Below, piece by piece: positions 1-64,000 of a stretch of 64,000 bases of DNA; position 1 is the stretch's first letter, and the number at the start of each line of letters is the position of its first letter. This DNA is from Allomuricauda sp. (GTDB lineage: Bacteria > Bacteroidota > Bacteroidia > Flavobacteriales > Flavobacteriaceae). Where the stretch lies: contig JAWKNC010000001.1 in the NCBI GenBank assembly GCA_041391945.1, positions 189,817-253,816 of the forward strand, read 5' to 3'. The translations under genes were made by a program, and so were the position numbers. The notes under the pieces are model-generated. The model was not told where the DNA came from. It ran no database searches and worked only from the letters and a program-made list of their open reading frames with translations.

Positions 1-16
1 AACCTGTTTTGAATAG

Positions 17-1612
17 ATGAAGATTAATTTACCTACAAAAAAGGGTGACCCAAACACTAGTCCTGAAGTTGAATTTAACCACCTGGTTGTTATTGGTGCT
101 AACGGTTCTGGTAAAACTAGATTTGGTTCTTGGATTGAAGAAATGTATGCAGGAAGTACCCATCGGATATCTGCTCAAAAATCTTTGCAAATGCCATTAG
201 TGTCAGTTCCATCGACCATGGATAGGGCTGAAAAAGAATTTTTTTATGGGGGCTATTCAGAAAATTGGAAAGAACATTCATATGTATCGCAAAAGGTAAT
301 CAACAGATGGGGGAGAAACATAAATACTCATCTTTTGAACGATTTCTCCAAACTAATGAATTTATTGCATACCGAAGAATATGAACAATCACTTTTATAC
401 AAAGAAGGAAAAATAGAAAAACCTGTTACGAAATTAGATACGGTTCAAAGAATATGGGAACATGTCTTACCTCATCGTAAACTCATAAAGAGGGCAGGCA
501 AAATTGAGACTTATCCAACGGATGATGAATCCAAAGTTTATGAGTCAAGTGAAATGAGTGATGGAGAACGTGTGATTTTTTATTTAATTGGAGAGGTAAT
601 ATGTACACCTAAAGAGTCTATAATAATTATCGATGAGCCTGAAATGCATATCCATAAGGCCTTAGTTAAAGAATTATTTGATTTAATTGAACAAGAAAGA
701 ACTGACTGCTCTTTCATCTATTTGACACATGATATTGATTTTGCTTTCTCAAGACAAAATGCCACCAAGATTTGGACAAAAAATTTTGAAGACAATGTTT
801 GGGATTATGAAATATTAGACAAGGAGATGCCTATCCCTGAACAGCTATATTTAGAAGTTTTAGGAAGTAGAAAACCAATTCTTTTTATTGAAGGTGACAA
901 TAGCAGTATTGATTATGAAATTTACGAACAGGTATATTCCGAATTCACATTAAAACCATTAGGTAGCTGCGAAAAAGTAATTCATGTGGTGAAATCCTTC
1001 GATTCAAACAAAGATTTTCATCATATAGATTCATTTGGACTGATTGACAGAGATAGAAGAACAGATACCGACGTATCAAATCTAATTCAGAAAGGCATAT
1101 GGGTACTCGATGTGGCAGAAGCGGAAAACTTACTATTGATCGAAGAGGTAATTAGAGCTACATCAAGATATTTAGGAAAAAATGAGGATGAAGTTTTTGG
1201 ACAGGTTCAACACAATGTTGTTGAATTTTTTAAATCTCAGCTTGATAATCAAATTCTTATTCATTTTAGGGATTTAATGAGAAGGGAATTAATAAGCCTT
1301 TCAGATTTTGAAGCAAAAAAAATAGAAGCCGTGGAGAATGAAATAGATACGAACTTTGGAAAAATTGACAAACAAAAATTATTTGCCGAAATAAGGGATT
1401 TATTTCAAAAACTAATTGCTGAAAATGATTATAATGGTATTTTAAAAGTTTTCAATCTAAAGAATGCGATTATTCCAGAATCTAAAATTTGTCAATTGTT
1501 AGGGATAAGCTCCAAACCAGAATTCAAAAATTTAGTAGTTACCATACTTAAAATGAAAAATGAACATAGCGAATTAATTGCAGAAGGAATAAAAGCAAGA
1601 GTTATTATTTAA
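17..1612 (+). CDS. ABC/AAA ATPase fused to a TOPRIM (DUF4435/OLD-like) domain; fused PARIS-like defence candidate
   Basis: Walker A GANGSGKT, signature-like SEMSDGE, Walker B IIIIDEPEMH, H-loop LTHD; then TOPRIM-type FIEGD and LIDRD motifs and AENLLL. AT-rich (16/60 and 18/60 GC in two sampled lines). Confidence 0.7.
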   Translation: MKINLPTKKGDPNTSPEVEFNHLVVIGANGSGKTRFGSWIEEMYAGSTHRISAQKSLQMPLVSVPSTMDRAEKEFFYGGYSENWKEHSYVSQKVINRWGRNINTHLLNDFSKLMNLLHTEEYEQSLLYKEGKIEKPVTKLDTVQRIWEHVLPHRKLIKRAGKIETYPTDDESKVYESSEMSDGERVIFYLIGEVICTPKESIIIIDEPEMHIHKALVKELFDLIEQERTDCSFIYLTHDIDFAFSRQNATKIWTKNFEDNVWDYEILDKEMPIPEQLYLEVLGSRKPILFIEGDNSSIDYEIYEQVYSEFTLKPLGSCEKVIHVVKSFDSNKDFHHIDSFGLIDRDRRTDTDVSNLIQKGIWVLDVAEAENLLLIEEVIRATSRYLGKNEDEVFGQVQHNVVEFFKSQLDNQILIHFRDLMRRELISLSDFEAKKIEAVENEIDTNFGKIDKQKLFAEIRDLFQKLIAENDYNGILKVFNLKNAIIPESKICQLLGISSKPEFKNLVVTILKMKNEHSELIAEGIKARVII

Positions 1613-1681
1613 GAGATTAGGTATGAACAACTGTGGTTAACAACTCCCCCATCCCATAGCTTAAAATCCACTCCAAAATCG

Positions 1682-1689
1682 TAAATTTG
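1682..1689 (+). promoter_or_regulatory. Bacteroidetes sigma-A -7 element upstream of purL
   Basis: TAAATTTG matches TAnnTTTG, about 30 nt upstream of the ATG. Confidence 0.6.
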
Positions 1690-1721
1690 CACTTTCTTAA
1701 ACCGCTCAACGCAAAAATTGT

Positions 1722-4700
1722 ATGATCCATTTTTTTGGGGACAAGGCGACCAAGGTTTTTGCCGTCCAGACCACTCAAGAAATTTCGCAACAAGACAATG
1801 ATAAACTGACATGGTTGTTTGGCAACCAACCCCAAATAGAAGCGGCGTCCCTGGACGCCTTTTTTGTTGGACCCCGCGCCGCCATGGTCACCCCTTGGAG
1901 CACCAACGCCACGGAGATTACCCAGAACATGGGCATAAAAGGTGTTGTTCGGATTGAGGAGTACCACGCCGTACCCGAAGACTATACCGAGTACGACCCC
2001 ATGCTCTCCCAAAAATACAAAGGTCTCGACCAGAACATCTTTACCATCCATATCGTTCCCGAAGCCATTTTGGAGATTGAGGATATTGCGGCCTACAACC
2101 AAAAGGAAGGGTTGGCCCTGAGCGATGAGGAAATCGACTATTTGGAAAAACTATCCCAAAAATTGGGTCGCAAATTGACGGATTCCGAAGTGTTTGGGTT
2201 CAGTCAGGTGAATTCCGAGCACTGCAGGCACAAAATTTTCAACGGCACCTTTGTCATTGATGGCCAAGAGATGCCCACCTCCCTCTTCAAATTGATCAAA
2301 AAGACCTCAGAGGCCAATCCCAACGATATTGTTTCGGCCTATAAGGACAATGTCGCCTTTATCAAAGGCCCCAAAGCGGTGCAATTCGCCCCAAAAAGTG
2401 CAGACCAACCTGATTTTTACGAAGAAAAGGAATTTGATTCGGTCCTTTCCCTAAAAGCGGAAACCCACAACTTCCCCACCACCGTGGAGCCGTTCAATGG
2501 TGCCGCTACCGGTTCGGGAGGTGAAATCCGCGATCGTTTGGCCGGTGGAAAGGGATCACTGCCCTTGGCCGGTACCGCAGTGTACATGACCTCCTATTCC
2601 CGTTTGGAAAAAGACCGCCGCTGGGAGAAGGGTATGGCAGAGCGGAAATGGCTCTACCAAACGCCCATGGATATTTTGATCAAGGCGTCCAATGGGGCTT
2701 CCGATTTTGGAAACAAGTTTGGACAACCCTTGATTGCAGGCTCTGTGCTCACCTTTGAACATGATGAATCCAAAGATATCTCGACTGCGCTCGATATGAC
2801 GGCGAGAAGATTGGGGTTCGATAAGGTCATTATGCTGGCGGGCGGAATTGGTTATGGAAAAACGGACCAAGCCTTGAAGGATACACCCCAAAAAGGAGAC
2901 AGAATAGTCATTCTGGGCGGGGACAACTATCGGATAGGAATGGGCGGTGCGGCAGTGTCTAGTGCGGATACCGGGGAGTTTAGTTCGGCCATTGAGCTGA
3001 ACGCCGTGCAACGTTCCAATCCTGAAATGCAAAAAAGGGCTTCCAATGCCATCCGTGGGTTGGTGGAAAGCCATGACAATCCCATTGTTTCCATCCACGA
3101 CCATGGCGCCGGTGGACACCTCAACTGTCTCTCCGAATTGGTGGAAGCGACTGGGGGTAACATCGATACGGACAGGCTGCCCATTGGGGATCCCACCCTA
3201 TCGAAAAAGGAATTGATCGGCAATGAATCCCAGGAGCGTATGGGGTTGGTCATAGCTGAAAAAGATCTGGCTCTGTTGGATCGCATTGCGGCCCGGGAAC
3301 GTTCCCCCATGTACGATGTGGGAGTGGTGACCGGTGACCATCGGTTTACCTTTGAATCCCATACATCTGGTGAAAAACCCATGGATCTGGAGCTTTCGGA
3401 CATGTTCGGCAGTTCGCCCAAGACCATTATGGAAGACGTTTCGGCCCAAAAAAAATACAAACCCCTCTCCTACTCCCTAGAGCATTTTCACGACTATCTG
3501 GAGCAAGTACTGCAATTGGAAGCCGTAGCCTGCAAGGATTGGTTGACCAACAAGGTGGATCGGTGCGTGGGGGGCCATGTGGCCAAGCAACAATGTGCTG
3601 GACCATTGCAATTGCCTTTGAACAACTGTGGGGTAATGTCCTTGGATTTTAAGGGCAAGGAAGGGATTGCCACCAGCATTGGGCACTCCCCAGTTTCCGC
3701 TTTGATAGACCCCGTGGCCGGAAGCCGTAACAGCGTGATCGAAGCTCTGACCAATATCGTTTGGGCACCATTGAAAGATGGATTGAAATCGGTCTCCCTA
3801 TCCGCCAACTGGATGTGGCCCTGCCGCAATGAAGGAGAGGATGCGCGACTGTACGAAGCCGTCAAAGCATTATCGGATTTTGCCATAGCATTGGGCATCA
3901 ACGTGCCCACGGGCAAGGATTCGCTTTCCATGAAACAGAAATACAAGGATGGTGATGTTCTCTCTCCTGGAACCGTAATCGTTTCAGCAGCAGCGCATTG
4001 CAATGAGATTACTAAGGTAGTGGAACCTGTGCTCCAAAAAAATGGCGGGTACATCTATTACATCAATCTGTCCAAAGACAGCCCTAAATTGGGCGGTTCT
4101 TCCTTTGCCCAAATCCTGAACGGTATTGGGGATGAAGCTCCCTCTGTTTTGGATGCGGATTACGTAATAACGGTCTTCAATGTCCTTCAAAAATTGATCA
4201 AAAATGACCAAATTTTGGCCGGGCATGATGTAGCTTCAGGCGGATTGATCACCACACTATTGGAAATGTGTTTCGCCGACAATGATCTCGGCGCCAGTCT
4301 GGATTTGTCAGGCCTGGGTGAATCCGATACCATCAAACTATTGTTTTCAGAAAACGTAGGAATCGTTTTTCAATCCAGAGATACCTCCATTGAAAAAATA
4401 CTTGCAGATACCGGAATTGGGTTCCATAAAATTGGCAGTGTCACTTCAGGAAACAATCTACAAATCAAGAACAACGGCATTGAAATCGGCTTGAACATTG
4501 CATCACTGCGTGATACCTGGTTCAAGACCTCCTATCTGTTGGACAATAAGCAGACAGCCAACGGTCTGGCCAAGGAGCGGTATGATAACTATAAAAATCA
4601 ACCCTTACGCTATACTTTCCCCCAGGATTTTGATGGCACCTTGTCACCTCGAGCGCAGTCGAGAGGTAACAACAAGGTCTTGACTGCGCTCGACCTGACA

Positions 4701-5468
4701 TCCCAATCCATGAGACCCAAGGCAGCCGTTCTTCGCGAAAAAGGAAGTAATTCTGAACGGGAAATGGCCAATGCCATGTATTTGGCAGGATTCGATGTGA
4801 AGGATGTGCACATGACCGACCTCATCACGGGTCGAGAGACCTTACAGGATATTCAGTTTTTAGGGGCCGTAGGTGGTTTTTCCAATTCCGATGTATTGGG
4901 AAGTGCCAAGGGCTGGGCCGGTGCAATCAAGTATAATGAGAAAGCGAATAAGTCAATCTCTGATTTCTTTGCAAGGCCCGATACGCTCTCCGTCGGTATC
5001 TGCAATGGTTGTCAATTGTTTATGGAGTTGGATCTGATCAATCCCGAGCATGAAGTCCATGGAAGAATGACCTACAATGACTCTCATAAGCATGAGAGTG
5101 GTTTCACCTCGGTGAAAATCCAGGAAAACAACGCTGTCATGCTTTCCAATATGGCAGGAGCCACGCTCGGCGTCTGGATCTCCAACGGGGAAGGAAAGTT
5201 TAAACTTCCCTATGCGGAGGACCAATACCACATTGTGGCCAAATATGGTTATGAAAGCTACCCGGCCAATCCCAACGGAAGTGATTACAATACCGCCATG
5301 CTCAGTGATAAGACAGGAAGGCATTTGGTGACCATGCCCCACATAGAGCGGTCTACTTTTCCATGGAACTGGGCCCACTATCCAAAGGATAGGAATGATG
5401 CGGTTTCCCCATGGTTACAGGCTTTTGTGAATGCAAGATTATGGATTGAAAACTTGGCGAAACAATAA
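1722..5468 (+). CDS. purL: Phosphoribosylformylglycinamidine synthase (large single-chain PurL)
   Basis: QVNSEHCRHKIF, KAETHNFPT, GAATGSGGEIRD, HDHGAGG, glutaminase GICNGCQ and MPHIER. Confidence 0.98.
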   Translation: MIHFFGDKATKVFAVQTTQEISQQDNDKLTWLFGNQPQIEAASLDAFFVGPRAAMVTPWSTNATEITQNMGIKGVVRIEEYHAVPEDYTEYDPMLSQKYKGLDQNIFTIHIVPEAILEIEDIAAYNQKEGLALSDEEIDYLEKLSQKLGRKLTDSEVFGFSQVNSEHCRHKIFNGTFVIDGQEMPTSLFKLIKKTSEANPNDIVSAYKDNVAFIKGPKAVQFAPKSADQPDFYEEKEFDSVLSLKAETHNFPTTVEPFNGAATGSGGEIRDRLAGGKGSLPLAGTAVYMTSYSRLEKDRRWEKGMAERKWLYQTPMDILIKASNGASDFGNKFGQPLIAGSVLTFEHDESKDISTALDMTARRLGFDKVIMLAGGIGYGKTDQALKDTPQKGDRIVILGGDNYRIGMGGAAVSSADTGEFSSAIELNAVQRSNPEMQKRASNAIRGLVESHDNPIVSIHDHGAGGHLNCLSELVEATGGNIDTDRLPIGDPTLSKKELIGNESQERMGLVIAEKDLALLDRIAARERSPMYDVGVVTGDHRFTFESHTSGEKPMDLELSDMFGSSPKTIMEDVSAQKKYKPLSYSLEHFHDYLEQVLQLEAVACKDWLTNKVDRCVGGHVAKQQCAGPLQLPLNNCGVMSLDFKGKEGIATSIGHSPVSALIDPVAGSRNSVIEALTNIVWAPLKDGLKSVSLSANWMWPCRNEGEDARLYEAVKALSDFAIALGINVPTGKDSLSMKQKYKDGDVLSPGTVIVSAAAHCNEITKVVEPVLQKNGGYIYYINLSKDSPKLGGSSFAQILNGIGDEAPSVLDADYVITVFNVLQKLIKNDQILAGHDVASGGLITTLLEMCFADNDLGASLDLSGLGESDTIKLLFSENVGIVFQSRDTSIEKILADTGIGFHKIGSVTSGNNLQIKNNGIEIGLNIASLRDTWFKTSYLLDNKQTANGLAKERYDNYKNQPLRYTFPQDFDGTLSPRAQSRGNNKVLTALDLTSQSMRPKAAVLREKGSNSEREMANAMYLAGFDVKDVHMTDLITGRETLQDIQFLGAVGGFSNSDVLGSAKGWAGAIKYNEKANKSISDFFARPDTLSVGICNGCQLFMELDLINPEHEVHGRMTYNDSHKHESGFTSVKIQENNAVMLSNMAGATLGVWISNGEGKFKLPYAEDQYHIVAKYGYESYPANPNGSDYNTAMLSDKTGRHLVTMPHIERSTFPWNWAHYPKDRNDAVSPWLQAFVNARLWIENLAKQ
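2779..2800 (-). repeat. REP-like palindromic element, single copy, in-frame inside purL (encodes ISTALDMT)
   Basis: tctcgactgcgctcgatatgac is the reverse complement of GTCATATCGAGCGCAGTCGAGA and matches copies at 4642, 13977, 14027 and 21300. Confidence 0.85.
4642..4700. repeat. Inverted doublet (REPIN-like) of the REP-like element, in-frame inside purL (encodes LSPRAQSRGNNKVLTALDLT)
   Basis: tgtcacctcgagcgcagtcgagagg (4642-4666) followed by inverted copy ggtcttgactgcgctcgacctgaca (4676-4700). Confidence 0.9.
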
Positions 5469-5593
5469 TAAGATTCTCTATTATTAGCGCTTTCCGTTAG
5501 AAATATTTCAAAAAATACCCAAGGGAATTGTTAAATCAATTTTCTGAAATGGGGGCGATTTCCTATTTTGCAATTACTTTACAGAAACTTACT

Positions 5594-7363
5594 ATGCAAA
5601 CAGTTACCCGATTATTTGATTTTCCCTACTACCAGTTGGAAAAATTTCCACTGGAAAAGTCATTGGTCACCAAATACAATGGCAAATGGGTAGCAACCTC
5701 CACAAAAGAATATATAGATAAGGCCAATGCATTTAGCAGAGGCCTGATTCAATTGGGAGTGAAACCCAATGATAAGATTGCGCTTATTTCCACCACCAAT
5801 CGAACTGAATGGTGCATTGCAGACATCGGAATACTCCAAGTGGGGGCACAAAACGTACCTATTTATCCAACTATTTCAGAGGATGACTATGAATACGTTT
5901 TGAATCACTCCGAAGCAAAATATTGTTTTGTTTCCTGTGATGAAGTACTTCAAAAGGTCCTATCCATTAGCGGAAAACTCAAAAAGTTAATAGATGTATA
6001 TTCCTTTGACCAGTTGGATAATTGCAAGAACTGGAAAGAAGTTTTGGAAATGGGAGCGGATACTTCCAAACAAGAAGAAGTTGAAGAAAGAAAAGCCAAT
6101 GTTACCCCTGCCGATTTGGCTACGCTCATCTATACTTCTGGGACAACGGGGAAACCCAAAGGGGTTATGCTTTCCCATAACAATATAGTTTCAAATGTAC
6201 TGTCTGCCCAAAACCGATTGCCCCTTAAACCTGGGGACAAGGTCTTAAGCTTTCTCCCCATCTGTCATATTTTTGAACGGACTTTCTCCTATGCGTACAT
6301 CTATCTGTGCTATGAAATTTATTTTGCCGAAGGGTTGGATAAAATAAGCGAGAACGTAAAAGAAGTAAAACCCTCGGCCATGACAGTAGTGCCCAGATTG
6401 GTCGAAAAGGTCTATGATGCCATTATTGCAAAGGGAACGGCACTCACGGGAATCAAAAAGAAACTCTTCTTCTGGGCCGTGGAACTTGGATTCAAATTTG
6501 AGCCCTACAAAGCAAATGGTTGGTGGTATGAGCAAAAATTGGCCCTGGCCCGGAAATTGATTTTCAGCAAGTGGAAGGAGGCCCTTGGTGGTAACCTGAA
6601 AATGATGGCTTCGGGCAGCGCCGCATTGCAACCAAGACTTGGGCATATTTTTGCTGCGGCTGACATGCCCATTATGGAGTGCTATGGTCTGACCGAAACA
6701 TCACCCGGAATTTCAGTTAGTGAAATACGCAACCATGGATGGAAAATTGGCAAAGTTGGTAAAATCATGGATGGGATTGAAGTGAAGATTGCCGAAGATG
6801 GTGAAATTCTATGCAAGGGGCCCAACGTGATGATGGGCTATTACAAAGACCCCGAAAAAACTGCGGAAGTAATGACCGGGGATTATTTCCATACCGGGGA
6901 TATTGGTGAAATTGATGAAGATGGCTTTTTACAGATTACCGACCGCAAAAAGGAAATGTTCAAAACCTCGGGAGGTAAGTATGTGGCGCCCCAATTGTTG
7001 GAAAATCGGTTAAAACAATCCAGGTTCATAGAACAGATCATGGTGGTGGGCGAAGGCGAAAAAATGCCAGCAGCGCTGATCCAACCCAATTTTCAATTTC
7101 TTCACGAATGGGCCAAACGCCACAATGTGACCATCGGTGAAAACTCGGACATCATCCACAATGACAAGGTAATCGCCAGAATTCAGGAAGAAGTAGATCT
7201 GGCCAATGAGGATTTTGCCAAATGGGAAAAAGTAAAACAGTTTCGGTTGACCCCCGATGTATGGAGTGTGGATGATGGCCATTTGACCCCCACCATGAAA
7301 CTTCGGAGGAAAATTGTCAAGGAGAAATACCTGAACCTGTATAATGACATATATGGCCACTAA
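5594..7363 (+). CDS. fadD: Long-chain fatty acid-CoA ligase (AMP-dependent synthetase)
   Basis: IYTSGTTGKPKG, YGLTETSP, TGDIG, ITDRKKEMFKTSGGKYVAP; start moved to ATG 5594 (MQTVTRLFD). Confidence 0.92.
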   Translation: MQTVTRLFDFPYYQLEKFPLEKSLVTKYNGKWVATSTKEYIDKANAFSRGLIQLGVKPNDKIALISTTNRTEWCIADIGILQVGAQNVPIYPTISEDDYEYVLNHSEAKYCFVSCDEVLQKVLSISGKLKKLIDVYSFDQLDNCKNWKEVLEMGADTSKQEEVEERKANVTPADLATLIYTSGTTGKPKGVMLSHNNIVSNVLSAQNRLPLKPGDKVLSFLPICHIFERTFSYAYIYLCYEIYFAEGLDKISENVKEVKPSAMTVVPRLVEKVYDAIIAKGTALTGIKKKLFFWAVELGFKFEPYKANGWWYEQKLALARKLIFSKWKEALGGNLKMMASGSAALQPRLGHIFAAADMPIMECYGLTETSPGISVSEIRNHGWKIGKVGKIMDGIEVKIAEDGEILCKGPNVMMGYYKDPEKTAEVMTGDYFHTGDIGEIDEDGFLQITDRKKEMFKTSGGKYVAPQLLENRLKQSRFIEQIMVVGEGEKMPAALIQPNFQFLHEWAKRHNVTIGENSDIIHNDKVIARIQEEVDLANEDFAKWEKVKQFRLTPDVWSVDDGHLTPTMKLRRKIVKEKYLNLYNDIYGH

Positions 7364-7444
7364 CAGTGGCCTAAAGGATTCCTTTTTAAAAATAGGCCCG
7401 CTGTCCCATGGGCTTTTTCTATTGCAGCATTGCATTTTTTACAT

Positions 7445-7472
7445 AAATTTATTATGCATGCATAATAAATTT
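7445..7472. promoter_or_regulatory. 28-bp perfect palindrome, probable MarR operator of the beta-oxidation operon
   Basis: aaatttattatgca|tgcataataaattt, immediately upstream of the -7 box TATATTTG (7476-7483) and the MarR gene. Confidence 0.75.
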
Positions 7473-7502
7473 TTATATATTTGAGGGCACCAAACCGGTT
7501 CT

Positions 7503-7949
7503 ATGAAAGATTTGACGATAGACTATGCCCTCAGGGCCACATGGCAAGCGGTCATTAAAATGTACAATGAGGAAGCGAAGAATTATGGCCTGACGATGGC
7601 CATTGGCTTTACACTGTTGAGCATTGACCCAAAACAGGGGACCCCCAGCACCGCATTGGGCCCTAAAATGGGTATGGAGGCCACAAGTTTATCCAGAATT
7701 TTAAAAAATATTGAGCAAAGAGGCTATATACAAAGGAAGCCAAATCCCAAAGATGGACGGGGCGTTCTCATACACTTGACCGCTTTGGGGCTGGAAAAGC
7801 GAAGGGAATCCAAAGATGTGGTGCTCCGTTTCAATGAAGCGGTACGGGAACATGTTTCGGGAGAGGATTTGAACGGATTTTTCAAAACCGTTGATGTGAT
7901 CAACAAACTTATCTCGGATAAGAAAATATATATCAAAACGACCCATTAA
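7503..7949 (+). CDS. MarR family transcriptional regulator
   Basis: 148 aa winged-helix pattern (LSRILKNIEQRGYIQRKPNPKDGRGVLIHLT); first gene of the fad operon. Confidence 0.9.
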   Translation: MKDLTIDYALRATWQAVIKMYNEEAKNYGLTMAIGFTLLSIDPKQGTPSTALGPKMGMEATSLSRILKNIEQRGYIQRKPNPKDGRGVLIHLTALGLEKRRESKDVVLRFNEAVREHVSGEDLNGFFKTVDVINKLISDKKIYIKTTH

Positions 7950-7968
7950 TATTAATACTCACCCATAC

Positions 7969-10374
7969 ATGAGAAGGCATATCAACAAAGTTGCCGTTAT
8001 CGGTTCCGGTATCATGGGAAGTGGCATTGCCTGTCACTTCGCCAATATTGGTGTCGAGGTTTTATTGCTGGACATTGTTCCCAGGGAACCCAATGAAAAT
8101 GAAAAGGCCAAAGGACTCACCTTGCAGGATAAGTTGGTCAGAAACCGCTTGGTAAACGATTCCCTGGCCGGGGCCCTGAAATCCAAACCCTCCCCTATCT
8201 ACCATCAAAAATTTGCCGATCGCATCTCAACGGGAAACTTGGAAGACGACATTTCCAAAGTAGCCGGGGCAGATTGGATCATTGAGGTTGTGGTGGAACG
8301 GTTGGACATCAAAAAACAAGTGTTTGAAAATTTGGACAAGTACCGGACTCCCGGAACCTTGATCACTTCCAACACCTCTGGTATCCCCATCAAGTTTATG
8401 AGTGAAGGAAGAAGTGAGGATTTCCAAAAACACTTTTGTGGCACACATTTTTTCAACCCGGCACGTTATCTAAAACTTTTCGAGATCATTCCAGGGCCCA
8501 AAACTTCACAGGAAGTCTTGGACTTTTTGAACGGATATGGTGAACAATTCTTGGGCAAGACCTCCGTAGTGGCCAAAGACACTCCAGCCTTTATCGGTAA
8601 CCGTATCGGCATTTTCAGCATTCAGAGCCTTTTTCATGCGGTAAAGGATTTGGGGATGACCGTTGAAGAAGTGGATAAACTTACAGGACCGGTCATCGGC
8701 AGGCCTAAATCGGCTACTTTCCGCACTGTGGATGTGGTCGGTTTGGACACCTTGGTCCATGTAGCCAATGGAATTTATGAAAACTGTAAGGACGATGAGC
8801 AACACGACCTATTCCAACTTCCCGGTTTCATCAAGACCATGGTGGAAAATAAATGGCTCGGCAGCAAATCGGGACAAGGTTTCTACAAAAAGATCACCGG
8901 TGATGATGGAAAAAGCGAAATCCTTACGCTAGATCTGGATACGATGGACTATCGCTCCAAAAAAAGTGCGAAATTTGCCACTTTGGAGCTTACCAAGACC
9001 ATTGACAAGGTCATTGACCGTTTCCCTGTGCTGACTTCCGGTAAGGATAAGGCAGGGGAATTCTACCGGAAAAGTTTTGGGGCTTTATTTGCGTACGTTA
9101 CCCATCGCATTCCCGAGATTACGGACGAGCTCTATAAAATAGATGATGCCATGAAGGCAGGGTTTGGCTGGGAACATGGCCCTTTCCAAATTTGGGATGC
9201 CATAGGGCTGGACAAAGGTCTGGAATTTATCAAGGCCGAAGGTTTGGAAGCCGCATCTTGGGTATCCGAAATGAAAGAAGCCGGCATTGGTTCTTTCTAC
9301 ACGGTGAAAGATGGGGCCACCTATTTCTATGACATCCCCAAAAAGGCCATGGAAAAAGTTCCGGGCCAAGATGCCTTTATCATTTTGGACAACATCAGAA
9401 AATCCAATGAGGTTTTCAAAAACAGCGGTGTGGTCGTAGAGGATTTGGGCGATGGTATCTTGAACTGCGAATTCCAATCCAAAATGAACACCATTGGGGG
9501 CGATGTATTGGCAGGGCTCAACAAGGCCATTGATCTGGCAGAGAAGGATTTTCAGGGATTGGTGGTAGGGAACCAGAGCGCAAACTTCTCCGTGGGTGCC
9601 AACATTGGAATGATTTTTATGATGGCGGTGGAGCAGGAATATGATGAACTCAACATGGCCGTAAAGTATTTTCAGGACACCATGATGCGGATGCGCTACT
9701 CATCCATCCCCACTATTTCCGCACCGCATGGTATGTGTTTGGGTGGGGGATGTGAGCTTTCCATGCATGCCGATAAAGTAGTGGCCGCTGCCGAAACCTA
9801 TATCGGATTGGTGGAATTTGGCGTCGGGGTTATTCCCGGCGGAGGTGGTTCCAAGGAAATGGCACTGAGGGCATCGGACACTTTCAGAAAGAACGATGTG
9901 GAACTGAATGTGCTCCAGGAATACTTCCTTACCATTGGTATGGCCAAGGTATCCACATCGGCCTATGAAGCCTTCGATTTGGGCATCCTTCAAAAAGGAA
10001 AGGATGTAGTAGTGGTGAACAAAGACCGGCAAATAGCAACGGCCAAGGCTTACGCCAAATTAATGGCCGAAGCAGGATACACAAAGCCTCCCAAACGAAA
10101 GGACGTAAAAGTATTGGGAAAACAGGCCTTGGGCATGTTCTTGGTGGGAACTGATTCCATGGAGGCCGGGCACTATATTTCAGAACATGATAAAAAGATG
10201 GCGGACAAACTGGCCTATGTCATGGCAGGTGGTGATCTCTCGGAAGCCAGTTATGTGACCGAACAATACCTATTGGATTTGGAACGAGAAGCTTTTCTTT
10301 CGCTGTGTACTGAAAGAAAGACCTTGGAACGTATCCAACATATGTTGAAAACGGGAAAACCACTTCGTAATTAG
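7969..10374 (+). CDS. 3-hydroxyacyl-CoA dehydrogenase / enoyl-CoA hydratase (FadN-type)
   Basis: Rossmann GSGIMGSG, EVVVERLDIK, TSNTSG, HFFNP; C-terminal crotonase LGGGCE and EFGVGVIPGGGG. Confidence 0.95.
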   Translation: MRRHINKVAVIGSGIMGSGIACHFANIGVEVLLLDIVPREPNENEKAKGLTLQDKLVRNRLVNDSLAGALKSKPSPIYHQKFADRISTGNLEDDISKVAGADWIIEVVVERLDIKKQVFENLDKYRTPGTLITSNTSGIPIKFMSEGRSEDFQKHFCGTHFFNPARYLKLFEIIPGPKTSQEVLDFLNGYGEQFLGKTSVVAKDTPAFIGNRIGIFSIQSLFHAVKDLGMTVEEVDKLTGPVIGRPKSATFRTVDVVGLDTLVHVANGIYENCKDDEQHDLFQLPGFIKTMVENKWLGSKSGQGFYKKITGDDGKSEILTLDLDTMDYRSKKSAKFATLELTKTIDKVIDRFPVLTSGKDKAGEFYRKSFGALFAYVTHRIPEITDELYKIDDAMKAGFGWEHGPFQIWDAIGLDKGLEFIKAEGLEAASWVSEMKEAGIGSFYTVKDGATYFYDIPKKAMEKVPGQDAFIILDNIRKSNEVFKNSGVVVEDLGDGILNCEFQSKMNTIGGDVLAGLNKAIDLAEKDFQGLVVGNQSANFSVGANIGMIFMMAVEQEYDELNMAVKYFQDTMMRMRYSSIPTISAPHGMCLGGGCELSMHADKVVAAAETYIGLVEFGVGVIPGGGGSKEMALRASDTFRKNDVELNVLQEYFLTIGMAKVSTSAYEAFDLGILQKGKDVVVVNKDRQIATAKAYAKLMAEAGYTKPPKRKDVKVLGKQALGMFLVGTDSMEAGHYISEHDKKMADKLAYVMAGGDLSEASYVTEQYLLDLEREAFLSLCTERKTLERIQHMLKTGKPLRN

Positions 10375-10380
10375 AAAAAA

Positions 10381-10434
10381 AGAATCAAGAAAATAGAGTC
10401 AAGACCAAAGTCTTTTCTCTTAGTTCTTGAATCT
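10381..10434. repeat. Intergenic imperfect hairpin of AAGA-type heptamers (same family as the four-helix-bundle flanks)
   Basis: Arms 10381-10405 and 10410-10434 pair at 19/25 positions around a CAAA loop. Confidence 0.7.
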
Positions 10435-10452
10435 AAAAATCATAAAGAAAAA

Positions 10453-11643
10453 ATGAAAACAGCATATATCGTAAAAGCATACAGAACCGCAGTGGGCAAG
10501 GCACCCAGAGGTTTGTTCCGGTTTAAAAGACCCGACGAACTGGCAGCGGAGACCATTGAATACATGATGAAAGAACTGCCCCAATTGGACAAAAAGCGTA
10601 TTGATGACGTAGTTGTGGGCAATGCCATGCCAGAAGCCGAACAGGGATTGAACATGGCCCGGCTCATTTCCCTAATGGGGTTGAACATTGAGGATGTTCC
10701 AGGAGTGACCATCAACAGATACTGCGCCTCTGGGTTGGAGACCGTTGCCATAGCCACGGCCAAGATCCAATCAGGCATGGCAGATTGTATCATTGCGGGA
10801 GGGGCAGAGAGTATGAGCTATATCCCTATGGGAGGATACAAGCCCACACCGGATTATGCCACGGCAAAAGAAGGGCATGAAGATTATTATTGGGGAATGG
10901 GTTTGACGGCCGAAGCAGTGGCCAAACAGTTCAAGGTTTCCAGGGAAGATCAGGATGTATTTGCCTATAACTCCCACATGAAAGCCTTGAAGGCCCAGGA
11001 AGAAAACCGGTTCCAAGATCAAATTGTCCCAATAACAGTAGAACACACCTTTGTGAACGAAGCGGGAAAAAAAGAGACCACTTCCTATACCGTCAATAAG
11101 GATGAAGGGCCACGAAAGGATACCAATATTCCAGCCTTGAACAAGTTGAGACCTGTGTTTGCCGCTGATGGAAGCGTAACCGCAGGGAATTCTTCCCAAA
11201 TGAGCGACGGTGCCGCCTTTGTGATGGTCATGAGCGAGGAAATGGTGAAGGAACTAAATCTGGAACCCATTGCCCGCCTAGTGAACTATGCTGCGGCTGG
11301 GGTTGAACCAAGAATCATGGGGATTGGCCCGGTAAAAGCCATTCCAAAGGCATTGAAACAGGCCGGTGTGCAACAAAATGACATCGAATTGATCGAATTG
11401 AATGAAGCCTTCGCCTCACAATCGCTGGCCGTTATCCGCGAATTGGGTTTGAACCCAGAAATAGTCAATGTAAATGGTGGAGCCATTGCGCTAGGGCATC
11501 CTCTGGGCTGTACCGGTGCTAAATTGTCCGTGCAACTCTTTGATGAAATGCGAAAACGCAACATGAAAGGAAAATACGGAATGGTGACCATGTGCGTGGG
11601 CACAGGACAAGGAGCGGCTGGTATTTACGAATTTTTAAATTGA
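10453..11643 (+). CDS. fadA: Acetyl-CoA C-acyltransferase (thiolase)
   Basis: NRYCASG, TAGNSSQMSDGAA, NEAFA, GGAIALGHPLG, MCVGTGQG. Confidence 0.95.
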   Translation: MKTAYIVKAYRTAVGKAPRGLFRFKRPDELAAETIEYMMKELPQLDKKRIDDVVVGNAMPEAEQGLNMARLISLMGLNIEDVPGVTINRYCASGLETVAIATAKIQSGMADCIIAGGAESMSYIPMGGYKPTPDYATAKEGHEDYYWGMGLTAEAVAKQFKVSREDQDVFAYNSHMKALKAQEENRFQDQIVPITVEHTFVNEAGKKETTSYTVNKDEGPRKDTNIPALNKLRPVFAADGSVTAGNSSQMSDGAAFVMVMSEEMVKELNLEPIARLVNYAAAGVEPRIMGIGPVKAIPKALKQAGVQQNDIELIELNEAFASQSLAVIRELGLNPEIVNVNGGAIALGHPLGCTGAKLSVQLFDEMRKRNMKGKYGMVTMCVGTGQGAAGIYEFLN

Positions 11644-12076
11644 TTAAAAGAACCAAGCGCCAGGATAAAAAGAGAAAAGACTGTGAAAAGACACAATTTC
11701 AAAAAGTTAAAAATCTGGCAAGAAGGCATGAATTTGGTAGATGAAACATACAGAATAGTCAAGGGATTTCCACGTTTGGAAAAATTCAACCTTAGCTCCC
11801 AACTGATACGATGTGCCGTTTCCATTCCTTCAAATATTGCTGAAGGAACGAGCAAATCAACGGACAAACACCTCAATAGATATATTGAAACCAGCTTGGG
11901 TTCTTCTTTTGAGTGGGAAACACAACTTATTGTTGCACTGAACCAAAAATATATTTCAATAGAGCAATTTGAACTTTTAGAACATAAAATACAGCAATTA
12001 CAAAAAATGATTTCAGGATTTCAAGGTGGGCTTAGTTTCGAGTCCTGATTCTTGCTTCCTGGTTCTTAAATCTTAA
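11644..12076. mobile_element. Putative intervening element: four-helix-bundle gene bracketed by imperfect inverted heptamer repeats
   Basis: AAGAACCA (11648-11655) / TGGTTCTT (12060-12067) plus AAGACT/AGTCCT inner ends; inserted between fadA and the acyl-CoA dehydrogenase. Confidence 0.5.
11683..12048 (+). CDS. Four helix bundle protein (23S rRNA IVP / bAvd-like family)
   Basis: LKIWQEGM, EKFNLSSQLIRCAVSIPSNIAEG, SLGSSFEWETQL; GTG start; AT-rich. Confidence 0.9.
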   Translation: MKRHNFKKLKIWQEGMNLVDETYRIVKGFPRLEKFNLSSQLIRCAVSIPSNIAEGTSKSTDKHLNRYIETSLGSSFEWETQLIVALNQKYISIEQFELLEHKIQQLQKMISGFQGGLSFES

Positions 12077-12080
12077 AAAC

Positions 12081-13892
12081 ATGAATGCAGAAACCCTAAA
12101 CAAAGACATTCTAAGAGGCGGCCAGTTTTTGGTGAAAGAGACCAAATGTGAGGACGTATTTACTCTGGAAGACCTGAACGAAGAGCAAAAAATGATGCGC
12201 GAAAGCACCAAGGAATTTGTAGACCGAGAGCTTTGGGCGCACTGGGAGCGTTTTGAGAAAAAAGACTATGCCTATACCCAGGAATGTATGCGCAAGGCCG
12301 GTGAACTGGGATTGTTGAGTGTTGCCGTACCTGAAGCTTACGGTGGCATGGGTATGGGATTTGTGTCCACCATGTTGGTATGCGACTATATTTCTGGCGC
12401 AACAGGTTCCTTTAGCACCGCCTTTGGTGCCCACACAGGAATTGGCACCATGCCCATCACCTTATATGGAACTGAGGAGCAAAAACAAAAATATGTGCCC
12501 AAACTGGCTTCAGGGGAATGGTTTGGGGCGTATTGCCTTACCGAACCCGGTGCCGGTTCCGATGCCAATTCTGGAAAGACCAAAGCCGTTCTGTCCAAGG
12601 ATGGTAAATACTACAGCATCACCGGACAAAAAATGTGGATTTCCAACGCTGGATTCTGCAATATGTTCATAGTTTTTGCACGCATCGAGGATGATAAATA
12701 CATCACTGGGTTCATTGTTGAGAATGATCCCAACAATGGCATCACCTTAGGTGATGAAGAGAAAAAACTGGGTATCCATTCCTCCTCTACCCGCCAAGTG
12801 TTCTTCAATGAGACCAAAGTGCCCGTTGAGAACATGCTATCCGAAAGGGGAAATGGATTTAAAATAGCCATGAATGCCCTTAACATTGGTAGAATCAAAT
12901 TGGCTGGAGCTTGTTTGGAAGCGCAACGAAGAATCATCAACGAAGCCACAAAATATGCCAACGAGCGCATTCAATTCAAAACACCCATCATAAACTTTGG
13001 GGCCATCAAAGCAAAGATTGCCGATATGGCCACCAATGCCTATGTGGATGAGTCTGCCTGCTACCGCGCCTCCAAGAACATTGAAGATAGGATTGCCATC
13101 CGGGAAGCTGAAGGTAATTCCCACCAAGAGGCTGAACTCAAGGGGGTTGAGGAATATGCCATTGAATGTTCCATTCTAAAGGTTGCTGTTTCGGAACATG
13201 TGCAGCACACAACCGATGAGGGCATCCAAGTTTTCGGGGGGATGGGCTTTAGTGCAGATACCCCCATGGAATCGGCCTGGAGGGACGCCCGTATTTCCAG
13301 AATCTATGAGGGAACCAATGAAATCAATAGAATGCTGGCCGTGGGCATGTTGGTGAAAAAAGCCATGAAGGGCCATGTGGATCTTCTGGGCCCAGCTATG
13401 GCCGTGGGTGAGGAATTGATGGGAATTCCCTCCTTTGACACTCCCGATTTCTCCCAACTATTTTCAGAAGAAAAGGATATGATCGCCCGTTTGAAAAAAG
13501 TGTTCCTGATGGTTGCCGGAAGTGCCGTCCAAAAATTTGGACCGGATCTGGAAGAACATCAAATGTTGCTGATGTCCGCAGCAGACATCCTTATCCAGAT
13601 TTATTTGGCCGAATCTGCGATTCTTCGCACCGAGAAAAATGCAAAACGGTTTGGTGAAGAGGCCCAGGCGGCCCAAATTGCCATGTCCAAATTGTATCTG
13701 TACAGGGCCGTTGACATCATTGCCCAAAAAGGAAAGGAAGCCATTGTTTCCTTTGCCGAAGGTGATGAACAACGCATGATGCTCATGGGGCTCAAACGTT
13801 TTACGAAATATACAAATCAACCCAACGTCGTAGCCCTCCGTACCCAAATTGCGGATAAAGTGGCTGCGGATAACGGGTATACCTTTGACTAA
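12081..13892 (+). CDS. Acyl-CoA dehydrogenase
   Basis: [59 protein letters not shown]. Confidence 0.95.
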
Positions 13893-13923
13893 TTCAAATG
13901 ATGCTGAGACAAAGCTGATTTGG

Positions 13924-13952
13924 AAACCGCCCCAGTTGGGGCGGTTTTTTTT
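13924..13952 (+). terminator. Rho-independent terminator of the fad operon
   Basis: aaaccgcccc-agtt-ggggcggttt followed by a T run. Confidence 0.9.
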
Positions 13953-13976
13953 CTGGCCTAATTTACAATACGACCA

Positions 13977-14051
13977 TGTCTGGTCGAGCGCAGTCGAGAC
14001 CCTATTGAATTGTCACATTTTTAAGACCTCTCGACTATGCTCGAGGTGACA
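13977..14051. repeat. Intergenic inverted doublet (REPIN-like) of the REP-like element
   Basis: tgtctggtcgagcgcagtcgagacc (13977-14001) and inverted cctctcgactatgctcgaggtgaca (14027-14051), between convergent genes. Confidence 0.9.
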
Positions 14052-14072
14052 TATACTTTTTTAAAACTTAAG

Positions 14073-15872
14073 CTAGCCTATAGATTCCAAAATCCTTTCC
14101 TCGCTTTTCTTTCTGGAAAAATTGATGGCGCATTCAATCAGTGCCAAATGGGAATAGGCCTGTGGAAAATTGCCCAAAAGTCGTTTGGTCTTAAAATCAA
14201 TGTCCTCGCTGAACAATCCCAAGTGGTTGCTGTAGCCCAACAGTTGTTCAAAATGGGCCAATGCTTTTTCTTCCTCCCCAATCTTAAAAAGACTGTTGAT
14301 GAACCAAAACGTACAAATGGTAAAAGAAGACGAGGGTAGACCAAAGTCATCCTCGTTTTTGTATCGGTACAGTAGTCCGTCGTTGCTCAGATTTTCTTCA
14401 ATTGCCTTTACGGTACTTACATATTTTGGGTCCCTGGCATGGATAAATCCGTAGGATTCCATCAAGAGCACGGAAGCATCGAGATGGCTCGACCCATAGG
14501 ACTGGACAAACGCATTGATATCCCTGTTCCATGCATTTTGGTGAATATCCTTCTTTATCTCCTGCTCCAAGGATGTCCACTTTTCAATTTTTCTATGCTT
14601 GCCGAACATGTTGGCCACCTTTATGGCCCGGTCCAAAGCCACCCAGCACAGCACCTTGGAAAAGGTAAAATGCCTATCCTCTCCCCGAAACTCCCAAATA
14701 CCTTTGTCCGGCTCCTTCCAATGCTTGGCCACGATCCACACAATACCTTTGGTAATGCTCCACAACTCTTCCCCGTTCTCAATATCGTTGCTGAACTTGT
14801 TCAATTGCTCATAGATCACATCCATTAAAATCCCGTAGATGTCATTTTGTCTCTGCATATAGGCTGCGTTGCCCACCCTAACAGGTTTGGATCCCTTATA
14901 CCCTTCCAAATGGTCCAAAGTCCGTTCGGTCAAGGTCTTCTCTTTATTGATGCCGTACATGATCTGTAGTTTTTCGTCCTTGTCGGGCATCAGGTCAATG
15001 ATAAACTGCAGGTATCTTTTTGCTGAATTTTTGTGCCCAAGTTCGGAAACCACTTTGATCACCATGGATGCATCCCGTATCCAACAAAAACGATAATCCC
15101 AGTTGCGTACCTCTCCGATGGTCTCTGGCAACGATGTGGTGGCAGCGGCCAGTACGGCCCCCGTTTTATCGTAGGTGAGCATTTTGAGGGTAATCCCGCT
15201 TCTGATGATTTCATCATTGAACTGGTCATAGGTAGGCGTCTTGTCAACCCAATCCAACCAATATACCTTTGTCCTTTCAAGCTCCAAGGCCATTTTGTCG
15301 GTGGTGGGCCTTAATATTTTTTCATTGTAGCAAATGGAAAAGAAACCATCCTCCTTCAATACGATTTCATCGCCATCCAGCACCCTATCTTTATCGAAAG
15401 AGGTATAGAGGAACAGCGTATCGAATTTTTGTTTGTGGGTAAGACTCACAATAAAATCGTCCTTGACATAATGGGTGGTCAATCCCAACCCATACTCCAA
15501 ACGGGGATCATAGTACACCGAAAACCTTGGTGCTCCAGATATGAGCCTCACAAAACGGATTATCTCGGGAGGGGCATTGTACTTTCCATTGGATTTATGG
15601 TGCCTTGGCATAAAATCGTGGACCTCGAAGATATCCTTTCCATCAGTGTATCGGGTGACCAGAATGGCCGTGTTTCTGTAATATTCCTGATGGATGGTAT
15701 AGCTGGGGGCCGTCCTTATCCCAAAGCTTCCCCCGTTCCCTTCATCCAACAATTTGGCAAATACAGAAGGGGAATCAAATTGAGGGAGACAGCACCAATC
15801 CAAGGAACCGGTTTTTGAAATCAAGGCCGCACTTCTGCAATTACCAATAATTCCATAATCTAAGTTCTCCAT
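14073..15872 (-). CDS. Glycoside hydrolase family 15 (trehalase/glucoamylase-like)
   Basis: YGIIGNCRSAALIS, AAATTSLPE, WDYRFCWIRDAS, GIWEFRG, GLFSEDID, GNFPQAYSH. Confidence 0.9.
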   Translation of the reverse strand: MENLDYGIIGNCRSAALISKTGSLDWCCLPQFDSPSVFAKLLDEGNGGSFGIRTAPSYTIHQEYYRNTAILVTRYTDGKDIFEVHDFMPRHHKSNGKYNAPPEIIRFVRLISGAPRFSVYYDPRLEYGLGLTTHYVKDDFIVSLTHKQKFDTLFLYTSFDKDRVLDGDEIVLKEDGFFSICYNEKILRPTTDKMALELERTKVYWLDWVDKTPTYDQFNDEIIRSGITLKMLTYDKTGAVLAAATTSLPETIGEVRNWDYRFCWIRDASMVIKVVSELGHKNSAKRYLQFIIDLMPDKDEKLQIMYGINKEKTLTERTLDHLEGYKGSKPVRVGNAAYMQRQNDIYGILMDVIYEQLNKFSNDIENGEELWSITKGIVWIVAKHWKEPDKGIWEFRGEDRHFTFSKVLCWVALDRAIKVANMFGKHRKIEKWTSLEQEIKKDIHQNAWNRDINAFVQSYGSSHLDASVLLMESYGFIHARDPKYVSTVKAIEENLSNDGLLYRYKNEDDFGLPSSSFTICTFWFINSLFKIGEEEKALAHFEQLLGYSNHLGLFSEDIDFKTKRLLGNFPQAYSHLALIECAINFSRKKSEERILESIG

Positions 15873-15974
15873 GGATTAAATATCCGTAAAAGGTTTTGAA
15901 TGAATTGCTTTTGCATCCGAATTTCACGAATTTTAAAAAAAATAAAAAACAAAACCCACCAAAAGCACTCTTTT

Positions 15975-18185
15975 ATGGGAAAAACTATCATAATCTCAAA
16001 TCGACTACCGGTTCAACTACAAATTAGCGATGGAAAGATCAATGCAGTACCCAGTGTTGGTGGTTTGGCCACAGGGATGAAGTCTGTGCACAGTGGAGGT
16101 GAAAGCCTTTGGATCGGTTGGTCCGGACTAACGGATGAAGATACGCCGCCAGAACTGGAAAATGACATTGACAAGGCCTTGAAAAAGCATGGATGTGCCA
16201 AGGTAAATCTCACCGCAGCCGAGGTTGAAGGGTTTTATTTTGGTTTTAGCAACCGTACCATATGGCCCCTGTTCCATTATTTTTTGGAATACTCCGAGTT
16301 TGAACTTGATTTTTGGAACACCTACAAGGCCGTAAACCAGAAGTTCGCCGATGCCATCATAGAAAAATCGGATGCGGAAGATACCATTTGGGTGCACGAC
16401 TACCAATTGATGTTGGTACCACAAATGGTCAGAGAAAAGCGCCCCAAAACTTCCATCGGTTTCTTTTTGCACATTCCATTTCCCTCCTATGAAATCTTCA
16501 GGACCCTTCCTTGGCGCGAACAGGTTTTGGAAGGATTGTTGGGGTCTGACCTCATTGGTTTCCACACTTACGATTATGAGCGGCATTTCTTAAGTTCCGC
16601 AAGAAGGCTTTTGGGGCTGGAAGTAAGCTTCAACGATGTTTATTTGGACAACCGGGTGATCAAAGTGGATTCGTTTCCCATGGGAATCGACTTTAAAAAG
16701 TTCAAAAATGCGGCGGTGGAACATGGAAAAAAAGGAATCGCCAACCGCAGCGATTTCCAAAAAAGGCTTGACGACCATAAAGCCTCCGCTCCGGATACCA
16801 AACTGATCCTTTCCATTGATCGGTTGGACTATAGCAAAGGCATCGCCAAGCGCATCAACGCCTTTGAATATTTCTTGAACAAATATCCCGAATACAAGGA
16901 AAAGGTGCGGTTAATCATCTTGGCGGTCCCTTCCCGTTCCAACGTGCCACAATACCAATTGCTCAAAAGGGAGATCGATGAGTTGGTAGGACGAATAAAT
17001 GGGGAGCTTTCCACGGTGAACTGGACCCCAATCTGGTATTTCTACCGTTCGTTGCCCTTTGAGAACCTTATCGACCTCTATACTTCCAGTGATATTGCCT
17101 GGCTTACGCCCCTTCGGGATGGGATGAACCTCGTGGCCAAAGAGTACGTGGCCACCCGAACGGACAAGACCGGAGTGTTGATATTAAGCGAAATGGCCGG
17201 TTCTGCCTATGAGATGAACGAAGCCCTCTTGATCAACCCCAACAATTTTGAAGAACAGGCTGATACCCTGAAACAGGCCATAAACATGCCTTTGGAAGAA
17301 CAGAAGGGGCGCAATACCTTTCTGCAAAATAGGCTGGAACGGTACAATGTGGAGGTCTGGGCCAATGAATTCATGGGCTCCCTTCGACAAAAGAGGGAAG
17401 TGTTCCATGATTTTGTTTCTCAAAAAATATCAAACGATGTCCTTAAAAAAGTGGATGCGAAATATACCAAGGCCAAAAAAAGGCTTTTGTTCCTGGACTA
17501 TGATGGTACATTGACCGGCTTCCACAAAGATCCGCAAAAAGCATCACCGGATGGTGAGCTATACGAACTGTTGGATAAATTACAGCAACAGGAGAATACA
17601 ACCCTCTTTTTGATCAGTGGTAGGGACAAACAGACCTTTGGGAGATGGTTTCTTCCCAAAAAATACAATATGATCGTGGAACATGGGGTTTGGATCTCAA
17701 AAAATGGGGGCAACTTTAAAATGCTGGAAAAAGTAAAGGGAGAATGGATGGAAAAGATCAAGCCAGTTCTGGAATCCTTTGTGGACAGGACCCCGGGGTC
17801 TTTTATTGAGGAAAAAAATTACTCGTTGGCCTGGCATTACCGCAATACCGATCCAGACTTTGGGGAAAAAAGGGCAACGGAACTCAACACGGTATTGACC
17901 AGCCTCATCGGAAACGACGATATCAGTGTGCTCAACGGGAACAAGGTCATAGAGGTGAAGAACAGCAATGTCAACAAGGGAAGGGCGGCCGTCAGGATAT
18001 TGGGCGAAGACGACTATGACTTTGTGTTTGCCATTGGCGATGACTGGACCGATGAATTTATGTTCCAAGAACTTCCTGATTCTGCCATTACCGTTAAGGT
18101 TGGGCTCAAAAAGACCCACGCCAAATACCATGTGGAAAACACAAAGCGGGTACGGGAACTTTTAAAACAGTTTGCGCGATCATGA
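15975..18185 (+). CDS. otsAB: Fused trehalose-6-phosphate synthase/phosphatase (OtsA-OtsB)
   Basis: SNRLP, GGLATG, WVHDYQL, FFLHIPFP, DRLDYSKG, DGMNLVAKEY; HAD domain FLDYDGTL, NKG, AIGDDWTDEFMF. Start set to ATG 15975. Confidence 0.93.
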   Translation: MGKTIIISNRLPVQLQISDGKINAVPSVGGLATGMKSVHSGGESLWIGWSGLTDEDTPPELENDIDKALKKHGCAKVNLTAAEVEGFYFGFSNRTIWPLFHYFLEYSEFELDFWNTYKAVNQKFADAIIEKSDAEDTIWVHDYQLMLVPQMVREKRPKTSIGFFLHIPFPSYEIFRTLPWREQVLEGLLGSDLIGFHTYDYERHFLSSARRLLGLEVSFNDVYLDNRVIKVDSFPMGIDFKKFKNAAVEHGKKGIANRSDFQKRLDDHKASAPDTKLILSIDRLDYSKGIAKRINAFEYFLNKYPEYKEKVRLIILAVPSRSNVPQYQLLKREIDELVGRINGELSTVNWTPIWYFYRSLPFENLIDLYTSSDIAWLTPLRDGMNLVAKEYVATRTDKTGVLILSEMAGSAYEMNEALLINPNNFEEQADTLKQAINMPLEEQKGRNTFLQNRLERYNVEVWANEFMGSLRQKREVFHDFVSQKISNDVLKKVDAKYTKAKKRLLFLDYDGTLTGFHKDPQKASPDGELYELLDKLQQQENTTLFLISGRDKQTFGRWFLPKKYNMIVEHGVWISKNGGNFKMLEKVKGEWMEKIKPVLESFVDRTPGSFIEEKNYSLAWHYRNTDPDFGEKRATELNTVLTSLIGNDDISVLNGNKVIEVKNSNVNKGRAAVRILGEDDYDFVFAIGDDWTDEFMFQELPDSAITVKVGLKKTHAKYHVENTKRVRELLKQFARS

Positions 18186-19366
18186 TCTGTAGATTTTTTC
18201 TTTTTTTCAGCATCCTTATGGTATCGGGGCTGCAAGGGCAGGGGAATACCGAGGTGTATCTTTTTGACCTGAAGTTGAAAGACGGGAATCCGGTACTTTC
18301 CAATCCAAAGAACATCTCCAACAATGAGGGTTATGATAACCAGCCTTCCTTTTGGGATGATGATACCATTTTGTTCTCTTCCACCCGAGCGGACCAAACC
18401 GATATCTTGAGGTTCAATATCAATGAGGGAAGCACCTCCACTTGGATCACCAATACACCCACGGGAAGCGAATATTCCCCTCTCAAAATCCCTGGAAAAA
18501 ATGCCATCTCCTCCATCCGATTGGATTTGGATGGTTTGCAGCGCCTGTATGAATATGACATCACCAGTGGAAAATCCAAGCCCATCACCAATTTGAAGAT
18601 TGGCTATCACGTTTGGTACAACGACTATATTCTGGTCTCATCGGTCTTGGTGGAAAACCGATTGGATTTGGCAGTAAGCAACCTAAAGGATAATTCAAAC
18701 CATACTTTCCAAAAAAATGTGGGCCGCTCTCTGCACAAGATTCCTGGAACCAATCTTATCAGCTATATCAGCAAAGAGAACAAGAAATGGGAGATAAAAT
18801 CCTTAGATCCCATTTCTGGGGCTACCAAAAAAATTGCGGACACCTATCAGAATGAAGAGGATATCTGCTGGTTGGACAACACCACCATGTTGACCGGGGC
18901 CGGGAAGTCTCTTTTCATGTTCGATACAAAATCGGGTATTGATTGGGAACCAGTGATGCACTTTCAACAAGACGAAATCAACAATATCTCCCGGATAGCC
19001 ATCAATGGCAGTAAGACCCGCTTGGTCTTTGTGGCTGATGAATCGCCAAAAGTGATCGTGCAAAGACAGCTTGAAGCCTACAACGCAAGGGATATTGATG
19101 CCTTTATGGATACGTATGCCGAAAATATCAAACTTTACAACTATCCCAACGAGCTTTTTCAGGACAGCAAGGAAAAAATGAGGGCGCGGTATACATCGCA
19201 ATTTGAGAATACCCCCGACCTGCATTGCGAAATAAAAAACCGCATCGTGATCGGAAACAAGGTAATCGATGAGGAGTATGTAAGGATGAACGGGGTTTAT
19301 AGCAGTGCCGTGGCCATTTATGAAGTGGAAAACGGAAAGATTGTCAAGGTCACCTTTATAGATTGA
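18182..19366 (+). CDS. Secreted TolB-like beta-propeller protein with C-terminal SnoaL/NTF2-like domain
   Basis: Signal peptide; YDNQPSF/EYSP repeats; C-terminal VQRQLEAYNARDIDAFMDTY...AIYEVENGKI. Confidence 0.6.
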   Translation: MICRFFLFFSILMVSGLQGQGNTEVYLFDLKLKDGNPVLSNPKNISNNEGYDNQPSFWDDDTILFSSTRADQTDILRFNINEGSTSTWITNTPTGSEYSPLKIPGKNAISSIRLDLDGLQRLYEYDITSGKSKPITNLKIGYHVWYNDYILVSSVLVENRLDLAVSNLKDNSNHTFQKNVGRSLHKIPGTNLISYISKENKKWEIKSLDPISGATKKIADTYQNEEDICWLDNTTMLTGAGKSLFMFDTKSGIDWEPVMHFQQDEINNISRIAINGSKTRLVFVADESPKVIVQRQLEAYNARDIDAFMDTYAENIKLYNYPNELFQDSKEKMRARYTSQFENTPDLHCEIKNRIVIGNKVIDEEYVRMNGVYSSAVAIYEVENGKIVKVTFID

Positions 19367-19448
19367 CAGGTTCTATATTTCCTCCTTGGGGATTTGATTT
19401 TTATTTTAACCCTTTTTTCCTACTTTCATGGAATCTAATCCTATCAAT

Positions 19449-19952
19449 ATGAAAACCAAAGTCAACCTTGCCCTTTTGCTGCTCCTTTTTGTTGGCCTTT
19501 GTCAGGCCCAGACCGAATATGACAAACCGTTTATTTCGATCGGCGTCATTGTTTCCGATTTGGAGAAATCCATGGATTTCTACACCAATGTCCTTGGTAT
19601 GCAGGAAGCCGGGGGGTTCAGTGTCAATGAAGAATTTGGTCAAAAAACCGGGTTAACAGGGGGGATTCCTTTTGATGTGAAAGTTTTAAAACTTTATGAC
19701 GATCCCAACGCCACCGAATATAAGTTGATGTCCTTTGGGAATGAAAGCAAGGGTCCTGACAACCATATACAAGCCCAAAACGGGATACAATACATAACCC
19801 TTTTTCTGAAATCAACGGACGGCGTGCTCCAGCGATTAAAAGAAAACAATATAACCCCCCTAGGTGAAACGCCCATAGAACTTCCAGATGGGAAAACCTT
19901 TATTTTGGTACAGGATCCAGATGGAATTTTCATAGAACTTATCGGCAATTGA
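19449..19952 (+). CDS. Secreted VOC/glyoxalase family protein
   Basis: IGVIVSDLEKSMDFYTNVLG and VQDPDGIFIELI; signal peptide. Confidence 0.75.
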   Translation: MKTKVNLALLLLLFVGLCQAQTEYDKPFISIGVIVSDLEKSMDFYTNVLGMQEAGGFSVNEEFGQKTGLTGGIPFDVKVLKLYDDPNATEYKLMSFGNESKGPDNHIQAQNGIQYITLFLKSTDGVLQRLKENNITPLGETPIELPDGKTFILVQDPDGIFIELIGN

Positions 19953-19959
19953 ACAAAGC

Positions 19960-21294
19960 ATGAAAAAACCTTATATTTTCTTAGCTGCATTGGTCAGCAT
20001 TACCAGTTTATTTTCCCAAACGGATACCCGTTTGTATAAGATTATCGATGCTGTTTCGGCGGAGCGGATTGAAAAGGATGTCACCACCTTGGTGAATTTC
20101 GGGACCAGACATACCCTAAGCGATACCCTCTCCCAAACCCGTGGCATTGGAGCTGCAAGAAGGTGGATAAAATCAGAATTCGACAACATCTCATCGGATT
20201 GCAGTGATTGCTTGGAGGTGTTTTACCAAAAAGATTTGGTAAAGGAAGGTGACGGCAGCCGTATTGTCAAGGATGTCTGGGTGGTCAATGTGGTGGCCAT
20301 ACAACGGGGCACCAAATATCCCAACCGCTTTATCATCATGAGCGGCGATATTGACTCACGTGTAAGTGATCCCACCAACTTCACCTCTGATTCTCCAGGG
20401 GCCAATGACAACGCCAGTGGTATGGCTGGAACCTTGGAAGCCGCACGGGTGCTTTCCAAATACCGGTTTGAGAGCAGTATCATCTACGTGGGCCTTTCAG
20501 GAGAAGAACAGGGACTGTATGGAGGTAGAGGATTGGCAGCCTATGCCAAGGAAAAAGGTTGGGACATTGTGGGAATCCTCAATAATGATATGATTGGCAA
20601 TATAACCGGGGTTGACGGAGTGGTGAACAATCGCGATTTTCGGATTTTTTCAGAACCCGTGCCCCCTACCGAAACCGATGAGGAAAGGCAGGCCCGCCGA
20701 TTCTATGGTGGAGAGGTGGATGGGATTTCCCGCCAATTGGCACGATACGTGTACAAGACCACCAAGACCTATATGCCCGAGATGAATCCCATGCTCGTTT
20801 ATCGTTTGGATCGTTTTGGCCGTGGTGGACACCATAGGCCCTTCAACGATGCAGGTTTTGCAGGAATCCGTATCATGGAAGCCCATGAAAACTACACCCA
20901 GCAGCATCAGGACATCCGAATGGAGGATGGCATTGCTTACGGAGATGTACTGGAACATGTAAATTTTGGGTACGCCAAAAAATTGACGGCCGTCAACGCC
21001 ATCAATCTGGCATCCATCGCCTGGGCACCCCCTGCCCCGAAAACCGTGGAGATCGGGGGCATAGTGGAACCAGCCGCAAAACTGAGATGGAGCAAGGTGG
21101 ATGGGGCCGTGGGATACAAAATTTATTGGAGGGACACTACCTCGCCCACTTGGAACTACTACAAATATGTTGGCGATGTCACCGAGCAGACCTTGGAAGG
21201 CATTGTAATCGACAATTATTTCTTTGGGGTTGCCACAGTGGGCAAGGATGGCCATGAAAGCCCTGTGGTCTTTCCGAATAAAGTTTTTAGATAG
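19960..21294 (+). CDS. M28 family metallopeptidase with C-terminal FN3-like domain
   Basis: SGDIDSR, GANDNASG, GEEQGLYG, NNDMIG, GGHHRPFN. Confidence 0.85.
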   Translation: MKKPYIFLAALVSITSLFSQTDTRLYKIIDAVSAERIEKDVTTLVNFGTRHTLSDTLSQTRGIGAARRWIKSEFDNISSDCSDCLEVFYQKDLVKEGDGSRIVKDVWVVNVVAIQRGTKYPNRFIIMSGDIDSRVSDPTNFTSDSPGANDNASGMAGTLEAARVLSKYRFESSIIYVGLSGEEQGLYGGRGLAAYAKEKGWDIVGILNNDMIGNITGVDGVVNNRDFRIFSEPVPPTETDEERQARRFYGGEVDGISRQLARYVYKTTKTYMPEMNPMLVYRLDRFGRGGHHRPFNDAGFAGIRIMEAHENYTQQHQDIRMEDGIAYGDVLEHVNFGYAKKLTAVNAINLASIAWAPPAPKTVEIGGIVEPAAKLRWSKVDGAVGYKIYWRDTTSPTWNYYKYVGDVTEQTLEGIVIDNYFFGVATVGKDGHESPVVFPNKVFR

Positions 21295-21299
21295 TAATT

Positions 21300-21324
21300 T
21301 GTCACTTCAAGCGCAGTCGAGAAG
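21300..21324 (+). repeat. REP-like palindromic element, single intergenic copy
   Basis: tgtcacttcaagcgcagtcgagaag between the two peptidase genes. Confidence 0.8.
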
Positions 21325-21340
21325 TCATTAAGGTTTAAGT

Positions 21341-22954
21341 ATGAAGATTTTTTTTACAATAGCAGTATTTTTATTGGGTGTAAGTATTATATCTGCCCAA
21401 AACTTTACACGACAAGACACCCTTCGTGGGAGCATTACTCCAGAGCGTGTCTGGTGGGACCTCAATTATTATGACCTAAAGGTGAAGGTGAACCCCCAAG
21501 AGGAATTTATTTCTGGGAGCAACACCGTTCGTTACAAGGTCTTGGAGGCTTCCGATGTGCTCCAGCTTGATCTACAACCCCCCATGAAATTGGAATCGGT
21601 GAGCCAAGATGGCCAAAAGCTCAAAATTACCTCGGAAGGGGCTGCCCATTTTATCAAACTAAAGAAAGTACAGGTTCCCGGTGCTTATAATGAACTCATT
21701 GTGCACTATTCAGGGCATCCCAAAAAAGCGGTAAGGGCACCTTGGGATGGCGGTTTTTCATGGAAAAAGGATTCCGATGGAAACCCTTTTGTGGCCACAT
21801 CCTGTCAAGGCTTGGGTGCCAGTGTATGGTGGCCCAACAAAGATCATATGTATGACGAGGTGGACAGTATGCGTATCAGTGTGACCGTACCCAAAGACCT
21901 CATGGACGTTTCCAATGGCAAACTGGAAGGGGTGGACGACAATGGCAACCAAAAAACCTATCACTGGTTTGTGTCCAACCCCATCAACAATTATGGGGTC
22001 AACGTGAATATTGGAAACTATGTCCATTTTGGTGAAAAATACCAGGGAGAAAAAGGCCCTTTGAACATCGATTATTATGTGCTGCCGGAAAATCTGGAAA
22101 AAGCCAAGGAGCAGTTCAAACAAACCACGATGATGTTCGAGGCCCTGGAACATTGGTTTGGCCCCTACCCTTTTTACGAGGATGGTTTCAAATTGGTGGA
22201 GGTTCCCTATTTGGGGATGGAACACCAAAGTTCTGTAACCTACGGTAATGGATATGCCAACGGATATCTTGGCAGGGACCTTTCAGGATCGGGATGGGGT
22301 TTAAAGTTTGATTTTATCATCATCCATGAATCCGGCCATGAATGGTTTGCCAACAATATCACCTACAAGGATATTGCCGACATGTGGATCCATGAAGGGT
22401 TTACCGCCTATTCCGAAAATCTCTATTTGAATTATCATTATGGCCCCAAGGCAGCATCCGAATATGTCATCGGAACGAGGGCCAACATCCAGAACGACCG
22501 CCCCATCATTGGTCCCTATAACGTTAACAAAGGTGGCTCCGGGGATATGTACTACAAAGGTGCCAATATGCTCCACACACTGCGACAATTGATCGAGGAT
22601 GACGAGCTATGGCGACAGATTTTAAGGGGTCTCAATTCAGAGTTCTACCATCAAACCGTGACCACAAAACAAGTAGAGGATTACCTCAGCGAGAAGACCG
22701 GAAAAGACCTGTCCGCCTTCTTCAACCAATATTTACGTACCACTATGATTCCCAAGTTGGAGTACAAGTTGGAAGGAAATTCCATCACACATCGCTATGT
22801 GGATATCGTTGAAGACTTTGACATGCCCATCAGGGTCTTTGTGGATGGCCAGGAACAATGGTTGTTCCCTTCTTCAGAATGGAAAACAGAGGAACTCAAG
22901 GGAAATGAATTGGTTTTCGACAACAATTTTTACATCAAGACCCAAAAAATCTGA
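21341..22954 (+). CDS. M1 family aminopeptidase
   Basis: GMEHQS, HESGHEW, later HEGF (HExxH-18x-E), YYKGA. Confidence 0.9.
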   Translation: MKIFFTIAVFLLGVSIISAQNFTRQDTLRGSITPERVWWDLNYYDLKVKVNPQEEFISGSNTVRYKVLEASDVLQLDLQPPMKLESVSQDGQKLKITSEGAAHFIKLKKVQVPGAYNELIVHYSGHPKKAVRAPWDGGFSWKKDSDGNPFVATSCQGLGASVWWPNKDHMYDEVDSMRISVTVPKDLMDVSNGKLEGVDDNGNQKTYHWFVSNPINNYGVNVNIGNYVHFGEKYQGEKGPLNIDYYVLPENLEKAKEQFKQTTMMFEALEHWFGPYPFYEDGFKLVEVPYLGMEHQSSVTYGNGYANGYLGRDLSGSGWGLKFDFIIIHESGHEWFANNITYKDIADMWIHEGFTAYSENLYLNYHYGPKAASEYVIGTRANIQNDRPIIGPYNVNKGGSGDMYYKGANMLHTLRQLIEDDELWRQILRGLNSEFYHQTVTTKQVEDYLSEKTGKDLSAFFNQYLRTTMIPKLEYKLEGNSITHRYVDIVEDFDMPIRVFVDGQEQWLFPSSEWKTEELKGNELVFDNNFYIKTQKI

Positions 22955-22955
22955 T

Positions 22956-23534
22956 TTGGAAAAGTTCCCGGAACACTATTTTAAAAATGACCTCGAATGG
23001 CGCGAGTGGCTCCATGAAAATTACGACACTTCAGAGGGCATTCATCTCATTTTCTATAAAGTTGAACATGAAAAAGACAGTATGCGGTGGGAAGAAGCCG
23101 TACGCGTAGCACTTTGCTATGGATGGATAGACAGTACCGTCAAAAGCCTCGGCGATGGGAAGCGGAGGCAATATTTCTGCCCCAGAAAACCCAAGAGTGT
23201 TTGGAGCAAGGTCAACAAACAACACATCAAAGCGTTGAAATCCGACGGATTGATGCACAAAAGTGGGCTGGAAGCCATAAAGGTAGCCAAGCAAAACGGT
23301 TCATGGACCGAGTTGGATGATGTGGAGAACGGTGTAATGCCAGAAGATTTGCAAAAAGCATTCAACAGAAACAAAAAAGCCTTTGAAAACTTTCAAAACT
23401 TCGCTCCTGGACAGCGCAAGAGTTATCTGTATTGGTTGAACCAGGCCAAACGGGAAGAAACACGGCAAAAAAGAATCTCGGAAATAATGGAACTCTGCGC
23501 CAAAAACATAAAATACAGAAACACGGGCAGATGA
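22956..23534 (+). CDS. YdeI/OmpD-associated family protein
   Basis: EWREWL, EEAVRVALCYGWIDS, FCPRKPKSVWSKVNK, TRQKRI; probable TTG start 22956. Confidence 0.8.
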   Translation: MEKFPEHYFKNDLEWREWLHENYDTSEGIHLIFYKVEHEKDSMRWEEAVRVALCYGWIDSTVKSLGDGKRRQYFCPRKPKSVWSKVNKQHIKALKSDGLMHKSGLEAIKVAKQNGSWTELDDVENGVMPEDLQKAFNRNKKAFENFQNFAPGQRKSYLYWLNQAKREETRQKRISEIMELCAKNIKYRNTGR

Positions 23535-24955
23535 AAAGCGCACTTAAAAGCTTCGGCAGTCTTTTGACCCTTTTTCTTATGATGGCCTGCCAGAACAGGG
23601 AACCAAAGCAACCTGTAGAGCTTGCCATAACCAATGGAACCGTAATAGATCTGGTTTCGGGGAAATTGGAAATAAGGGACATCTATGTGGATAAGGGAAA
23701 AATCATTGCTGTCCAGAACACCGGTACAACAAACACTTTCCAAGCTGATACCACTATCGATGCCTCCGGAAAATACATCCTCCCCGGGTTTTGGGACAAC
23801 CACGTCCACCTCCGGGGTGGGGATTCGCTAATTGCCAACAACAAGAACTTTCTAAAACTCTTTATCGCCAACGGTATTACCACCGTCCGGGATGCTGGGG
23901 GCGATCTTACCCCCTGGGTATTGGAATGGAAAAGCCAAATTGCCACTGGCAATCTTCTGGGACCGACCATATTCACGGCCGGACCGAAAATCGATGGTCC
24001 CAATGCTACGTGGGCTGGGTCGCTTGTTGTAGACAATGAAGAGGACATTCCTGTGGCTTTGGATTCTCTCCAAAAGCTGAACGTGGATTTCGTAAAACTT
24101 TATGACAGCCGAATTTCCGGGGAGAATTACCTCAAAGTGATCAAAGAAGCAAAGGAAAGAGGGCTTACCGTTTCTGGGCACATGCCTTTTACCGTTACTT
24201 TGGATGAGACCGTGGATGCTGGGATTGATGCCATTGAACATTTGTATTACATCATGAAGGGATGCGCCGATAATGAGGTAGAAGTGACCCAAAAATTGAA
24301 AGCAGGGGAAATCGGATTTTGGCAGGCCATGCCATCGCTCATGCAAAGTTATTCGGACAGCCCAGCCCAGGAGACTTTCAAGAAGTTGAAGGAGAATGGG
24401 GTGTATGTGGTACCTACACTTCACATTGGCAAGGTTTTGAGTTATTTGGATGAAGTGGGCCATACCTCAGATCCTTATTTGGCTTATATGGGACATGGAA
24501 TCATCAAAACCTATGAAGGAAGGGTGCAAAGCGCATTGCGGGCATCCGAGGAAGCACGGAAGAACAGAAAGGAGTTGGATACCTTTTTTGGCCAATTGGC
24601 CAAATCGTTGAATACGGCGGGGGTGGAACTGTTGGCAGGATCGGATTGTGGTGCCTTCAATTCCTTTATCTATCCCGGAACTTCACTGCACCAAGAGTTA
24701 AAGGCAATGGTAGAGAATGGCATTCCACCTTTGGAGGCCCTGCAGACCTCAGCCTACAATGGCGCAAAATTTTTGGGTCAACTGGAAAATTACGGGACCA
24801 TTTCCGGTGGAAAAGTATCCGATTTGGTAATTTTAGAAGGCAATCCTTTGGAGAATATTGAAAATTCTTCAAAAATATATGCCGTTGTAAAGCAAGCCCA
24901 AGTATGGTCAAAAAGTAGGCTTCAAGAAATTTTAAACAGTGCCGTAATGGACTAA
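23531..24955 (+). CDS. Amidohydrolase family lipoprotein
   Basis: Lipobox-like MMAC; LPGFWDNHVH, GITTVRDAG, SGH, IEH, LLAGSD. Confidence 0.85.
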   Translation: MKSALKSFGSLLTLFLMMACQNREPKQPVELAITNGTVIDLVSGKLEIRDIYVDKGKIIAVQNTGTTNTFQADTTIDASGKYILPGFWDNHVHLRGGDSLIANNKNFLKLFIANGITTVRDAGGDLTPWVLEWKSQIATGNLLGPTIFTAGPKIDGPNATWAGSLVVDNEEDIPVALDSLQKLNVDFVKLYDSRISGENYLKVIKEAKERGLTVSGHMPFTVTLDETVDAGIDAIEHLYYIMKGCADNEVEVTQKLKAGEIGFWQAMPSLMQSYSDSPAQETFKKLKENGVYVVPTLHIGKVLSYLDEVGHTSDPYLAYMGHGIIKTYEGRVQSALRASEEARKNRKELDTFFGQLAKSLNTAGVELLAGSDCGAFNSFIYPGTSLHQELKAMVENGIPPLEALQTSAYNGAKFLGQLENYGTISGGKVSDLVILEGNPLENIENSSKIYAVVKQAQVWSKSRLQEILNSAVMD

Positions 24956-24967
24956 ACACCTTTGGTC

Positions 24968-26257
24968 ATGTATCATAAAAACTTTTATTTCAAAAATATA
25001 CTTCATCCGAAATTTTGGCCGCTCCTTCTATTGATAACGCTGGCAATTCCAGTTCGTGCCCAACTTCTATTGGTGCCCGACCGTGTTTTTGACGGCGAAC
25101 AGGTACATTCAAACTGGGTTGTTTTGGTAACCGAAAATCGGATCACTTATGCAGGACCAATTTCCAATCTCAAAAATTCAAGTTCGTATACAAAACAGGA
25201 ATTAAACGGAACGACCCTCATGCCCGGGATCATTGAAGGGCATTCCCATATTTTGTTGCATCCTTATAATGAAACGGAATGGAACGATCAGGTTCTCAAG
25301 GAATCTCCAACGGAAAGGGCCATTAGAGGAGTGGTACATGCCAAAAATTCCCTTTGGGCCGGTGTCACCAGCATGCGCGACCTAGGCTCAGAAGGTGCCG
25401 GTTACACCGATGTATACCTAAAAAAGACCATTGAGGATGGCATTATCCCGGGACCCCGATTATGGGTGGCCGGACCCGCCATAGTGGCCACTGGGGCCTA
25501 TGGTCCAAAGGGCTTTCACGATGGCGTTACCGTGCCTCTTGGGGCAAAACCGATAAGCGGCAAGGACGAAGCCATCAAAGAGGTCCGTACACAGTTGGGA
25601 CAGGGAGCGGATCTCATCAAGATTTACGCTGACTACCGTTGGAGACCAGGTGAATCTTCCCAACCTACTTTTTTACAGGAAGAAATCGATGCCATGGTAG
25701 CGGCAGCAACCACGGCCGGACGCTACGTAGTGGCCCATGCCAGCACTCCCGAAGGTATGAAACGTGCCATTTTGGGTGGTGTGGAAACCATTGAACATGG
25801 GGATGACGGAACTTTGGAAGTCTTCAAATTGATGAAAGAAAAAAATGTTGCCCTATGCCCTACCCTTGCCGCAGGTGATGCCACAGAGCAATACAAAGGC
25901 TGGAAGAAGGGGGAAGAGCCCGATACCGACCGAATCTCCAATAAGAAGAAATCCTTCAAATTGGCCTTGGAATCGGGGGTGGATATTGTATTTGGTGGCG
26001 ACGTTGGGGTCTTTACCCATGGAGAAAACTATAGGGAAATGGAATTAATGGTGGAGTATGGAATGAAGCCCTTGGAAGTCCTGAAATCGGCCACCTCCAC
26101 CAATGCCCGAATATTGCATTTGGATGGTTTGGGGAGAATTCAAAAGGGGTATTTGGCCGATATCATTGCAATTGAGGGAAATCCCACTGAAACTATAGCA
26201 CAGATGAGGCAGGTACGATTTGTAATGAAGGATGGTGTGGTATACAGAAATGAATAA
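24968..26257 (+). CDS. Amidohydrolase family protein (Xaa-Pro dipeptidase-like subgroup)
   Basis: MPGIIEGHSH, GADLIKIYA, VVAHA, TIEHG, FGGDVG, GYLADIIA. Confidence 0.85.
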   Translation: MYHKNFYFKNILHPKFWPLLLLITLAIPVRAQLLLVPDRVFDGEQVHSNWVVLVTENRITYAGPISNLKNSSSYTKQELNGTTLMPGIIEGHSHILLHPYNETEWNDQVLKESPTERAIRGVVHAKNSLWAGVTSMRDLGSEGAGYTDVYLKKTIEDGIIPGPRLWVAGPAIVATGAYGPKGFHDGVTVPLGAKPISGKDEAIKEVRTQLGQGADLIKIYADYRWRPGESSQPTFLQEEIDAMVAAATTAGRYVVAHASTPEGMKRAILGGVETIEHGDDGTLEVFKLMKEKNVALCPTLAAGDATEQYKGWKKGEEPDTDRISNKKKSFKLALESGVDIVFGGDVGVFTHGENYREMELMVEYGMKPLEVLKSATSTNARILHLDGLGRIQKGYLADIIAIEGNPTETIAQMRQVRFVMKDGVVYRNE

Positions 26258-26361
26258 AACCGTCCCATTCAACAAGCGTGCTTAGAAAGGTCAGTTAACA
26301 TCCTTTTAAGAAATTGGAGTTGGGTTTTTGGTATCTTTAGGCGACTAATTAACTTCCAAAA

Positions 26362-29300
26362 ATGAAAAAGCCTCTACTCCTGTTGATGCTCCTTGCATCC
26401 ATTACCCTTTTTTCCCAAGAATTTTCCATGGATTTGGTCCAGGACATGAAACCGCGAAATATTGGCCCTGCCGGGATGAGCGGACGTGTCACGGCCCTTG
26501 ATGTGGTCCATTCCAACCCTGATATCATGTATGTGGGAACCGCTTCCGGGGGGTTATGGAAATCCACATCCGGGGGTATCAAATGGGAACCCATTTTTGA
26601 TAAGGAAGTCACAGCATCCATTGGTGCCGTGGCCATTCAACAATCCAACCCCTCCGTAGTATGGGTGGGGACGGGAGAAGGGAACCCTCGGAACAGTTTA
26701 AATGGCGGTTATGGCATTTACAAATCATTGGATGGTGGTAAAACCTGGAAATCCATGGGGTTGGAAAAAACCAGGCACATCCACCGGGTCATCATTGATC
26801 CCACCGATCCCAACGTGGTCTATGTCGGTGCCATTGGGTCTCCTTGGGGCGAACACCCAGAGCGTGGGGTCTTCAAAACCAAGGACGGGGGCAAAACCTG
26901 GGAAAAAATCCTTTTTGCCAACAACAGGACAGGAGTGGCCGATTTGGTCATGGATCCCACCAATCCCAACAAACTCATCGCGGCCTTGTGGGAACACAAA
27001 CGTGAACCATGGTTCTTTAAATCAGGAGGCGAAGGCAGCGGTCTCCACATTACCTATGACGGTGGGGAAACCTGGAAAAAAATCACCGATGAGGATGGTT
27101 TGCCCGAAGGCGAATTGGGAAGAATCGGCATTGCCATCGCCAAAAACAAGCCCAACATTGTGTACGCCTTGGTCGAGGCGAAAAAAAATGCACTCTACAG
27201 ATCCGATGATGGTGGGGTGAAATGGAAAAAAATCAACGACAAAAACGATATCGGCAACCGTCCTTTCTACTATTCTGAAATCTATGTGGATCCCGAAAAT
27301 GAAAATCGGGTGTATTCCATCTTTACCTACGTGAACGTTTCGGAAGATGGGGGAAAAAACTTTACCCAATTGATGCCTGCCTATCAGGCGGACAATGGTG
27401 TGCATCCCGATCACCACGCAAGGTGGATCCATCCAGATAACGGCCAGTTCATGATGGATGGAAACGATGGGGGCATGAACATCACCAAGGACGGTGGCAA
27501 AACCTGGCGCTTCATCGGCAATCTGCCCGTGGCACAATTTTACCATATAGCCACCGACAATGAGTACCCTTACAACGTTTATGGGGGTATGCAGGACAAT
27601 GGTTCTTGGAGGGGACCTGCCTACGTGTGGCGTAGCCAAGGTATCAGAAATAGTTATTGGCAGGAAATTGCCTTTGGCGATGGTTTTGACGTAGTTCCCG
27701 ATTTGGAGAACAGTCAATACGGATATGCCATGAGCCAGCAAGGTTTTGTAAGTCGTTATGATTGGAAGACCGGTAACAATTATATTGTCCGCCCTACCCC
27801 TCCCGATGCCACTACCCAACTTAGGTTCAACTGGAATGCGGGCATTGGTCAAGATCCCTTTGACCACAGCACAGTATATTTTGGAAGCCAGTTTGTGCAC
27901 AAATCCACAGACAAGGGATTGACCTGGGAAGTGATTTCCCCAGACCTAACCACCAACGACAAGGAAAAACAGAAACAGAGTGATAGCGGTGGGCTTACCA
28001 TGGATGCCACTGGGGCCGAAAACCACTGTACCGTCATTGTAATTGAACCTTCACCGGTTGAAAAAGATATGCTTTGGGTGGGAACTGATGACGGAAGGGT
28101 CCATTTTACCCAAAATGGAGGGGCATCGTGGGTTGAAGTAACCGCCAATATCAAAGGATTGCCGAAGGGCAGTTGGATTCCCCAAATCAGGGCATCCAAG
28201 ACCAATAAGGGAGAAGCGCTTTTGATCGCCAACGACTATAGAAGGTTCAACTATGCACCCTACGCCTACCGGACCACGGATTATGGCAAAACATGGACCC
28301 GCATTGTAGATCAAAATGATGTGAAGAGCTATGCACTATGCATTATCGAGGATACCGAAAATCCCAATCTCATGTTTTTGGGCACGGATGACGGGTTGTA
28401 CATTTCATTGGATGCAGGAAACAAATGGCAAAAATGGGACGAAGGATTTCCAACAGTTTCTACCAAGGATTTTGCCATTCATCCCAGGGAAAATGATTTG
28501 GTCATAGGTACATTTGGCCGGGCCGCATGGGTCTTGGACGACATCAGGCCACTACGTGCCCTTGCCGGCGACATGTCCATTCTTCAAAAGGATATCAGCC
28601 TGTTCAAAAGTCCCGATGCCTATTTGGCGGCCTATCAACAGCCTACAGGCAGCCGTTTTGGTGGCGATGCCGTGTACAATGCCGAAAACAGGAAACAAGG
28701 AGCCATGATAACCTACTATCTAAAGTCTGGAAGTGAGGTGAAAACTGATGATAGTGACGAAAAAGAAAAAGACGGAGAAGAAAAAGATAGTACAAATGTC
28801 AAGGATAGGGCGAAATCCAAAGATTCTGTTCTCTTTAATTTCTACGATGGGGATAGATTGATCAGGACCCTCAAGGAAAAAAAACCAAAAAAAGCCGGTT
28901 TCCATAGAATTTATTGGGGGCTGGATGAAAAAGGACCCGATACACCGGCACGGAATATCAGTAAGAATAAAAATGAAACCGGAGGTGTCAACGTTAAACC
29001 GGGAACCTACAAAATAGTGGTCCACTATGGGAATTTTACCGATTCCACCAACGTAACCATAAAAACTGATCCAAGGCTGCAAGTCTCCGCCGCTTCCATC
29101 AACGAGGTCTATGAAATGGGCAAAAAACTGGAAAATTATACCCAGATTGCCGCCGATGCCGTAAAACAATTGGTGGAAAGCAGGGATTTGGCCAATAAGT
29201 TCCAAAAAGAGCTGAAGGATCTGGACAAGGAGAAGTTCAAAGATCAAATCGAAGCTTCAAATAATACGATCAAGCAGATAGATTCCATTATTGCACGCTA

Positions 29301-29574
29301 CCTTGGGAAAGAAGACAAACGCCAGGGCATCACCAGAAATCCAGAACCTTCGGTCACACAACGCTTGAACACGGCCAGCTTCTATGTGAACAGCAGGAAA
29401 ACTGGAATCACGGAGACTGAAAAAAGACTTTTTCAATTTGCTGAAGAAGATCTGAATTCCGCTTTGGAAAAAACAAATACATTCTTTGGTGATGCTTGGA
29501 AAACCTACAAGGAATCCATTGAGGCCTTGGACCTATCGCCATTTAAGGAAACGAAAAACTTCAGCCTGGATTGA
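26362..29574 (+). CDS. BNR/Asp-box (VPS10/sortilin-like) repeat protein, secreted
   Basis: Repeated SxDGGxTW boxes (KSLDGGKTW, TKDGGKTW, TYDGGETW, SEDGG), signal peptide. Confidence 0.85.
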   Translation: MKKPLLLLMLLASITLFSQEFSMDLVQDMKPRNIGPAGMSGRVTALDVVHSNPDIMYVGTASGGLWKSTSGGIKWEPIFDKEVTASIGAVAIQQSNPSVVWVGTGEGNPRNSLNGGYGIYKSLDGGKTWKSMGLEKTRHIHRVIIDPTDPNVVYVGAIGSPWGEHPERGVFKTKDGGKTWEKILFANNRTGVADLVMDPTNPNKLIAALWEHKREPWFFKSGGEGSGLHITYDGGETWKKITDEDGLPEGELGRIGIAIAKNKPNIVYALVEAKKNALYRSDDGGVKWKKINDKNDIGNRPFYYSEIYVDPENENRVYSIFTYVNVSEDGGKNFTQLMPAYQADNGVHPDHHARWIHPDNGQFMMDGNDGGMNITKDGGKTWRFIGNLPVAQFYHIATDNEYPYNVYGGMQDNGSWRGPAYVWRSQGIRNSYWQEIAFGDGFDVVPDLENSQYGYAMSQQGFVSRYDWKTGNNYIVRPTPPDATTQLRFNWNAGIGQDPFDHSTVYFGSQFVHKSTDKGLTWEVISPDLTTNDKEKQKQSDSGGLTMDATGAENHCTVIVIEPSPVEKDMLWVGTDDGRVHFTQNGGASWVEVTANIKGLPKGSWIPQIRASKTNKGEALLIANDYRRFNYAPYAYRTTDYGKTWTRIVDQNDVKSYALCIIEDTENPNLMFLGTDDGLYISLDAGNKWQKWDEGFPTVSTKDFAIHPRENDLVIGTFGRAAWVLDDIRPLRALAGDMSILQKDISLFKSPDAYLAAYQQPTGSRFGGDAVYNAENRKQGAMITYYLKSGSEVKTDDSDEKEKDGEEKDSTNVKDRAKSKDSVLFNFYDGDRLIRTLKEKKPKKAGFHRIYWGLDEKGPDTPARNISKNKNETGGVNVKPGTYKIVVHYGNFTDSTNVTIKTDPRLQVSAASINEVYEMGKKLENYTQIAADAVKQLVESRDLANKFQKELKDLDKEKFKDQIEASNNTIKQIDSIIARYLGKEDKRQGITRNPEPSVTQRLNTASFYVNSRKTGITETEKRLFQFAEEDLNSALEKTNTFFGDAWKTYKESIEALDLSPFKETKNFSLD

Positions 29575-30284
29575 TGCAAAAAATAGCTAGAATTCTTTTG
29601 ACCTCATCGGTCGTAATGGCCACTGCACTAAAACTATCCGCCCAAACCCCTGGCGAGGACAAATGGGGGTCTTGGTTCATGTATTTCGGTACAAATCAAG
29701 TTTCGGAACGATTTAGCATTCATTCGGAAGCACAGTTTCGCTACTACGAGACCACAAGTAACTTTAACCAATTGTTGTTGCGAACGGGGCTTAACTATCA
29801 TATCGACCCAAGTGCCATCGCAACGCTGGGATATGGCTTTATCAAGACCGACGGAACCTTTGAAGAGCCCCCGACGGGCAAGGATAGTAGAGAACATCGG
29901 ATGTTTGAACAATTCATCTTAAAGAACAAGGTCTGGGAACTCCTCTTTGAACATCGTTATCGTTTGGAGCAACGCTTCCTTGATTTTGGGAATTTTACGG
30001 ACACCCAACACAGGGCGCGTTACCGGATTCAGGTCACATTGCCGCTCACCGATACCTTTTTTCTGAATTTTTATGACGAACTGTTCATCAATTTGCAGGA
30101 TGAGCTGTTTGGGCAAAATCGTCTGTACGGTGCCTTTGGGGCCAAAGTAACGGAAAACAGCAATATTCAGTTGGGATATATGCGAAACCAGTTCACAAAT
30201 GCAGTTTACAACCGGTTACAAATCGCCTTTTTTTACAATCCCGATCTAAGGAATCTCTTCAAAAAGAAAGGAGATGGCCCATAA
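29574..30284 (+). CDS. DUF2490-like outer-membrane beta-barrel protein
   Basis: Signal peptide; QLLLRTGLNY, HRYRLEQRF, RARYRIQVTLP, YDELFIN, QNRLYGAFG. Confidence 0.8.
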   Translation: MQKIARILLTSSVVMATALKLSAQTPGEDKWGSWFMYFGTNQVSERFSIHSEAQFRYYETTSNFNQLLLRTGLNYHIDPSAIATLGYGFIKTDGTFEEPPTGKDSREHRMFEQFILKNKVWELLFEHRYRLEQRFLDFGNFTDTQHRARYRIQVTLPLTDTFFLNFYDELFINLQDELFGQNRLYGAFGAKVTENSNIQLGYMRNQFTNAVYNRLQIAFFYNPDLRNLFKKKGDGP

Positions 30285-30285
30285 C

Positions 30286-30519
30286 CTAAAGGCGCAAGTG
30301 TAGAATATCAAAATAATCCAAGTCCAGTTCAATGGCGGCCCTGTGGATCTTTCGCAAAGATCTCACATAGCTGTTTTGGTCAATATACCCACGGAACCTA
30401 TCCTTCTTTAGGCGATGATAGCCCTTGCAAAAAGATTTTCTCTTATTGCAATAGATCCAGAAGTTGATATAGTCGGATGCTAGGGAGACCAATGAATTAG
30501 TTTTATGATATATCACCAT
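30286..30519 (-). CDS. Small hypothetical protein (MVIYHKTNS..., 77 aa)
   Basis: Only ORF filling the gap between DUF2490 and YceI; no family recognised. Confidence 0.4.
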   Translation of the reverse strand: MVIYHKTNSLVSLASDYINFWIYCNKRKSFCKGYHRLKKDRFRGYIDQNSYVRSLRKIHRAAIELDLDYFDILHLRL

Positions 30520-30680
30520 AACGCTAGGAAAAAAAAATTCGTATTCCAAAAAGCAAACTGTGGATAAGTAAACGCAGTGGCTAAAGCAAAAACTATGTTA
30601 AGGCTATGCTATTGATGCCATTTAAAGTTGATATCGCGTCAAAATATCTGTACCTTAGACCTATCGTAAAATTACTTCCA

Positions 30681-31301
30681 ATGAAAAAAATTCAAACATT
30701 GGCCCTAGGGCTGATAGTGTTGGCAACTTTTAGTTGCAAACAGGCCAAAAAAGAAGAAATGAAAGAAGAAGCTACCCCTGCGTACAGTATTGTGGAGGAT
30801 TCAACAAGTATTCATTTTACGGCCTACAAGACTACCGAAAAAAAACCTGTCGGTGGTACTTTCACCAAGGTAAACTTGGCCTACACGCCATCCGAAACAC
30901 CTATGGAAACATTGAATGGGCTTGAGTTCTCCATTCCCGTGAGCAGCCTGTTCACCAATGACACCACCAATACCCGCGATCCCAAGATATTGCATTTCTT
31001 TTTTGGCGTTATGGACCAAACTGAATTCATCAAGGGTTCTTTTGCGTTCGATGAGAATAAAAAATGTTCCGTGAACCTTAGCATGAACGGTGTCTCTGCC
31101 CAGCTGCCCATGGAATACGAAATGACCGACGACAACCATGTAAACTTCACAGGAACCATGGACCTGAACAACTGGAATGCCCTAGAAGCATTGGCCTCAT
31201 TGAACAAGGCGTGCTTTGATCTGCATACCGGCGCGGATGGGGTCAGCAAAACATGGGAGGACGTGGCCATACATGCTTCCGTCCTTTTGGAGAAAAAATA
31301 G
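30681..31301 (+). CDS. YceI-like lipoprotein
   Basis: Lipobox TFSC; FTAYKT, VGGTF, FSIPVSS, RDPKI; start set to 30681. Confidence 0.7.
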   Translation: MKKIQTLALGLIVLATFSCKQAKKEEMKEEATPAYSIVEDSTSIHFTAYKTTEKKPVGGTFTKVNLAYTPSETPMETLNGLEFSIPVSSLFTNDTTNTRDPKILHFFFGVMDQTEFIKGSFAFDENKKCSVNLSMNGVSAQLPMEYEMTDDNHVNFTGTMDLNNWNALEALASLNKACFDLHTGADGVSKTWEDVAIHASVLLEKK

Positions 31302-31358
31302 CCTTTCAAGGTATATCCCTATGGGAATCCAAAACACCTAAGAATAAGACCTAGATTG

Positions 31359-31403
31359 TGTAACTGGTTACGTATTTTATATATATTTGCGTAACCAGTT
31401 ACA
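31359..31403. promoter_or_regulatory. Paired operators (14-bp perfect inverted repeat) flanking a -7 promoter box
   Basis: tgtaactggttacg (31359-31372) and cgtaaccagttaca (31390-31403) flank TATATTTG (31382-31389), upstream of the MarR-GNAT gene. Confidence 0.75.
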
Positions 31404-31411
31404 TATTTTAG

Positions 31412-32425
31412 ATGGGAAACGATTTTCTTACCGATTTGGGGCATCTGGGATTCACGGCCCGCATCAAAAGATTGAATGAAAAAATAGTCTCCAGCACCAT
31501 AGAGCATTACGCAAACTCAGATTTGGGAATAGAGGCCAACTGGCATGTTATTTTCATGTTACTGTCCCAAAAAGGAGAACTTACGGTGACCGAAATTGCC
31601 AATATTTTGGGGTTCTCCCACCCAGCCATCATCAAAATGACCCGTAAAATGAAGGAGCAGGGATATCTTGAAACCTTCAAGGCCCCCCAAGATGCCCGTA
31701 AAACCTTCATCAGGCTTTCTAAAAAGAGCAAAAAAGTCTTGCCGATCTATAAAGAGGAATGGTATCGAATAGGGGAGATCCTGCAAGAATTTGTGGATGA
31801 GAACTTTCTCCACAGTTTGGACGGGTTGGAGCAAGAATTCCAAAAAAGAGGGTTTAAGGAAAGGTATGAAACCCGCTTTGGGGCGCCTACCTCGAAATCC
31901 TTTGCCATCAGAAATGCAAAGCCTTCAGAATTTGAAGGAATAGGGAAATTAATGGTGGAAGTGTATTCTGGATTGGAGGGTTTCCCAAAAGCGGATGAAC
32001 AACCTCAATATTACCGGACATTGGCGCATATCGGAGATTTCACCCAAAAACCGAATACAGAGCTTTTGGTGGCCGTATCGCCAAATGGGGAACTTTTGGG
32101 GGGTGTCCTTTACTTTAACGACATGCAGCACTATGGTGCGGGTGGCACGGCAACCATGGAAAAAAATGCTTCGGGGTTTAGACTGTTGGCCGTATCCCCA
32201 AAGGCAAGGGGAATGGGCGTGGGCAGGGCCCTGAGCCTAAAGTGCCTTGAAAAGGCCAAGGCATTTGGAAATGAACAGATTGTCATACATACCACGGAAT
32301 ATATGAAAGTTGCTTGGAAAATGTATGAAAAGCTTGGGTTCAAACGGTCACCAGACCTTGATTTTAAACAAGGAACCCTTCAAGTATATGGGTTTCGCCT
32401 AAAATTTCAAGGGCTTGATCTTTGA
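31412..32425 (+). CDS. MarR-type HTH regulator fused to a GNAT acetyltransferase
   Basis: LTVTEIANILGFSHPAIIK HTH; C-terminal RLLAVSPKARGMGVGRAL and YEKLGF. Confidence 0.85.
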   Translation: MGNDFLTDLGHLGFTARIKRLNEKIVSSTIEHYANSDLGIEANWHVIFMLLSQKGELTVTEIANILGFSHPAIIKMTRKMKEQGYLETFKAPQDARKTFIRLSKKSKKVLPIYKEEWYRIGEILQEFVDENFLHSLDGLEQEFQKRGFKERYETRFGAPTSKSFAIRNAKPSEFEGIGKLMVEVYSGLEGFPKADEQPQYYRTLAHIGDFTQKPNTELLVAVSPNGELLGGVLYFNDMQHYGAGGTATMEKNASGFRLLAVSPKARGMGVGRALSLKCLEKAKAFGNEQIVIHTTEYMKVAWKMYEKLGFKRSPDLDFKQGTLQVYGFRLKFQGLDL

Positions 32426-32439
32426 AAAATCCCAAAGCC

Positions 32440-33420
32440 CTAGAACCACTTTTTGCGCTTGAAGATAATAACGGATATTATAGTGACCACCAGCATAAGC
32501 CCCAGAAGTATAAAATATCCATAGGGCCATTTCAACTCCGGAATGTTCTCAAAATTCATCCCGTAAATCCCAGCCATAAAGGTCAGGGGGATAAATATTA
32601 CGGAAAAAATGGTCAAAGTCTTCATCACTTCGTTCAACCGGTGCCCCTGGATGCTGAAAAAAAGGTTTATCTGACTTTCCAGTTCGTGGATATCCGAATC
32701 TATATCATTGATCAGTGTGTTGACCTGCTCTCGAAGTTCACTGAAGTATTTGGTTTGGAAACCCTTGAGTTCTATCCTTTCCAGTCTCACCAAAATGTCC
32801 CTTAGGCCGTGTGCGGCCTTTTTAAACTGATAGATCATCGCTTTTTTCTGTTCAACCTCCAGCATGACTTCCGGGGTTGGTTCCATTTTGGCAGCTTGGT
32901 CAAGGATGTTTTCCATGGTGATCAACTCTTCATATTTTTCCTTGTAGTTGGAAATGATGGTCTCCAGAATAAAATATAACAGATAATCCGCCTTCTTTTT
33001 TCTAATGATGCCTTTATTGTCAAATATGCGCTTTCGAATCCAATCAAAATGGTCTCCCCATTTTTCTTGAATGCACCAAATAAAGCCTTTATGGGCCACA
33101 AAAAACATCTGCTCCGCATCCAAGTCGTTATCTTCCGTCTTCAAGATTTTTACCGCTATGAAGATCTGATCTTCCAATTCTACGACCTTGTTGCCCAAGT
33201 TTTGGTTCAACAGCAACCTCAATAGAAAATCATCCAGATTATTGCAGATGACCATATTTTTGAATTCTTCCATATAACCGAACCCATAGGTATTGACCCA
33301 AGTAATGGTTTTATCCTCCTTGCACAATTGGGTATCGGTTTCAAAAGAAAACTTTCGGTTATAATAACCTTCCGGCGAATAATTGATGACCCAGGTGTTA
33401 TTTTCGAAATCTGTGTCCAT
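32440..33420 (-). CDS. corA: CorA family Mg2+/Co2+ transporter
   Basis: NEVMKTLT...PLTFMAGIYGMNF signature and two C-terminal TM helices. Confidence 0.92.
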   Translation of the reverse strand: MDTDFENNTWVINYSPEGYYNRKFSFETDTQLCKEDKTITWVNTYGFGYMEEFKNMVICNNLDDFLLRLLLNQNLGNKVVELEDQIFIAVKILKTEDNDLDAEQMFFVAHKGFIWCIQEKWGDHFDWIRKRIFDNKGIIRKKKADYLLYFILETIISNYKEKYEELITMENILDQAAKMEPTPEVMLEVEQKKAMIYQFKKAAHGLRDILVRLERIELKGFQTKYFSELREQVNTLINDIDSDIHELESQINLFFSIQGHRLNEVMKTLTIFSVIFIPLTFMAGIYGMNFENIPELKWPYGYFILLGLMLVVTIISVIIFKRKKWF

Positions 33421-33490
33421 GTTATTAAAGTGAAACGGGTTATTCGTAGTTTAGAGCACTTAAATTAAACCAAAATATTAAGAATAGGCC

Positions 33491-34045
33491 ATGTTGAATG
33501 CAATGTCGTACAAAACTGAAGTCTTGATCACCGCCATTTTGTTAGTAGTCATTATAATTTTAAGTTCCTTGAGCAAAAGGGCCATACGCAGATTCGGTAG
33601 GGTAAGTTCCATTGACATGAACAACCGAAAAATCATTTTTTATCTCAGCAACCTCCTTTTCTACGGGTTGGCTTTAGTGGGGATTTCGATCATTTGGGGG
33701 GTAAATCTTCGCGATTTCTCCGTTTTCCTTTCCTCTGTGTTGGCTATTTTGGGTGTAGGATTTGTGGCACAGTGGTCACTGCTTTCCAACCTGACCGCCA
33801 GTGTTATCCTGTTTTTTAGCCACCCTTTGCGATTGGGAGATCGCATTAGGGTAATGGACAAGGACTTTGATTGGACCGGAAAGGTTGAGGACATCAGCGG
33901 CTTTTACCTTTTTATGCGCACCGATGATGGCCGAAGGATTACCATACCCACCAATCTGGTCATACAAAAAGGTATAGAGATTCTTAAAAAAGAAGATAAG
34001 CCCGTTCGGAGAAAGCGAAAAACAAAGTCCCAACAAGATCAATGA
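33491..34045 (+). CDS. MscS family mechanosensitive channel (short form)
   Basis: Three hydrophobic segments, LSNLTASVILFFSHPLRLGDRI, GKVEDI. Confidence 0.8.
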   Translation: MLNAMSYKTEVLITAILLVVIIILSSLSKRAIRRFGRVSSIDMNNRKIIFYLSNLLFYGLALVGISIIWGVNLRDFSVFLSSVLAILGVGFVAQWSLLSNLTASVILFFSHPLRLGDRIRVMDKDFDWTGKVEDISGFYLFMRTDDGRRITIPTNLVIQKGIEILKKEDKPVRRKRKTKSQQDQ

Positions 34046-34172
34046 TCATCGCCCTGCAGGCGATGCCCTTTGCAGGCTTTGGAAAAATCTAACGTATTTT
34101 TAATATTAAAGCGGCCCTGGGTTCCCTAAAGTGTTATAATTTGCTTTATTTTGACCGGTAAACATTGACCCA

Positions 34173-35363
34173 ATGAACCCTTCTGCTTCTGGCTGGATCA
34201 GCAAGTTTGGACATCTTGTGGAAAAAGATGCCGCAAGTTTTCCAGACCCGGAAAGTTTGTACCATGAACTCAAAAGAAATGGGTTTGTGTACGGGGTGCA
34301 CTTGGATATCCCTTCCTTTATTGATGTGGAGTACTCACTGACCGAAGATGAGATAGCCAAGATCAACTTGCTCACGGCCCTCTACTTTACCTATTTGTTT
34401 GAAAAGGGTAAAACCGATTTCAATGTATTTGTAAATACAATTTTTGACTATTACCAGTCCTTGGAAGTTGGAAAGATATCGTTTTTGAACAAAATCTTGA
34501 GTGGTAACCAAACAGAGGCCCAGCTTGAAAAATTGATAGATTCCCGCATATATCTTGGCAGCAATGCCTTTAACAGGGCCTTGGGGAACAGCCTTACCAA
34601 TTCCCTGCTCTATGTGGACATCCTCATATTCAAAGCCTATCTACAAGGGTCAAAACCTTTAATGGAGCATGCGGAATTGTTGGAATATGTTACGATGAAC
34701 ATTGTCTATCATGCCCTAAACTCCAAAGAGACCCATGAAAAAGACGCCAAGCTCACCCAACTTTTGGCCTCTTCCCTTTCGTATGTGAACCTGAACGAGG
34801 CGCATTTTGATGGCACCTATCTGGATTTGTTGCGACAAAATTTCACCAAAAACGAAAAGGATTATTTTTTGGATATGGCCTGCCTCACCATTTGGGAGGA
34901 CAAGTCTTTGGACTATACCGAATCGGATTACATTTTTGGACTAGGAAAAGATCTGGGCAAGTCTGAAGAGGAAGTAAAATCATCCCTGGATTTTGTAGGG
35001 ACTTTTTTTGAGGAAAACGCCTCCAAGGTCTCCTACTTGAACGACAAAAACTTGGCCCTCCAATTCTATGATGGAATGTCAAAAAATGTGAGCAAACTGA
35101 TTTTGCGAAACAGCAAAAGACTCAAAAAAGAGCTTGCCGAAAGTAGGGAATTGGTCGCACTGTTATCCAAGTCAACGGTCAAGGAACTCAACCCCGAAGA
35201 GCGAAAAAAAGTACAGAATCAGTTGGTGGATATTTTTAAGAGCATCCCCTCTTTGGCCATTTTTATGTTGCCCGGTGGAGCCATCCTATTGCCCATTTTC
35301 ATCAAGCTGATCCCTAAGCTGCTTCCCTCTGCCTTTGATGAAAACAGAATAGAGGAATCTTAG
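34173..35363 (+). CDS. LETM1-related protein (Flavobacteria family)
   Basis: MNPSASGWI start; C-terminal DIFKSIPSLAIFMLPGGAILLPIFIKLIPKLLPSAF. Confidence 0.8.
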   Translation: MNPSASGWISKFGHLVEKDAASFPDPESLYHELKRNGFVYGVHLDIPSFIDVEYSLTEDEIAKINLLTALYFTYLFEKGKTDFNVFVNTIFDYYQSLEVGKISFLNKILSGNQTEAQLEKLIDSRIYLGSNAFNRALGNSLTNSLLYVDILIFKAYLQGSKPLMEHAELLEYVTMNIVYHALNSKETHEKDAKLTQLLASSLSYVNLNEAHFDGTYLDLLRQNFTKNEKDYFLDMACLTIWEDKSLDYTESDYIFGLGKDLGKSEEEVKSSLDFVGTFFEENASKVSYLNDKNLALQFYDGMSKNVSKLILRNSKRLKKELAESRELVALLSKSTVKELNPEERKKVQNQLVDIFKSIPSLAIFMLPGGAILLPIFIKLIPKLLPSAFDENRIEES

Positions 35364-35453
35364 CTTTTTTGAAGCAAAAAACCCACTATAAGAAAAATTT
35401 ATAATTACTTTGTTGAATATTCAATGTTTTGATTACCAAATCATTGAATTATT

Positions 35454-36224
35454 TTATTCCAACCAAAGCTTAAAGTCCCTTACGCGCTCCCTACTCACGA
35501 TGACTTCTTGCTCATTGAAGCGATTAAACTTGATTTGAAGCCTTGAATTTGTGTATGAAATAATGTCCTTGATGTGGTTTAGGTTCACATAGAATTTTCT
35601 GCTTACCCTGAAAAATATTTTGGGCGACAGCTCCTCCTCCAACTGTTCAAGGGTAGTTTCCAACAAGTAATTTCTACCATCCGATGTGGCTGCATAGGTA
35701 CCCTTGTTCTCACTGTAAAAACATTCCACATCATCCGCATTGATGATTTTCAAATGTTGTCCCACCTTTACGGTAAACCTTTTTTTGTACTCGCGTTCCA
35801 AGGGGTTCACCAACAGTTTTTTTATGTCGTTGAAATCCATGGAAATATTTTGGGGACCCGGTTTGAAATTCTGGTATTTTTTCACCGCCCTTTCCAGCTC
35901 TTCGTCATCGATGGGTTTGAGAAGGTAATCTATACTGTTCAACTTAAAGGCCTGAAGGGCATATTCATCAAAGGCCGTGGTGAAAATGATGGCACTGTTG
36001 ACCTCGACCGCATCAAAAATCTCAAAAGAAAGACCATCCGACAATTGAATATCCAAAAAAATCAAATCGGGGTGTGGGTTGTTCTGGAACCACTCAATGG
36101 ACTCATCCACCGAATGCAACGTGGTGGAGACCTCCACATTCAAATCTGACAGTAGTCTGCCCAATCTTCTGGCTGCCGGTTTTTCATCCTCTATGATGAT
36201 CACATTCATTTTTTGTGTGCTCAT
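35454..36224 (-). CDS. LytTR family response regulator
   Basis: IIEDE, FLDIQLSDG, FTTAFDEYAL, DYLLKP; FFRVSRKFYVN and VSRERV LytTR domain. Confidence 0.95.
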   Translation of the reverse strand: MSTQKMNVIIIEDEKPAARRLGRLLSDLNVEVSTTLHSVDESIEWFQNNPHPDLIFLDIQLSDGLSFEIFDAVEVNSAIIFTTAFDEYALQAFKLNSIDYLLKPIDDEELERAVKKYQNFKPGPQNISMDFNDIKKLLVNPLEREYKKRFTVKVGQHLKIINADDVECFYSENKGTYAATSDGRNYLLETTLEQLEEELSPKIFFRVSRKFYVNLNHIKDIISYTNSRLQIKFNRFNEQEVIVSRERVRDFKLWLE

Positions 36225-36560
36225 TTATCGGTAACGTTTTTGGCTATCGTTCTTCTCTTCGTCCAAGTATTTTTGGATCTGTCTTGTTTCCCAATTTTTT
36301 AGGAACGGCAACTTGTTCCTAAATAAGATCACGGCATGGACGGCCAGTATGAACAGCCAGATCACCAGATTGAGGTCTATCCAATCGAAATAATAGTGCT
36401 CAGAAGGAAATCCATCTGGTAGAATTGGCCGCAATACCCCACTTTTTATCAAATACAGCAGGGCATTGACCACAATAAACACTTTGATGTGCCGGTAAAA
36501 CCCCTTCAGTTGTTTGACCCTATCAGTCGCCTTTTTATAGCTACTATCGTTATGTTCCAT
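36225..36560 (-). CDS. 2TM domain protein
   Basis: KKATDRVKQLKGFYRH...WETRQIQKY motif with two hydrophobic helices. Confidence 0.8.
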   Translation of the reverse strand: MEHNDSSYKKATDRVKQLKGFYRHIKVFIVVNALLYLIKSGVLRPILPDGFPSEHYYFDWIDLNLVIWLFILAVHAVILFRNKLPFLKNWETRQIQKYLDEEKNDSQKRYR

Positions 36561-36582
36561 TAGTGTTCGGTTTCTGGCCTTC

Positions 36583-36888
36583 TTATTTATATTTATCCAT
36601 TTCCTTTTTGTCCTTTTCCATATATTTTTGGATTTGTCTTTCTTCCCAGTTTTTGCCAAAAAGAACATTAAACCCAAAAACCTTTGCGGCATGTATGGCC
36701 AACCCTATGCCCCATGCAAACAAGGTAATGAAGTGTGGCCATTTCCAAAAATGGTCGGAGTGCATATTGATATTGACCAAGATAAAGGTGTTGATGATGG
36801 TATAGATGGCCAGGTGTATATAGAAACCTTTGATCTCCTCTACCCTTTTTTTTGCCCTCCTCAATTTTTCCTGTTCAAAATTTTCCAT
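36583..36888 (-). CDS. 2TM domain protein
   Basis: AKKRVEEIKGFYIHL...WGIGLAIH...WEERQIQKYM. Confidence 0.85.
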   Translation of the reverse strand: MENFEQEKLRRAKKRVEEIKGFYIHLAIYTIINTFILVNINMHSDHFWKWPHFITLFAWGIGLAIHAAKVFGFNVLFGKNWEERQIQKYMEKDKKEMDKYK

Positions 36889-36890
36889 GG

Positions 36891-37193
36891 TCATTTCCAT
36901 TTTTTAGTTTTCTCATCTTCTCTCATAATTTCCTTGATCTTGCGCTCTTCCCATCCTTTTCCAAAAAATGGATTGAGGTTAAAGGTTCCCACTGCGTGGA
37001 AAAATATCCCGATGCCCCATCCGAATGCTGCCCAAAGGAACCACATGTAACCAAACCCATTGGTGAGGTAGTTGATCAGGGCCAGTACCGATATCACCAT
37101 AATGTAGGACCAGAGGTGGGCATAAAACTTTTTAAGCTCTTCCACACGTTCCTTTGCCCTCATATACCTACTTTCCTTGTCTTTATTCTCCAT
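36891..37193 (-). CDS. 2TM domain protein
   Basis: AKERVEELKKFYAHL...WGIGIFFH...WEERKIKEIM. Confidence 0.85.
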   Translation of the reverse strand: MENKDKESRYMRAKERVEELKKFYAHLWSYIMVISVLALINYLTNGFGYMWFLWAAFGWGIGIFFHAVGTFNLNPFFGKGWEERKIKEIMREDEKTKKWK

Positions 37194-37236
37194 AGTGTTG
37201 GTTTTGGTCAGATATATCCCTAAATATACTGATTCG

Positions 37237-37515
37237 TTAGAATTCATTGTTATCCATAAATTGTTTGATCTTGCGTTCTTCCCAGTCTTTCCCCAAAAAT
37301 TGGCCATACCCATAGACAAGCAGCCAATGGGCTATAAGCCCCAGGCCCCAACCTACTGCCGGAAAAATCACCCAAGGGTACGAAGTGGTCCTGTAGTTCA
37401 AATAGGCCAAAAATGAGATCACAAGGCAAAATGCCAATAAATTGGCATAGAAGAATTTGATGCAGTGCACTTTTTCCTTAGCCTTTTTATACTTGTATTG
37501 ATCAAAGTTTTCCAT
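37237..37515 (-). CDS. 2TM domain protein
   Basis: AKEKVHCIKFFYANL...WGLGLIAH...WEERKIKQFM. Confidence 0.85.
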   Translation of the reverse strand: MENFDQYKYKKAKEKVHCIKFFYANLLAFCLVISFLAYLNYRTTSYPWVIFPAVGWGLGLIAHWLLVYGYGQFLGKDWEERKIKQFMDNNEF

Positions 37516-37594
37516 TGTTATATTGTTTAGATTTCTTTTTGATTATATCTGGGACAAACTTCGGGATATTCTCCAGTGAAGGAAAAAATGCATT

Positions 37595-37625
37595 CGCGAA
37601 CTGTTGTTTTTGAAGGATGAACCGT
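37595..37625 (-). promoter_or_regulatory. Putative LytTR direct-repeat site upstream of the 2TM genes
   Basis: Sense strand ACGGTTCATC-N11-ACAGTTCGCG, 21-bp period; same spacing to a degenerate -7 TTTG box as two other promoters. Confidence 0.75.
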
Positions 37626-37698
37626 AAGTAGGTGGTGGATGATCACTATCGAAGACCGAACACAAATTGATCTCAAGGAACCATGGGCCCGCCGAAAA

Positions 37699-39042
37699 TC
37701 AAAAATCCTCCCTGTCCATAAGTTCCTGTATCTTGCGTTCTTCCCAACGCTTGCCCCACAGTGGATTATAGCCAAACGCTTCCAGACCGTGCATCAACAC
37801 GCCAAAGCCCCATCCCAAAGTGGGGAAAAAGGCCCACAAAAAGTCCGTGGTCCTAAAGTTGAGCCACCACAAAAAGGGTATCACAATGCAGTAGGATATC
37901 AAATTGGTGTAAAAGTCCTTTATGCCCTTCACTTTTTCAAGGGCCTTTAAATACCTTTTTTCCTCAATGTAACTTTGTTGGGTTTCCATTACGGAAAGTA
38001 GTTTTGTCAACATGGGCAGGGCCACGCTAAAATCTGTCGCGGTTTTGTCTATCACCACCTGCCTATCCGTTAAAATATGATACCGCTGCTTGATATTCTG
38101 CAGTCCTACCCCACTGCTTTTCTTCACCACCTGTTTTTCTTGAAGGTTATTGGCCACCACTAGAGCGCCATCATGTTCAAAAACCCCTATTTTTAAAGGT
38201 TTTGAAGCGGTGACCACATTGTGTTTCACTGCATTTTCCAAAAGTAGTTGCAATGAAAGTGGAACAATCTTGGCATCTGGAATGGAGCATTTTTCGGGTA
38301 TTTCAAAAATGATACTGTCCTCAAACCTCATTTTTAATAGCCTGACATACGTACGGGCAAAGTCGAGTTCCTCATCCACAGTGACCAAATCTTTGTTTTT
38401 CTGTTCCAACACGTAGCGATAGACCTTGGAGAGCGATGTGGTAAATTTCTGTGCCTGATCGGGATCTTCCTCAATCAGACTGGTAAGCACATTTAGACTA
38501 TTGAACAAAAAATGGGGGTCCAATTGGTTCTTGAGGGCATCGAACCGGGCTGATGCCGATCCCGCTATGATCTTTTGTTCCTTGACCCTCTTTTCCTGCC
38601 AGTTCTTATAAAAATAGATAGCATGGAAAAAGACGGACACCACAATGGTTATCAACAGCGCAATGGCATAGTAAATAGGCCTTTCGCCAGCCACAAATCC
38701 TTCCCAGTCCTTCCCTTCAAACCCAATGTGGATAACGATCCTTATCCAAAAAATGCCCAGCATGGTAACGGCAACCCCACCCAGTGCGCTCAGCACCAAA
38801 CGATATTTTGCAAAACGCCCCCAGGTTACCTTATGGTTAAGGTAATCATAGTAGACACTGTTGATAAAGGTCAGTACAATGGAATAGAAAATATAGTACC
38901 CTACGCTGCGCAGCAGGTCCATGTCAAAAGCCACAGTCTCACCGGATGCGGCTTTTAGGCCTATAAAAATTCCGGCGACCACAAGGCCCACCGAAATTGC
39001 TATCAGGAGTAGTCTTACAATGTATACAACTGTTTTTTTCAT
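37699..39042 (-). CDS. LytS-type histidine kinase with N-terminal TM helices and a C-terminal 2TM domain
   Basis: LKNQLDPHFLFNSLN, QLLLENAVKHN, GVGLQNIKQRY; tail ALEKVKGIKDFY...WGFG...WEERKIQELM. Confidence 0.92.
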   Translation of the reverse strand: MKKTVVYIVRLLLIAISVGLVVAGIFIGLKAASGETVAFDMDLLRSVGYYIFYSIVLTFINSVYYDYLNHKVTWGRFAKYRLVLSALGGVAVTMLGIFWIRIVIHIGFEGKDWEGFVAGERPIYYAIALLITIVVSVFFHAIYFYKNWQEKRVKEQKIIAGSASARFDALKNQLDPHFLFNSLNVLTSLIEEDPDQAQKFTTSLSKVYRYVLEQKNKDLVTVDEELDFARTYVRLLKMRFEDSIIFEIPEKCSIPDAKIVPLSLQLLLENAVKHNVVTASKPLKIGVFEHDGALVVANNLQEKQVVKKSSGVGLQNIKQRYHILTDRQVVIDKTATDFSVALPMLTKLLSVMETQQSYIEEKRYLKALEKVKGIKDFYTNLISYCIVIPFLWWLNFRTTDFLWAFFPTLGWGFGVLMHGLEAFGYNPLWGKRWEERKIQELMDREDF

Positions 39043-39662
39043 TCACTGCATTGCTTGTATACCATCTCGGCCCGTTCTTTTCCCCATGTTGGGTAAAACG
39101 GTGTATCATCGTTAAAATTAGCAAAAAGTTCCAAGGCCCTTTCCACATCCTTGCAATAAGGAGCCGTATCCTGTCCAAAATATCGGGCACTTCCCATGTC
39201 CCATTCCGCCTTTGAAAACACAACCCTGGGGTTGTTTGGCGCCAATACCAAGGCTTTTTGGTACAACTGGGCATTCTTACCCGATAATGTTGGACCATAG
39301 GTAGCCCCATCAAAGGCGATCCACGCCGTATTGATCATGGCCTCTTGGACCAATAGTTCAGGATTGTCCGAGGATATGGCCTTGGCCAAATCTAAAGATT
39401 CCTTGGCCTTGCCCAACTGTTTTGACAACTTCTCTTCATCTTTCTCGCCAAAGGAGATGATGGTATTGATCTGGGCAACATAGTAGTGTGGCAGCCAGTT
39501 GTCGGGCTCGGCCATCGCAATGCGCTCAAAAAGGTTGGAAGCTTCAATGATCTTATGGTCTTTCCATAGTTGAAAGGCCTTTTCCATTCCCTGGGTATAT
39601 TGGTCCTGAGCATTGATGGTTGCCATTCCAAGTAGTACAAAAAGTGTTAGGAGTTTTTTCAT
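39039..39662 (-). CDS. Secreted TPR-like helical protein
   Basis: Signal peptide MKKLLTLFVLLGMATINA; helical repeats FERIAMAEPDNWLPHYY and LAPNNPRV. Confidence 0.7.
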   Translation of the reverse strand: MKKLLTLFVLLGMATINAQDQYTQGMEKAFQLWKDHKIIEASNLFERIAMAEPDNWLPHYYVAQINTIISFGEKDEEKLSKQLGKAKESLDLAKAISSDNPELLVQEAMINTAWIAFDGATYGPTLSGKNAQLYQKALVLAPNNPRVVFSKAEWDMGSARYFGQDTAPYCKDVERALELFANFNDDTPFYPTWGKERAEMVYKQCSE

Positions 39663-39732
39663 GACTGTTCGTTTTTAATTGATTAGTATGCCACAAAAAT
39701 TCATGTAATCCACCTATTTGGACAGAAAACTT

Positions 39733-39764
39733 TACCGAGTTGTATTTTTTGGGGGATGGACTGT
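39733..39764 (-). promoter_or_regulatory. Putative LytTR direct-repeat site upstream of the TPR-kinase operon
   Basis: Sense strand ACAGTCCATC-N11-ACAACTCGGT, 21-bp period. Confidence 0.75.
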
Positions 39765-39825
39765 TTCTTTCGGTGTAACAGAATCGATTTTTCATCATCT
39801 TTAAAACAACCATTTTCCAAAACAA

Positions 39826-40986
39826 ATGCAACTGACCAAGACCACTCTTGTCATTTTTCTTTTTTCCATCCTGTTTTACACATCCTCGTGCCGGCATCCG
39901 AAAGCCAAGGAGAACACTTCATCCAAGCAAGGCGATGTTGAATTTGCCCTGGGCGGGCTTGCCGAAAATGGCATGGATTCCCTACTCATCCTACAAATGC
40001 AAGATGCCATCCAAAAAGGCATCTATCCCAATATCCACAGTGTGTTGATTCTTAAGAACAATAGTTTGGTCTATGAAAATTACTTTCAGGGCAAAGATGA
40101 GATTTGGGGGGATGATCTAGGAGTCTTTGATCACCATAGGGACAGTCTACATGATATACGGAGTATATCCAAGAGTATTGTTGCAGCCTGTGTTGGTTTG
40201 AGCCTACAACAAGGGAACATCGATAGTCTCACGCAAAGTATATTTGACTTTTTTCCAGAGTACAAAAAATACGATACTGGTCCACGTTCCAAAATTACCG
40301 TAGAAATGTTGCTTACCATGACCTCGGGGATGGAATGGAATGAAAATGTACCCTATTCGGACCCCAGAAACAGTGAAATTCAAATGACATCCAGTGCCGA
40401 TCCCATAGAATTTGTGCTTAGTAGGCCCATTGTAACCACACCCGGGGTTACTTGGGAATATAATGGTGGCACCACCCAATTGCTTGCTTCCATTGTGGAA
40501 AGGACCAGTGGCTTGAGCATTGATGCCTATGCCAAAAAATATTTGTTCGCTCCCTTGGACATCCATGATTTTGAGTGGATTCATTTTCCTAACCTTGACG
40601 TGCCTGCCGCTGCATCAGGGTTAAGATTGAAATCAAGGGATCTGATGAAATTTGGAATGCTCTATGCCAATAATGGTCAATACAAGGGAGCCCAGCTATT
40701 ATCCAAGGAATGGGTGGAAAAATCCAAACAGCCCCATGTCTGGTTTGGACGCAACAATAATGTGGGATATGGATACCAACTCTGGATATTCAAGGCCCAT
40801 ACCATTATGGAAAGCCAAAGCCATTTGATTCCAGCAGCGGTGGGGAACGGAGGGCAGCGCATCTATATCGATGACAAAAATGGACTAATCATTGTAATTA
40901 CTGCCGGAAACTACAATGATTGGACCCTTAAAAACGATTCAGAAGCTTTACTTATTGATTTTATTTATCCGGCCTTGGCCCAATAA
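39826..40986 (+). CDS. Serine hydrolase (beta-lactamase class C / esterase family) lipoprotein
   Basis: SISK (SxxK), WEYNGG, LLTMTSG, GNGGQ; lipobox TSSC. Confidence 0.85.
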   Translation: MQLTKTTLVIFLFSILFYTSSCRHPKAKENTSSKQGDVEFALGGLAENGMDSLLILQMQDAIQKGIYPNIHSVLILKNNSLVYENYFQGKDEIWGDDLGVFDHHRDSLHDIRSISKSIVAACVGLSLQQGNIDSLTQSIFDFFPEYKKYDTGPRSKITVEMLLTMTSGMEWNENVPYSDPRNSEIQMTSSADPIEFVLSRPIVTTPGVTWEYNGGTTQLLASIVERTSGLSIDAYAKKYLFAPLDIHDFEWIHFPNLDVPAAASGLRLKSRDLMKFGMLYANNGQYKGAQLLSKEWVEKSKQPHVWFGRNNNVGYGYQLWIFKAHTIMESQSHLIPAAVGNGGQRIYIDDKNGLIIVITAGNYNDWTLKNDSEALLIDFIYPALAQ

Positions 40987-42096
40987 TTATTGGGTGCCAT
41001 AATCCTTATAAATGGCTTCTTCAAAAGCTTTCCAATGAGCCTCGGTCATTCGCCCTGGGGTGAACAAACAAATGCCCTTGGCACCGTTCTGCATAGATCC
41101 CCGAATGGCCTCTCCGATTTCCTCGGGCAATAATCCATGGTTTTCAGGATCTTTTTCATTGCCTTTCTTCTCCGGTTTGGGACAAATAAAAAGACCGCTA
41201 TAGACGGGCACACCGTTTTTTGCACTGGCGACCTCTTCCTTCACCATTTCACCTACCCATTCAGGGCCTTCCAAATAAAAGTCGTTGTAGTTCATGGGAT
41301 AAACAGCATCCAGGTTCCAATTGCCCCAATCTTGCCTAACGATTCTTTTTGCAATGGAAGGGCCCGGAAAAACCGCCGCATTTATTTTCTTGTTCTTGGA
41401 GTGTGCCACCTCTGCCAAACGGTTTACCACACTGGTGATCAAATCATACCTGAACTGTTTCCACTCCGGTACCTGGGAGGGATCTTCCACTTCTTTGATG
41501 TCGATTCCCGTTTTTTCCTTGAAATTGGATACACATTCATCACAATAGCAATAATCAAATTGTGGATACTCCCTGTCCATCACCAAACCATATTTGTCCC
41601 ATAGGCCACGGGCCAGTATCACATCGGGGAAACGGATGTAATCCAGATGGATGCCATCCACCACATCAAGGTCGGCCACACTCCCATATAGTTCGGCCAA
41701 AAAATTGTACACGCCTTCCTTGCTAGGGCAAAGGAAGGTATAATGGGGCACATAGGCCGGTTTTTCGAGTGCGGACTCTCCCAAACCATTTACGGCATAC
41801 CATTCTTCCTTGAGCTTTGGGGTCTTGGCCTGGACCATGGTGGGAATCCATGTGTGGAATTCCATTCCAGCTTCCTTGACGAGCTTGCCCACTCTTTTAT
41901 AGGTTTCCGGGTTGTGGTCTCCATGGTACATCAACCCATCAATGCCTTTTTCCTTAAGATCGGCGAACTGCGACGCCAACTCTTCATCGGTTGCATCCCC
42001 TGGACCCCCAATCCATGCGTATACTGGTATTTTGGTTCGTTCCTCACATGCCATCAAGGATAGTACCAGGGCCATCAATAAAAGAAATCTGTTCAT
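40987..42096 (-). CDS. GHL10 / DUF187-like glycoside hydrolase lipoprotein
   Basis: Lipobox LMAC; VDGIHLDYIRFP, INAAVFP, RQDWGNW, YPMNY. Confidence 0.75.
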   Translation of the reverse strand: MNRFLLLMALVLSLMACEERTKIPVYAWIGGPGDATDEELASQFADLKEKGIDGLMYHGDHNPETYKRVGKLVKEAGMEFHTWIPTMVQAKTPKLKEEWYAVNGLGESALEKPAYVPHYTFLCPSKEGVYNFLAELYGSVADLDVVDGIHLDYIRFPDVILARGLWDKYGLVMDREYPQFDYCYCDECVSNFKEKTGIDIKEVEDPSQVPEWKQFRYDLITSVVNRLAEVAHSKNKKINAAVFPGPSIAKRIVRQDWGNWNLDAVYPMNYNDFYLEGPEWVGEMVKEEVASAKNGVPVYSGLFICPKPEKKGNEKDPENHGLLPEEIGEAIRGSMQNGAKGICLFTPGRMTEAHWKAFEEAIYKDYGTQ

Positions 42097-42644
42097 TCTC
42101 GTGTTTTTTGGTTTATGAATTTGGAATTTAATGAATCTTTTTTGGCAAATCCATCATTCTTAGACGAACAACATATATGAACAAACGAACACATCGCCAA
42201 CGCCACTTGGCCATGTTGTCCCCTCAAGTACTTCAAGATTTTGGACCTTGTATCGATATACCGAGGAAACACCCCCTTGGCTCTGTAGGAAAACTTTCCG
42301 GAAACCATCTATTTATTAACAATTTTTGATTTTTAAATCATTCATTTTCAGTTTTTTACTATATTAGGTAACCGATAGCGCAAATAATTCCGCCCCACAT
42401 TATCTTCGGTTTGTTCCCCATTTTAAGTAGATCCTTACTTGCACTTGAGGTTGCTCCATGTTGCTTGAAAATAAGCAAGTTATTGCCCAAAAATCACAAT
42501 CGATCGTTGGCGTATAGTCGTTAAACCAATGAAGGCTTGCAATGTACCTATATTGATTGCCTTCATCTTTGACCGAATTACGAAATGACCCCGACCTTTT
42601 TTGGTCATGGCATTTTTTAATACATAACTTAAAATCAACAAACA

Positions 42645-43166
42645 ATGAAAAAAGTAATTTTCCAATGTGTAATGGTGGTACTGGTATTCAGCGCCTGCCA
42701 GCAGGGTCCCGTACGGTATACCCAAAATTCCCCAGAAATTGACACGGTCAAGAAGTTGATAGCCAACTATGACAGTAAAAATTTCGACACCAGCATGTAT
42801 GCGGATTCTTCAGAAACCTATTACAACACAAACAAAAATCCAATGTCTGCCACAGAGGCCATGAATTACCACAAGCAGTCTGACAGCAACTATGCTTCAC
42901 GTGGATTTGCGGACGAGCACCAGGAATATGAAATGGTGGTGACCGACAAAGGTGAAACTTGGGTAAACAGTTGGCTGGACTGGAAGGGCACCCTAGCTGC
43001 GAACGGCAAGGAAATTGAAATTCCCGTGCATTTGACCTTTCAATTCGTGAATGGAAAGATTGTCAAGGAATATGGGTACTGGGACCCCACTGAAGTTGTT
43101 CTGGAGCTACAAAAAATTGAAGCGGCAGCCAAAATGGCCGAAGAAACAGAAGAAGGAACGGAATAG
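42645..43166 (+). CDS. SnoaL/NTF2-like lipoprotein
   Basis: Lipobox FSAC; WVNSWLDWKGT, PVHLTFQFVNGKIVKEYGYWD. Confidence 0.7.
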   Translation: MKKVIFQCVMVVLVFSACQQGPVRYTQNSPEIDTVKKLIANYDSKNFDTSMYADSSETYYNTNKNPMSATEAMNYHKQSDSNYASRGFADEHQEYEMVVTDKGETWVNSWLDWKGTLAANGKEIEIPVHLTFQFVNGKIVKEYGYWDPTEVVLELQKIEAAAKMAEETEEGTE

Positions 43167-43202
43167 TCAATAAAAAGCAAAGACATCGGTACAGATTATC
43201 AT

Positions 43203-43228
43203 AAAAGGCCCAAAAATGGGCCTTTTTT
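43203..43228 (+). terminator. Rho-independent terminator
   Basis: aaaaggccca-aaaa-tgggcctttt then tt. Confidence 0.8.
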
Positions 43229-43342
43229 ATATCGAATTTAGAATTGGACTCTCTGCCCAATAAACGTTTGATATTTCAAAAGCCTCTCATTTAATATCTT
43301 TGAGCTGCTTTTTATCAAAATTGAATCAACTTTTCCAAAACT

Positions 43343-43954
43343 ATGCACATTCCCCATTACTACAAAAATGAAAACCTTGATGAGGTCAAGGATTTCTTAA
43401 AGAAAAACAGCTTCGGTATTTTGGTCAATCAGTTGAACGGTAAGCCTTGGGCCACCCATATTCCCCTTGAACTGGATGTGGACAAGGATGGGAATGAGGT
43501 TCTTTCCGGTCATATTGCCAAGGCCAATCCACAATGGCAAAGTTTTAATGATACAACAGAGGTGCTCTGCATCTTCAATGGTCCCCATACGTATATTTCT
43601 TCTTCTTGGTACAAAGAGGAAGAAGTGCCCACTTGGAATTACATTGCGGTACATGTGTATGGGAAATTGAAAGTTTTGACCGAAGAGGATACCATGGCTG
43701 CCCTACACAAGCTAGTGGATAAATATGAAGAAGGTTCGAAGAATCCGGTTTCCTTGCACCAAATGTCTCCTAAAACATTGCGACAGGTAAAGGGCATAGT
43801 GGGGTTCCATATTGTAATTTCAGAAATACATGCCGCCTATAAGCTCTCCCAGACCCGTCCGCAGGACCATCCCAAGATCATTGCGGAACTCATGGAACGC
43901 AATGATGCCGGAAGCGTGGCCATAGCCCAAGAGATGGACGGTTCAAAAACGTAG
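43343..43954 (+). CDS. paiB: FMN-binding negative transcriptional regulator (PaiB family)
   Basis: MHIPHYY, ATHIPL, GHIAKANPQW, YISSSWY, VPTWNYIAVH, KLSQ. Confidence 0.88.
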   Translation: MHIPHYYKNENLDEVKDFLKKNSFGILVNQLNGKPWATHIPLELDVDKDGNEVLSGHIAKANPQWQSFNDTTEVLCIFNGPHTYISSSWYKEEEVPTWNYIAVHVYGKLKVLTEEDTMAALHKLVDKYEEGSKNPVSLHQMSPKTLRQVKGIVGFHIVISEIHAAYKLSQTRPQDHPKIIAELMERNDAGSVAIAQEMDGSKT

Positions 43955-43963
43955 AAGCCCCTA

Positions 43964-45739
43964 TTATTCTATATCCTGATAAATGGTGTCCGCCCAATTG
44001 GAATACCGTGGATTGTCCACATGCATGATCCAAAGTTCGTCGGTATACTTTCCTTTCATTTTGGAACGGTACGCGGCATAGGCATCCTCGTTTTCTTGGT
44101 ACTTGGCCAAATACACATAATTAAGGCCATTATCAGGGTTTTTGAAATATTGGGCATCGAGTCCTTTGGCCTTTAGTTCAGCCATGAAACTCTTTAGATA
44201 ACGCTCGTTCTTAAAAACATTGGCCACAATGTAATGCCCCTTGCCCACTCCATCCAAGTCTATGAATTTCTCAATGGGCTTATAATCCCCTCCTGTGAAA
44301 GTGCCCTTACTTTTTTCACTGTGCACATCCTCTTTTTTAGAGGTAGCCGTATTGTCCACCAAACTAGTGGCTTCCATGGCGTTGTACAGGGAATCCAAGT
44401 CTTCATTCTTGGCCAAATAAAGCTGTTGTGCCTTTTCCACAATCTCGGGGCTATCGTCCTTGTTGTATCTTTTCACCATACGCATGACCATTTCAAAACG
44501 TTTTTCAAGATCGCGTTCCCTGTTCTTTTCAAGGGAGTCCATCTTATAGACCAACTCATTGATCACGGCATAGTTGTCTTGTTGCTGGGCTTTCAATAGC
44601 GCTATCTGCTCTTCCCAAAAAGCACGATCTTCCTTATTGGTGGGCCGCAAAGTGGTCTGTGCATCCAATCTGTCCTTTTTGGTTTTCTTGTCCGGTTTTG
44701 CATCCGCAACAAAAGTGCCCTCCAAAGGTTTTTGTCCTGACGCATCATTTGAGGCCACTACGTTCTTGGACATCGTCGGAACAAAGGAATATGCAATGGA
44801 TACTTCATGGGTAACTCCCAAATTGGTAAAATTGCTGTTGATGTTCTTCTCAAAATTGTAGCCAAAGGAAAGTCTCCGGTTCAGGTTAAAACCTGTGCCC
44901 GCGGAAGCTCCATAAAATTGGTCGTATCCGCCCTGGATCCATCCCACTTTGGGCAAATCCAAGATAAGTCCACCACCAAAAATAGGGTCTTGGCCCCCTT
45001 CAAACCGTACCCTTGCCAAAGGGAGCAAGCGGCCATCCTCCAGGATTCCACTTCCATTCCTGAATTCATTGGCAAATTGAATGTGCCCCGAAAAGGTCTT
45101 ATGGTGAAAGTCCGACAAGGATTCCCCGGTTTTGATGTTGTAGTCTACCAAGTTTTGGGCGAAAACACCAAAATCAAACTTTCCCAAAGAAAGATTGATG
45201 CCCGGTTGAAAGGAAATAATGGACGTTTGGGTGGCATCGTTCAATACGGGGTCATCTTCCAGCGCAACCGCCCTGTCTGGGTCAAAACTGCTCACATAAT
45301 ATGGTATGTTGACCCCAAAACTAAGGCTACTATTTTGCCCCAGTTGGATTCCATGGGAGTAGTTGGCCATTATGCCCAAGTTGGAAATAACACCTTCCTG
45401 TTGGTTGTACAGACTAACGCCCATGCCGATCCTATCGTTGAGCCTACTGCTGTAGCTCAAGAAATAGTTCTGGTTGTTGTCATTGAAATTTGCGCTTTGG
45501 CTCCTATGAAACAGGTTGACATAGGATTTGTCTTCCCGAACCGCCGAAAAGGTCGGGTTTATCAAAAAACGGTTGAATTTCAACAGATTCTGGAAGGGCA
45601 CATTATAGCTCACATAGGGATTGCTTTCTTGTGCAGGGACAGTGTTGTTCCACAATGCACAGGAAACAATCAGACAAAAAGTCCAATTAAAACGAAATAT
45701 AGATGCGTTTTTTGGGGACAGGGGTAGTTTTACATCCAT
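43964..45739 (-). CDS. PorP/SprF-family T9SS membrane protein with C-terminal coiled-coil and SPOR-like domain
   Basis: NRFLINPTFS, beta-barrel-like alternating strands to THEVSIAYSF, then helical linker and HYIVANVFKN...YVYLAKY...WIMHV. Confidence 0.75.
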   Translation of the reverse strand: MDVKLPLSPKNASIFRFNWTFCLIVSCALWNNTVPAQESNPYVSYNVPFQNLLKFNRFLINPTFSAVREDKSYVNLFHRSQSANFNDNNQNYFLSYSSRLNDRIGMGVSLYNQQEGVISNLGIMANYSHGIQLGQNSSLSFGVNIPYYVSSFDPDRAVALEDDPVLNDATQTSIISFQPGINLSLGKFDFGVFAQNLVDYNIKTGESLSDFHHKTFSGHIQFANEFRNGSGILEDGRLLPLARVRFEGGQDPIFGGGLILDLPKVGWIQGGYDQFYGASAGTGFNLNRRLSFGYNFEKNINSNFTNLGVTHEVSIAYSFVPTMSKNVVASNDASGQKPLEGTFVADAKPDKKTKKDRLDAQTTLRPTNKEDRAFWEEQIALLKAQQQDNYAVINELVYKMDSLEKNRERDLEKRFEMVMRMVKRYNKDDSPEIVEKAQQLYLAKNEDLDSLYNAMEATSLVDNTATSKKEDVHSEKSKGTFTGGDYKPIEKFIDLDGVGKGHYIVANVFKNERYLKSFMAELKAKGLDAQYFKNPDNGLNYVYLAKYQENEDAYAAYRSKMKGKYTDELWIMHVDNPRYSNWADTIYQDIE

Positions 45740-46009
45740 AGCCGAGAGGGGTTTGTAGGTTAAAAGGCCTGCAGGGGACAGGCATATGTATTTTATTGGG
45801 TCTCATTAGCAAGATTTGGGATTCTTGTAAGACTTTTACTATTAATCTCAACTGTAATATTACGTTTTTTTTCGCCAAATAGCCAATTTACTCGTTGAAC
45901 GGCAATGTGATTCAGTTATTTAACATTTTTGAGCTTAAAAACCGGAGGTGTTTGTAAAAAAAACATTTCAATTCGAACTAATTTTGGTGCTTTAACCTAA
46001 ACCCAATAT

Positions 46010-46492
46010 ATGGCCAATCCACCAATGATAGTTCCTTACTCGGAGATGTATAAATCGGCGTTCAAGGACCTCAACGAAGAATGGATCACCAAGTATTTCA
46101 AAATGGAGGAGATGGACCGCATATCCTTGAACCATCCCAAGGAATATATACTGGACAAGGGAGGCTATATTGCCGTGGCCCTGCTTGATGATGAACCTGT
46201 CGGGGTTTGTGCGCTAATTCCCAGTAACCGTGAAGGGTTTGATTTTGAACTGGCCAAAATGGGCGTTTCGCCAAAAGCCCAGGGCCTGGGAATCGGTAAG
46301 TTATTGGGGCTGCACATCATTGAAATGGCCAAGGGCATGGGCGCCAAAAAATTATACCTGGAAAGTAACAGGATCTTAAAACCAGCCATCAGTTTGTACC
46401 TTAAACTGGGTTTTGTGGAAATGGTCGGGGCCAAATCCCCGTATGAAAGGAGCGACATTCAAATGGAATTGCCCTTGGTGGACAACCCCTAA
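46010..46492 (+). CDS. GNAT family N-acetyltransferase
   Basis: FELAKMGVSPKAQGLGIG, LYLESNRILKPAISLYLKLGF. Confidence 0.9.
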   Translation: MANPPMIVPYSEMYKSAFKDLNEEWITKYFKMEEMDRISLNHPKEYILDKGGYIAVALLDDEPVGVCALIPSNREGFDFELAKMGVSPKAQGLGIGKLLGLHIIEMAKGMGAKKLYLESNRILKPAISLYLKLGFVEMVGAKSPYERSDIQMELPLVDNP

Positions 46493-46497
46493 AATCC

Positions 46498-47592
46498 CTA
46501 AAAACCATTCAAGGCGAAAAGGCGGATTTGTTCCTTCTTGCCCCGTAGTTGAAGTTTGGCAATTTCCCAGAATTCCATAGATTCAGTTTCCTTCAATTTG
46601 TCCCTCAACTGTTCGGACACCAAAATCTTGGTGCCATAATTGTTGCACTGATCTTGTATGCGTGCCGCTGTGTTGAGCACATCTCCCGTGTAGATGATCT
46701 CCTTTTTTATGACCCCTATTTCGCCCGTGGTCACCAATCCCACATGGTACCCTGCCTTGAACGACGGAAAAAAATTGAACTTTTTTTCATAACGGGCCTT
46801 TTTCTGTTCCAAGGTTTTTGAAATGCGCAGAAAGCATTCAATGCAATTGTTTTTGTACAATCCCATTTTTTCTGGCCAAGTGATCACTATCTCATCGCCA
46901 ACATACTGGTATATTTCGCCAGAAGTTTCCAAAATGGGATTGGCCATATCCGCGTAATAGTCCTTCAGCAGTTCAAAAAACTTGGCATGTCCCAGCTGTT
47001 CGGCAATGGTTGTTGAGGATTTCATGTCCAGGAACATGAAAATACGGCTTTCCCGCTTTGGGGTATGATATTTTCCAAACAAGAAGTTTAGGAATACCCC
47101 GGTTCCGACATAGATGGAGAGTTCTGCAAAGAGCATGGCAATGAGCAAGGCGAATGCAATATAAACGACCACGCTCCAAAACGTATACCTTCCCACAAAA
47201 AATTCGACACTTTGGATTACTTCCTGACTTAAGATCGGTGCATCAAACCTTCTTGAGTTCACCGCAAAGGACAACATAATCAGAAATAGGATGATAAAAC
47301 CCGTATAGAATGAAGTTTTGATTGAAATCTTTGTCCATAATCTACTCTTGGCCAGTTTTTTGCTAAGCCATGTCACCTCTATCCAACCGTGGATCAAGCC
47401 CGTGAGGAAACCGCCCACACTTGCATAGATGAGCGAACTTTTAAAATCATATTTGTTGTGGGTGGTAGGGTAATATTCCAATCTTCCCAAAATGCCCTGT
47501 TCTATAATACTGTACACTAGGCCAAAAAGGAACCAAATACAGGCGAACAACAAGGCCTGTTTGGCATAACGGATGTATTTGGGATGGAACAT
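46498..47592 (-). CDS. Membrane-anchored class III nucleotidyl cyclase
   Basis: Several TM helices, then FMFLDMKSST, YQYVGDE, GDVLNTAARIQ. Confidence 0.85.
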   Translation of the reverse strand: MFHPKYIRYAKQALLFACIWFLFGLVYSIIEQGILGRLEYYPTTHNKYDFKSSLIYASVGGFLTGLIHGWIEVTWLSKKLAKSRLWTKISIKTSFYTGFIILFLIMLSFAVNSRRFDAPILSQEVIQSVEFFVGRYTFWSVVVYIAFALLIAMLFAELSIYVGTGVFLNFLFGKYHTPKRESRIFMFLDMKSSTTIAEQLGHAKFFELLKDYYADMANPILETSGEIYQYVGDEIVITWPEKMGLYKNNCIECFLRISKTLEQKKARYEKKFNFFPSFKAGYHVGLVTTGEIGVIKKEIIYTGDVLNTAARIQDQCNNYGTKILVSEQLRDKLKETESMEFWEIAKLQLRGKKEQIRLFALNGF

Positions 47593-47732
47593 GATGATTA
47601 AAGGTAGCACATTATCAAATACGTTTGGAATTGCGGCCAATTTGGGGATATACGGTATGTCTAACGGTGAAAAATTTTAATGCCTCGCTAAAAATGAGTA
47701 CATTAAATGGTTAATTCGATAATTTCGAAACC

Positions 47733-48155
47733 ATGGGTACAGTAAAAAGTTTGAACAAATGGGCCAATGCCCATACGTACTATCCTTTAGATCTGGTACG
47801 TATTGCCTTGGGAATTTTCCTTTTCATCAAGGGCGTTGAGTTTATGACCAACCATGAACAAATGTCTGAAATGGCAAGACCTTTTCAAGATATGCCAGGG
47901 GGCATGATCGTTTTGCACTACATTGCGCCGGCACATTTTGTGGGCGGGTTTTTGATCGTTGTTGGTTTACTGACCCGATGGGCATCCTTGGCTCAAATAC
48001 CGATCCTTATTGGGGCCATCTTGACCAACTTTTTGGGACAAATGCATACCACCAATCTCATTTTGTCCGTAATTACTTTTTTGGTGTGCCTATTTTTCAT
48101 TGTGTACGGCTCTGGAAAGCATTCCGCTGATTATTACCTGAAAATGCAACAATAG
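47733..48155 (+). CDS. DoxX family membrane protein
   Basis: LVRIALGIFLFIKG, GLLTRWAS, GSGKHSAD. Confidence 0.8.
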   Translation: MGTVKSLNKWANAHTYYPLDLVRIALGIFLFIKGVEFMTNHEQMSEMARPFQDMPGGMIVLHYIAPAHFVGGFLIVVGLLTRWASLAQIPILIGAILTNFLGQMHTTNLILSVITFLVCLFFIVYGSGKHSADYYLKMQQ

Positions 48156-48160
48156 TACCA

Positions 48161-50323
48161 TTACAGGTTATCCAACTGATTGCTTTTGCCATCGGAACTG
48201 ATGGTCCAAAAGAAACCTACGAAGAAAAAACTATCGGCCGCTGGGGTTATTGCCCTACGTTCAAAAACACCATTCGTATTTGGAATGTCCGCATACTGGT
48301 AATTGCTGATATTGTTGAAGCCCAGCACATTGCTCACCGAAAAATAAAGAATCTTCTGTTGGTCGATCAAATAGGCCCAGTTTATGCTCAGACTATTGAA
48401 GGATTTGGTCTTTTCTGCCATAAAGTCCATAGTATTGGGATTGTTATAGGGCCTACCAGAACCAAAGGAATAAGATACCCCAACCTGCGAGCGGAGTTTC
48501 TCCACCCAATATTTTGTAACCACCGATAGGTTATGCTTTGACGCGAAATTGGGAGTGGCCCTTTCCGCAAAGTCCCTGTAGTCCCTTTTTGTGTCCAAAT
48601 AAGAGTAGGAAAGCCAGTAGTCTAGATGGTCGATACTCTTATTGTCCCTCCAAAAAATATCCAAGCCCGTGGCATAGCCGCTTCCCATGTTGTCAAAATT
48701 GGAATCAAATTGCGGTGAAGGTGTGTCATATTTGATGAGGTTGTCATAGTCCTTATAATAGGCCTCGGCCCTAAAGGTCTTGCCTTGGTCCAAGTACTGG
48801 TAGTTTAAAATATAGTGCGTGGTTTTTTCGGATAGCACCGAGGCATCAAATTTGACCACTTCTGCCAATGGAGTTTGGTAAAAATCGCCATAGGCCAATG
48901 AAAATTGTCCCTTTTCTCCAGGTTTATAGGCCAACGATATCCTTGGGGAAACCGTAAAATCATCCAAAAGAGAACCATACTCTCCCCTAGCCCCCAATTT
49001 CATGGCAAATCGATTGCTCAGAAAGATATCCGTCTCCACAAAACCGGCCCATAGCCGATCTTTATAATCACTGGTGAAGAAAGAACCGTCGGGTATTGAC
49101 AAAGTATCCCCATAGTCCATTAGGAAAAACTCCCCGCCGAAATTAAGATCAAACCTGCTGCTGAAATTTTTTCTGGCCTTCAATTTTATGTGTGATGCCG
49201 TTTCCTTGGCATCGATGTCATCTCCCTCCAAAGCAATGACATTGGTGTCCCAAGAGATGGAAGCCCCGGAGGTCAAGCTCCAATCATTGTCAAAATAATA
49301 TTTGTGGGATGCATTGAAATACAGATTGTTATTGGCCAATTGAAAACGGACGAAATCGTCAAAATTGATATCTTCCTGCTCAATGTCCAGATTGGCATGG
49401 TTGAAACCCGTGTACAGCTTGAACATGCTTTTATTCCCCCTGCTCCTGAAGACCGCTTCCCCTGCAATGGATTCATAAGGGCTGTTCCACTGCACGCCTT
49501 GGCTGGATGGCACCAACGCCTCATAGGGCGAAAGGTTGATGTAGGAAGCGTTCACACTAAGCGATTGATCGCCCCATATTTTGGTGTGGCCCAATCCCCC
49601 TCCCACGGACATTACCGAAATATCCGTTTTTCCCTGATCTGGCTCATCCGTGGTGTTCAACAACAATACGCTGGAGAGTGCCTGACCATATTCTGCGGAG
49701 TAGCCCCCGGTGCTAAAAGTGATGCCTTTAAAAAGGAATGGTGAGAAACGGCCCCGGGTAGGTATGTTGTTCGCGGTGGCGCTGAAAGGCTGAAAAACCC
49801 GAAGACCATCAATAAATACCTGAGTCTCCCCCGCCTCACCACCCCGCACAAAAAGCCTGCCATCCTCTGATACCGTAGTGGTTCCTGGCAAGGTCTGCAA
49901 AGCTCCCACAAAGTCCCCGACCGCACCGGCGGTGGTCACAATATCCAGAGGTTTTAGCACGGATACCTTGGAATTGTCGCCCGCCTCAAAGGTCCCGGCA
50001 GTCAACGTGACCCCGGTCAACGCATTGATGGACTCGGCCAATTTGATTTTCAACTCCTTAAAAAAGCTCACATCGCCAACCTCATAATGCGTATCATAGG
50101 ACAGCATGGAAATAACCAAGGTCTGGGTACCGGTTTCCGTTGTTTCAAAACCAAAATGGCCTGACTCATCGGTGGAGGCCCCATCATAGGTGCCTTCCAA
50201 ATACACATTGGCCCCCACAATGGGATTGTTCTTCGCATCCGTCACAATTCCAGAAATCGATGTCTGTGCAAAGAGAAGGTGAAAATGACAAAGAAGACAT
50301 AGCAAAAAAATGTGGTTTTTCAT
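48161..50323 (-). CDS. TonB-dependent receptor with N-terminal carboxypeptidase-regulatory-like domain
   Basis: Signal peptide; ISGIVTD...GANV; plug DGRLFVRGGEAGETQVFIDG and GGYSAEYGQALSSV; barrel ending FFVGFFW. Confidence 0.9.
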   Translation of the reverse strand: MKNHIFLLCLLCHFHLLFAQTSISGIVTDAKNNPIVGANVYLEGTYDGASTDESGHFGFETTETGTQTLVISMLSYDTHYEVGDVSFFKELKIKLAESINALTGVTLTAGTFEAGDNSKVSVLKPLDIVTTAGAVGDFVGALQTLPGTTTVSEDGRLFVRGGEAGETQVFIDGLRVFQPFSATANNIPTRGRFSPFLFKGITFSTGGYSAEYGQALSSVLLLNTTDEPDQGKTDISVMSVGGGLGHTKIWGDQSLSVNASYINLSPYEALVPSSQGVQWNSPYESIAGEAVFRSRGNKSMFKLYTGFNHANLDIEQEDINFDDFVRFQLANNNLYFNASHKYYFDNDWSLTSGASISWDTNVIALEGDDIDAKETASHIKLKARKNFSSRFDLNFGGEFFLMDYGDTLSIPDGSFFTSDYKDRLWAGFVETDIFLSNRFAMKLGARGEYGSLLDDFTVSPRISLAYKPGEKGQFSLAYGDFYQTPLAEVVKFDASVLSEKTTHYILNYQYLDQGKTFRAEAYYKDYDNLIKYDTPSPQFDSNFDNMGSGYATGLDIFWRDNKSIDHLDYWLSYSYLDTKRDYRDFAERATPNFASKHNLSVVTKYWVEKLRSQVGVSYSFGSGRPYNNPNTMDFMAEKTKSFNSLSINWAYLIDQQKILYFSVSNVLGFNNISNYQYADIPNTNGVFERRAITPAADSFFFVGFFWTISSDGKSNQLDNL

Positions 50324-50384
50324 GACTGTTCGTTGATTGATGACCCAAAATTGCCCCAATATGCAGTCCTAGACCAAAAGGAAA

Positions 50385-50416
50385 TACCGAACTGTGGAAT
50401 TTTGGCGATGAGTTGA
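50385..50416 (-). promoter_or_regulatory. Putative LytTR direct-repeat site upstream of the TonB-dependent receptor
   Basis: Sense strand TCAACTCATC-N11-ACAGTTCGGT, 21-bp period. Confidence 0.75.
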
Positions 50417-50492
50417 AGAGACCTTTCTATTTTGTCCGTATCACATTAAGCATTACATTTAATTATCTGTTCATCAACCTTAAACCAATACC

Positions 50493-53400
50493 ATCAAACG
50501 GTCTGTTTACATAATATTTATTGTATGCTTTGCCATGGACTTCCTTCAAGGGCAGACCAATCCGATAGACAGTTTGCAAAAGAGGTACCACGAGGTAGAT
50601 TCGGACTCCTTGCGCATCCGTATCTTGAAGGATATTGCGTGGGAATACCTCAATAATCGTGGCAATGCGGAACTGGCAAAGAAGCATATCGATAGTTTTT
50701 ACACTATCAGCAAAGAAGCCAATATCCCTTGGGGAATCACCATGGCCAACTACCAATATGCGGTACTGGACAGGCAGAAGGGAAACTATAGCAAAGCCCT
50801 TGCCCATATTGACGGATACCTCGATTCCCCAATCACCCAAAAAGAGCCTTTTGCCATAGCCAACGGACTGTACCAAAAGGCCTTGATCCTTGACAATTAT
50901 GGCAGTTTAGAGGAAAGCTTGAAAATCTATTACGATATCCTCAAGATCTACGAAAAGCAAAAAGATTCCTTTAGCTATGCCTTTACATTGAATGCCATGG
51001 GCGAAATCCAAAAAAAGACTGGAAAAATGTCCGAAGCCATGGAAAGCTACGAGCATGCTCTGGGTATTTTTAGAGATTTGGGCGACAAAACGGAAATTGC
51101 CAATTGCCTTTTCAACATAGGGGACACCTATCTACAACAAAAACAATACGATAAGGCACTGGAGTACTTGAACAAATCCTTGGCCTTGGATGAAGAGACC
51201 AACAGCGAATGGGGAAAAGCTTTTGATTATGAGGCTCTGGGGAAGGTATATGGTCATCAAAAAAAATATGCCCAATCTTTGGAATACCACAAAAAGGCGT
51301 TGGAACTCAGGGAAAAGTTGGGGCAAAGGTTGGAACTCTCCATGAGCCATACCCAGATTGGCATCATAAATCTAAAAATGAAAGATTTCGCCAATGCCGA
51401 GGAAAGTATTCTTAAGGCCATAGAAGTTTCCAAGGATATTGGCGCAAAACCCCAACTCCAGGAAAATTATGAAATCCTCTCCCAGATATACGAACAAACT
51501 GGGGAATACGAAAAAGCACTGACCTTCAAAAATAAATTTGTCACACTGAAGGACAGTCTGTTCACCGAGGCCAAATCCAGGCAAATTGAAGAACTTCAGG
51601 TGCGGTTTGACACGGAAAAAAAACAGGATGCCATTGCTGCACTTCAAAAAGATGCCGAAATAAACGACCTAAAGCTCCGTCAGCAAAAAACACTCCGTAA
51701 TGTGGTCATCGGTATTGCCCTTGCAGGTTTGGTGTTCCTTTGGTTCGCCTTTAACCGATACAAACAGGCTCAACGTGCCAAGCAGGCCGAAGAGGAGAAG
51801 AAAAGAGCCATTTTGGAGGAACGGAAACGCACCGAAATTGAGAAACAACGGGTAAGCGAGCTTCAAAAAATAGACAAACTCAAGGATGAGTTCCTGGCCA
51901 ATACCTCCCACGAGCTTCGAACTCCTCTGGTGGGGATCATCGGTCTTACGGAGTCCCTGAAAGATGGTGTGGCCGGCAAACTGCCAAAGGCAGCTTTGGA
52001 AAACCTGGATATGATCGCCAATAGCGGCAAAAGGCTCTCACATTTGGTGAACGATATCCTCGACTTTTCAAAATTGAAGAACAAAGATTTGGAATTATCG
52101 CCAAAGCCAGTGGATGTCCATGCTATTTCCAGTATCGTTCTACGCCTGTCCAACCCATTGGTAAAGGATAAAAAATTAAAACTGATCAATTCCATTCCCA
52201 AAGAGGTGCCCTTGGTTGAGGCCGATGAAAACAGACTCCAACAAATATTGTACAATTTGGTGGGCAATGCCATCAAGTTTACGCACAAGGGGTACATTAC
52301 CCTGTCCTCGGAAATACAGGAAAATAGGCTTGCCATATCGATTGCCGATACCGGAATAGGAATCCAAGATGATAAATTGGATATCATCTTCAATTCCTTT
52401 GAGCAGGCGGATGGATCCACACAAAGGGAATATGGCGGTACGGGACTTGGGCTTTCGGTGACCAAACAACTGGTAGAACTCCATGGTGGTACTATAAGTG
52501 CCTCTTCCGAAAAAGGCAAGGGTTCCATTTTCACCTTTACACTTCCGCTAAGCACCAAAAAGAGAAAGGACCTTAAAAAGGAGGACTACACCCCGGAGGA
52601 TTTCGTCCAAAACATAGTCGCTCATGATGAAGATTTATCCATATCCGGAAAAAGGCCCAAATCTTCAGAGGAAGCCGCCAAAATACTTATTGTTGATGAC
52701 GAGCCCGTCAACAGACGGGTCTTGGAAAACCATTTGACCGTTGCCGGATACGACATAACCGAGGTAAGCACGGGAAAAGGAGCCTTAAAGTTGCTTGAGG
52801 AAGATGCATCCTTCAACTTGGTTCTGCTGGATATCATGATGCCCGAAATTTCCGGTTATGAGGTCTGTGAAAAAATCCGAGAAAAATACCCGGCCAGCGA
52901 CCTGCCCATCATTTTACTCACGGCAAAGAACACGGTCAGTGATCTTGTGACCGGTTTCAACTCGGGGGCCAACGATTATTTGACCAAGCCCTTCTCCAAG
53001 AATGAACTTTTGAGCCGGATCAAGACCCACCTCAACCTCAACACCATCCATAGGGCCACTTCACGATTTGTGCCAGCAGAATTTGTGCGTTCCGTGGGCA
53101 AGGAATCCATCACGGATATTCGGCTGGGAGATCACATTGAGAAAAGTGTAACCGTTCTGTTCTCCGATATTCGGGACTACACAACCCTTTCCGAAAGCAT
53201 GACGCCCACCCAGAACTTTAAGTTCGTCAATGCGTACGTGGGTCGTATGGGACCCATCATCAAGGACAACGATGGTTTTGTAAACCAGTATATGGGAGAC
53301 GGAATCATGGCCCTATTCCCCAAAAAACCTGAAAATGCCTTGGATGCCGCCATAGAAATGCAACGGACCTTGGCCCTTTATAATAAAAGAAGAGTCGAGG

Positions 53401-53918
53401 AAAAAGGCTATAAACCGCTATCTGTTGGGATTGGGCTCCACACAGGGCCATTGATCATGGGCATCATTGGCGATTCCAAAAGAAATGATCCCGCGGTGAT
53501 TGCCGATACCGTAAACAGTGCCGCCAGGGTGGAGGGCGTCACCAAATATTTTGGGGCCAACATCATCATCAGTGAGGACAGTCTAAAATTAATGGAGGAT
53601 CCCTCAGGTTTCAATATTAGATATTTGGGAAAAGTGCGGGTAAAGGGCAAACAAAAAGCCATCGAAATTTATGAATGTATCGATGGCGACAGTGTGGAAA
53701 GCATCTCCTTAAAACTGGAGACCAAAAAACATTATGACGAGGGCATAGACCTCTTTTTCAACAGTCAGTTCAACGAGGCTTCCACAGCGTTTGAGTGGGT
53801 CCTCTACAAAAATCCAGGGGATTCCGTAGCCAAATACTTCAATGAAAAAGCCAAGAAATATGCGGTATTGGGTATTCCCGAGGATTGGGCATCAGGAACC
53901 GTACTGTACGAAAAATAG
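50493..53918 (+). CDS. Hybrid sensor: periplasmic TPRs - TM - HisKA/HATPase - REC - class III cyclase
   Basis: TPR repeats; TM VVIGIALAGLVFLWFAF; NTSHELRTP; NLVGNAIKF, DTGIG, GTGLGL; REC VDDE/LLDIMMP; cyclase LFSDIR, GDG, NSAARVE. In-frame ATC at 50493 restores a signal peptide (first ATG is 50535). Confidence 0.9.
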   Translation: MKRSVYIIFIVCFAMDFLQGQTNPIDSLQKRYHEVDSDSLRIRILKDIAWEYLNNRGNAELAKKHIDSFYTISKEANIPWGITMANYQYAVLDRQKGNYSKALAHIDGYLDSPITQKEPFAIANGLYQKALILDNYGSLEESLKIYYDILKIYEKQKDSFSYAFTLNAMGEIQKKTGKMSEAMESYEHALGIFRDLGDKTEIANCLFNIGDTYLQQKQYDKALEYLNKSLALDEETNSEWGKAFDYEALGKVYGHQKKYAQSLEYHKKALELREKLGQRLELSMSHTQIGIINLKMKDFANAEESILKAIEVSKDIGAKPQLQENYEILSQIYEQTGEYEKALTFKNKFVTLKDSLFTEAKSRQIEELQVRFDTEKKQDAIAALQKDAEINDLKLRQQKTLRNVVIGIALAGLVFLWFAFNRYKQAQRAKQAEEEKKRAILEERKRTEIEKQRVSELQKIDKLKDEFLANTSHELRTPLVGIIGLTESLKDGVAGKLPKAALENLDMIANSGKRLSHLVNDILDFSKLKNKDLELSPKPVDVHAISSIVLRLSNPLVKDKKLKLINSIPKEVPLVEADENRLQQILYNLVGNAIKFTHKGYITLSSEIQENRLAISIADTGIGIQDDKLDIIFNSFEQADGSTQREYGGTGLGLSVTKQLVELHGGTISASSEKGKGSIFTFTLPLSTKKRKDLKKEDYTPEDFVQNIVAHDEDLSISGKRPKSSEEAAKILIVDDEPVNRRVLENHLTVAGYDITEVSTGKGALKLLEEDASFNLVLLDIMMPEISGYEVCEKIREKYPASDLPIILLTAKNTVSDLVTGFNSGANDYLTKPFSKNELLSRIKTHLNLNTIHRATSRFVPAEFVRSVGKESITDIRLGDHIEKSVTVLFSDIRDYTTLSESMTPTQNFKFVNAYVGRMGPIIKDNDGFVNQYMGDGIMALFPKKPENALDAAIEMQRTLALYNKRRVEEKGYKPLSVGIGLHTGPLIMGIIGDSKRNDPAVIADTVNSAARVEGVTKYFGANIIISEDSLKLMEDPSGFNIRYLGKVRVKGKQKAIEIYECIDGDSVESISLKLETKKHYDEGIDLFFNSQFNEASTAFEWVLYKNPGDSVAKYFNEKAKKYAVLGIPEDWASGTVLYEK

Positions 53919-54038
53919 GTTCATTTATAGCTTCTGTCCATTGTGCTTGGAACTCCTGTAGGAGTTTTGGGAACTCGGGGCAAACTGAAACATTCATGCG
54001 TTTTGTAGTTTACCCCAAGCTTACCACTCATCCCAATT

Positions 54039-55175
54039 TTATCTCCTGACGAACGATAGTCGGGATTTAATATGTTTAAAGGAAATCGACCGTATCCATA
54101 TCCTTGCCGGTTGTTCAAAATACCTGAAGGACAGCCATGCACTAACGCCATTGCAAAGTAGCATGAAAAGCAATGATAGCAACAATATGATAGTGCCAGG
54201 ATTTTCGCCAGGGTGTGCCGATACCCAATATTGCATCCCGATCCAATAGCCAAATAACCAAAGCGCTTGGAACATATAAAGCGAGAAGGAAATATCCCCA
54301 AAAAAACGTGCGGTACGGTGTGAGGCCAACCGATGAAGTACCCCTTTGTTGTGAGCCAAACTCAATATGACTGCCGCAAAAAATCCGACGGTAATGATAT
54401 CTTGCACCCCATAATGCATGCAGACCACGATCATGGTTAGGAATCCTACTCCAACGATGTCCTTTTCAAAGAAACCGCGGCCAATTTCCGACCTAAACGC
54501 TTGGTAGACCAATATGCCCATGGAGAACTCGGAGATACATCTAAAAAGACCAAACTCCCACGTAGTGTTCAGATTTCCTTCTTCATGCCATCCCGGAATA
54601 AGGAACAACAGTCCAATACCTACAATTGTCAACACCGAAAGGGTTAATTTCCTTTTCTTGAACAGCCATACGAAAACGGGGATCATAATCAGGTAGGTCC
54701 ACCATTCCGCTCCTATGGACCATGCCGGCATGTTCCAGCTCAATCCACTTGGATCTCCAAAGGTTTCCCCAAAAATCAGGTGTCTCCAAAATCCTTCCCA
54801 GGGATAAACAAATGCAAAATCCGATGCGGTCTTGGGCGCCAATGCGAGCAGAGACCCAAAAAAGATGAGATGAATAAAAAGCTGTAACAAATGCAATGGA
54901 TACAGCCTTGCAAACCTGGCCTTGATAAATGAGGCTATGGTCTCGAAACTGGGCGTCTTGAACTTATCGCCATACACATGTGTAATCACGAAGCCGCTCA
55001 AAATAAAAAAGAAATCGACCCACAGATATCCTTTGCCCAATAGCATACTAGCATCCCTCGATATTAGAGTGGGCAATCCCGTAAATGAAGTGACCTCATC
55101 GAAATGAAAGATGACCACCCAAATGGCTGCCAGTCCCCGTAAGGGAGTCAATGTTCCTATATATTTTTTCATCAT
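54039..55175 (-). CDS. Acyltransferase family 3 (OafA-like) membrane protein
   Basis: LRGLAAIWVVIFH, VDFFFILSGFVI, RFARLYPLH, WSIGAEW, GDISFSLYMFQ, RYFEQP. Confidence 0.9.
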   Translation of the reverse strand: MMKKYIGTLTPLRGLAAIWVVIFHFDEVTSFTGLPTLISRDASMLLGKGYLWVDFFFILSGFVITHVYGDKFKTPSFETIASFIKARFARLYPLHLLQLFIHLIFFGSLLALAPKTASDFAFVYPWEGFWRHLIFGETFGDPSGLSWNMPAWSIGAEWWTYLIMIPVFVWLFKKRKLTLSVLTIVGIGLLFLIPGWHEEGNLNTTWEFGLFRCISEFSMGILVYQAFRSEIGRGFFEKDIVGVGFLTMIVVCMHYGVQDIITVGFFAAVILSLAHNKGVLHRLASHRTARFFGDISFSLYMFQALWLFGYWIGMQYWVSAHPGENPGTIILLLSLLFMLLCNGVSAWLSFRYFEQPARIWIRSISFKHIKSRLSFVRR

Positions 55176-55232
55176 AAATAATTTTAAAGTTTAACTTATC
55201 CCTGCCTCTCCTTGGAAAGGCTATTTTGGAGG

Positions 55233-58200
55233 TTATGCCATAACCGATTCCTCTTGATTTTTGTTCGACATGGCGTGATAACCAACATATCTATTCTGTA
55301 CCTTTTTTTGAATCTCCGTGACCCAATATTGGTCCATAGTTTGCTCTTCTTCAAGCATTTTTTGAAATCTCCCTTCCATTTTCAAATAGGCCAACAACGG
55401 TATTTTTGGGGCTTTGGAATCCAGCTGTAAAGGCAATCGGCCCTCTTCAATCATTTTTGGGTCGTGCCTGTACAATAACCACTGCCCCGACGCAACCGCC
55501 GCTTTATGGTATTGCGATGGGTTTTTCATATCGATGCCATGCGAAGGGCTATGGCAATAAGCAATGATAATGGATGGCCCTTGGTGTTTTTCGGCTTCAA
55601 CAAATGCATTGAGTGTCTGTTGTTGATCGGCACCAATGGCCACCGAAGCCACATAAACATCCTCGTAATTCATGGCCAATAAACCCAAGTCCTTCTTTTG
55701 TTTCTTTTTGCCCCTAGCTGCAAATCGGGCCGAGGCGCCATAAGGGGTAGCCTTGGACATTTGCCCTCCCGTGTTGGAATACGCTTCATTGTCCAAAACC
55801 AAAATATTGACGTTCTCGCCAGATGCAAGGACATGATCTAGGCCGCCATATCCAATATCGTAGGCCCAACCATCGCCCCCAACAATCCAAACACTCTTTT
55901 TTACCAAGCTCTCCACTAGGTTGAGCAGTTTTTTGGCATCGTCGGATTCTATTTTTTGCAGCTGGATTTTAAGTGTCTCTATTCGATTTCTTTGTTGATC
56001 AATTTCCAAGTCACTGGATTGTGGCGCATTCAGAATCGCCTCGACCAAATCACTGTCGAGATATTGGGCCATCTTTGCAAGCAAATCTTTGGCTTGATTT
56101 TCCTTTTGGTTTAGGGACAACCGAAATCCAAGACCAAATTCCGCATTGTCCTCGAAAAGTGAGTTGGACCATGCCGGCCCCCTACCCTGTTCATTTTTGG
56201 ACCATGGCGTAGTGGGCAGTGCACCACCAAAAATGGAACTGGCACCAGTAGCATTGGCCACCAACATGCGATCTCCGAAAAGTTGGGACAACAATTTTAA
56301 ATAAGTGGCCTGTCCACAACCATCCTCCCCCATGGGATATTTGAACAAAGGCTCCTGCAATTGTTGCTGACCGACTTTATTTGTATCCAATTTGGTCCTA
56401 TCGAACTCTGGTATAGTTTCAAAATACATCCAGTTTTCCCTTTCTTTTTCGATTCTGGATAGGCTCTTGTTCATCATCAAGGCCTTCGCTGGACAGGCAT
56501 CCACACAATTGTTGCAGGACGTACATTGATCTGGGTTAACTTGAATGGTATAGTTCAACAAGTCGAATCCTTCCATTTCTTCCATAAATTCCATGGATTT
56601 GAAACTGGATGGTGCACCATTTTTGATTGTGTTTTCAAAAGCCTTTATACGCAATGCACCAGACGGACAGGCCATGCTGCAGGCCCCACATTGGGTACAC
56701 AGATCGGTATTCCACTCGGGAAGTTCCACAACCATTTTCCTTGTATTGTGTGTTGAAGTACCTGTGGCAAAGGTTCCATCCACTGGCAATAGGCTCACTG
56801 GAAGTTCATTCCCTTTTCCGGCCAAAAGGCTTCCCAAAAGGGTTTTGGAAAATACTTCATCTTGGGAAAGTATACTTTCATTTTCCAAAATTGAAGTATC
56901 CACTTTTCTGATGAGCTGCCCCAAAGTTTCAAGAGCTGAATTCTGGTTCGCCCCACTTTTCAAAGCAAAATACGATGCGTGCAATCCTGAAACAGCATAT
57001 CCGTTCATCATATAACTGCTGGATAAGACTTCACTGGGAGCAACATATACATCAAGACTTTTCTCCTGAATTAGTTTCTGGGTTCTGCATGGAAGTGTTC
57101 CCCAAAAACGGTCTGGTCCTGAGTCGGATAGTACCAAGAGGGTTCCTGAATTTTGAACGTTCTCCAAAACCGAATCCTGCTCCACAAAAGCCACATCATC
57201 ACAGGCCACAAAATTGGCATGCTGTATCAAATAAGGAGCCTTTATGGGTTCGGGAGCCATACGCAAATGGGAAACATTCCTGGAATTGGATTTTCTATAA
57301 TCGCATTCCATATAGCCCTGCACAAAATTTTCGGTAGTTTCTCCCAATAGCTTTAAAATGACATTGAATTGTTCCTGTGTTTTATCGGTTTTGGTTTGAT
57401 AGAAAAGGGCCTGTTCAAATTTCGATGGCAAGTTGAATCCATCGACCGGAAGGCTCAAGTGGGTAACATCATCCAAAATACCCACAGTGAAATTGTTTTT
57501 GGGTTCCTTGCGTTTTAGGTTGTCCACAAGAGTTTTGACCATGGCAGGGGTAAATTCCTTGGAACTCAACCCATAGCGTCCCCCAACTATTTTTGGGAAT
57601 GAGTCAAATCTATTGCATTGTGCAACGGACTGGACCACATCCAAATACAAGGGCTCACTCGTGGAACCAGGTTCTTTGGTTCGGTCCAATACGGCAATGG
57701 CGCTGCAAGATTTGGGCAAGCTGTTGATGAAATGATCAACACTGAAAGGTCTGAACAATCTAACCTTGACCAAACCTATTTTTTCGCCCTGTACATTCAA
57801 ATGGGCGATGGTTTCCTCCAAGGTCTCCGTAGCAGAGGCCATGGCAACGATCACCTGCTCAGCCTCTGGATGTCCTATATATTCAAAAATCTTGTGCTGT
57901 CTGCCCGTGAGCTCGGCAAATTCATCCATTTTATGCTGAACGATGGTTGGACAAGCATCATAATAGCAGTTGACGGCCTCCCTGCTTTGAAAGAATACGT
58001 CCGGTCCTTGGGAAGTTCCCCTGATAACTGGGTTGTTTGGGTCAAGAGCCCTATTTCGATGGGAGTTGACCATATCTTCATCGATCATACTGCGTATGGC
58101 ATGATCTGTAATTTTTTCAATTTTTGATACTTCATGGGAGGTTCTGAACCCATCAAAGAAGTGTACAAAAGGTATTCTTGATGCCAACGAAGCGGCTTGT

Positions 58201-58670
58201 GATATCAAGGCGAAATCCATAGCTTCCTGCACGGAACCTGAAGCCAAAAGGGCATATCCAGTATTTCGTACGGCCATAACATCGCTATGGTCCCCAAACA
58301 CCGAAAGCGCATGCGTTGCCACCGATCTTGTGGCCACATGGATTACGTTAGGGGTAAGCTCCCCTGCTATTTTATACATATTGGGCATCATCAATAACAA
58401 CCCTTGTGATGCGGTAAAGGTGGTTGACAATGAACCGGTCTGCAATGCGCCGTGCATGGCTCCCGCCACCCCGGCTTCACTTTGCATTTCAAAAGTTGCG
58501 GGGACATTGCCAAAAATATTTTTATGCTGGTATGCACTCCATTCCTCAACCAACTCGGCCATTTCAGAAGCCGGAGTAATGGGGTAAATGGGAAAAACAT
58601 CATTGATGCGGTAGGCTACATGTGCTACGGCCTGATTTCCATTTACGATTATGTGTTTTTGGTTTTTCAT
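55233..58670 (-). CDS. nifJ: Pyruvate:ferredoxin/flavodoxin oxidoreductase homologue with degenerate proximal Fe-S and CoA-binding sites
   Basis: YPITP, MQSEAG, TASQGLLLM, FFDGFRTSHE, two CxxCxxCxxxCP motifs, GDGWAYDIG, YSNTGGQ. Start set to ATG 58670. Confidence 0.9.
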   Translation of the reverse strand: MKNQKHIIVNGNQAVAHVAYRINDVFPIYPITPASEMAELVEEWSAYQHKNIFGNVPATFEMQSEAGVAGAMHGALQTGSLSTTFTASQGLLLMMPNMYKIAGELTPNVIHVATRSVATHALSVFGDHSDVMAVRNTGYALLASGSVQEAMDFALISQAASLASRIPFVHFFDGFRTSHEVSKIEKITDHAIRSMIDEDMVNSHRNRALDPNNPVIRGTSQGPDVFFQSREAVNCYYDACPTIVQHKMDEFAELTGRQHKIFEYIGHPEAEQVIVAMASATETLEETIAHLNVQGEKIGLVKVRLFRPFSVDHFINSLPKSCSAIAVLDRTKEPGSTSEPLYLDVVQSVAQCNRFDSFPKIVGGRYGLSSKEFTPAMVKTLVDNLKRKEPKNNFTVGILDDVTHLSLPVDGFNLPSKFEQALFYQTKTDKTQEQFNVILKLLGETTENFVQGYMECDYRKSNSRNVSHLRMAPEPIKAPYLIQHANFVACDDVAFVEQDSVLENVQNSGTLLVLSDSGPDRFWGTLPCRTQKLIQEKSLDVYVAPSEVLSSSYMMNGYAVSGLHASYFALKSGANQNSALETLGQLIRKVDTSILENESILSQDEVFSKTLLGSLLAGKGNELPVSLLPVDGTFATGTSTHNTRKMVVELPEWNTDLCTQCGACSMACPSGALRIKAFENTIKNGAPSSFKSMEFMEEMEGFDLLNYTIQVNPDQCTSCNNCVDACPAKALMMNKSLSRIEKERENWMYFETIPEFDRTKLDTNKVGQQQLQEPLFKYPMGEDGCGQATYLKLLSQLFGDRMLVANATGASSIFGGALPTTPWSKNEQGRGPAWSNSLFEDNAEFGLGFRLSLNQKENQAKDLLAKMAQYLDSDLVEAILNAPQSSDLEIDQQRNRIETLKIQLQKIESDDAKKLLNLVESLVKKSVWIVGGDGWAYDIGYGGLDHVLASGENVNILVLDNEAYSNTGGQMSKATPYGASARFAARGKKKQKKDLGLLAMNYEDVYVASVAIGADQQQTLNAFVEAEKHQGPSIIIAYCHSPSHGIDMKNPSQYHKAAVASGQWLLYRHDPKMIEEGRLPLQLDSKAPKIPLLAYLKMEGRFQKMLEEEQTMDQYWVTEIQKKVQNRYVGYHAMSNKNQEESVMA

Positions 58671-58708
58671 GAGGGTGGATTGTGACTTTGGTAAGGTGGA
58701 TTCAAATG

Positions 58709-58741
58709 AATAAGCCACTCCAAAAATGGGAGTGGCTTATT
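58709..58741. terminator. 13-bp perfect hairpin between the OsmC-like and PFOR-like genes (terminator or mRNA stabiliser)
   Basis: aataagccactcc-aaaaatg-ggagtggcttatt; weak U-tract on the sense (minus) strand. Confidence 0.6.
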
Positions 58742-58750
58742 TCATGCCTA

Positions 58751-59302
58751 TTACTTTTCGAACTCGATGGTAACAGGAGTTGGGTTGGTCAACATATCGA
58801 ATACGGGGGAGAATTGGGCCAAAGCTCTCAATTGCTCTTCAGAAGCGTCAGTCTTTACCTTGAATTTTACAGTAATACCGTTGTATCCTTTTCTAACTTC
58901 AGGGTCAAGACCCAAGAATCCGTGAAGGTCAACATCACCGGTCAAAGAGGACTCAGCACCTTCAATTTCAATTCCGTTGGCAGCGGCATGGTAAGCCATG
59001 GCACCGGTCAAACAAGAACCAAGGGCGTGCAAAACAATCTCTGCAGGGTTGGGTGCCTGGTCTTTTCCCAAAAGAACCTCAACGTGGTCAGCTTCCATGG
59101 TAAAGGAATCTTTTCTTGTTGGGTGCTCTTGTCCTACACCGTAATAATCTTGGATGCTGGTCACACAGTGACCTCCTTCGATCCAATTGTTTTTGGCCCT
59201 GAACTCGAATTTTGCCAATTCAGGATTTCCTTGTACTGCGTTGATAGTATCTACCAACTGATCTACGTTTACTCCGTTTTTAATGTTTGCTGTTGTAATC
59301 AT
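58751..59302 (-). CDS. OsmC/Ohr family protein
   Basis: NGVNVDQL, LLGKDQAPNPAEIVLHALGSCLT, GDVDLHGFLGL, SPVFDMLTNPTPV. Confidence 0.88.
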   Translation of the reverse strand: MITTANIKNGVNVDQLVDTINAVQGNPELAKFEFRAKNNWIEGGHCVTSIQDYYGVGQEHPTRKDSFTMEADHVEVLLGKDQAPNPAEIVLHALGSCLTGAMAYHAAANGIEIEGAESSLTGDVDLHGFLGLDPEVRKGYNGITVKFKVKTDASEEQLRALAQFSPVFDMLTNPTPVTIEFEK

Positions 59303-59348
59303 TGTTTTTAGATTTTAAGATTAATTGATTAACATTTGCCTCAATAGA

Positions 59349-59364
59349 TGCATTTGCCGTGCCA
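59349..59364 (-). promoter_or_regulatory. Sigma54 (-24/-12) promoter for the OsmC-like/PFOR-like genes
   Basis: Minus strand TGGCACGGCAAATGCA: GG-N10-GC in TGGCAC context, 46 nt upstream of the ATG. Confidence 0.85.
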
Positions 59365-59383
59365 AAAAATGTAATCATCTTAA

Positions 59384-59396
59384 AATCAATATTTTA
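59384..59396 (+). promoter_or_regulatory. IHF-like site between enhancer and sigma54 promoter
   Basis: AATCAA-TATT-TTA matches WATCAR-N4-TTR. Confidence 0.5.
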
Positions 59397-59424
59397 CAAC
59401 GATATTTTGTATCATGTTAGGTAG

Positions 59425-59482
59425 CGAAATTTCATTAATCAACGAAATTTCGTGAATTTATTTATGAGATTTCGTGAATTTA
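59425..59482. promoter_or_regulatory. Putative upstream activator sequences for the sigma54 activator
   Basis: Palindrome ACGAAATTTCGT (59442-59453), partial copy CGAAATTTC (59425-59433), direct repeat ATTTCGTGAATTTA at 59447 and 59469. Confidence 0.7.
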
Positions 59483-61330
59483 TAGAGGCCGGGCTATGCC
59501 CAATGCCTTTATTCTGGAGGTAAGTGTGGTCGGGGGGATTCCCAAAAGTGCGGCAGCACCTTTTTCCCCAGAAATTTTCCAACGGGTCTTTTTCAGGGCC
59601 TTCAAGATATTATCCTTTTCCAACCCAAGGAGTTCTTGGGACGTGTAGATATGATCTTCTTCAATTTGGGTGACCGTCTGCTTGCTTCCGCTTACATCGG
59701 GGATGATGTTGGACCAATCAATTTCCCCATCTTTTGAAACGATGATGGCACGCTCCACCAAATTTTGAAGCTCCCTTACGTTGCCAGGCCAATCGTACTG
59801 CAAAAAAAGTTTCTTTTGCTCCGCTGTGAAAGGATTTATTTTCCGATTCAGTTTTTTGGAAAAATGCCGTACCATGTTTTCTGCAATCAGGCTTACGTCG
59901 TTGCCCCTATCCCGCAGGGCAGGGATCTCTATCGGAAAAACGTTCAACCTATAATAAAGGTCTTCCCTAAATTTTCCATCCTTGGAAAATTGCAGCAAAT
60001 CCCGGTGCGAGGCTGCTATAATGCGGACATCCACCTTTTGTGTGGTGGAGCTTCCCACGGGATCAAATTCCCCTTCTTGGATTACCCTCAGTAATTTGGG
60101 TTGAAGATCCAACGGAAGCTCCCCAATCTCATCCAAAAAGATGGTACCCTTGTCCGCCAGGGAAAACCGGCCTTTTCTACTTGCGGTGGCACCGGTAAAA
60201 GCGCCTTTTTCATGCCCGAAGAGTTCACTCTCAATCAAATTGGCAGGAATGGCCCCACAATTGATACGGATCAACGGTCCATGGGCCCGGTTACTAGCTG
60301 CATGGATGGCCCTGGCCACCAGTTCCTTTCCCGTTCCCGTTTCGCCATGGATCAGTACCGTGGCTTCGGTGTGAGCCACCTGTTTGATCAAATCCAGAAC
60401 TTTTTTGATAGCTCTGTGCTGGCCTATGATGCCGTGATCATTGGTAAGTTCCTTTATCTCCTCCTGCAAATATTGAGTCTGACTTTGCAGGGAAGTTATC
60501 TCGTTTTCTGCTTTTAGGCGATCATCGATGTTACGCAATATTAAGGTATAAAATGTGTCCGTTTCATTTCCATACCTACTGATGGTGCCTTCATTGAGCG
60601 TCTCTTTTTCATCAGACCCAATAACCTTGATGACTTGCGGCAAATAGGTGTTCATAACTTCCCGTTTGCCCTTTTGGCTTGATGCTATCAGAGATTCCAA
60701 CAGCTCTGCACTGGCATCGTCCAAAAAATAAAGCAGGTTCCGTTGAATCACATCATCATTCTGGAACAGAGCCTGCGCCGAGGCATTGGCCAAGACTATC
60801 CTAAAATCGGTATCGAACATGATTATGGCATCCATGGCCCCATCAATGAGCCCGGTCATTTTGGAATTGGCCAGTTCTACCTCTTTTTTAGAAGCCGATA
60901 ATCTTTCCTGAATGATATCCAGTTCCCGGTGCCTTTTGATCAATACCGACAAAACTCCCATGACAAAACCTTTATCCGAGCCGATCAGATTGGAAAAATG
61001 GGATGATTTTATCTTTAAAAGCGTGGTGTCCTCTTCCGCGGTAACCGATACAGATCTCGGTTTTTGGTCCAATAGAGCATATTCCCCGAAACATTCCCCT
61101 TTGGACAATGAACCATAACGATGTTCCTTATCATGCACCTTTACCTTACCTTCAAGTATGACGTACATGCCATCCCCAACATCTCCCTTCTCAATAATAC
61201 GGTGGGTTTTACCAAAATGCTCCTCTTCCGAATTTCTGCAAAGTTCCAAAAGCGAAACTTTTTCCACCTCGGAAAAGAAAGGAACTTCTTTTAGGAAATC
61301 TACCAATTCACGAAGTCGGGTTGAGGTCAT
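59480..61330 (-). CDS. Sigma54-dependent activator (bEBP): cNMP-binding - PAS - AAA+ - HTH
   Basis: FGEYALLDQKPRSVSV phosphate-binding cassette; PAS GAMDAIIMFD; GETGTGKE, ESELFGHEKGAFTGA, FLDEIGE, DLYYRLN, WPGNVRELQN; GAAALLGIPPTTL. Confidence 0.92.
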   Translation of the reverse strand: MTSTRLRELVDFLKEVPFFSEVEKVSLLELCRNSEEEHFGKTHRIIEKGDVGDGMYVILEGKVKVHDKEHRYGSLSKGECFGEYALLDQKPRSVSVTAEEDTTLLKIKSSHFSNLIGSDKGFVMGVLSVLIKRHRELDIIQERLSASKKEVELANSKMTGLIDGAMDAIIMFDTDFRIVLANASAQALFQNDDVIQRNLLYFLDDASAELLESLIASSQKGKREVMNTYLPQVIKVIGSDEKETLNEGTISRYGNETDTFYTLILRNIDDRLKAENEITSLQSQTQYLQEEIKELTNDHGIIGQHRAIKKVLDLIKQVAHTEATVLIHGETGTGKELVARAIHAASNRAHGPLIRINCGAIPANLIESELFGHEKGAFTGATASRKGRFSLADKGTIFLDEIGELPLDLQPKLLRVIQEGEFDPVGSSTTQKVDVRIIAASHRDLLQFSKDGKFREDLYYRLNVFPIEIPALRDRGNDVSLIAENMVRHFSKKLNRKINPFTAEQKKLFLQYDWPGNVRELQNLVERAIIVSKDGEIDWSNIIPDVSGSKQTVTQIEEDHIYTSQELLGLEKDNILKALKKTRWKISGEKGAAALLGIPPTTLTSRIKALGIARPL

Positions 61331-61456
61331 GGTCCAGTCTCGATGTTGCTGTATGAAATAAATATAAAGATTTATGGGGATTACGGATATCAATTGCTCT
61401 TTTCAATAAATTAAATCGATGGTTTTTTCTATTTTTATTCTTCAAACCTATAGCAA

Positions 61457-62398
61457 ATGACCATTACCCAACTTCAATATGTTCTGGCTGTTGCGGAGTA
61501 CAGGAACTTTACCCTGGCGGCCGAAAAAAGCTTCGTAACCCAACCTACCTTGAGCATGCAGGTTCAAAAATTGGAGGATGAATTGGACGTGCTCATATTC
61601 GATCGTAGCAAAAAACCGATTTCCATCACCGAAGTGGGCACAAAAATAGTGGCGCAGGCGAAGAACATTGTAGCGGAAGCGGAACGCATCAAGGATATTG
61701 TAGATCAGGACAAAGGGTTTATTGGTGGAGACTATATCCTGGGAATCATCCCCACGGTGATGCCCACCCTATTGCCCATGTTCCTGAACACCTTCATCAA
61801 AAAATATCCAAAGGTCAATCTCATCATCAAAGAGCAGCCTACCGATGTGATGATCCGCAATATTTTGGACGGACATTTGGACGCGGGCATTGCCGCGACT
61901 CCCTTGGAAATAGAATTCATCAAAGAACGGCCGCTGTACTACGAACCCTTTGTGGGTTATGTGCCGAACAACCATCGGCTGTTTCCGGAAAAAATGCTGA
62001 CCACCGAACATTTGGATGTCAATGACATCCTTTTGTTGCAGGACGGCCACTGTTTTAGGGATGGGGTCATCAACCTTTGCAAATCTCCCAGAAGTGCACA
62101 CAGTGAACAGTTTAAAATTGAGAGTGGCAGTTTCGAGACCTTGGTAAGCCTTTCCGATGAGGGTATGGGAATGACCTTGTTGCCCTATTTGAACACACTT
62201 CACCTAGACAAAGCGAAAAAGGAAAATCTACGGCCTTTCAGGAGTCCTTCGCCAGCTCGTGAAATAAGCCTTATTTACCACAAAAGCGAACTCAAGATAC
62301 AGATTACGGAAGCCTTGAAAGAGGTTATCTCCGGTATCGTGCGGGGTGCCATAGCTTTTCAGGATGTGAAAATTATAAGTCCATTGGCCAAGAGTTAG
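61457..62398 (+). CDS. oxyR: Hydrogen peroxide-inducible LysR regulator OxyR
   Basis: NFTLAAEKSFVTQPTLS HTH; GHCFRDGVINLC carries both redox Cys. Confidence 0.92.
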   Translation: MTITQLQYVLAVAEYRNFTLAAEKSFVTQPTLSMQVQKLEDELDVLIFDRSKKPISITEVGTKIVAQAKNIVAEAERIKDIVDQDKGFIGGDYILGIIPTVMPTLLPMFLNTFIKKYPKVNLIIKEQPTDVMIRNILDGHLDAGIAATPLEIEFIKERPLYYEPFVGYVPNNHRLFPEKMLTTEHLDVNDILLLQDGHCFRDGVINLCKSPRSAHSEQFKIESGSFETLVSLSDEGMGMTLLPYLNTLHLDKAKKENLRPFRSPSPAREISLIYHKSELKIQITEALKEVISGIVRGAIAFQDVKIISPLAKS

Positions 62399-62415
62399 GC
62401 CAATGATGTAAAAAA

Positions 62416-62438
62416 AAGAGCCGCTTTCAGCGGCTCTT
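62416..62438. terminator. Terminator hairpin between convergent oxyR and the 65-aa gene
   Basis: aagagccgc-tttca-gcggctctt preceded by an A run (U-tract for the minus strand). Confidence 0.8.
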
Positions 62439-62441
62439 CGA

Positions 62442-62639
62442 TTATGCTTTTAAGAGTAATAAAGTCGGTTGTAACTCTGGTTTGTCCGAAATAAAAAATT
62501 GCAACCAGATTCTAAGTTCTTCAATTTCACTAGGTAATAACCTTGAAACAGCTTTCTTCAATTCTTTGGCGAAGAGTTTAGCATCAAAACTGACCTTCTG
62601 CAGGATTGTCTTGGTGTAATCTAACATTGCTCTGGGCAT
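62442..62639 (-). CDS. Small conserved hypothetical protein (Bacteroidetes type)
   Basis: MLDYTKTILQKVSFDAKLFAKELKKA pattern recalled from Bacteroidetes; has its own terminator. Confidence 0.7.
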   Translation of the reverse strand: MPRAMLDYTKTILQKVSFDAKLFAKELKKAVSRLLPSEIEELRIWLQFFISDKPELQPTLLLLKA

Positions 62640-62705
62640 AGGAAATTTGCTTATTTTGAATTGGTGTTCACTAATTTAGGAAAAAACGGGTTTTGTTGTT
62701 TTAAA

Positions 62706-64000
62706 ATGCGGTTAAAATTGAAAAAATACATGTTAAAATCGATAAACGGACACATCTATTCCTCTAAAAATCATCATTTTAAGTATTTGACAGTCATTGG
62801 CTTAGTAAGTTTTTTCCTGCTTTATGGATGTTCTTCAGTCCGCAGGACGGTCAATGGCCAACTACGGGATAAATCCCTTAAAAATTCCTTTCACGGATTG
62901 GTGGTCATGAATCCCAAAACGGGAAAGACCGTTTACAATTTCAATGGCGAAGCTTATTTTACACCTGCCAGCAATGTGAAGATCGTTACGTTTTATTCTG
63001 CCTTAAAACTGCTTCCCAAGAACATCCCAGCTGTAACGTATGCCGTTTCCAACGATACCCTTTTCGTGGAAGGAACCGGTGACCCTTCCTGGTTGCATCC
63101 TTATCTCCAAGATAGTACAGCAATCCAATGGTTGAAAAAACAAGGAACCATTGCCCTGTATCTTCAAAATTTTCGAGAGGACCGCTATGGTCCGGGTTGG
63201 GCATGGGAGGATTATGATGCCTATTTTTCTCCTGAAAGAAGTCCATTGCCCCTGTATGGGAATGTGGTAACCATTTCTTATACAGACAGTTTGAACGTAT
63301 CTCCTGTATTTTTTAGAGGAAATGTTTCCTTGAAGGATACCATTAGGCATAGGGATGAATTTTCCAATCGTTTTTATATAGAACCTACTTCCCAGGACAC
63401 TTTGGAAGTACCTTTTTTGACCAGTGATGGGCTCACCAAGCGGCTGTTGGAAACCGTTTTGGAAAAAGAGATTGTTCTCTCCGACCATTTTCCCAATGCC
63501 GATAAAAGAACATTATATGGCATGGAATCGGATTCCATTTACAAACACATGCTACTGGAAAGTGACAATTTTTTGGCAGAACAATTGTTGCTGACCGCTT
63601 CTTCCACCTTATCGGATACCCTGGGCACGCAAAAAACCATTGCCCGCATGTTGGATACTGATCTGAAAGACTTGGAACAACAACCCCGTTGGGTAGACGG
63701 TTCCGGCTTATCGCGGTACAATTTGTTCACGCCAAAATCCTTGGTACAAGTGCTCCAAAAACTATATGCTGAAATTCCTGAAGAGCGATTGTTCAAGATT
63801 TTTCCCATGTGGGATGCCTCTGGGACTGTGGAGAAATGGAAGGACCCTACCATTGAACCCTTTATTTTTGCCAAATCAGGGTCATTGGGCAACAATTACA
63901 ATCTCAGTGGTTATTTGAAAACGAAGTCGGGGAAACTACTCATTTTCAGTTTTATGAACAACCATTTCAAAATACCCACTTCGCAGATACGGAACACCAT
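62706..64000 (+). CDS. dacB: D-alanyl-D-alanine carboxypeptidase/endopeptidase (peptidase S13), truncated by the window end
   Basis: Translated by hand (not in ORF track): lipobox LLYGC, PASNVK (SxxK), GPGWAWEDY, ESDN (SxN), DGSGLSRYN, AKSGSL. Start uncertain (62706 or 62730). Confidence 0.88.
   Translation, partial: MRLKLKKYMLKSINGHIYSSKNHHFKYLTVIGLVSFFLLYGCSSVRRTVNGQLRDKSLKNSFHGLVVMNPKTGKTVYNFNGEAYFTPASNVKIVTFYSALKLLPKNIPAVTYAVSNDTLFVEGTGDPSWLHPYLQDSTAIQWLKKQGTIALYLQNFREDRYGPGWAWEDYDAYFSPERSPLPLYGNVVTISYTDSLNVSPVFFRGNVSLKDTIRHRDEFSNRFYIEPTSQDTLEVPFLTSDGLTKRLLETVLEKEIVLSDHFPNADKRTLYGMESDSIYKHMLLESDNFLAEQLLLTASSTLSDTLGTQKTIARMLDTDLKDLEQQPRWVDGSGLSRYNLFTPKSLVQVLQKLYAEIPEERLFKIFPMWDASGTVEKWKDPTIEPFIFAKSGSLGNNYNLSGYLKTKSGKLLIFSFMNNHFKIPTSQIRNT

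Follow-up and report, generated by a model that had tools for sequence, protein, structure and literature searches.

Single-chain pyruvate:ferredoxin oxidoreductases (PFORs) of the NifJ/PorA type, like those of D. africanus (1B0P) and M. thermoacetica (6CIN), are built from the domains I-II-III-IV-V-VI. For every PFOR/OFOR, a review and a primary study state a domain VI with a proximal [4Fe-4S] cluster held by four Cys and a CoA-binding domain III (PMC13768988, PMC12337175). A known CoA-independent OFOR of the same superfamily is the oxalate oxidoreductase (OOR) of M. thermoacetica (5C4I), which has all three clusters and the motif YPIRP (PMC5020499). Loss of the proximal cluster is described as a laboratory case: Cys mutants of the S. 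tokodaii enzyme StOFOR1 without the cluster still carry out a CoA-independent, non-oxidative decarboxylation, by which pyruvate is converted to acetaldehyde (PMC5020499). The E1 component of 2-oxoacid dehydrogenases offers a functional analogy only. Together with lipoyl-E2, its TPP-dependent decarboxylation delivers two electrons to a disulfide, and the dithiol formed, dihydrolipoamide, recycles Ohr/OsmC proteins, which are Cys-based peroxidases (PMC5384416).

Here, we describe a PFOR paralogue (the variant) encoded in the window, the whole stretch of 64,000 nucleotides from Allomuricauda sp. that was analysed. The source genome is a MAG from a wastewater metagenome. It also contains a canonical PFOR, in which all motifs are intact, and a KorB-like gene. 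The variant has the domain order of the single-chain PFORs and shares with them the TPP motifs, the YPITP and Arg residues for pyruvate and the two-cluster ferredoxin domain. It differs from them by the lack of three of the four proximal Cys and of the Gly-rich CoA loop, by the absence of domain III in some members of its family and by its gene context. It matches TIGR02176 (single-chain PFOR, EC 1.2.7.1) over the full length with 1403 bits at a cut-off of 911. The best solved structures are 6CIN, on top, and 1B0P, and identity to the sampled canonical PFORs of Flavobacteriaceae is 45-51%. Similarity to 5C4I is distant (E = 1e-17). An assignment as OOR was rejected: NF045791 and NF045792 stay well under their cut-offs, YPITP is found instead of YPIRP and the proximal ligands are missing. 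In contrast to the StOFOR1 mutants, which are engineered, consist of two subunits and have no ferredoxin domain, the variant is natural, under selection and single-chain, and domain V is kept. Homology to E1 is limited to the TPP fold and no lipoyl protein is encoded at the variant locus; the link to E1 is one that we infer. In the literature, no description of the variant family was found. From the sequence comparisons below, we are highly confident that the variant is a functional, neofunctionalised PFOR paralogue of single origin which kept the TPP/pyruvate site and the ferredoxin domain, lost the proximal cluster and CoA binding, and belongs to a fixed gene module.

Retained and lost sites of the variant

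The features of the variant gene are as follows (positions of the window):

55233..58670, minus strand: PFOR-variant gene, 1145 aa, uninterrupted; domains I, II, degenerate III, IV, V and VI
55548..55559, minus strand: Y1038-C-H-S1041, fourth cluster Cys replaced by Ser; YS(H/P)C in canonical PFORs
55761..55880, minus strand: TPP diphosphate/Mg motif GDGWAYD...SNTGGQ, conserved across the family
56241..56243, minus strand: codon GCC of Ala810, third cluster Cys replaced; ATGASS, canonical ATGCSS
56313..56333, minus strand: degenerate CxxC loop M780-G-E-D-G-C785-G786; G-A-C-x-G-C-G in canonical PFORs
56400..56720, minus strand: ferredoxin-like domain V with both CxxCxxCxxxCP motifs (medial and distal cluster sites), 8 Cys
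56877..57422, minus strand: domain III remnant, residues ~417-598; Gly-rich CoA loop lost, hypervariable sequence
57363..57404, minus strand: loop F423-YQTKTDKTQEQFN436; F-YGLGSDGTVGANK in canonical PFORs

Translation is unlikely to start at an upstream GTG (58718), since the orthologues have their first codon at the ATG.

According to the initial annotation, the substrate and cofactor motifs are intact and the sites of both ferredoxin clusters are kept. This holds for the variant, which contains YPITP, MQSE, ATR, GDGWAYD...SNTGGQ and both CxxCxxCxxxCP motifs, and for its orthologues. The activating Glu (MQSE) and GDG...NTGGQ are conserved across the family, as are the Thr of YPITP and the Arg of A(T/A)R, which have roles in substrate binding (PMC5020499). 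None of the 8 Cys of domain V varies among the 112 members or in any deep lineage. The variant has a degenerate EKR motif.

Of the four Cys that hold the proximal cluster, three are replaced in 112/112 full-length members. The replacements read at first for this strain (GACAGCG to MGEDGCG, ATGCSS to ATGASS by a two-base change, YSPC to YCHS) were all recovered in a codon-level check, their coordinates being correct to within one codon. In the CxxC loop the first Cys is replaced by Glu and the second one is retained (C785). The first position is V or E in all family members; the main clade retains the second Cys, which the deep lineage P0138 has lost. The change from Cys to Ala810 needs two base changes from TGY, and A, S or T occupies this position in all 112 members. 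At the fourth position Ser is present in 110/112 members, while AYSHC is found in the canonical paralogue of the source genome and AYSPC in most PFORs. The variant has a Cys two residues before Ser1041. This shifted Cys occurs in 87% of the members, and not every deep lineage has it. The deep lineages retain a different single Cys, P0138 having lost the equivalent of C815 and kept that of C1071, and they lack Cys240, which is new in the variant. Since the residual Cys are inconsistent across the deep lineages, a replacement cluster at the proximal site appears unlikely.

For domain III, a replaced loop (57361-57405) and a later deletion had been noted, and both are present. In the loop, which spans 57363-57404, G425, G427, D429 and G430 of the canonical CoA loop are lost, and alignments place a deletion of ~32 residues at the end of the domain. 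PF01558 reaches 20.3 bits, below its cut-off of 27.4. Mean identity of domain III is 43% in the variant family compared to 80% in canonical PFORs. In an AF2 model of the variant, the remnant is still a folded domain. The whole of domain III is cleanly deleted in five lineages, which show 77-84% mutual identity elsewhere and an unchanged gene context. The subclade without domain III comprises Zobellia, Maribacter and Croceitalea, the rest of the protein being conserved; the variant of Zobellia uliginosa has 971 aa and lies in the same gene module. Judging from these five lineages, domain III is dispensable in the variant family. They lend strong natural support to the CoA independence suggested initially.

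Conservation and selection in the variant family

Positions conserved in at least 80% of 66 diverse canonical PFORs were checked in the variant. The residue was kept in 46/47 of these columns in domain I, 32/33 in domain II, 5/5 in domain IV, 13/16 in domain V and 71/77 in domain VI, where all six losses lie at the cluster site. In domain III just 6/15 were kept. The motif losses are fixed in 112/112 full-length members and are shared by three deep lineages (P0123, P0127 and P0138) with 43-47% identity. The family was found in at least ~200 species genomes, mainly of marine Flavobacteriaceae. The variant clade is monophyletic with a clade support of 100. Therefore, the loss happened once. Compared to the canonical sister clade, the variant clade evolves 2-3 times faster. 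dN/dS is 0.11 overall, 0.15 in domain III and 0.074 in domain V, the lowest value of any domain, and no complete copy examined has an interrupted reading frame.

Fixation and the column pattern indicate that the losses are selective and not due to chance. The initial annotation had regarded the gene as rebuilt for another chemistry and not as decaying, and this is supported by the fixation, the dN/dS of 0.11 and the intact canonical PFOR alongside. Nothing but the missing motifs speaks for a decaying pseudogene or a strain-private oddity. Open frames, purifying selection, the same state in more than 110 orthologues and in 80/80 loci, and monophyly refute this reading, to which we give practically no chance.

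The conserved gene module

The variant is part of a module which consists of a cNMP-binding sigma-54 activator, a sigma-54 promoter, an OsmC-like gene, a hairpin and the variant; class III cyclases are usually nearby. In the window, the following features were found around the variant:

50535..53918, plus strand: single protein combining TPR, histidine kinase, receiver and class III cyclase (Pfam), convergent with the variant
58703..58745, minus strand: GC-rich hairpin between the OsmC-like gene and the variant, -21.8 kcal/mol, z = -4.05
58751..59302, minus strand: OsmC-like protein, 183 aa, PF02566 with 53.9 bits; Cys46 (GGHC) and Cys97 (GSCLT) invariant
59349..59364, minus strand: sigma-54 promoter TGGCACGGCAAATGCA (TGGCAC-N5-ATGCA), 46 nt upstream of the OsmC-like start
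59421..59480, minus strand: repeated/palindromic motifs of the CGAAATTTCG type, candidate activator sites, read from the sequence by eye
59480..61330, minus strand: sigma-54 enhancer-binding protein with cNMP-binding, PAS, AAA+ (GAFTGA) and HTH_8 domains (Pfam)

The OsmC-like gene adjoins the variant in 80/80 loci, which were fetched with the OsmC-like query, and in 14/15 variant loci of the genus sample as well as in all three deep lineages. Among 151 genera, every one of the 15 genomes with the variant has an OsmC-like orthologue of 67% identity or more, and just one other genome does. The partnership with the variant is regarded as obligate; like the sigma-54/cNMP control and the single origin, it goes beyond the initial annotation. 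The protein shows 84% mean identity over 19 orthologues and is still 73-75% identical where the variant is only 43-47% identical. Several His and Glu88 are invariant. Cys97 takes the position of the peroxidatic Cys on the central helix. In place of the C-terminal motif CP(Y/F)S with the canonical resolving Cys, FSPV with a Ser is found, and no equivalent of the catalytic Arg of Ohr/OsmC could be assigned. The best structural relative is 2OPL, a 'hypothetical protein' of unassigned function (E = 2e-43, full length). The helix Cys and the SPV motif, the latter in place of the canonical resolving Cys, are common to 2OPL and the OsmC-like protein, but 2OPL lacks the invariant Cys46 and His92. The single NCBIfam match, below cut-off, is the model of an OsmC-related (seleno)protein. 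OsmC-like selenoproteins exist and, with this match, fit a redox role for Cys in the OsmC fold. The closest relatives of the OsmC-like gene of the source genome are found in Flagellimonas.

The hairpin resembles a terminator or attenuator, its T tail is weak in the window and a simple terminator scan gives no call. An equivalent hairpin was predicted in at least 45 of 78 folded intergenic regions, with differing stems and mostly a strong T run. A relaxed sigma-54 motif is present at the matching distance in 64/80 orthologous loci, and the remaining 16 have a GGCA(C/T) -24 box there. The sigma-54 activator lies upstream in ~74/80 loci. In the window it contains PF00158 with 246.8 bits and GAFTGA in the translation; its start is likely an internal ATG, because the orthologues have 605-621 aa. 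At least 42/71 activator orthologues contain the phosphate-binding cassette FGEYAL..PRS(A/V). ACGAAAT-TCGT motifs similar to the candidate activator sites of the window occur upstream in the locus of genus G119. The TPR/kinase/receiver/cyclase protein, a probable source of the cNMP signal, flanks the variant in 7/16 loci and in addition in P0127 and Zobellia. In other variant loci a cyclase-TM-TPR protein is found instead.

Possible functions of the module

The family probably uses pyruvate in a chemistry so far undescribed. As overall mechanism, we tentatively prefer a CoA-independent, TPP-dependent decarboxylation of pyruvate which is coupled to the OsmC-like thiol protein. The variant would bind pyruvate or a similar small 2-oxoacid and decarboxylate it on TPP to hydroxyethyl-TPP. 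The canonical route, two one-electron steps via the cluster wire followed by CoA thiolysis, would be closed. Instead, both electrons could pass at once to a sulfur acceptor from the OsmC-like partner: the disulfide or sulfenate of Cys46-Cys97, or else a small disulfide or peroxide that is handled jointly with the partner. This would parallel E1 of the 2-oxoacid dehydrogenases, which reductively acylates lipoamide. In sum, pyruvate would re-reduce a thiol peroxidase-like protein and yield acetate (or an acyl-thiol) and CO2. A cyclic-nucleotide signal might switch the module on, the hairpin might keep the catalytic variant less abundant than its partner, and the ferredoxin domain might be retained mainly for structure or a side function. 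In a bolder form, which is possible but doubtful, variant and OsmC-like protein would constitute an undescribed pyruvate-powered thiol peroxidase/disulfide reductase. Here the Cys pair would replace CoA and the Fe-S wire, and hydroxyethyl-TPP would directly reduce and transiently acylate Cys46-Cys97. It would amount to E1/lipoamide chemistry on a PFOR scaffold with a cNMP/sigma-54 switch.

Several observations speak against the preferred coupling to the OsmC-like protein. A Cys of the partner would have to reach TPP, which in canonical PFORs is buried far down a funnel. Docking would be expected at domain III, yet this domain is hypervariable and the partner shows extreme conservation. A terminator-like hairpin separates the two genes. 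The canonical resolving Cys is missing from the partner, for which peroxidase activity is an assumption. Downstream of the OsmC-like orthologue of genus G119, other genes take the place of the variant. In addition, the invariant Cys and the lowest dN/dS of domain V suggest that the medial and distal clusters do something that this mechanism does not need.

A simpler chemistry would be that of a non-oxidative, CoA-independent 2-oxoacid decarboxylase or carboligase, in which hydroxyethyl-TPP is protonated or ligated and pyruvate gives acetaldehyde or acetoin/acetolactate and CO2. The ferredoxin domain would then be purely structural and the OsmC-like protein separately protective, e.g., against oxidants derived from aldehydes or against peracids. 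Intact TPP and pyruvate residues and a dispensable domain III suit this reading, but it explains neither why the variant is so strictly paired with an OsmC-like protein that has two Cys nor why the ferredoxin domain is more constrained than any other. In those cases that are known, OFORs decarboxylate non-oxidatively at a slow rate. The acetaldehyde formed by StOFOR1 without cluster and CoA is in favour, as is the purely structural cluster II of the S. tokodaii ferredoxin (PMC5020499), and bifunctional PFOR/PDC enzymes are known (PMC13768988). On balance, we regard such an enzyme as possible, though unlikely. The invariant Cys and the low dN/dS of domain V would agree with a redox relay or sensor. 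[quoted passage not shown] Pyruvate binding would gate the relay or report the metabolic state without flux. Tunnelling over ~20 Å allows only about 1-10 transfers per second. The two invariant Cys and several invariant His of the partner agree with a relay, as does the location among signalling genes (cyclases, cNMP-binding activator). However, the variant is the output of the regulator and not an obvious input, the near-perfect catalytic residues of domains I and VI exceed what a binding-only sensor needs, and no conserved partner ferredoxin gene was found in the variant loci examined. We therefore consider a relay or sensor rather improbable. Still less probable is a ferredoxin-reducing PFOR in which the proximal cluster or another cofactor is held by non-Cys ligands and the acyl group goes to an acceptor other than CoA. 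It could build on the HMM score above the equivalog cut-off, on the one CxxC Cys with a nearby acidic residue and on the shifted Cys common in the main clade. The acidic residue, however, is A or K in P0123, P0127 and P0138, the CxxC Cys is missing in P0138, and the shifted Cys is absent from 13% of the main clade. His1040 is the sole universal residual residue and is present in the canonical paralogue of the source genome, too. The four-Cys cluster given for every PFOR/OFOR also stands against it.

The variant family, ancient and under purifying selection, represents a natural exception to the universal proximal cluster and CoA domain. TPP chemistry and the outer two clusters were kept, and the link between them and the thiol acceptor was removed. 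The family thus tests what the PFOR scaffold is able to do without radical one-electron chemistry. In abundant marine polysaccharide degraders, it may link central 2-oxoacids to thiol-based stress defence by a new route, and it gives a defined output to a cNMP/sigma-54 circuit in Bacteroidota. Members of the family are annotated at JGI as 'pyruvate-ferredoxin/flavodoxin oxidoreductase'. With this label and a score above the cut-off of the NCBI equivalog TIGR02176, metabolic reconstructions would credit these genomes with a PFOR activity that is probably absent from the variant paralogue.

The variant and the canonical enzyme of the same genome

Judged by its sequence, the gene at 55233-58670 is clearly a homologue of the single-chain pyruvate:ferredoxin oxidoreductases (PFOR). 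The same genome, 3.55 Mb in 14 contigs and with the window DNA originating from a wastewater metagenome and present in DNA runs only, holds a second PFOR on another contig (C2).

55233-58670, (-) strand: variant PFOR homologue, unbroken ORF with ATG start, 1145 aa
C2:100593-104087, (+) strand: canonical single-chain PFOR, outside the window, 1176 aa counted from the ATG

The variant matches TIGR02176 with 1403 bits (cut-off 911). The top solved structures are the M. thermoacetica PFOR (6CIN) and the Desulfovibrio-type PFORs 7PLM and 1B0P. The Pfam domains POR_N, PFOR_II, EKR, two Fer4 and TPP_enzyme_C were detected; the domain III family PF01558 reached only 20.3 bits (cut-off 27.4). The motifs reported in the initial annotation were re-read codon by codon, with agreement within one codon. 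GACxGCG indeed reads MGEDGCG (56313-56333), ATGCSS has become ATGASS (Ala810 = GCC, 56241-56243), the fourth ligand cysteine is replaced by the serine within YCHS (55548-55559) and the glycine-rich loop of domain III reads FYQTKTDKTQEQFN (57363-57404). The motifs YPITP, MQSE, ATR, GDGWAYD...SNTGGQ and both CxxCxxCxxxCP were all found intact. In an AlphaFold2 model built on a 37-sequence alignment, domain III is predicted as a confidently folded domain in an otherwise poor model (mean pLDDT 64.6), with the low values falling on the TPP and dimer-interface segments.

The second PFOR shows all canonical motifs (FSGACSGCGE, ATGCSS, AYSHCGEHG and FYGLGSDGTVGANK), and its four proximal-cluster cysteines and its CoA loop are intact. 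At a distance of about 3 kb there is a fragment match to a KorB-like OFOR beta subunit (C2:97377-97709, (-) strand). The bacterium thus has ordinary 2-oxoacid:ferredoxin enzymes besides the variant.

For a count by domain, columns conserved to at least 80% over 66 diverse canonical PFORs were scored as kept or lost in the variant family.

Canonical columns kept in the variant family
Domain I: 46 of 47
Domain II: 32 of 33
Domain III: only 6 of 15
Domain IV: 5 of 5
Domain V: 13 of 16
Domain VI: 71 of 77

The six columns lost in domain VI (A822, C823, T836, C851, P1081 and C1082, numbered as in the canonical PFOR of this genome) are all located at the proximal-cluster site. The losses in domain III include G425, G427, D429 and G430 of the CoA loop, where CoA contacts are predicted from conservation. 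Mean pairwise identity of domain III is 43% in the variant family versus 80% in canonical flavobacterial PFORs; for domains I, II, V and VI the values are 63-75% versus 70-86%. As read from these residues, the variant retains the TPP and pyruvate sites and the outer clusters and has lost both the proximal cluster and CoA binding.

Distribution, selection and origin of the losses

A search of 5.8 billion proteins yielded more than 110 full-length relatives of the variant with 59-89% identity. All named relatives belong to the Flavobacteriaceae, including Flagellimonas/Allomuricauda, Maribacter, Zobellia, Tamlana and Mariniflexile, and the majority bear no annotation beyond "4Fe-4S binding protein". 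The losses are fixed in these orthologues (n = 112). The first cluster cysteine is replaced by V or E (in rare cases by D or A), the third by A, S or T in every member and the fourth by S in 110. The motifs for TPP and substrate are conserved, as are all eight cysteines of the ferredoxin domain. The dN/dS ratio against the nearest relative (88% identical) is below 1, as the initial annotation had proposed to check; it is 0.11 for the whole gene, 0.146 for domain III and 0.074 for the ferredoxin domain. The variant is therefore a fixed, selected state.

Domain III is dispensable in the variant family, since five members carry a precise deletion of the whole domain (window residues ~420-600).

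L151:5001-7916, P0062, P0077, P0092 and L104: domain III-deleted members; L151 is the Zobellia uliginosa locus

They form a subclade and comprise proteins of Zobellia uliginosa, a Maribacter MAG and an uncultured Croceitalea isolate and two metagenome proteins. With 963-971 aa they share 77-84% identity with one another and 66-68% with the window protein. In Zobellia uliginosa the module around the deleted form is unchanged (activator, OsmC-like gene, variant, cyclase). This clean deletion is the strongest evidence that the family would work without canonical use of CoA.

The depth of the losses was analyzed in 1.84 billion representative proteins (50% identity clusters), of which the best 150 matches were taken. 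Among the full-length proteins in this set, only P0122, P0123, P0127 and P0138 are without the cluster cysteines; in all remaining ones GxCxGCGE, ATGCSS and the fourth cysteine are present. A tree of 83 proteins places all 19 variants in a single clade (support 100), adjacent to the canonical clade of the Flavobacteriaceae and to a few further representatives. Terminal branches of the variant clade are about 2-3 times longer than those of the canonical clade. The variant clade has a single origin. Three deep lineages (P0123, P0127 and P0138) share 43-47% identity with the window protein and retain a single cluster cysteine that differs among them; P0138, for example, has lost the equivalent of C815 (D. 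africanus numbering) and retained that of C1071. The common trait is therefore cluster loss and not a new set of ligands. All eight ferredoxin-domain cysteines are present in every lineage. A new cysteine, Cys240, is invariant in the main clade and absent from P0123 and P0138.

The OsmC-like partner and the control of the module

The variant is preceded by an OsmC-family gene, and both are part of a module, listed here with the class III cyclase genes near it.

58751-59302, (-) strand: OsmC-family gene, 183 aa, upstream of the variant on the same strand
58703-58745, (-) strand: GC-rich hairpin between the OsmC-like gene and the variant, -21.8 kcal/mol, z = -4.05
59349-59364: sigma-54 promoter TGGCACGGCAAATGCA, 46 nt before the OsmC-like start codon
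59480-61330, (-) strand: sigma-54 activator with cNMP-binding domain, PAS, AAA+ and HTH_8, upstream of the promoter
50535-53918, (+) strand: TPR/histidine kinase/receiver/class III cyclase fusion
46498-47640, (-) strand: membrane class III cyclase, near the activator

The closest structure to the OsmC-like protein is 2OPL, which has no assigned function. Its mean column identity of 84% is far above the conservation of the variant, and it still shows 73-75% identity in lineages where the variant has 43-47%. Cys46 (GGHC), Cys97 (GSCLT), His45, His73, His92, His105 and Glu88 do not vary. In place of the canonical resolving cysteine, the motif there reads FSPV. In a sample of one genome per genus, covering 151 genera of the family, the variant was found in 14 genomes at 60-64% identity and in two further ones at 50% and 46%. 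Canonical PFOR was found in 17, and both enzymes together in only three. OsmC-like orthologues (at least 67% identity) occur in exactly the 15 variant genomes with an adjacent copy and in one other. In all of the 80 loci fetched from named genomes with the OsmC-like protein as query, the variant is located immediately 3' of the OsmC-like gene, and the gene order of the module is the same in all three deep lineages. The OsmC-like partner is obligate for the variant.

Several single loci may be mentioned here. In the sampled genome G119 (L063:3471-10190) the activator, the sigma-54 promoter and an OsmC-like orthologue (67%) are present, and the variant is replaced by genes for a second OsmC-family protein, a UbiE-type methyltransferase, an unknown protein, a PAPS-reductase-like and a homocysteine S-methyltransferase-like protein. 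In genome G065 a 49% identical OsmC-like paralogue (L146:6653-7981, (+) strand) is followed by a 2Fe-2S ferredoxin/class III cyclase/globin fusion, so that an OsmC-like gene is again paired with a cyclase, in this case one with an evident sensor of gas or redox state. A 2.4 kb scaffold filed under the cyanobacterium Moorena producens 3L (L122) and an alphaproteobacterial MAG contig labelled Hyphomicrobiaceae (L126) carry the flavobacterial module with an OsmC-like identity of 76-80%; they are probably contaminant or mis-binned contigs.

A relaxed sigma-54 motif was found in 64 of the 80 loci, and the remaining 16 all have a GGCA(C/T) -24 box at the same distance. The activator lies upstream in about 74 of them and its phosphate-binding cassette FGEYAL..PRS(A/V) is conserved. 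The class III cyclases flanking the module are of two types, the TPR/kinase/receiver fusion and a cyclase followed by a transmembrane segment and TPR repeats, and most loci, those of the deep lineages among them, have one or the other beside the module. Together with the conserved cassette, this makes a cyclic-nucleotide input to the activator plausible. Upstream of the promoter (59421-59480, (-) strand), repeated AATTCACGAAAT and palindromic CGAAATTTCG motifs occur, similarly in the G119 locus, and are candidate binding sites of the activator. Divergent from the activator, an OxyR-like LysR regulator (61457-62398, (+) strand; 198 bits with the OxyR model, cut-off 329) is encoded, which is present at this place only in the closest relatives (2 of 15 genus-sample loci and L064).

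An equivalent of the hairpin was predicted in all 45 intergenic regions listed, out of 78 folded (loci L065-L144). The stems differ in sequence with the pairing kept, and a strong T run follows most of them. A simple terminator scan gave no call at the intergenic hairpin in the window, where the T tail is weaker. Judged by the folding and by its equivalents in orthologous loci, the hairpin resembles a terminator or attenuator, which would hold the variant at a lower level than its partner and suggests graded expression within the module.

Possible reaction and further neighbours

In canonical PFOR the two electrons of hydroxyethyl-TPP leave singly via the proximal, medial and distal clusters, followed by an attack on the acetyl carbon by the CoA that domain III binds (PMC13768988). 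With the proximal cluster and CoA binding lost, neither step should be available to the variant. Cysteine mutants of the S. tokodaii OFOR without the cluster convert pyruvate to acetaldehyde without CoA (PMC5020499), so that decarboxylation itself should survive. According to a review from 2026 and a primary study from 2025, every PFOR/OFOR has the proximal cluster in domain VI and the CoA-binding domain III (PMC13768988, PMC12337175). The known exceptions lose other parts than the variant: two-subunit OFORs are without domain V, and oxalate oxidoreductase, which uses no CoA and reads YPIRP, nevertheless keeps three clusters (PMC5020499). In the literature on PFOR and the flavobacterial genera we found neither a PFOR without the proximal cluster nor a PFOR-OsmC pairing. 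We do not class the variant as a PFOR in function because two defining features were looked for and are absent from the sequence, which places it as a new variant within the OFOR superfamily.

We infer every step after pyruvate binding. The reading that we tentatively prefer is that hydroxyethyl-TPP would be formed by the variant and that both electrons would pass in one transfer to a sulfur acceptor that the cysteine pair of the OsmC-like protein either supplies or handles jointly. This is modelled on E1/lipoamide chemistry; dihydrolipoamide is known to recycle Ohr/OsmC peroxidases (PMC5384416). The reading covers both losses, the partner and the hairpin, but leaves the strict conservation of the ferredoxin domain unaccounted for. 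The same domain would have a structural role if the variant were a plain non-oxidative decarboxylase or carboligase; the acetaldehyde formed by the S. tokodaii mutants fits such an enzyme, but it would not explain the obligate OsmC-like gene, and we consider it somewhat unlikely.

A redox relay or sensor working via the outer clusters would agree with the eight cysteines kept in every lineage; the TPP and substrate residues are kept better than a sensor that only binds would need, and we regard this role as improbable. It is very unlikely that a cryptic cofactor occupies the former cluster site. A replacement cluster or metal at the proximal position was rejected because the residual cysteines and acidic residues vary between the deep lineages and the new Cys240 is missing from two of them. 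Gene decay would account for the lost motifs; given the unbroken ORF and the low dN/dS, it can practically be dismissed.

Further neighbours were considered. A membrane acyltransferase_3 gene directly 3' of the variant (54039-55175, (-) strand) was rejected as an acyl-handling part of the module since only the nearest relative (L064) has one. Neighbours encoding TsdA-like, DsrE-like, rhodanese and PAPS-reductase proteins are real, but occur in few loci or beside paralogues and were not used as a clue to sulfur metabolism. In four genera, a TsdA/SoxA-like dihaem cytochrome c, a 225-aa TAT-signal protein and a DsrE-like protein are encoded 3' of the variant on the same strand, which looks like a thiosulfate or sulfur-handling set.

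L045:11608-13759, (+) strand: TsdA/SoxA-like, TAT-signal and DsrE-like set; the same in L041 and L043, partly in L044

In another genome (L145), a paralogous OsmC-like gene adjoins a tandem rhodanese.

Follow-up and report, generated by a model that had tools for sequence, protein, structure and literature searches.

A predicted sigma-54 control module in the spacer between an enhancer-binding activator gene and an OsmC-like/PFOR operon of Allomuricauda sp.

How are the genes downstream of a sigma-54 enhancer-binding activator (bEBP) gene of Allomuricauda sp. controlled, and is the 177-nt spacer that separates this gene from the gene of an OsmC-like protein itself a dedicated control region? 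The original prediction placed an activator stop codon, repeats, an IHF consensus and a promoter at positions 59303–59482 of a 64,000-nt stretch of DNA (the whole analyzed stretch, hereafter the window). Read on the minus strand, where all genes of the module are located, each of these elements is indeed found there, the order being activator stop, three 12-bp dyads, a box centered near –50 (the –50 box), a sigma-54 promoter, and the OsmC-like ATG (Table 1). We consider it very probable that the spacer by itself makes up an entire sigma-54 control module, serving an operon of two genes, the OsmC-like gene and a gene of a PFOR paralogue. Motif identity, spacing, conservation, genome-wide uniqueness, the presence of rpoN, and the completeness of the activator can all be read directly from the sequence.

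Table 1. Features of the control module and adjacent genes (positions in the window; features on the minus strand are listed in the direction of transcription).
Feature	Position	Strand	Details
Sigma-54 enhancer-binding activator (bEBP)	59480..61330	-	616 aa from ATG 61330; frame open to TTG 61393
Activator stop TAA	59482-59480	-	read from the minus strand
UAS site 1, ACGAAATCTCAT	59464..59475	-	center ~–131 from predicted start; first base 4 nt past activator stop
UAS site 2, ACGAAATTTCGT	59442..59453	-	perfect palindrome; center ~–109
UAS site 3, ATGAAATTTCGC	59424..59435	-	center ~–91; most degenerate of the three
Weak fourth palindrome-like match, ACAAAATATCGT	59399..59410	-	12–14 bits
–50 box, TAAAATATTGATT	59384..59396	-	plus strand AATCAATATTTTA = E. 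coli IHF core consensus WATCAANNNNTTR; center ~–52
Sigma-54 promoter, TGGCACGGCAAATGCA	59349..59364	-	–24 GG at 59363-59362; –12 GC at 59351-59350
Predicted 5' leader	59303..59338	-	inferred from promoter position; A/T-rich, ~36 nt
OsmC-like start ATG	59302	-	read from the minus strand
OsmC-like protein, operon gene 1	58751..59302	-	183 aa; Pfam OsmC 2.6e-14
PFOR paralogue, single-chain, operon gene 2	55233..58718	-	1161 aa; TIGR02176 1403 bits vs cut-off 911
TPR / histidine kinase / receiver / nucleotide cyclase sensor	50535..53918	+	convergent; Pfam HisKA, HATPase_c, Response_reg, Guanylate_cyc

The promoter has the form TGGCAC-N6-TGCA, that is, the TGGCAC-N5-TTGC register, with GG and GC separated by 10 bp (GG-N10-GC), which is the canonical sigma-54 spacing; it had been correctly recognized as a sigma-54 promoter, its N7 spacer being a miscount corrected by direct reading. 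Aligned as TGGCACG-GCAA-ATGCA, it agrees with the sigma-54 consensus at 11 of 12 positions, the departure being ATGCA instead of TTGCA in the –12 element. The pattern matches the 64-kb window once, compared to 0.25 matches in shuffled windows; of 100 shuffles, 21 had at least one match. Genome-wide (3.55 Mb), TGGCA[CT]-N6-TGC[AT] is matched 47 times on both strands, which amounts to an expectation of approximately 0.001 matches on the right strand of a spacer of 177 nt; about eight of these 47 matches, the present promoter among them, are located outside long ORFs. The promoter is non-coding and correctly oriented, and its end is 46 nt from the OsmC-like ATG. A conserved CAAA near 59338, 12 nt past the –12 C, is the predicted site of the transcription start. 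Rfam scanning of the leader and spacer yields no family match, only sub-threshold noise.

Judging by its translation, the activator is a complete bEBP, combining an AAA+ domain that carries GAFTGA with a C-terminal HTH. Its Pfam domains are cNMP_binding (residues 58–139), PAS (182–289), Sigma54_activat (PF00158, 322–489, 1.2e-73), AAA_lid_14, and HTH_8 (591–630); the translation shows unbroken GAFTGA and Walker A (GETGTGK) motifs as well as the cNMP cassette FGE...PRS, and orthologues align from approximately residue 20. The protein scores below every NCBIfam equivalog cut-off, including those of NifA (359 vs 529 bits), NorR (346 vs 476 bits), PrdR, and NtrC, and hence is not NifA, NorR, NtrC or another named regulator. 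A genome lacking rpoN had been named as an observation that would speak against sigma-54 control; rpoN is present on contig C4 (PF04552, 172.8 bits) as an intact 485-aa ORF that includes both region I and the RpoN box (ARRTVAKYR). In total, the genome encodes five true bEBPs.

Upstream of the promoter, three 12-bp palindromes with the consensus ACGAAATnTCGT follow each other with center spacings of 22 and 18 bp, which places the three dyads not all on one face of the helix. The 14-mer TAAATTCACGAAAT (plus strand ATTTCGTGAATTTA), initially reported as occurring twice with a 22-bp shift, is found in exactly two copies, at 59469–59482 and 59447–59460, with starts 22 bp apart. Matches to it with two mismatches are frequent in window shuffles, and its TAAATTC flank is not kept in relatives. 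Both the palindrome and the repeat described earlier as enhancer-like sites are real, but they are better represented as three 12-bp dyads. Scanned with a weight matrix of the palindrome, the genome has two or more clustered sites at one place only, the present locus. The same locus is the single strong cluster in the 3.55-Mb genome when the matrix is built from 69 sites of other genera only, so the test of genome-wide uniqueness is not circular; with this second matrix, site 2 has the top score in the genome (19.4 bits). The weak fourth palindrome-like match was rejected as a site and is probably not functional, the segment being unconserved both in the alignment of congeners and in the multi-genus stack.

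Activator orthologues were identified by genome search at strict E-values; a query of contigs with the whole activator was swamped by generic AAA+ domains of other phyla and produced no orthologues. They are present at approximately 70% identity in six of 24 congeneric genomes, and in 46 of the 401 sampled Flavobacteriaceae genomes, across 40 genera. Outside the family, orthologues are essentially absent: 401 genomes sampled from the phylum yield a single partial match, whose gene neighborhood is different. The control regions compared below are 35 modules from other genomes, representing many Flavobacteriaceae genera.

In the alignment of five congeners, the three dyads, the –50 box, the promoter (TTTTTGGCAYG-C-A-ATGCA), and the leader are kept, and approximately 25 nt after site 3 are scrambled, thus providing an internal neutral control for the conserved elements. 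When 29 loci of other genera are stacked without gaps, the dyads, the box, and the promoter are likewise retained, with near-invariant TTTGGCAYG and unconserved intervening spacers. The –24 GG is retained in all 35 modules and the –12 GC in 31, the remaining four having GT; the distance from the –12 C to the ATG is 45–49 nt in most modules. Relative to the T of TGGCA, the sites start at –111 (24 of the 27 modules scored), –89 (25 of 27), and –71 (21 of 27), deviations being at most 1–2 bp. Down to the base pair, the same module geometry is found in at least 25 genera, and the module is intact even at 53% activator identity.

The two-site pattern CGA-N5-CRT, N11, CGA-N5-CRT, N8, GA is matched in 44 of the 401 family genomes, that is, in 36 of 46 activator-positive and in 8 of 355 activator-negative ones. 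The eight latter matches are G+C-rich and look random, and a reversed control pattern matches 13 genomes; of the ten activator-positive genomes without a match, at least five do carry the module, with a variant of the spacing or of a site. The enhancer–bend–promoter arrangement proposed for the locus is supported by the intact rpoN, the complete bEBP encoded upstream, the fixed positions across genera, and the co-occurrence of sites and activator. As the dyads are repeated, centered near –131, –109, and –91, within the range of approximately 80–150 bp upstream of the promoter that is usual for bEBP enhancers, and conserved together with the activator, they have the properties of an enhancer and are probably bound by the activator. 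Since the operon and the sites are inherited together with the activator, the phylogenetic profile is formally compatible also with another co-inherited protein binding the palindromes.

The OsmC-like gene is found downstream of the module in 27 of 34 loci and is itself followed by PFOR in at least 23 loci, as well as in six extended ones. The OsmC-like protein matches the NCBIfam OsmC-related (seleno)protein family below its cut-off. The start of the PFOR paralogue is uncertain, with an alternative ATG at 58670; a second PFOR, 58% identical, is encoded on contig C2. The acyltransferase of the window was considered as an operon member and rejected, as it is missing after PFOR in six other genomes, where the gene in this place varies. 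Gene order thus indicates a conserved operon of the OsmC-like gene and PFOR only. Homologues of the kinase–cyclase sensor (Table 1), 65–77% identical, are convergent directly after PFOR in three genomes (G005, G006, and G422). By its domains and location, this sensor is a candidate source of a cyclic nucleotide for the activator: its convergent orientation and synteny fit a cyclic-nucleotide input, without proving one.

Scanning of the 3.55-Mb genome with the palindrome matrices yields no further regulon members, and as no other site cluster is found, the activator appears to be a local, dedicated regulator with a regulon of one operon. The motif had been offered as a means of finding the rest of the regulon by a genome scan; this adds no member here, but reveals second targets in a few other genera. 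A second module in genome G240 precedes genes encoding Methyltransf_31, a secreted AhpC/TSA redoxin, an uncharacterized protein, homocysteine S-methyltransferase, and a DsrE-like protein, and a second module in G347 precedes genes of a redoxin and the same uncharacterized protein; homologues of these second-operon genes of other genera were not found in the Allomuricauda genome. The module also precedes different genes in G055 and G216, and an ORF of approximately 40 aa is all that follows the activator-adjacent module in two genomes. When the activator and the operon are 1.6–19 kb apart or on separate contigs, the module stays with the operon. Such travelling with the operon, together with the location upstream of different genes in G240, G347, G055, and G216, is as expected for a diffusible trans-acting activator. 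The regulon is tiny, with OsmC-like/PFOR and, in a few genera, methyltransferase, redoxin, and DsrE-like genes, pointing to thiol, sulfur or redox chemistry as its theme.

The –50 box is, by its conservation, a genuine element in an architectural position, midway between the enhancer and the promoter, and a candidate DNA-bending or architectural site. An exact match to the 13-bp IHF core consensus, which is that of E. coli, occurs within the 58-nt spacer in 17 of 35 modules, compared to 0.45 of 35 for shuffled spacers and to a genome-wide rate of 0.105 per kb. Relative to TGGCA, the matches fall at –32 or –31 (11, reverse orientation) and at –20 (eight, forward orientation), apart from an additional one at –17. 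Among the other genera, the box takes the form of a dyad, YAA-N4-TTGAT-W-ATCAA-N4-TTR, and the two offsets of the IHF core correspond to its arms; both arms are exact in two genera, and in Allomuricauda the left arm alone is exact. The genome encodes only two HU-family proteins, one on contig C7 at 228696–228965 and one on contig C2 at 182845–183111. No protein in it reaches the curated NCBIfam cut-offs for IHF, the best HU-family scores being 83 and 68 bits, compared to 111–120 bits required; the more IHF-like of the two has GRNISKNT in place of the HU/IHF arm GRNP, so that the arm proline is missing. The exact consensus and the conservation of the box stand, but since neither HU-family protein reaches the cut-offs of the IHF models, the label "IHF" attached to it earlier is unproven. 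Two other good intergenic sigma-54 promoters in the genome have no such box. As a tentative suggestion, the box may represent two inverted IHF cores in a rigid "enhanceosome", bound by a sequence-specific homodimeric HU/IHF-like architectural protein of Flavobacteriaceae. If true, this would extend IHF-style assisted looping at sigma-54 promoters beyond Proteobacteria, with a symmetric version of the IHF site.

It is also possible, though doubtful, that the promoter and enhancer are as described and the –50 box is an operator of a second specific dimeric regulator adding its own input. The dyad TAA-N4-TTGAT-W-ATCAA-N4-TTA of other genera is what a homodimeric specific regulator would recognize, and the low IHF scores of both HU-family proteins, the lost arm proline, and the two promoters that do without the box agree with this explanation. 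Candidates for the regulator are a CRP/FNR-like factor and an OxyR-like protein of the LysR type whose gene is divergent from that of the activator; this neighbor is present in the divergent position in 11 of 34 loci and is missing from most loci examined. The half-spacing in FNR boxes is N4, and in CRP boxes, N6, unlike the N1 of TTGAT-N1-ATCAA. Moreover, the half-sites are exact IHF core consensus sequences in the 17 modules mentioned above, and the box sits where architectural sites are located in NorR-type and other sigma-54 promoters, both facts arguing for an architectural role rather than for an operator.

We regard as highly improbable a reading in which the palindromes are operators of a repressor or other non-bEBP regulator, the operon is transcribed from a housekeeping TTG ... 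TAnnTTTG promoter or by read-through, and TGGCAC...TGCA is incidental. The terminator scan finds no terminator between the activator gene and the module, so that read-through and activator-independent expression of the operon could occur, and the T-rich run TACATTTTTTGG overlapping the –24 region loosely resembles TAnnTTTG. However, a search by eye for this Bacteroidota box reveals no exact copy in the spacer and none conserved in the stack. Scanning of the spacer for sigma-70-type promoters and terminators gives nothing above shuffles, with the limitation that this promoter model does not apply to Bacteroidota. The fixed-spacing GG and GC of the promoter, retained across genera as given above, are unlike an incidental match, sites 90–130 bp upstream are in the position of an enhancer, not of an operator, and the module is always accompanied by a bEBP gene in the genome.

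There is a negligible probability that A/T-rich intergenic DNA yields these motifs by chance: single-motif window shuffles are indeed not decisive, given the promoter pattern in 21 of 100 and the common two-mismatch 14-mers, but the order, spacing, and sequence kept in 35 modules, with the unconserved spacers as an internal control, and the sole site cluster in the genome effectively refute this explanation on comparative grounds.

Returning to the sigma-54 control module, we infer from its layout the binding, looping, three-dimer hexamer, nature of the signal, inducibility, rpoN dependence, and start site, and the locus might operate as follows. RNA polymerase with sigma-54 would bind TGGCACG-N4-ATGCA and stay there as a closed complex. 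Activator dimers would occupy the three ACGAAATnTCGT dyads near –131, –109, and –91, the three dimers assembling into the hexamer required for ATPase activity. The box near –52, bent by an HU/IHF-like protein or other factor, would allow the hexamer to contact sigma-54. Relief of the N-terminal sensor domains (cNMP-binding and PAS), of which a cyclic nucleotide, a PAS-sensed signal or both are the most likely causes, would then let ATP hydrolysis open the promoter, with transcription from near 59338.

An anonymous activator family, present in the 46 genomes listed above, has now been assigned a site consensus, a promoter, a predicted start, and target genes. This provides a handle on two unexplained proteins, the OsmC-like protein and the PFOR paralogue, and on a possible cyclic-nucleotide input via the syntenic kinase–cyclase. 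Two features are of specialist interest: a geometry that many genera share to the base pair, and an IHF-like box in dyad form in the absence of a recognizable IHF. Together they make the module a good Bacteroidota system for studies of enhancer–promoter communication. Another possible use of the module is in flavobacterial genetics, as an inducible, tightly off promoter.

A computational survey of sigma-54 regulons that includes Flavobacteriia already predicts –24/–12 promoters there (PMC12316311). This survey does not mention OsmC, refers to pyruvate only for the dehydrogenase complex of Bacilli, and contains no such activator family, enhancer or –50 box (PMC12316311). In the literature on Flavobacterium sigma-54/rpoN, on flavobacterial OsmC with PFOR, and on cNMP-type bEBPs we found no description of the system. 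Hence sigma-54 promoters in Flavobacteriia are not new as such, and the activator, the enhancer, the –50 box, and the OsmC-like/PFOR target are undescribed in the literature searched.

Three known systems may be compared with this locus. Pu, nifH, and glnHp2 are IHF-dependent sigma-54 promoters of Proteobacteria. As in these promoters, a match to WATCAANNNNTTR is located midway between the enhancer and –24/–12, where a bend would bring the activator to the polymerase. Unlike them, other genera with the present module carry two inverted overlapping copies of the consensus as a dyad, and the Allomuricauda genome has only its two HU-family proteins, both under the IHF cut-offs.

In Klebsiella, nifJ, encoding a single-chain PFOR, has a sigma-54 promoter activated by NifA from an upstream enhancer. 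Here we also see a gene of a single-chain PFOR, a sigma-54 promoter, a dedicated bEBP, and a predicted upstream enhancer. The differences are the lack of a nif context, an activator other than NifA (359 vs 529 bits), an enhancer other than TGT-N10-ACA, and a PFOR that is a paralogue beside a second copy and is paired with an OsmC-like gene.

Among studied systems, the nearest counterpart is norVW of E. coli, where three dyad sites of NorR, all required, have been read as three dimers forming one hexamer, and an IHF site is located between the enhancer and the sigma-54 promoter (PMC2831303). Both loci have three successive dyads, a site in the architectural position, and a sigma-54 promoter in a compact intergenic region by the activator gene; both regulons are local, with one or few operons of stress or detoxification genes. 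On the other hand, the sites here are ACGAAATnTCGT and those of NorR, GT-N7-AC; the present activator senses via cNMP-binding and PAS domains, and NorR, via GAF and its iron center; the activator gene is codirectional with its target, and the norVW arrangement is divergent; and, unlike E. coli, this genome has no protein reaching the IHF model cut-offs. By this analogy, the locus appears to work like NorR/norVW without being a member of that system, given the differences in site sequence and sensor domains and the NorR score of 346 vs 476 bits. With its textbook layout, it is a well-supported new case of a known class of control regions.

In the OsmC-like/PFOR operon of the window, the PFOR under predicted sigma-54 control is a paralogue, as another PFOR gene is present outside the window at C2:100548-101720, with 58% identity across the first 400 residues. 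Besides the window's promoter, just two consensus-grade intergenic sigma-54 promoters are found in the genome, on contigs C3 and C7, and five bEBPs are encoded there; the sigma-54 regulon of this genome looks very small.

Features in and around the predicted sigma-54 regulon (coordinates without a contig name are window positions; C2, C3 and C7 are contigs of the window's own genome)
Feature	Location	Strand	Remarks
TPR-HisKA-HATPase-REC-Guanylate_cyc protein gene	50535-53918	+	convergent on OsmC-like/PFOR operon
Acyl_transf_3 gene	54039-55175	-	between PFOR and cyclase sensor
OxyR-like LysR regulator gene	61457-62398	+	divergent from activator; 198 bits, OxyR cut-off 329 bits
HU-family paralogue gene (L090)	C2:182845-183111		outside window; IHF models are best matches, below cut-off
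Predicted sigma-54 promoter TGGCACACGTTTTGCT	C3:179862-179877	-	intergenic, 41 nt upstream of lipoprotein-like gene; outside window
Predicted sigma-54 promoter TGGCACAATGTTTGCT	C7:226288-226303	-	intergenic; outside window
Second operon with module	L120 (G240:C15)		Methyltransf_31, secreted AhpC/TSA redoxin, unknown 151-aa protein, homocysteine S-methyltransferase, DsrE-like protein
Second operon with module	L121 (G347:C5)		redoxin, same unknown 151-aa protein as in L120

Homologues of the cyclase sensor, with 65–77% identity, immediately follow PFOR in three other genomes, another genus among them. Such a conserved gene order is consistent with a cyclic nucleotide serving as input for the cNMP-binding activator. 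The Acyl_transf_3 gene is found between PFOR and the sensor only in the window's genome and is missing at this position in six others; therefore, the gene has probably been inserted later and does not belong to the conserved operon. On the other side, an OxyR-like LysR gene neighbors the activator in 11 of the 34 loci, from several genera, with 80–90% identity.

Moreover, in two genomes (locus L093 in G055 and L106 in G216) the module, comprised of three sites, the –50 box and the sigma-54 promoter, is located directly 3' of the activator orthologue, with a spacing between sites 1 and 2 of 23, compared to 22 otherwise. After these modules comes only an ORF of approximately 40 aa with the conserved end WNSxRRYR; its product, under control of the same activator, may be a small protein or else act as a small RNA. 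In G055, the OsmC-like/PFOR operon resides on a separate contig (L122) and has a module of its own.

Second operons preceded by the module are observed in other genera (L120 and L121), and their gene content suggests thiol, sulfur or selenium redox as the regulon theme; none of these second-operon genes is present in the window's genome.

As for the IHF-like –50 box, the HU-family paralogue encoded on C2 is a candidate, or counter-candidate, for its binding. This protein has GRNISKNT in place of GRNP, the HU/IHF arm motif with the intercalating proline.
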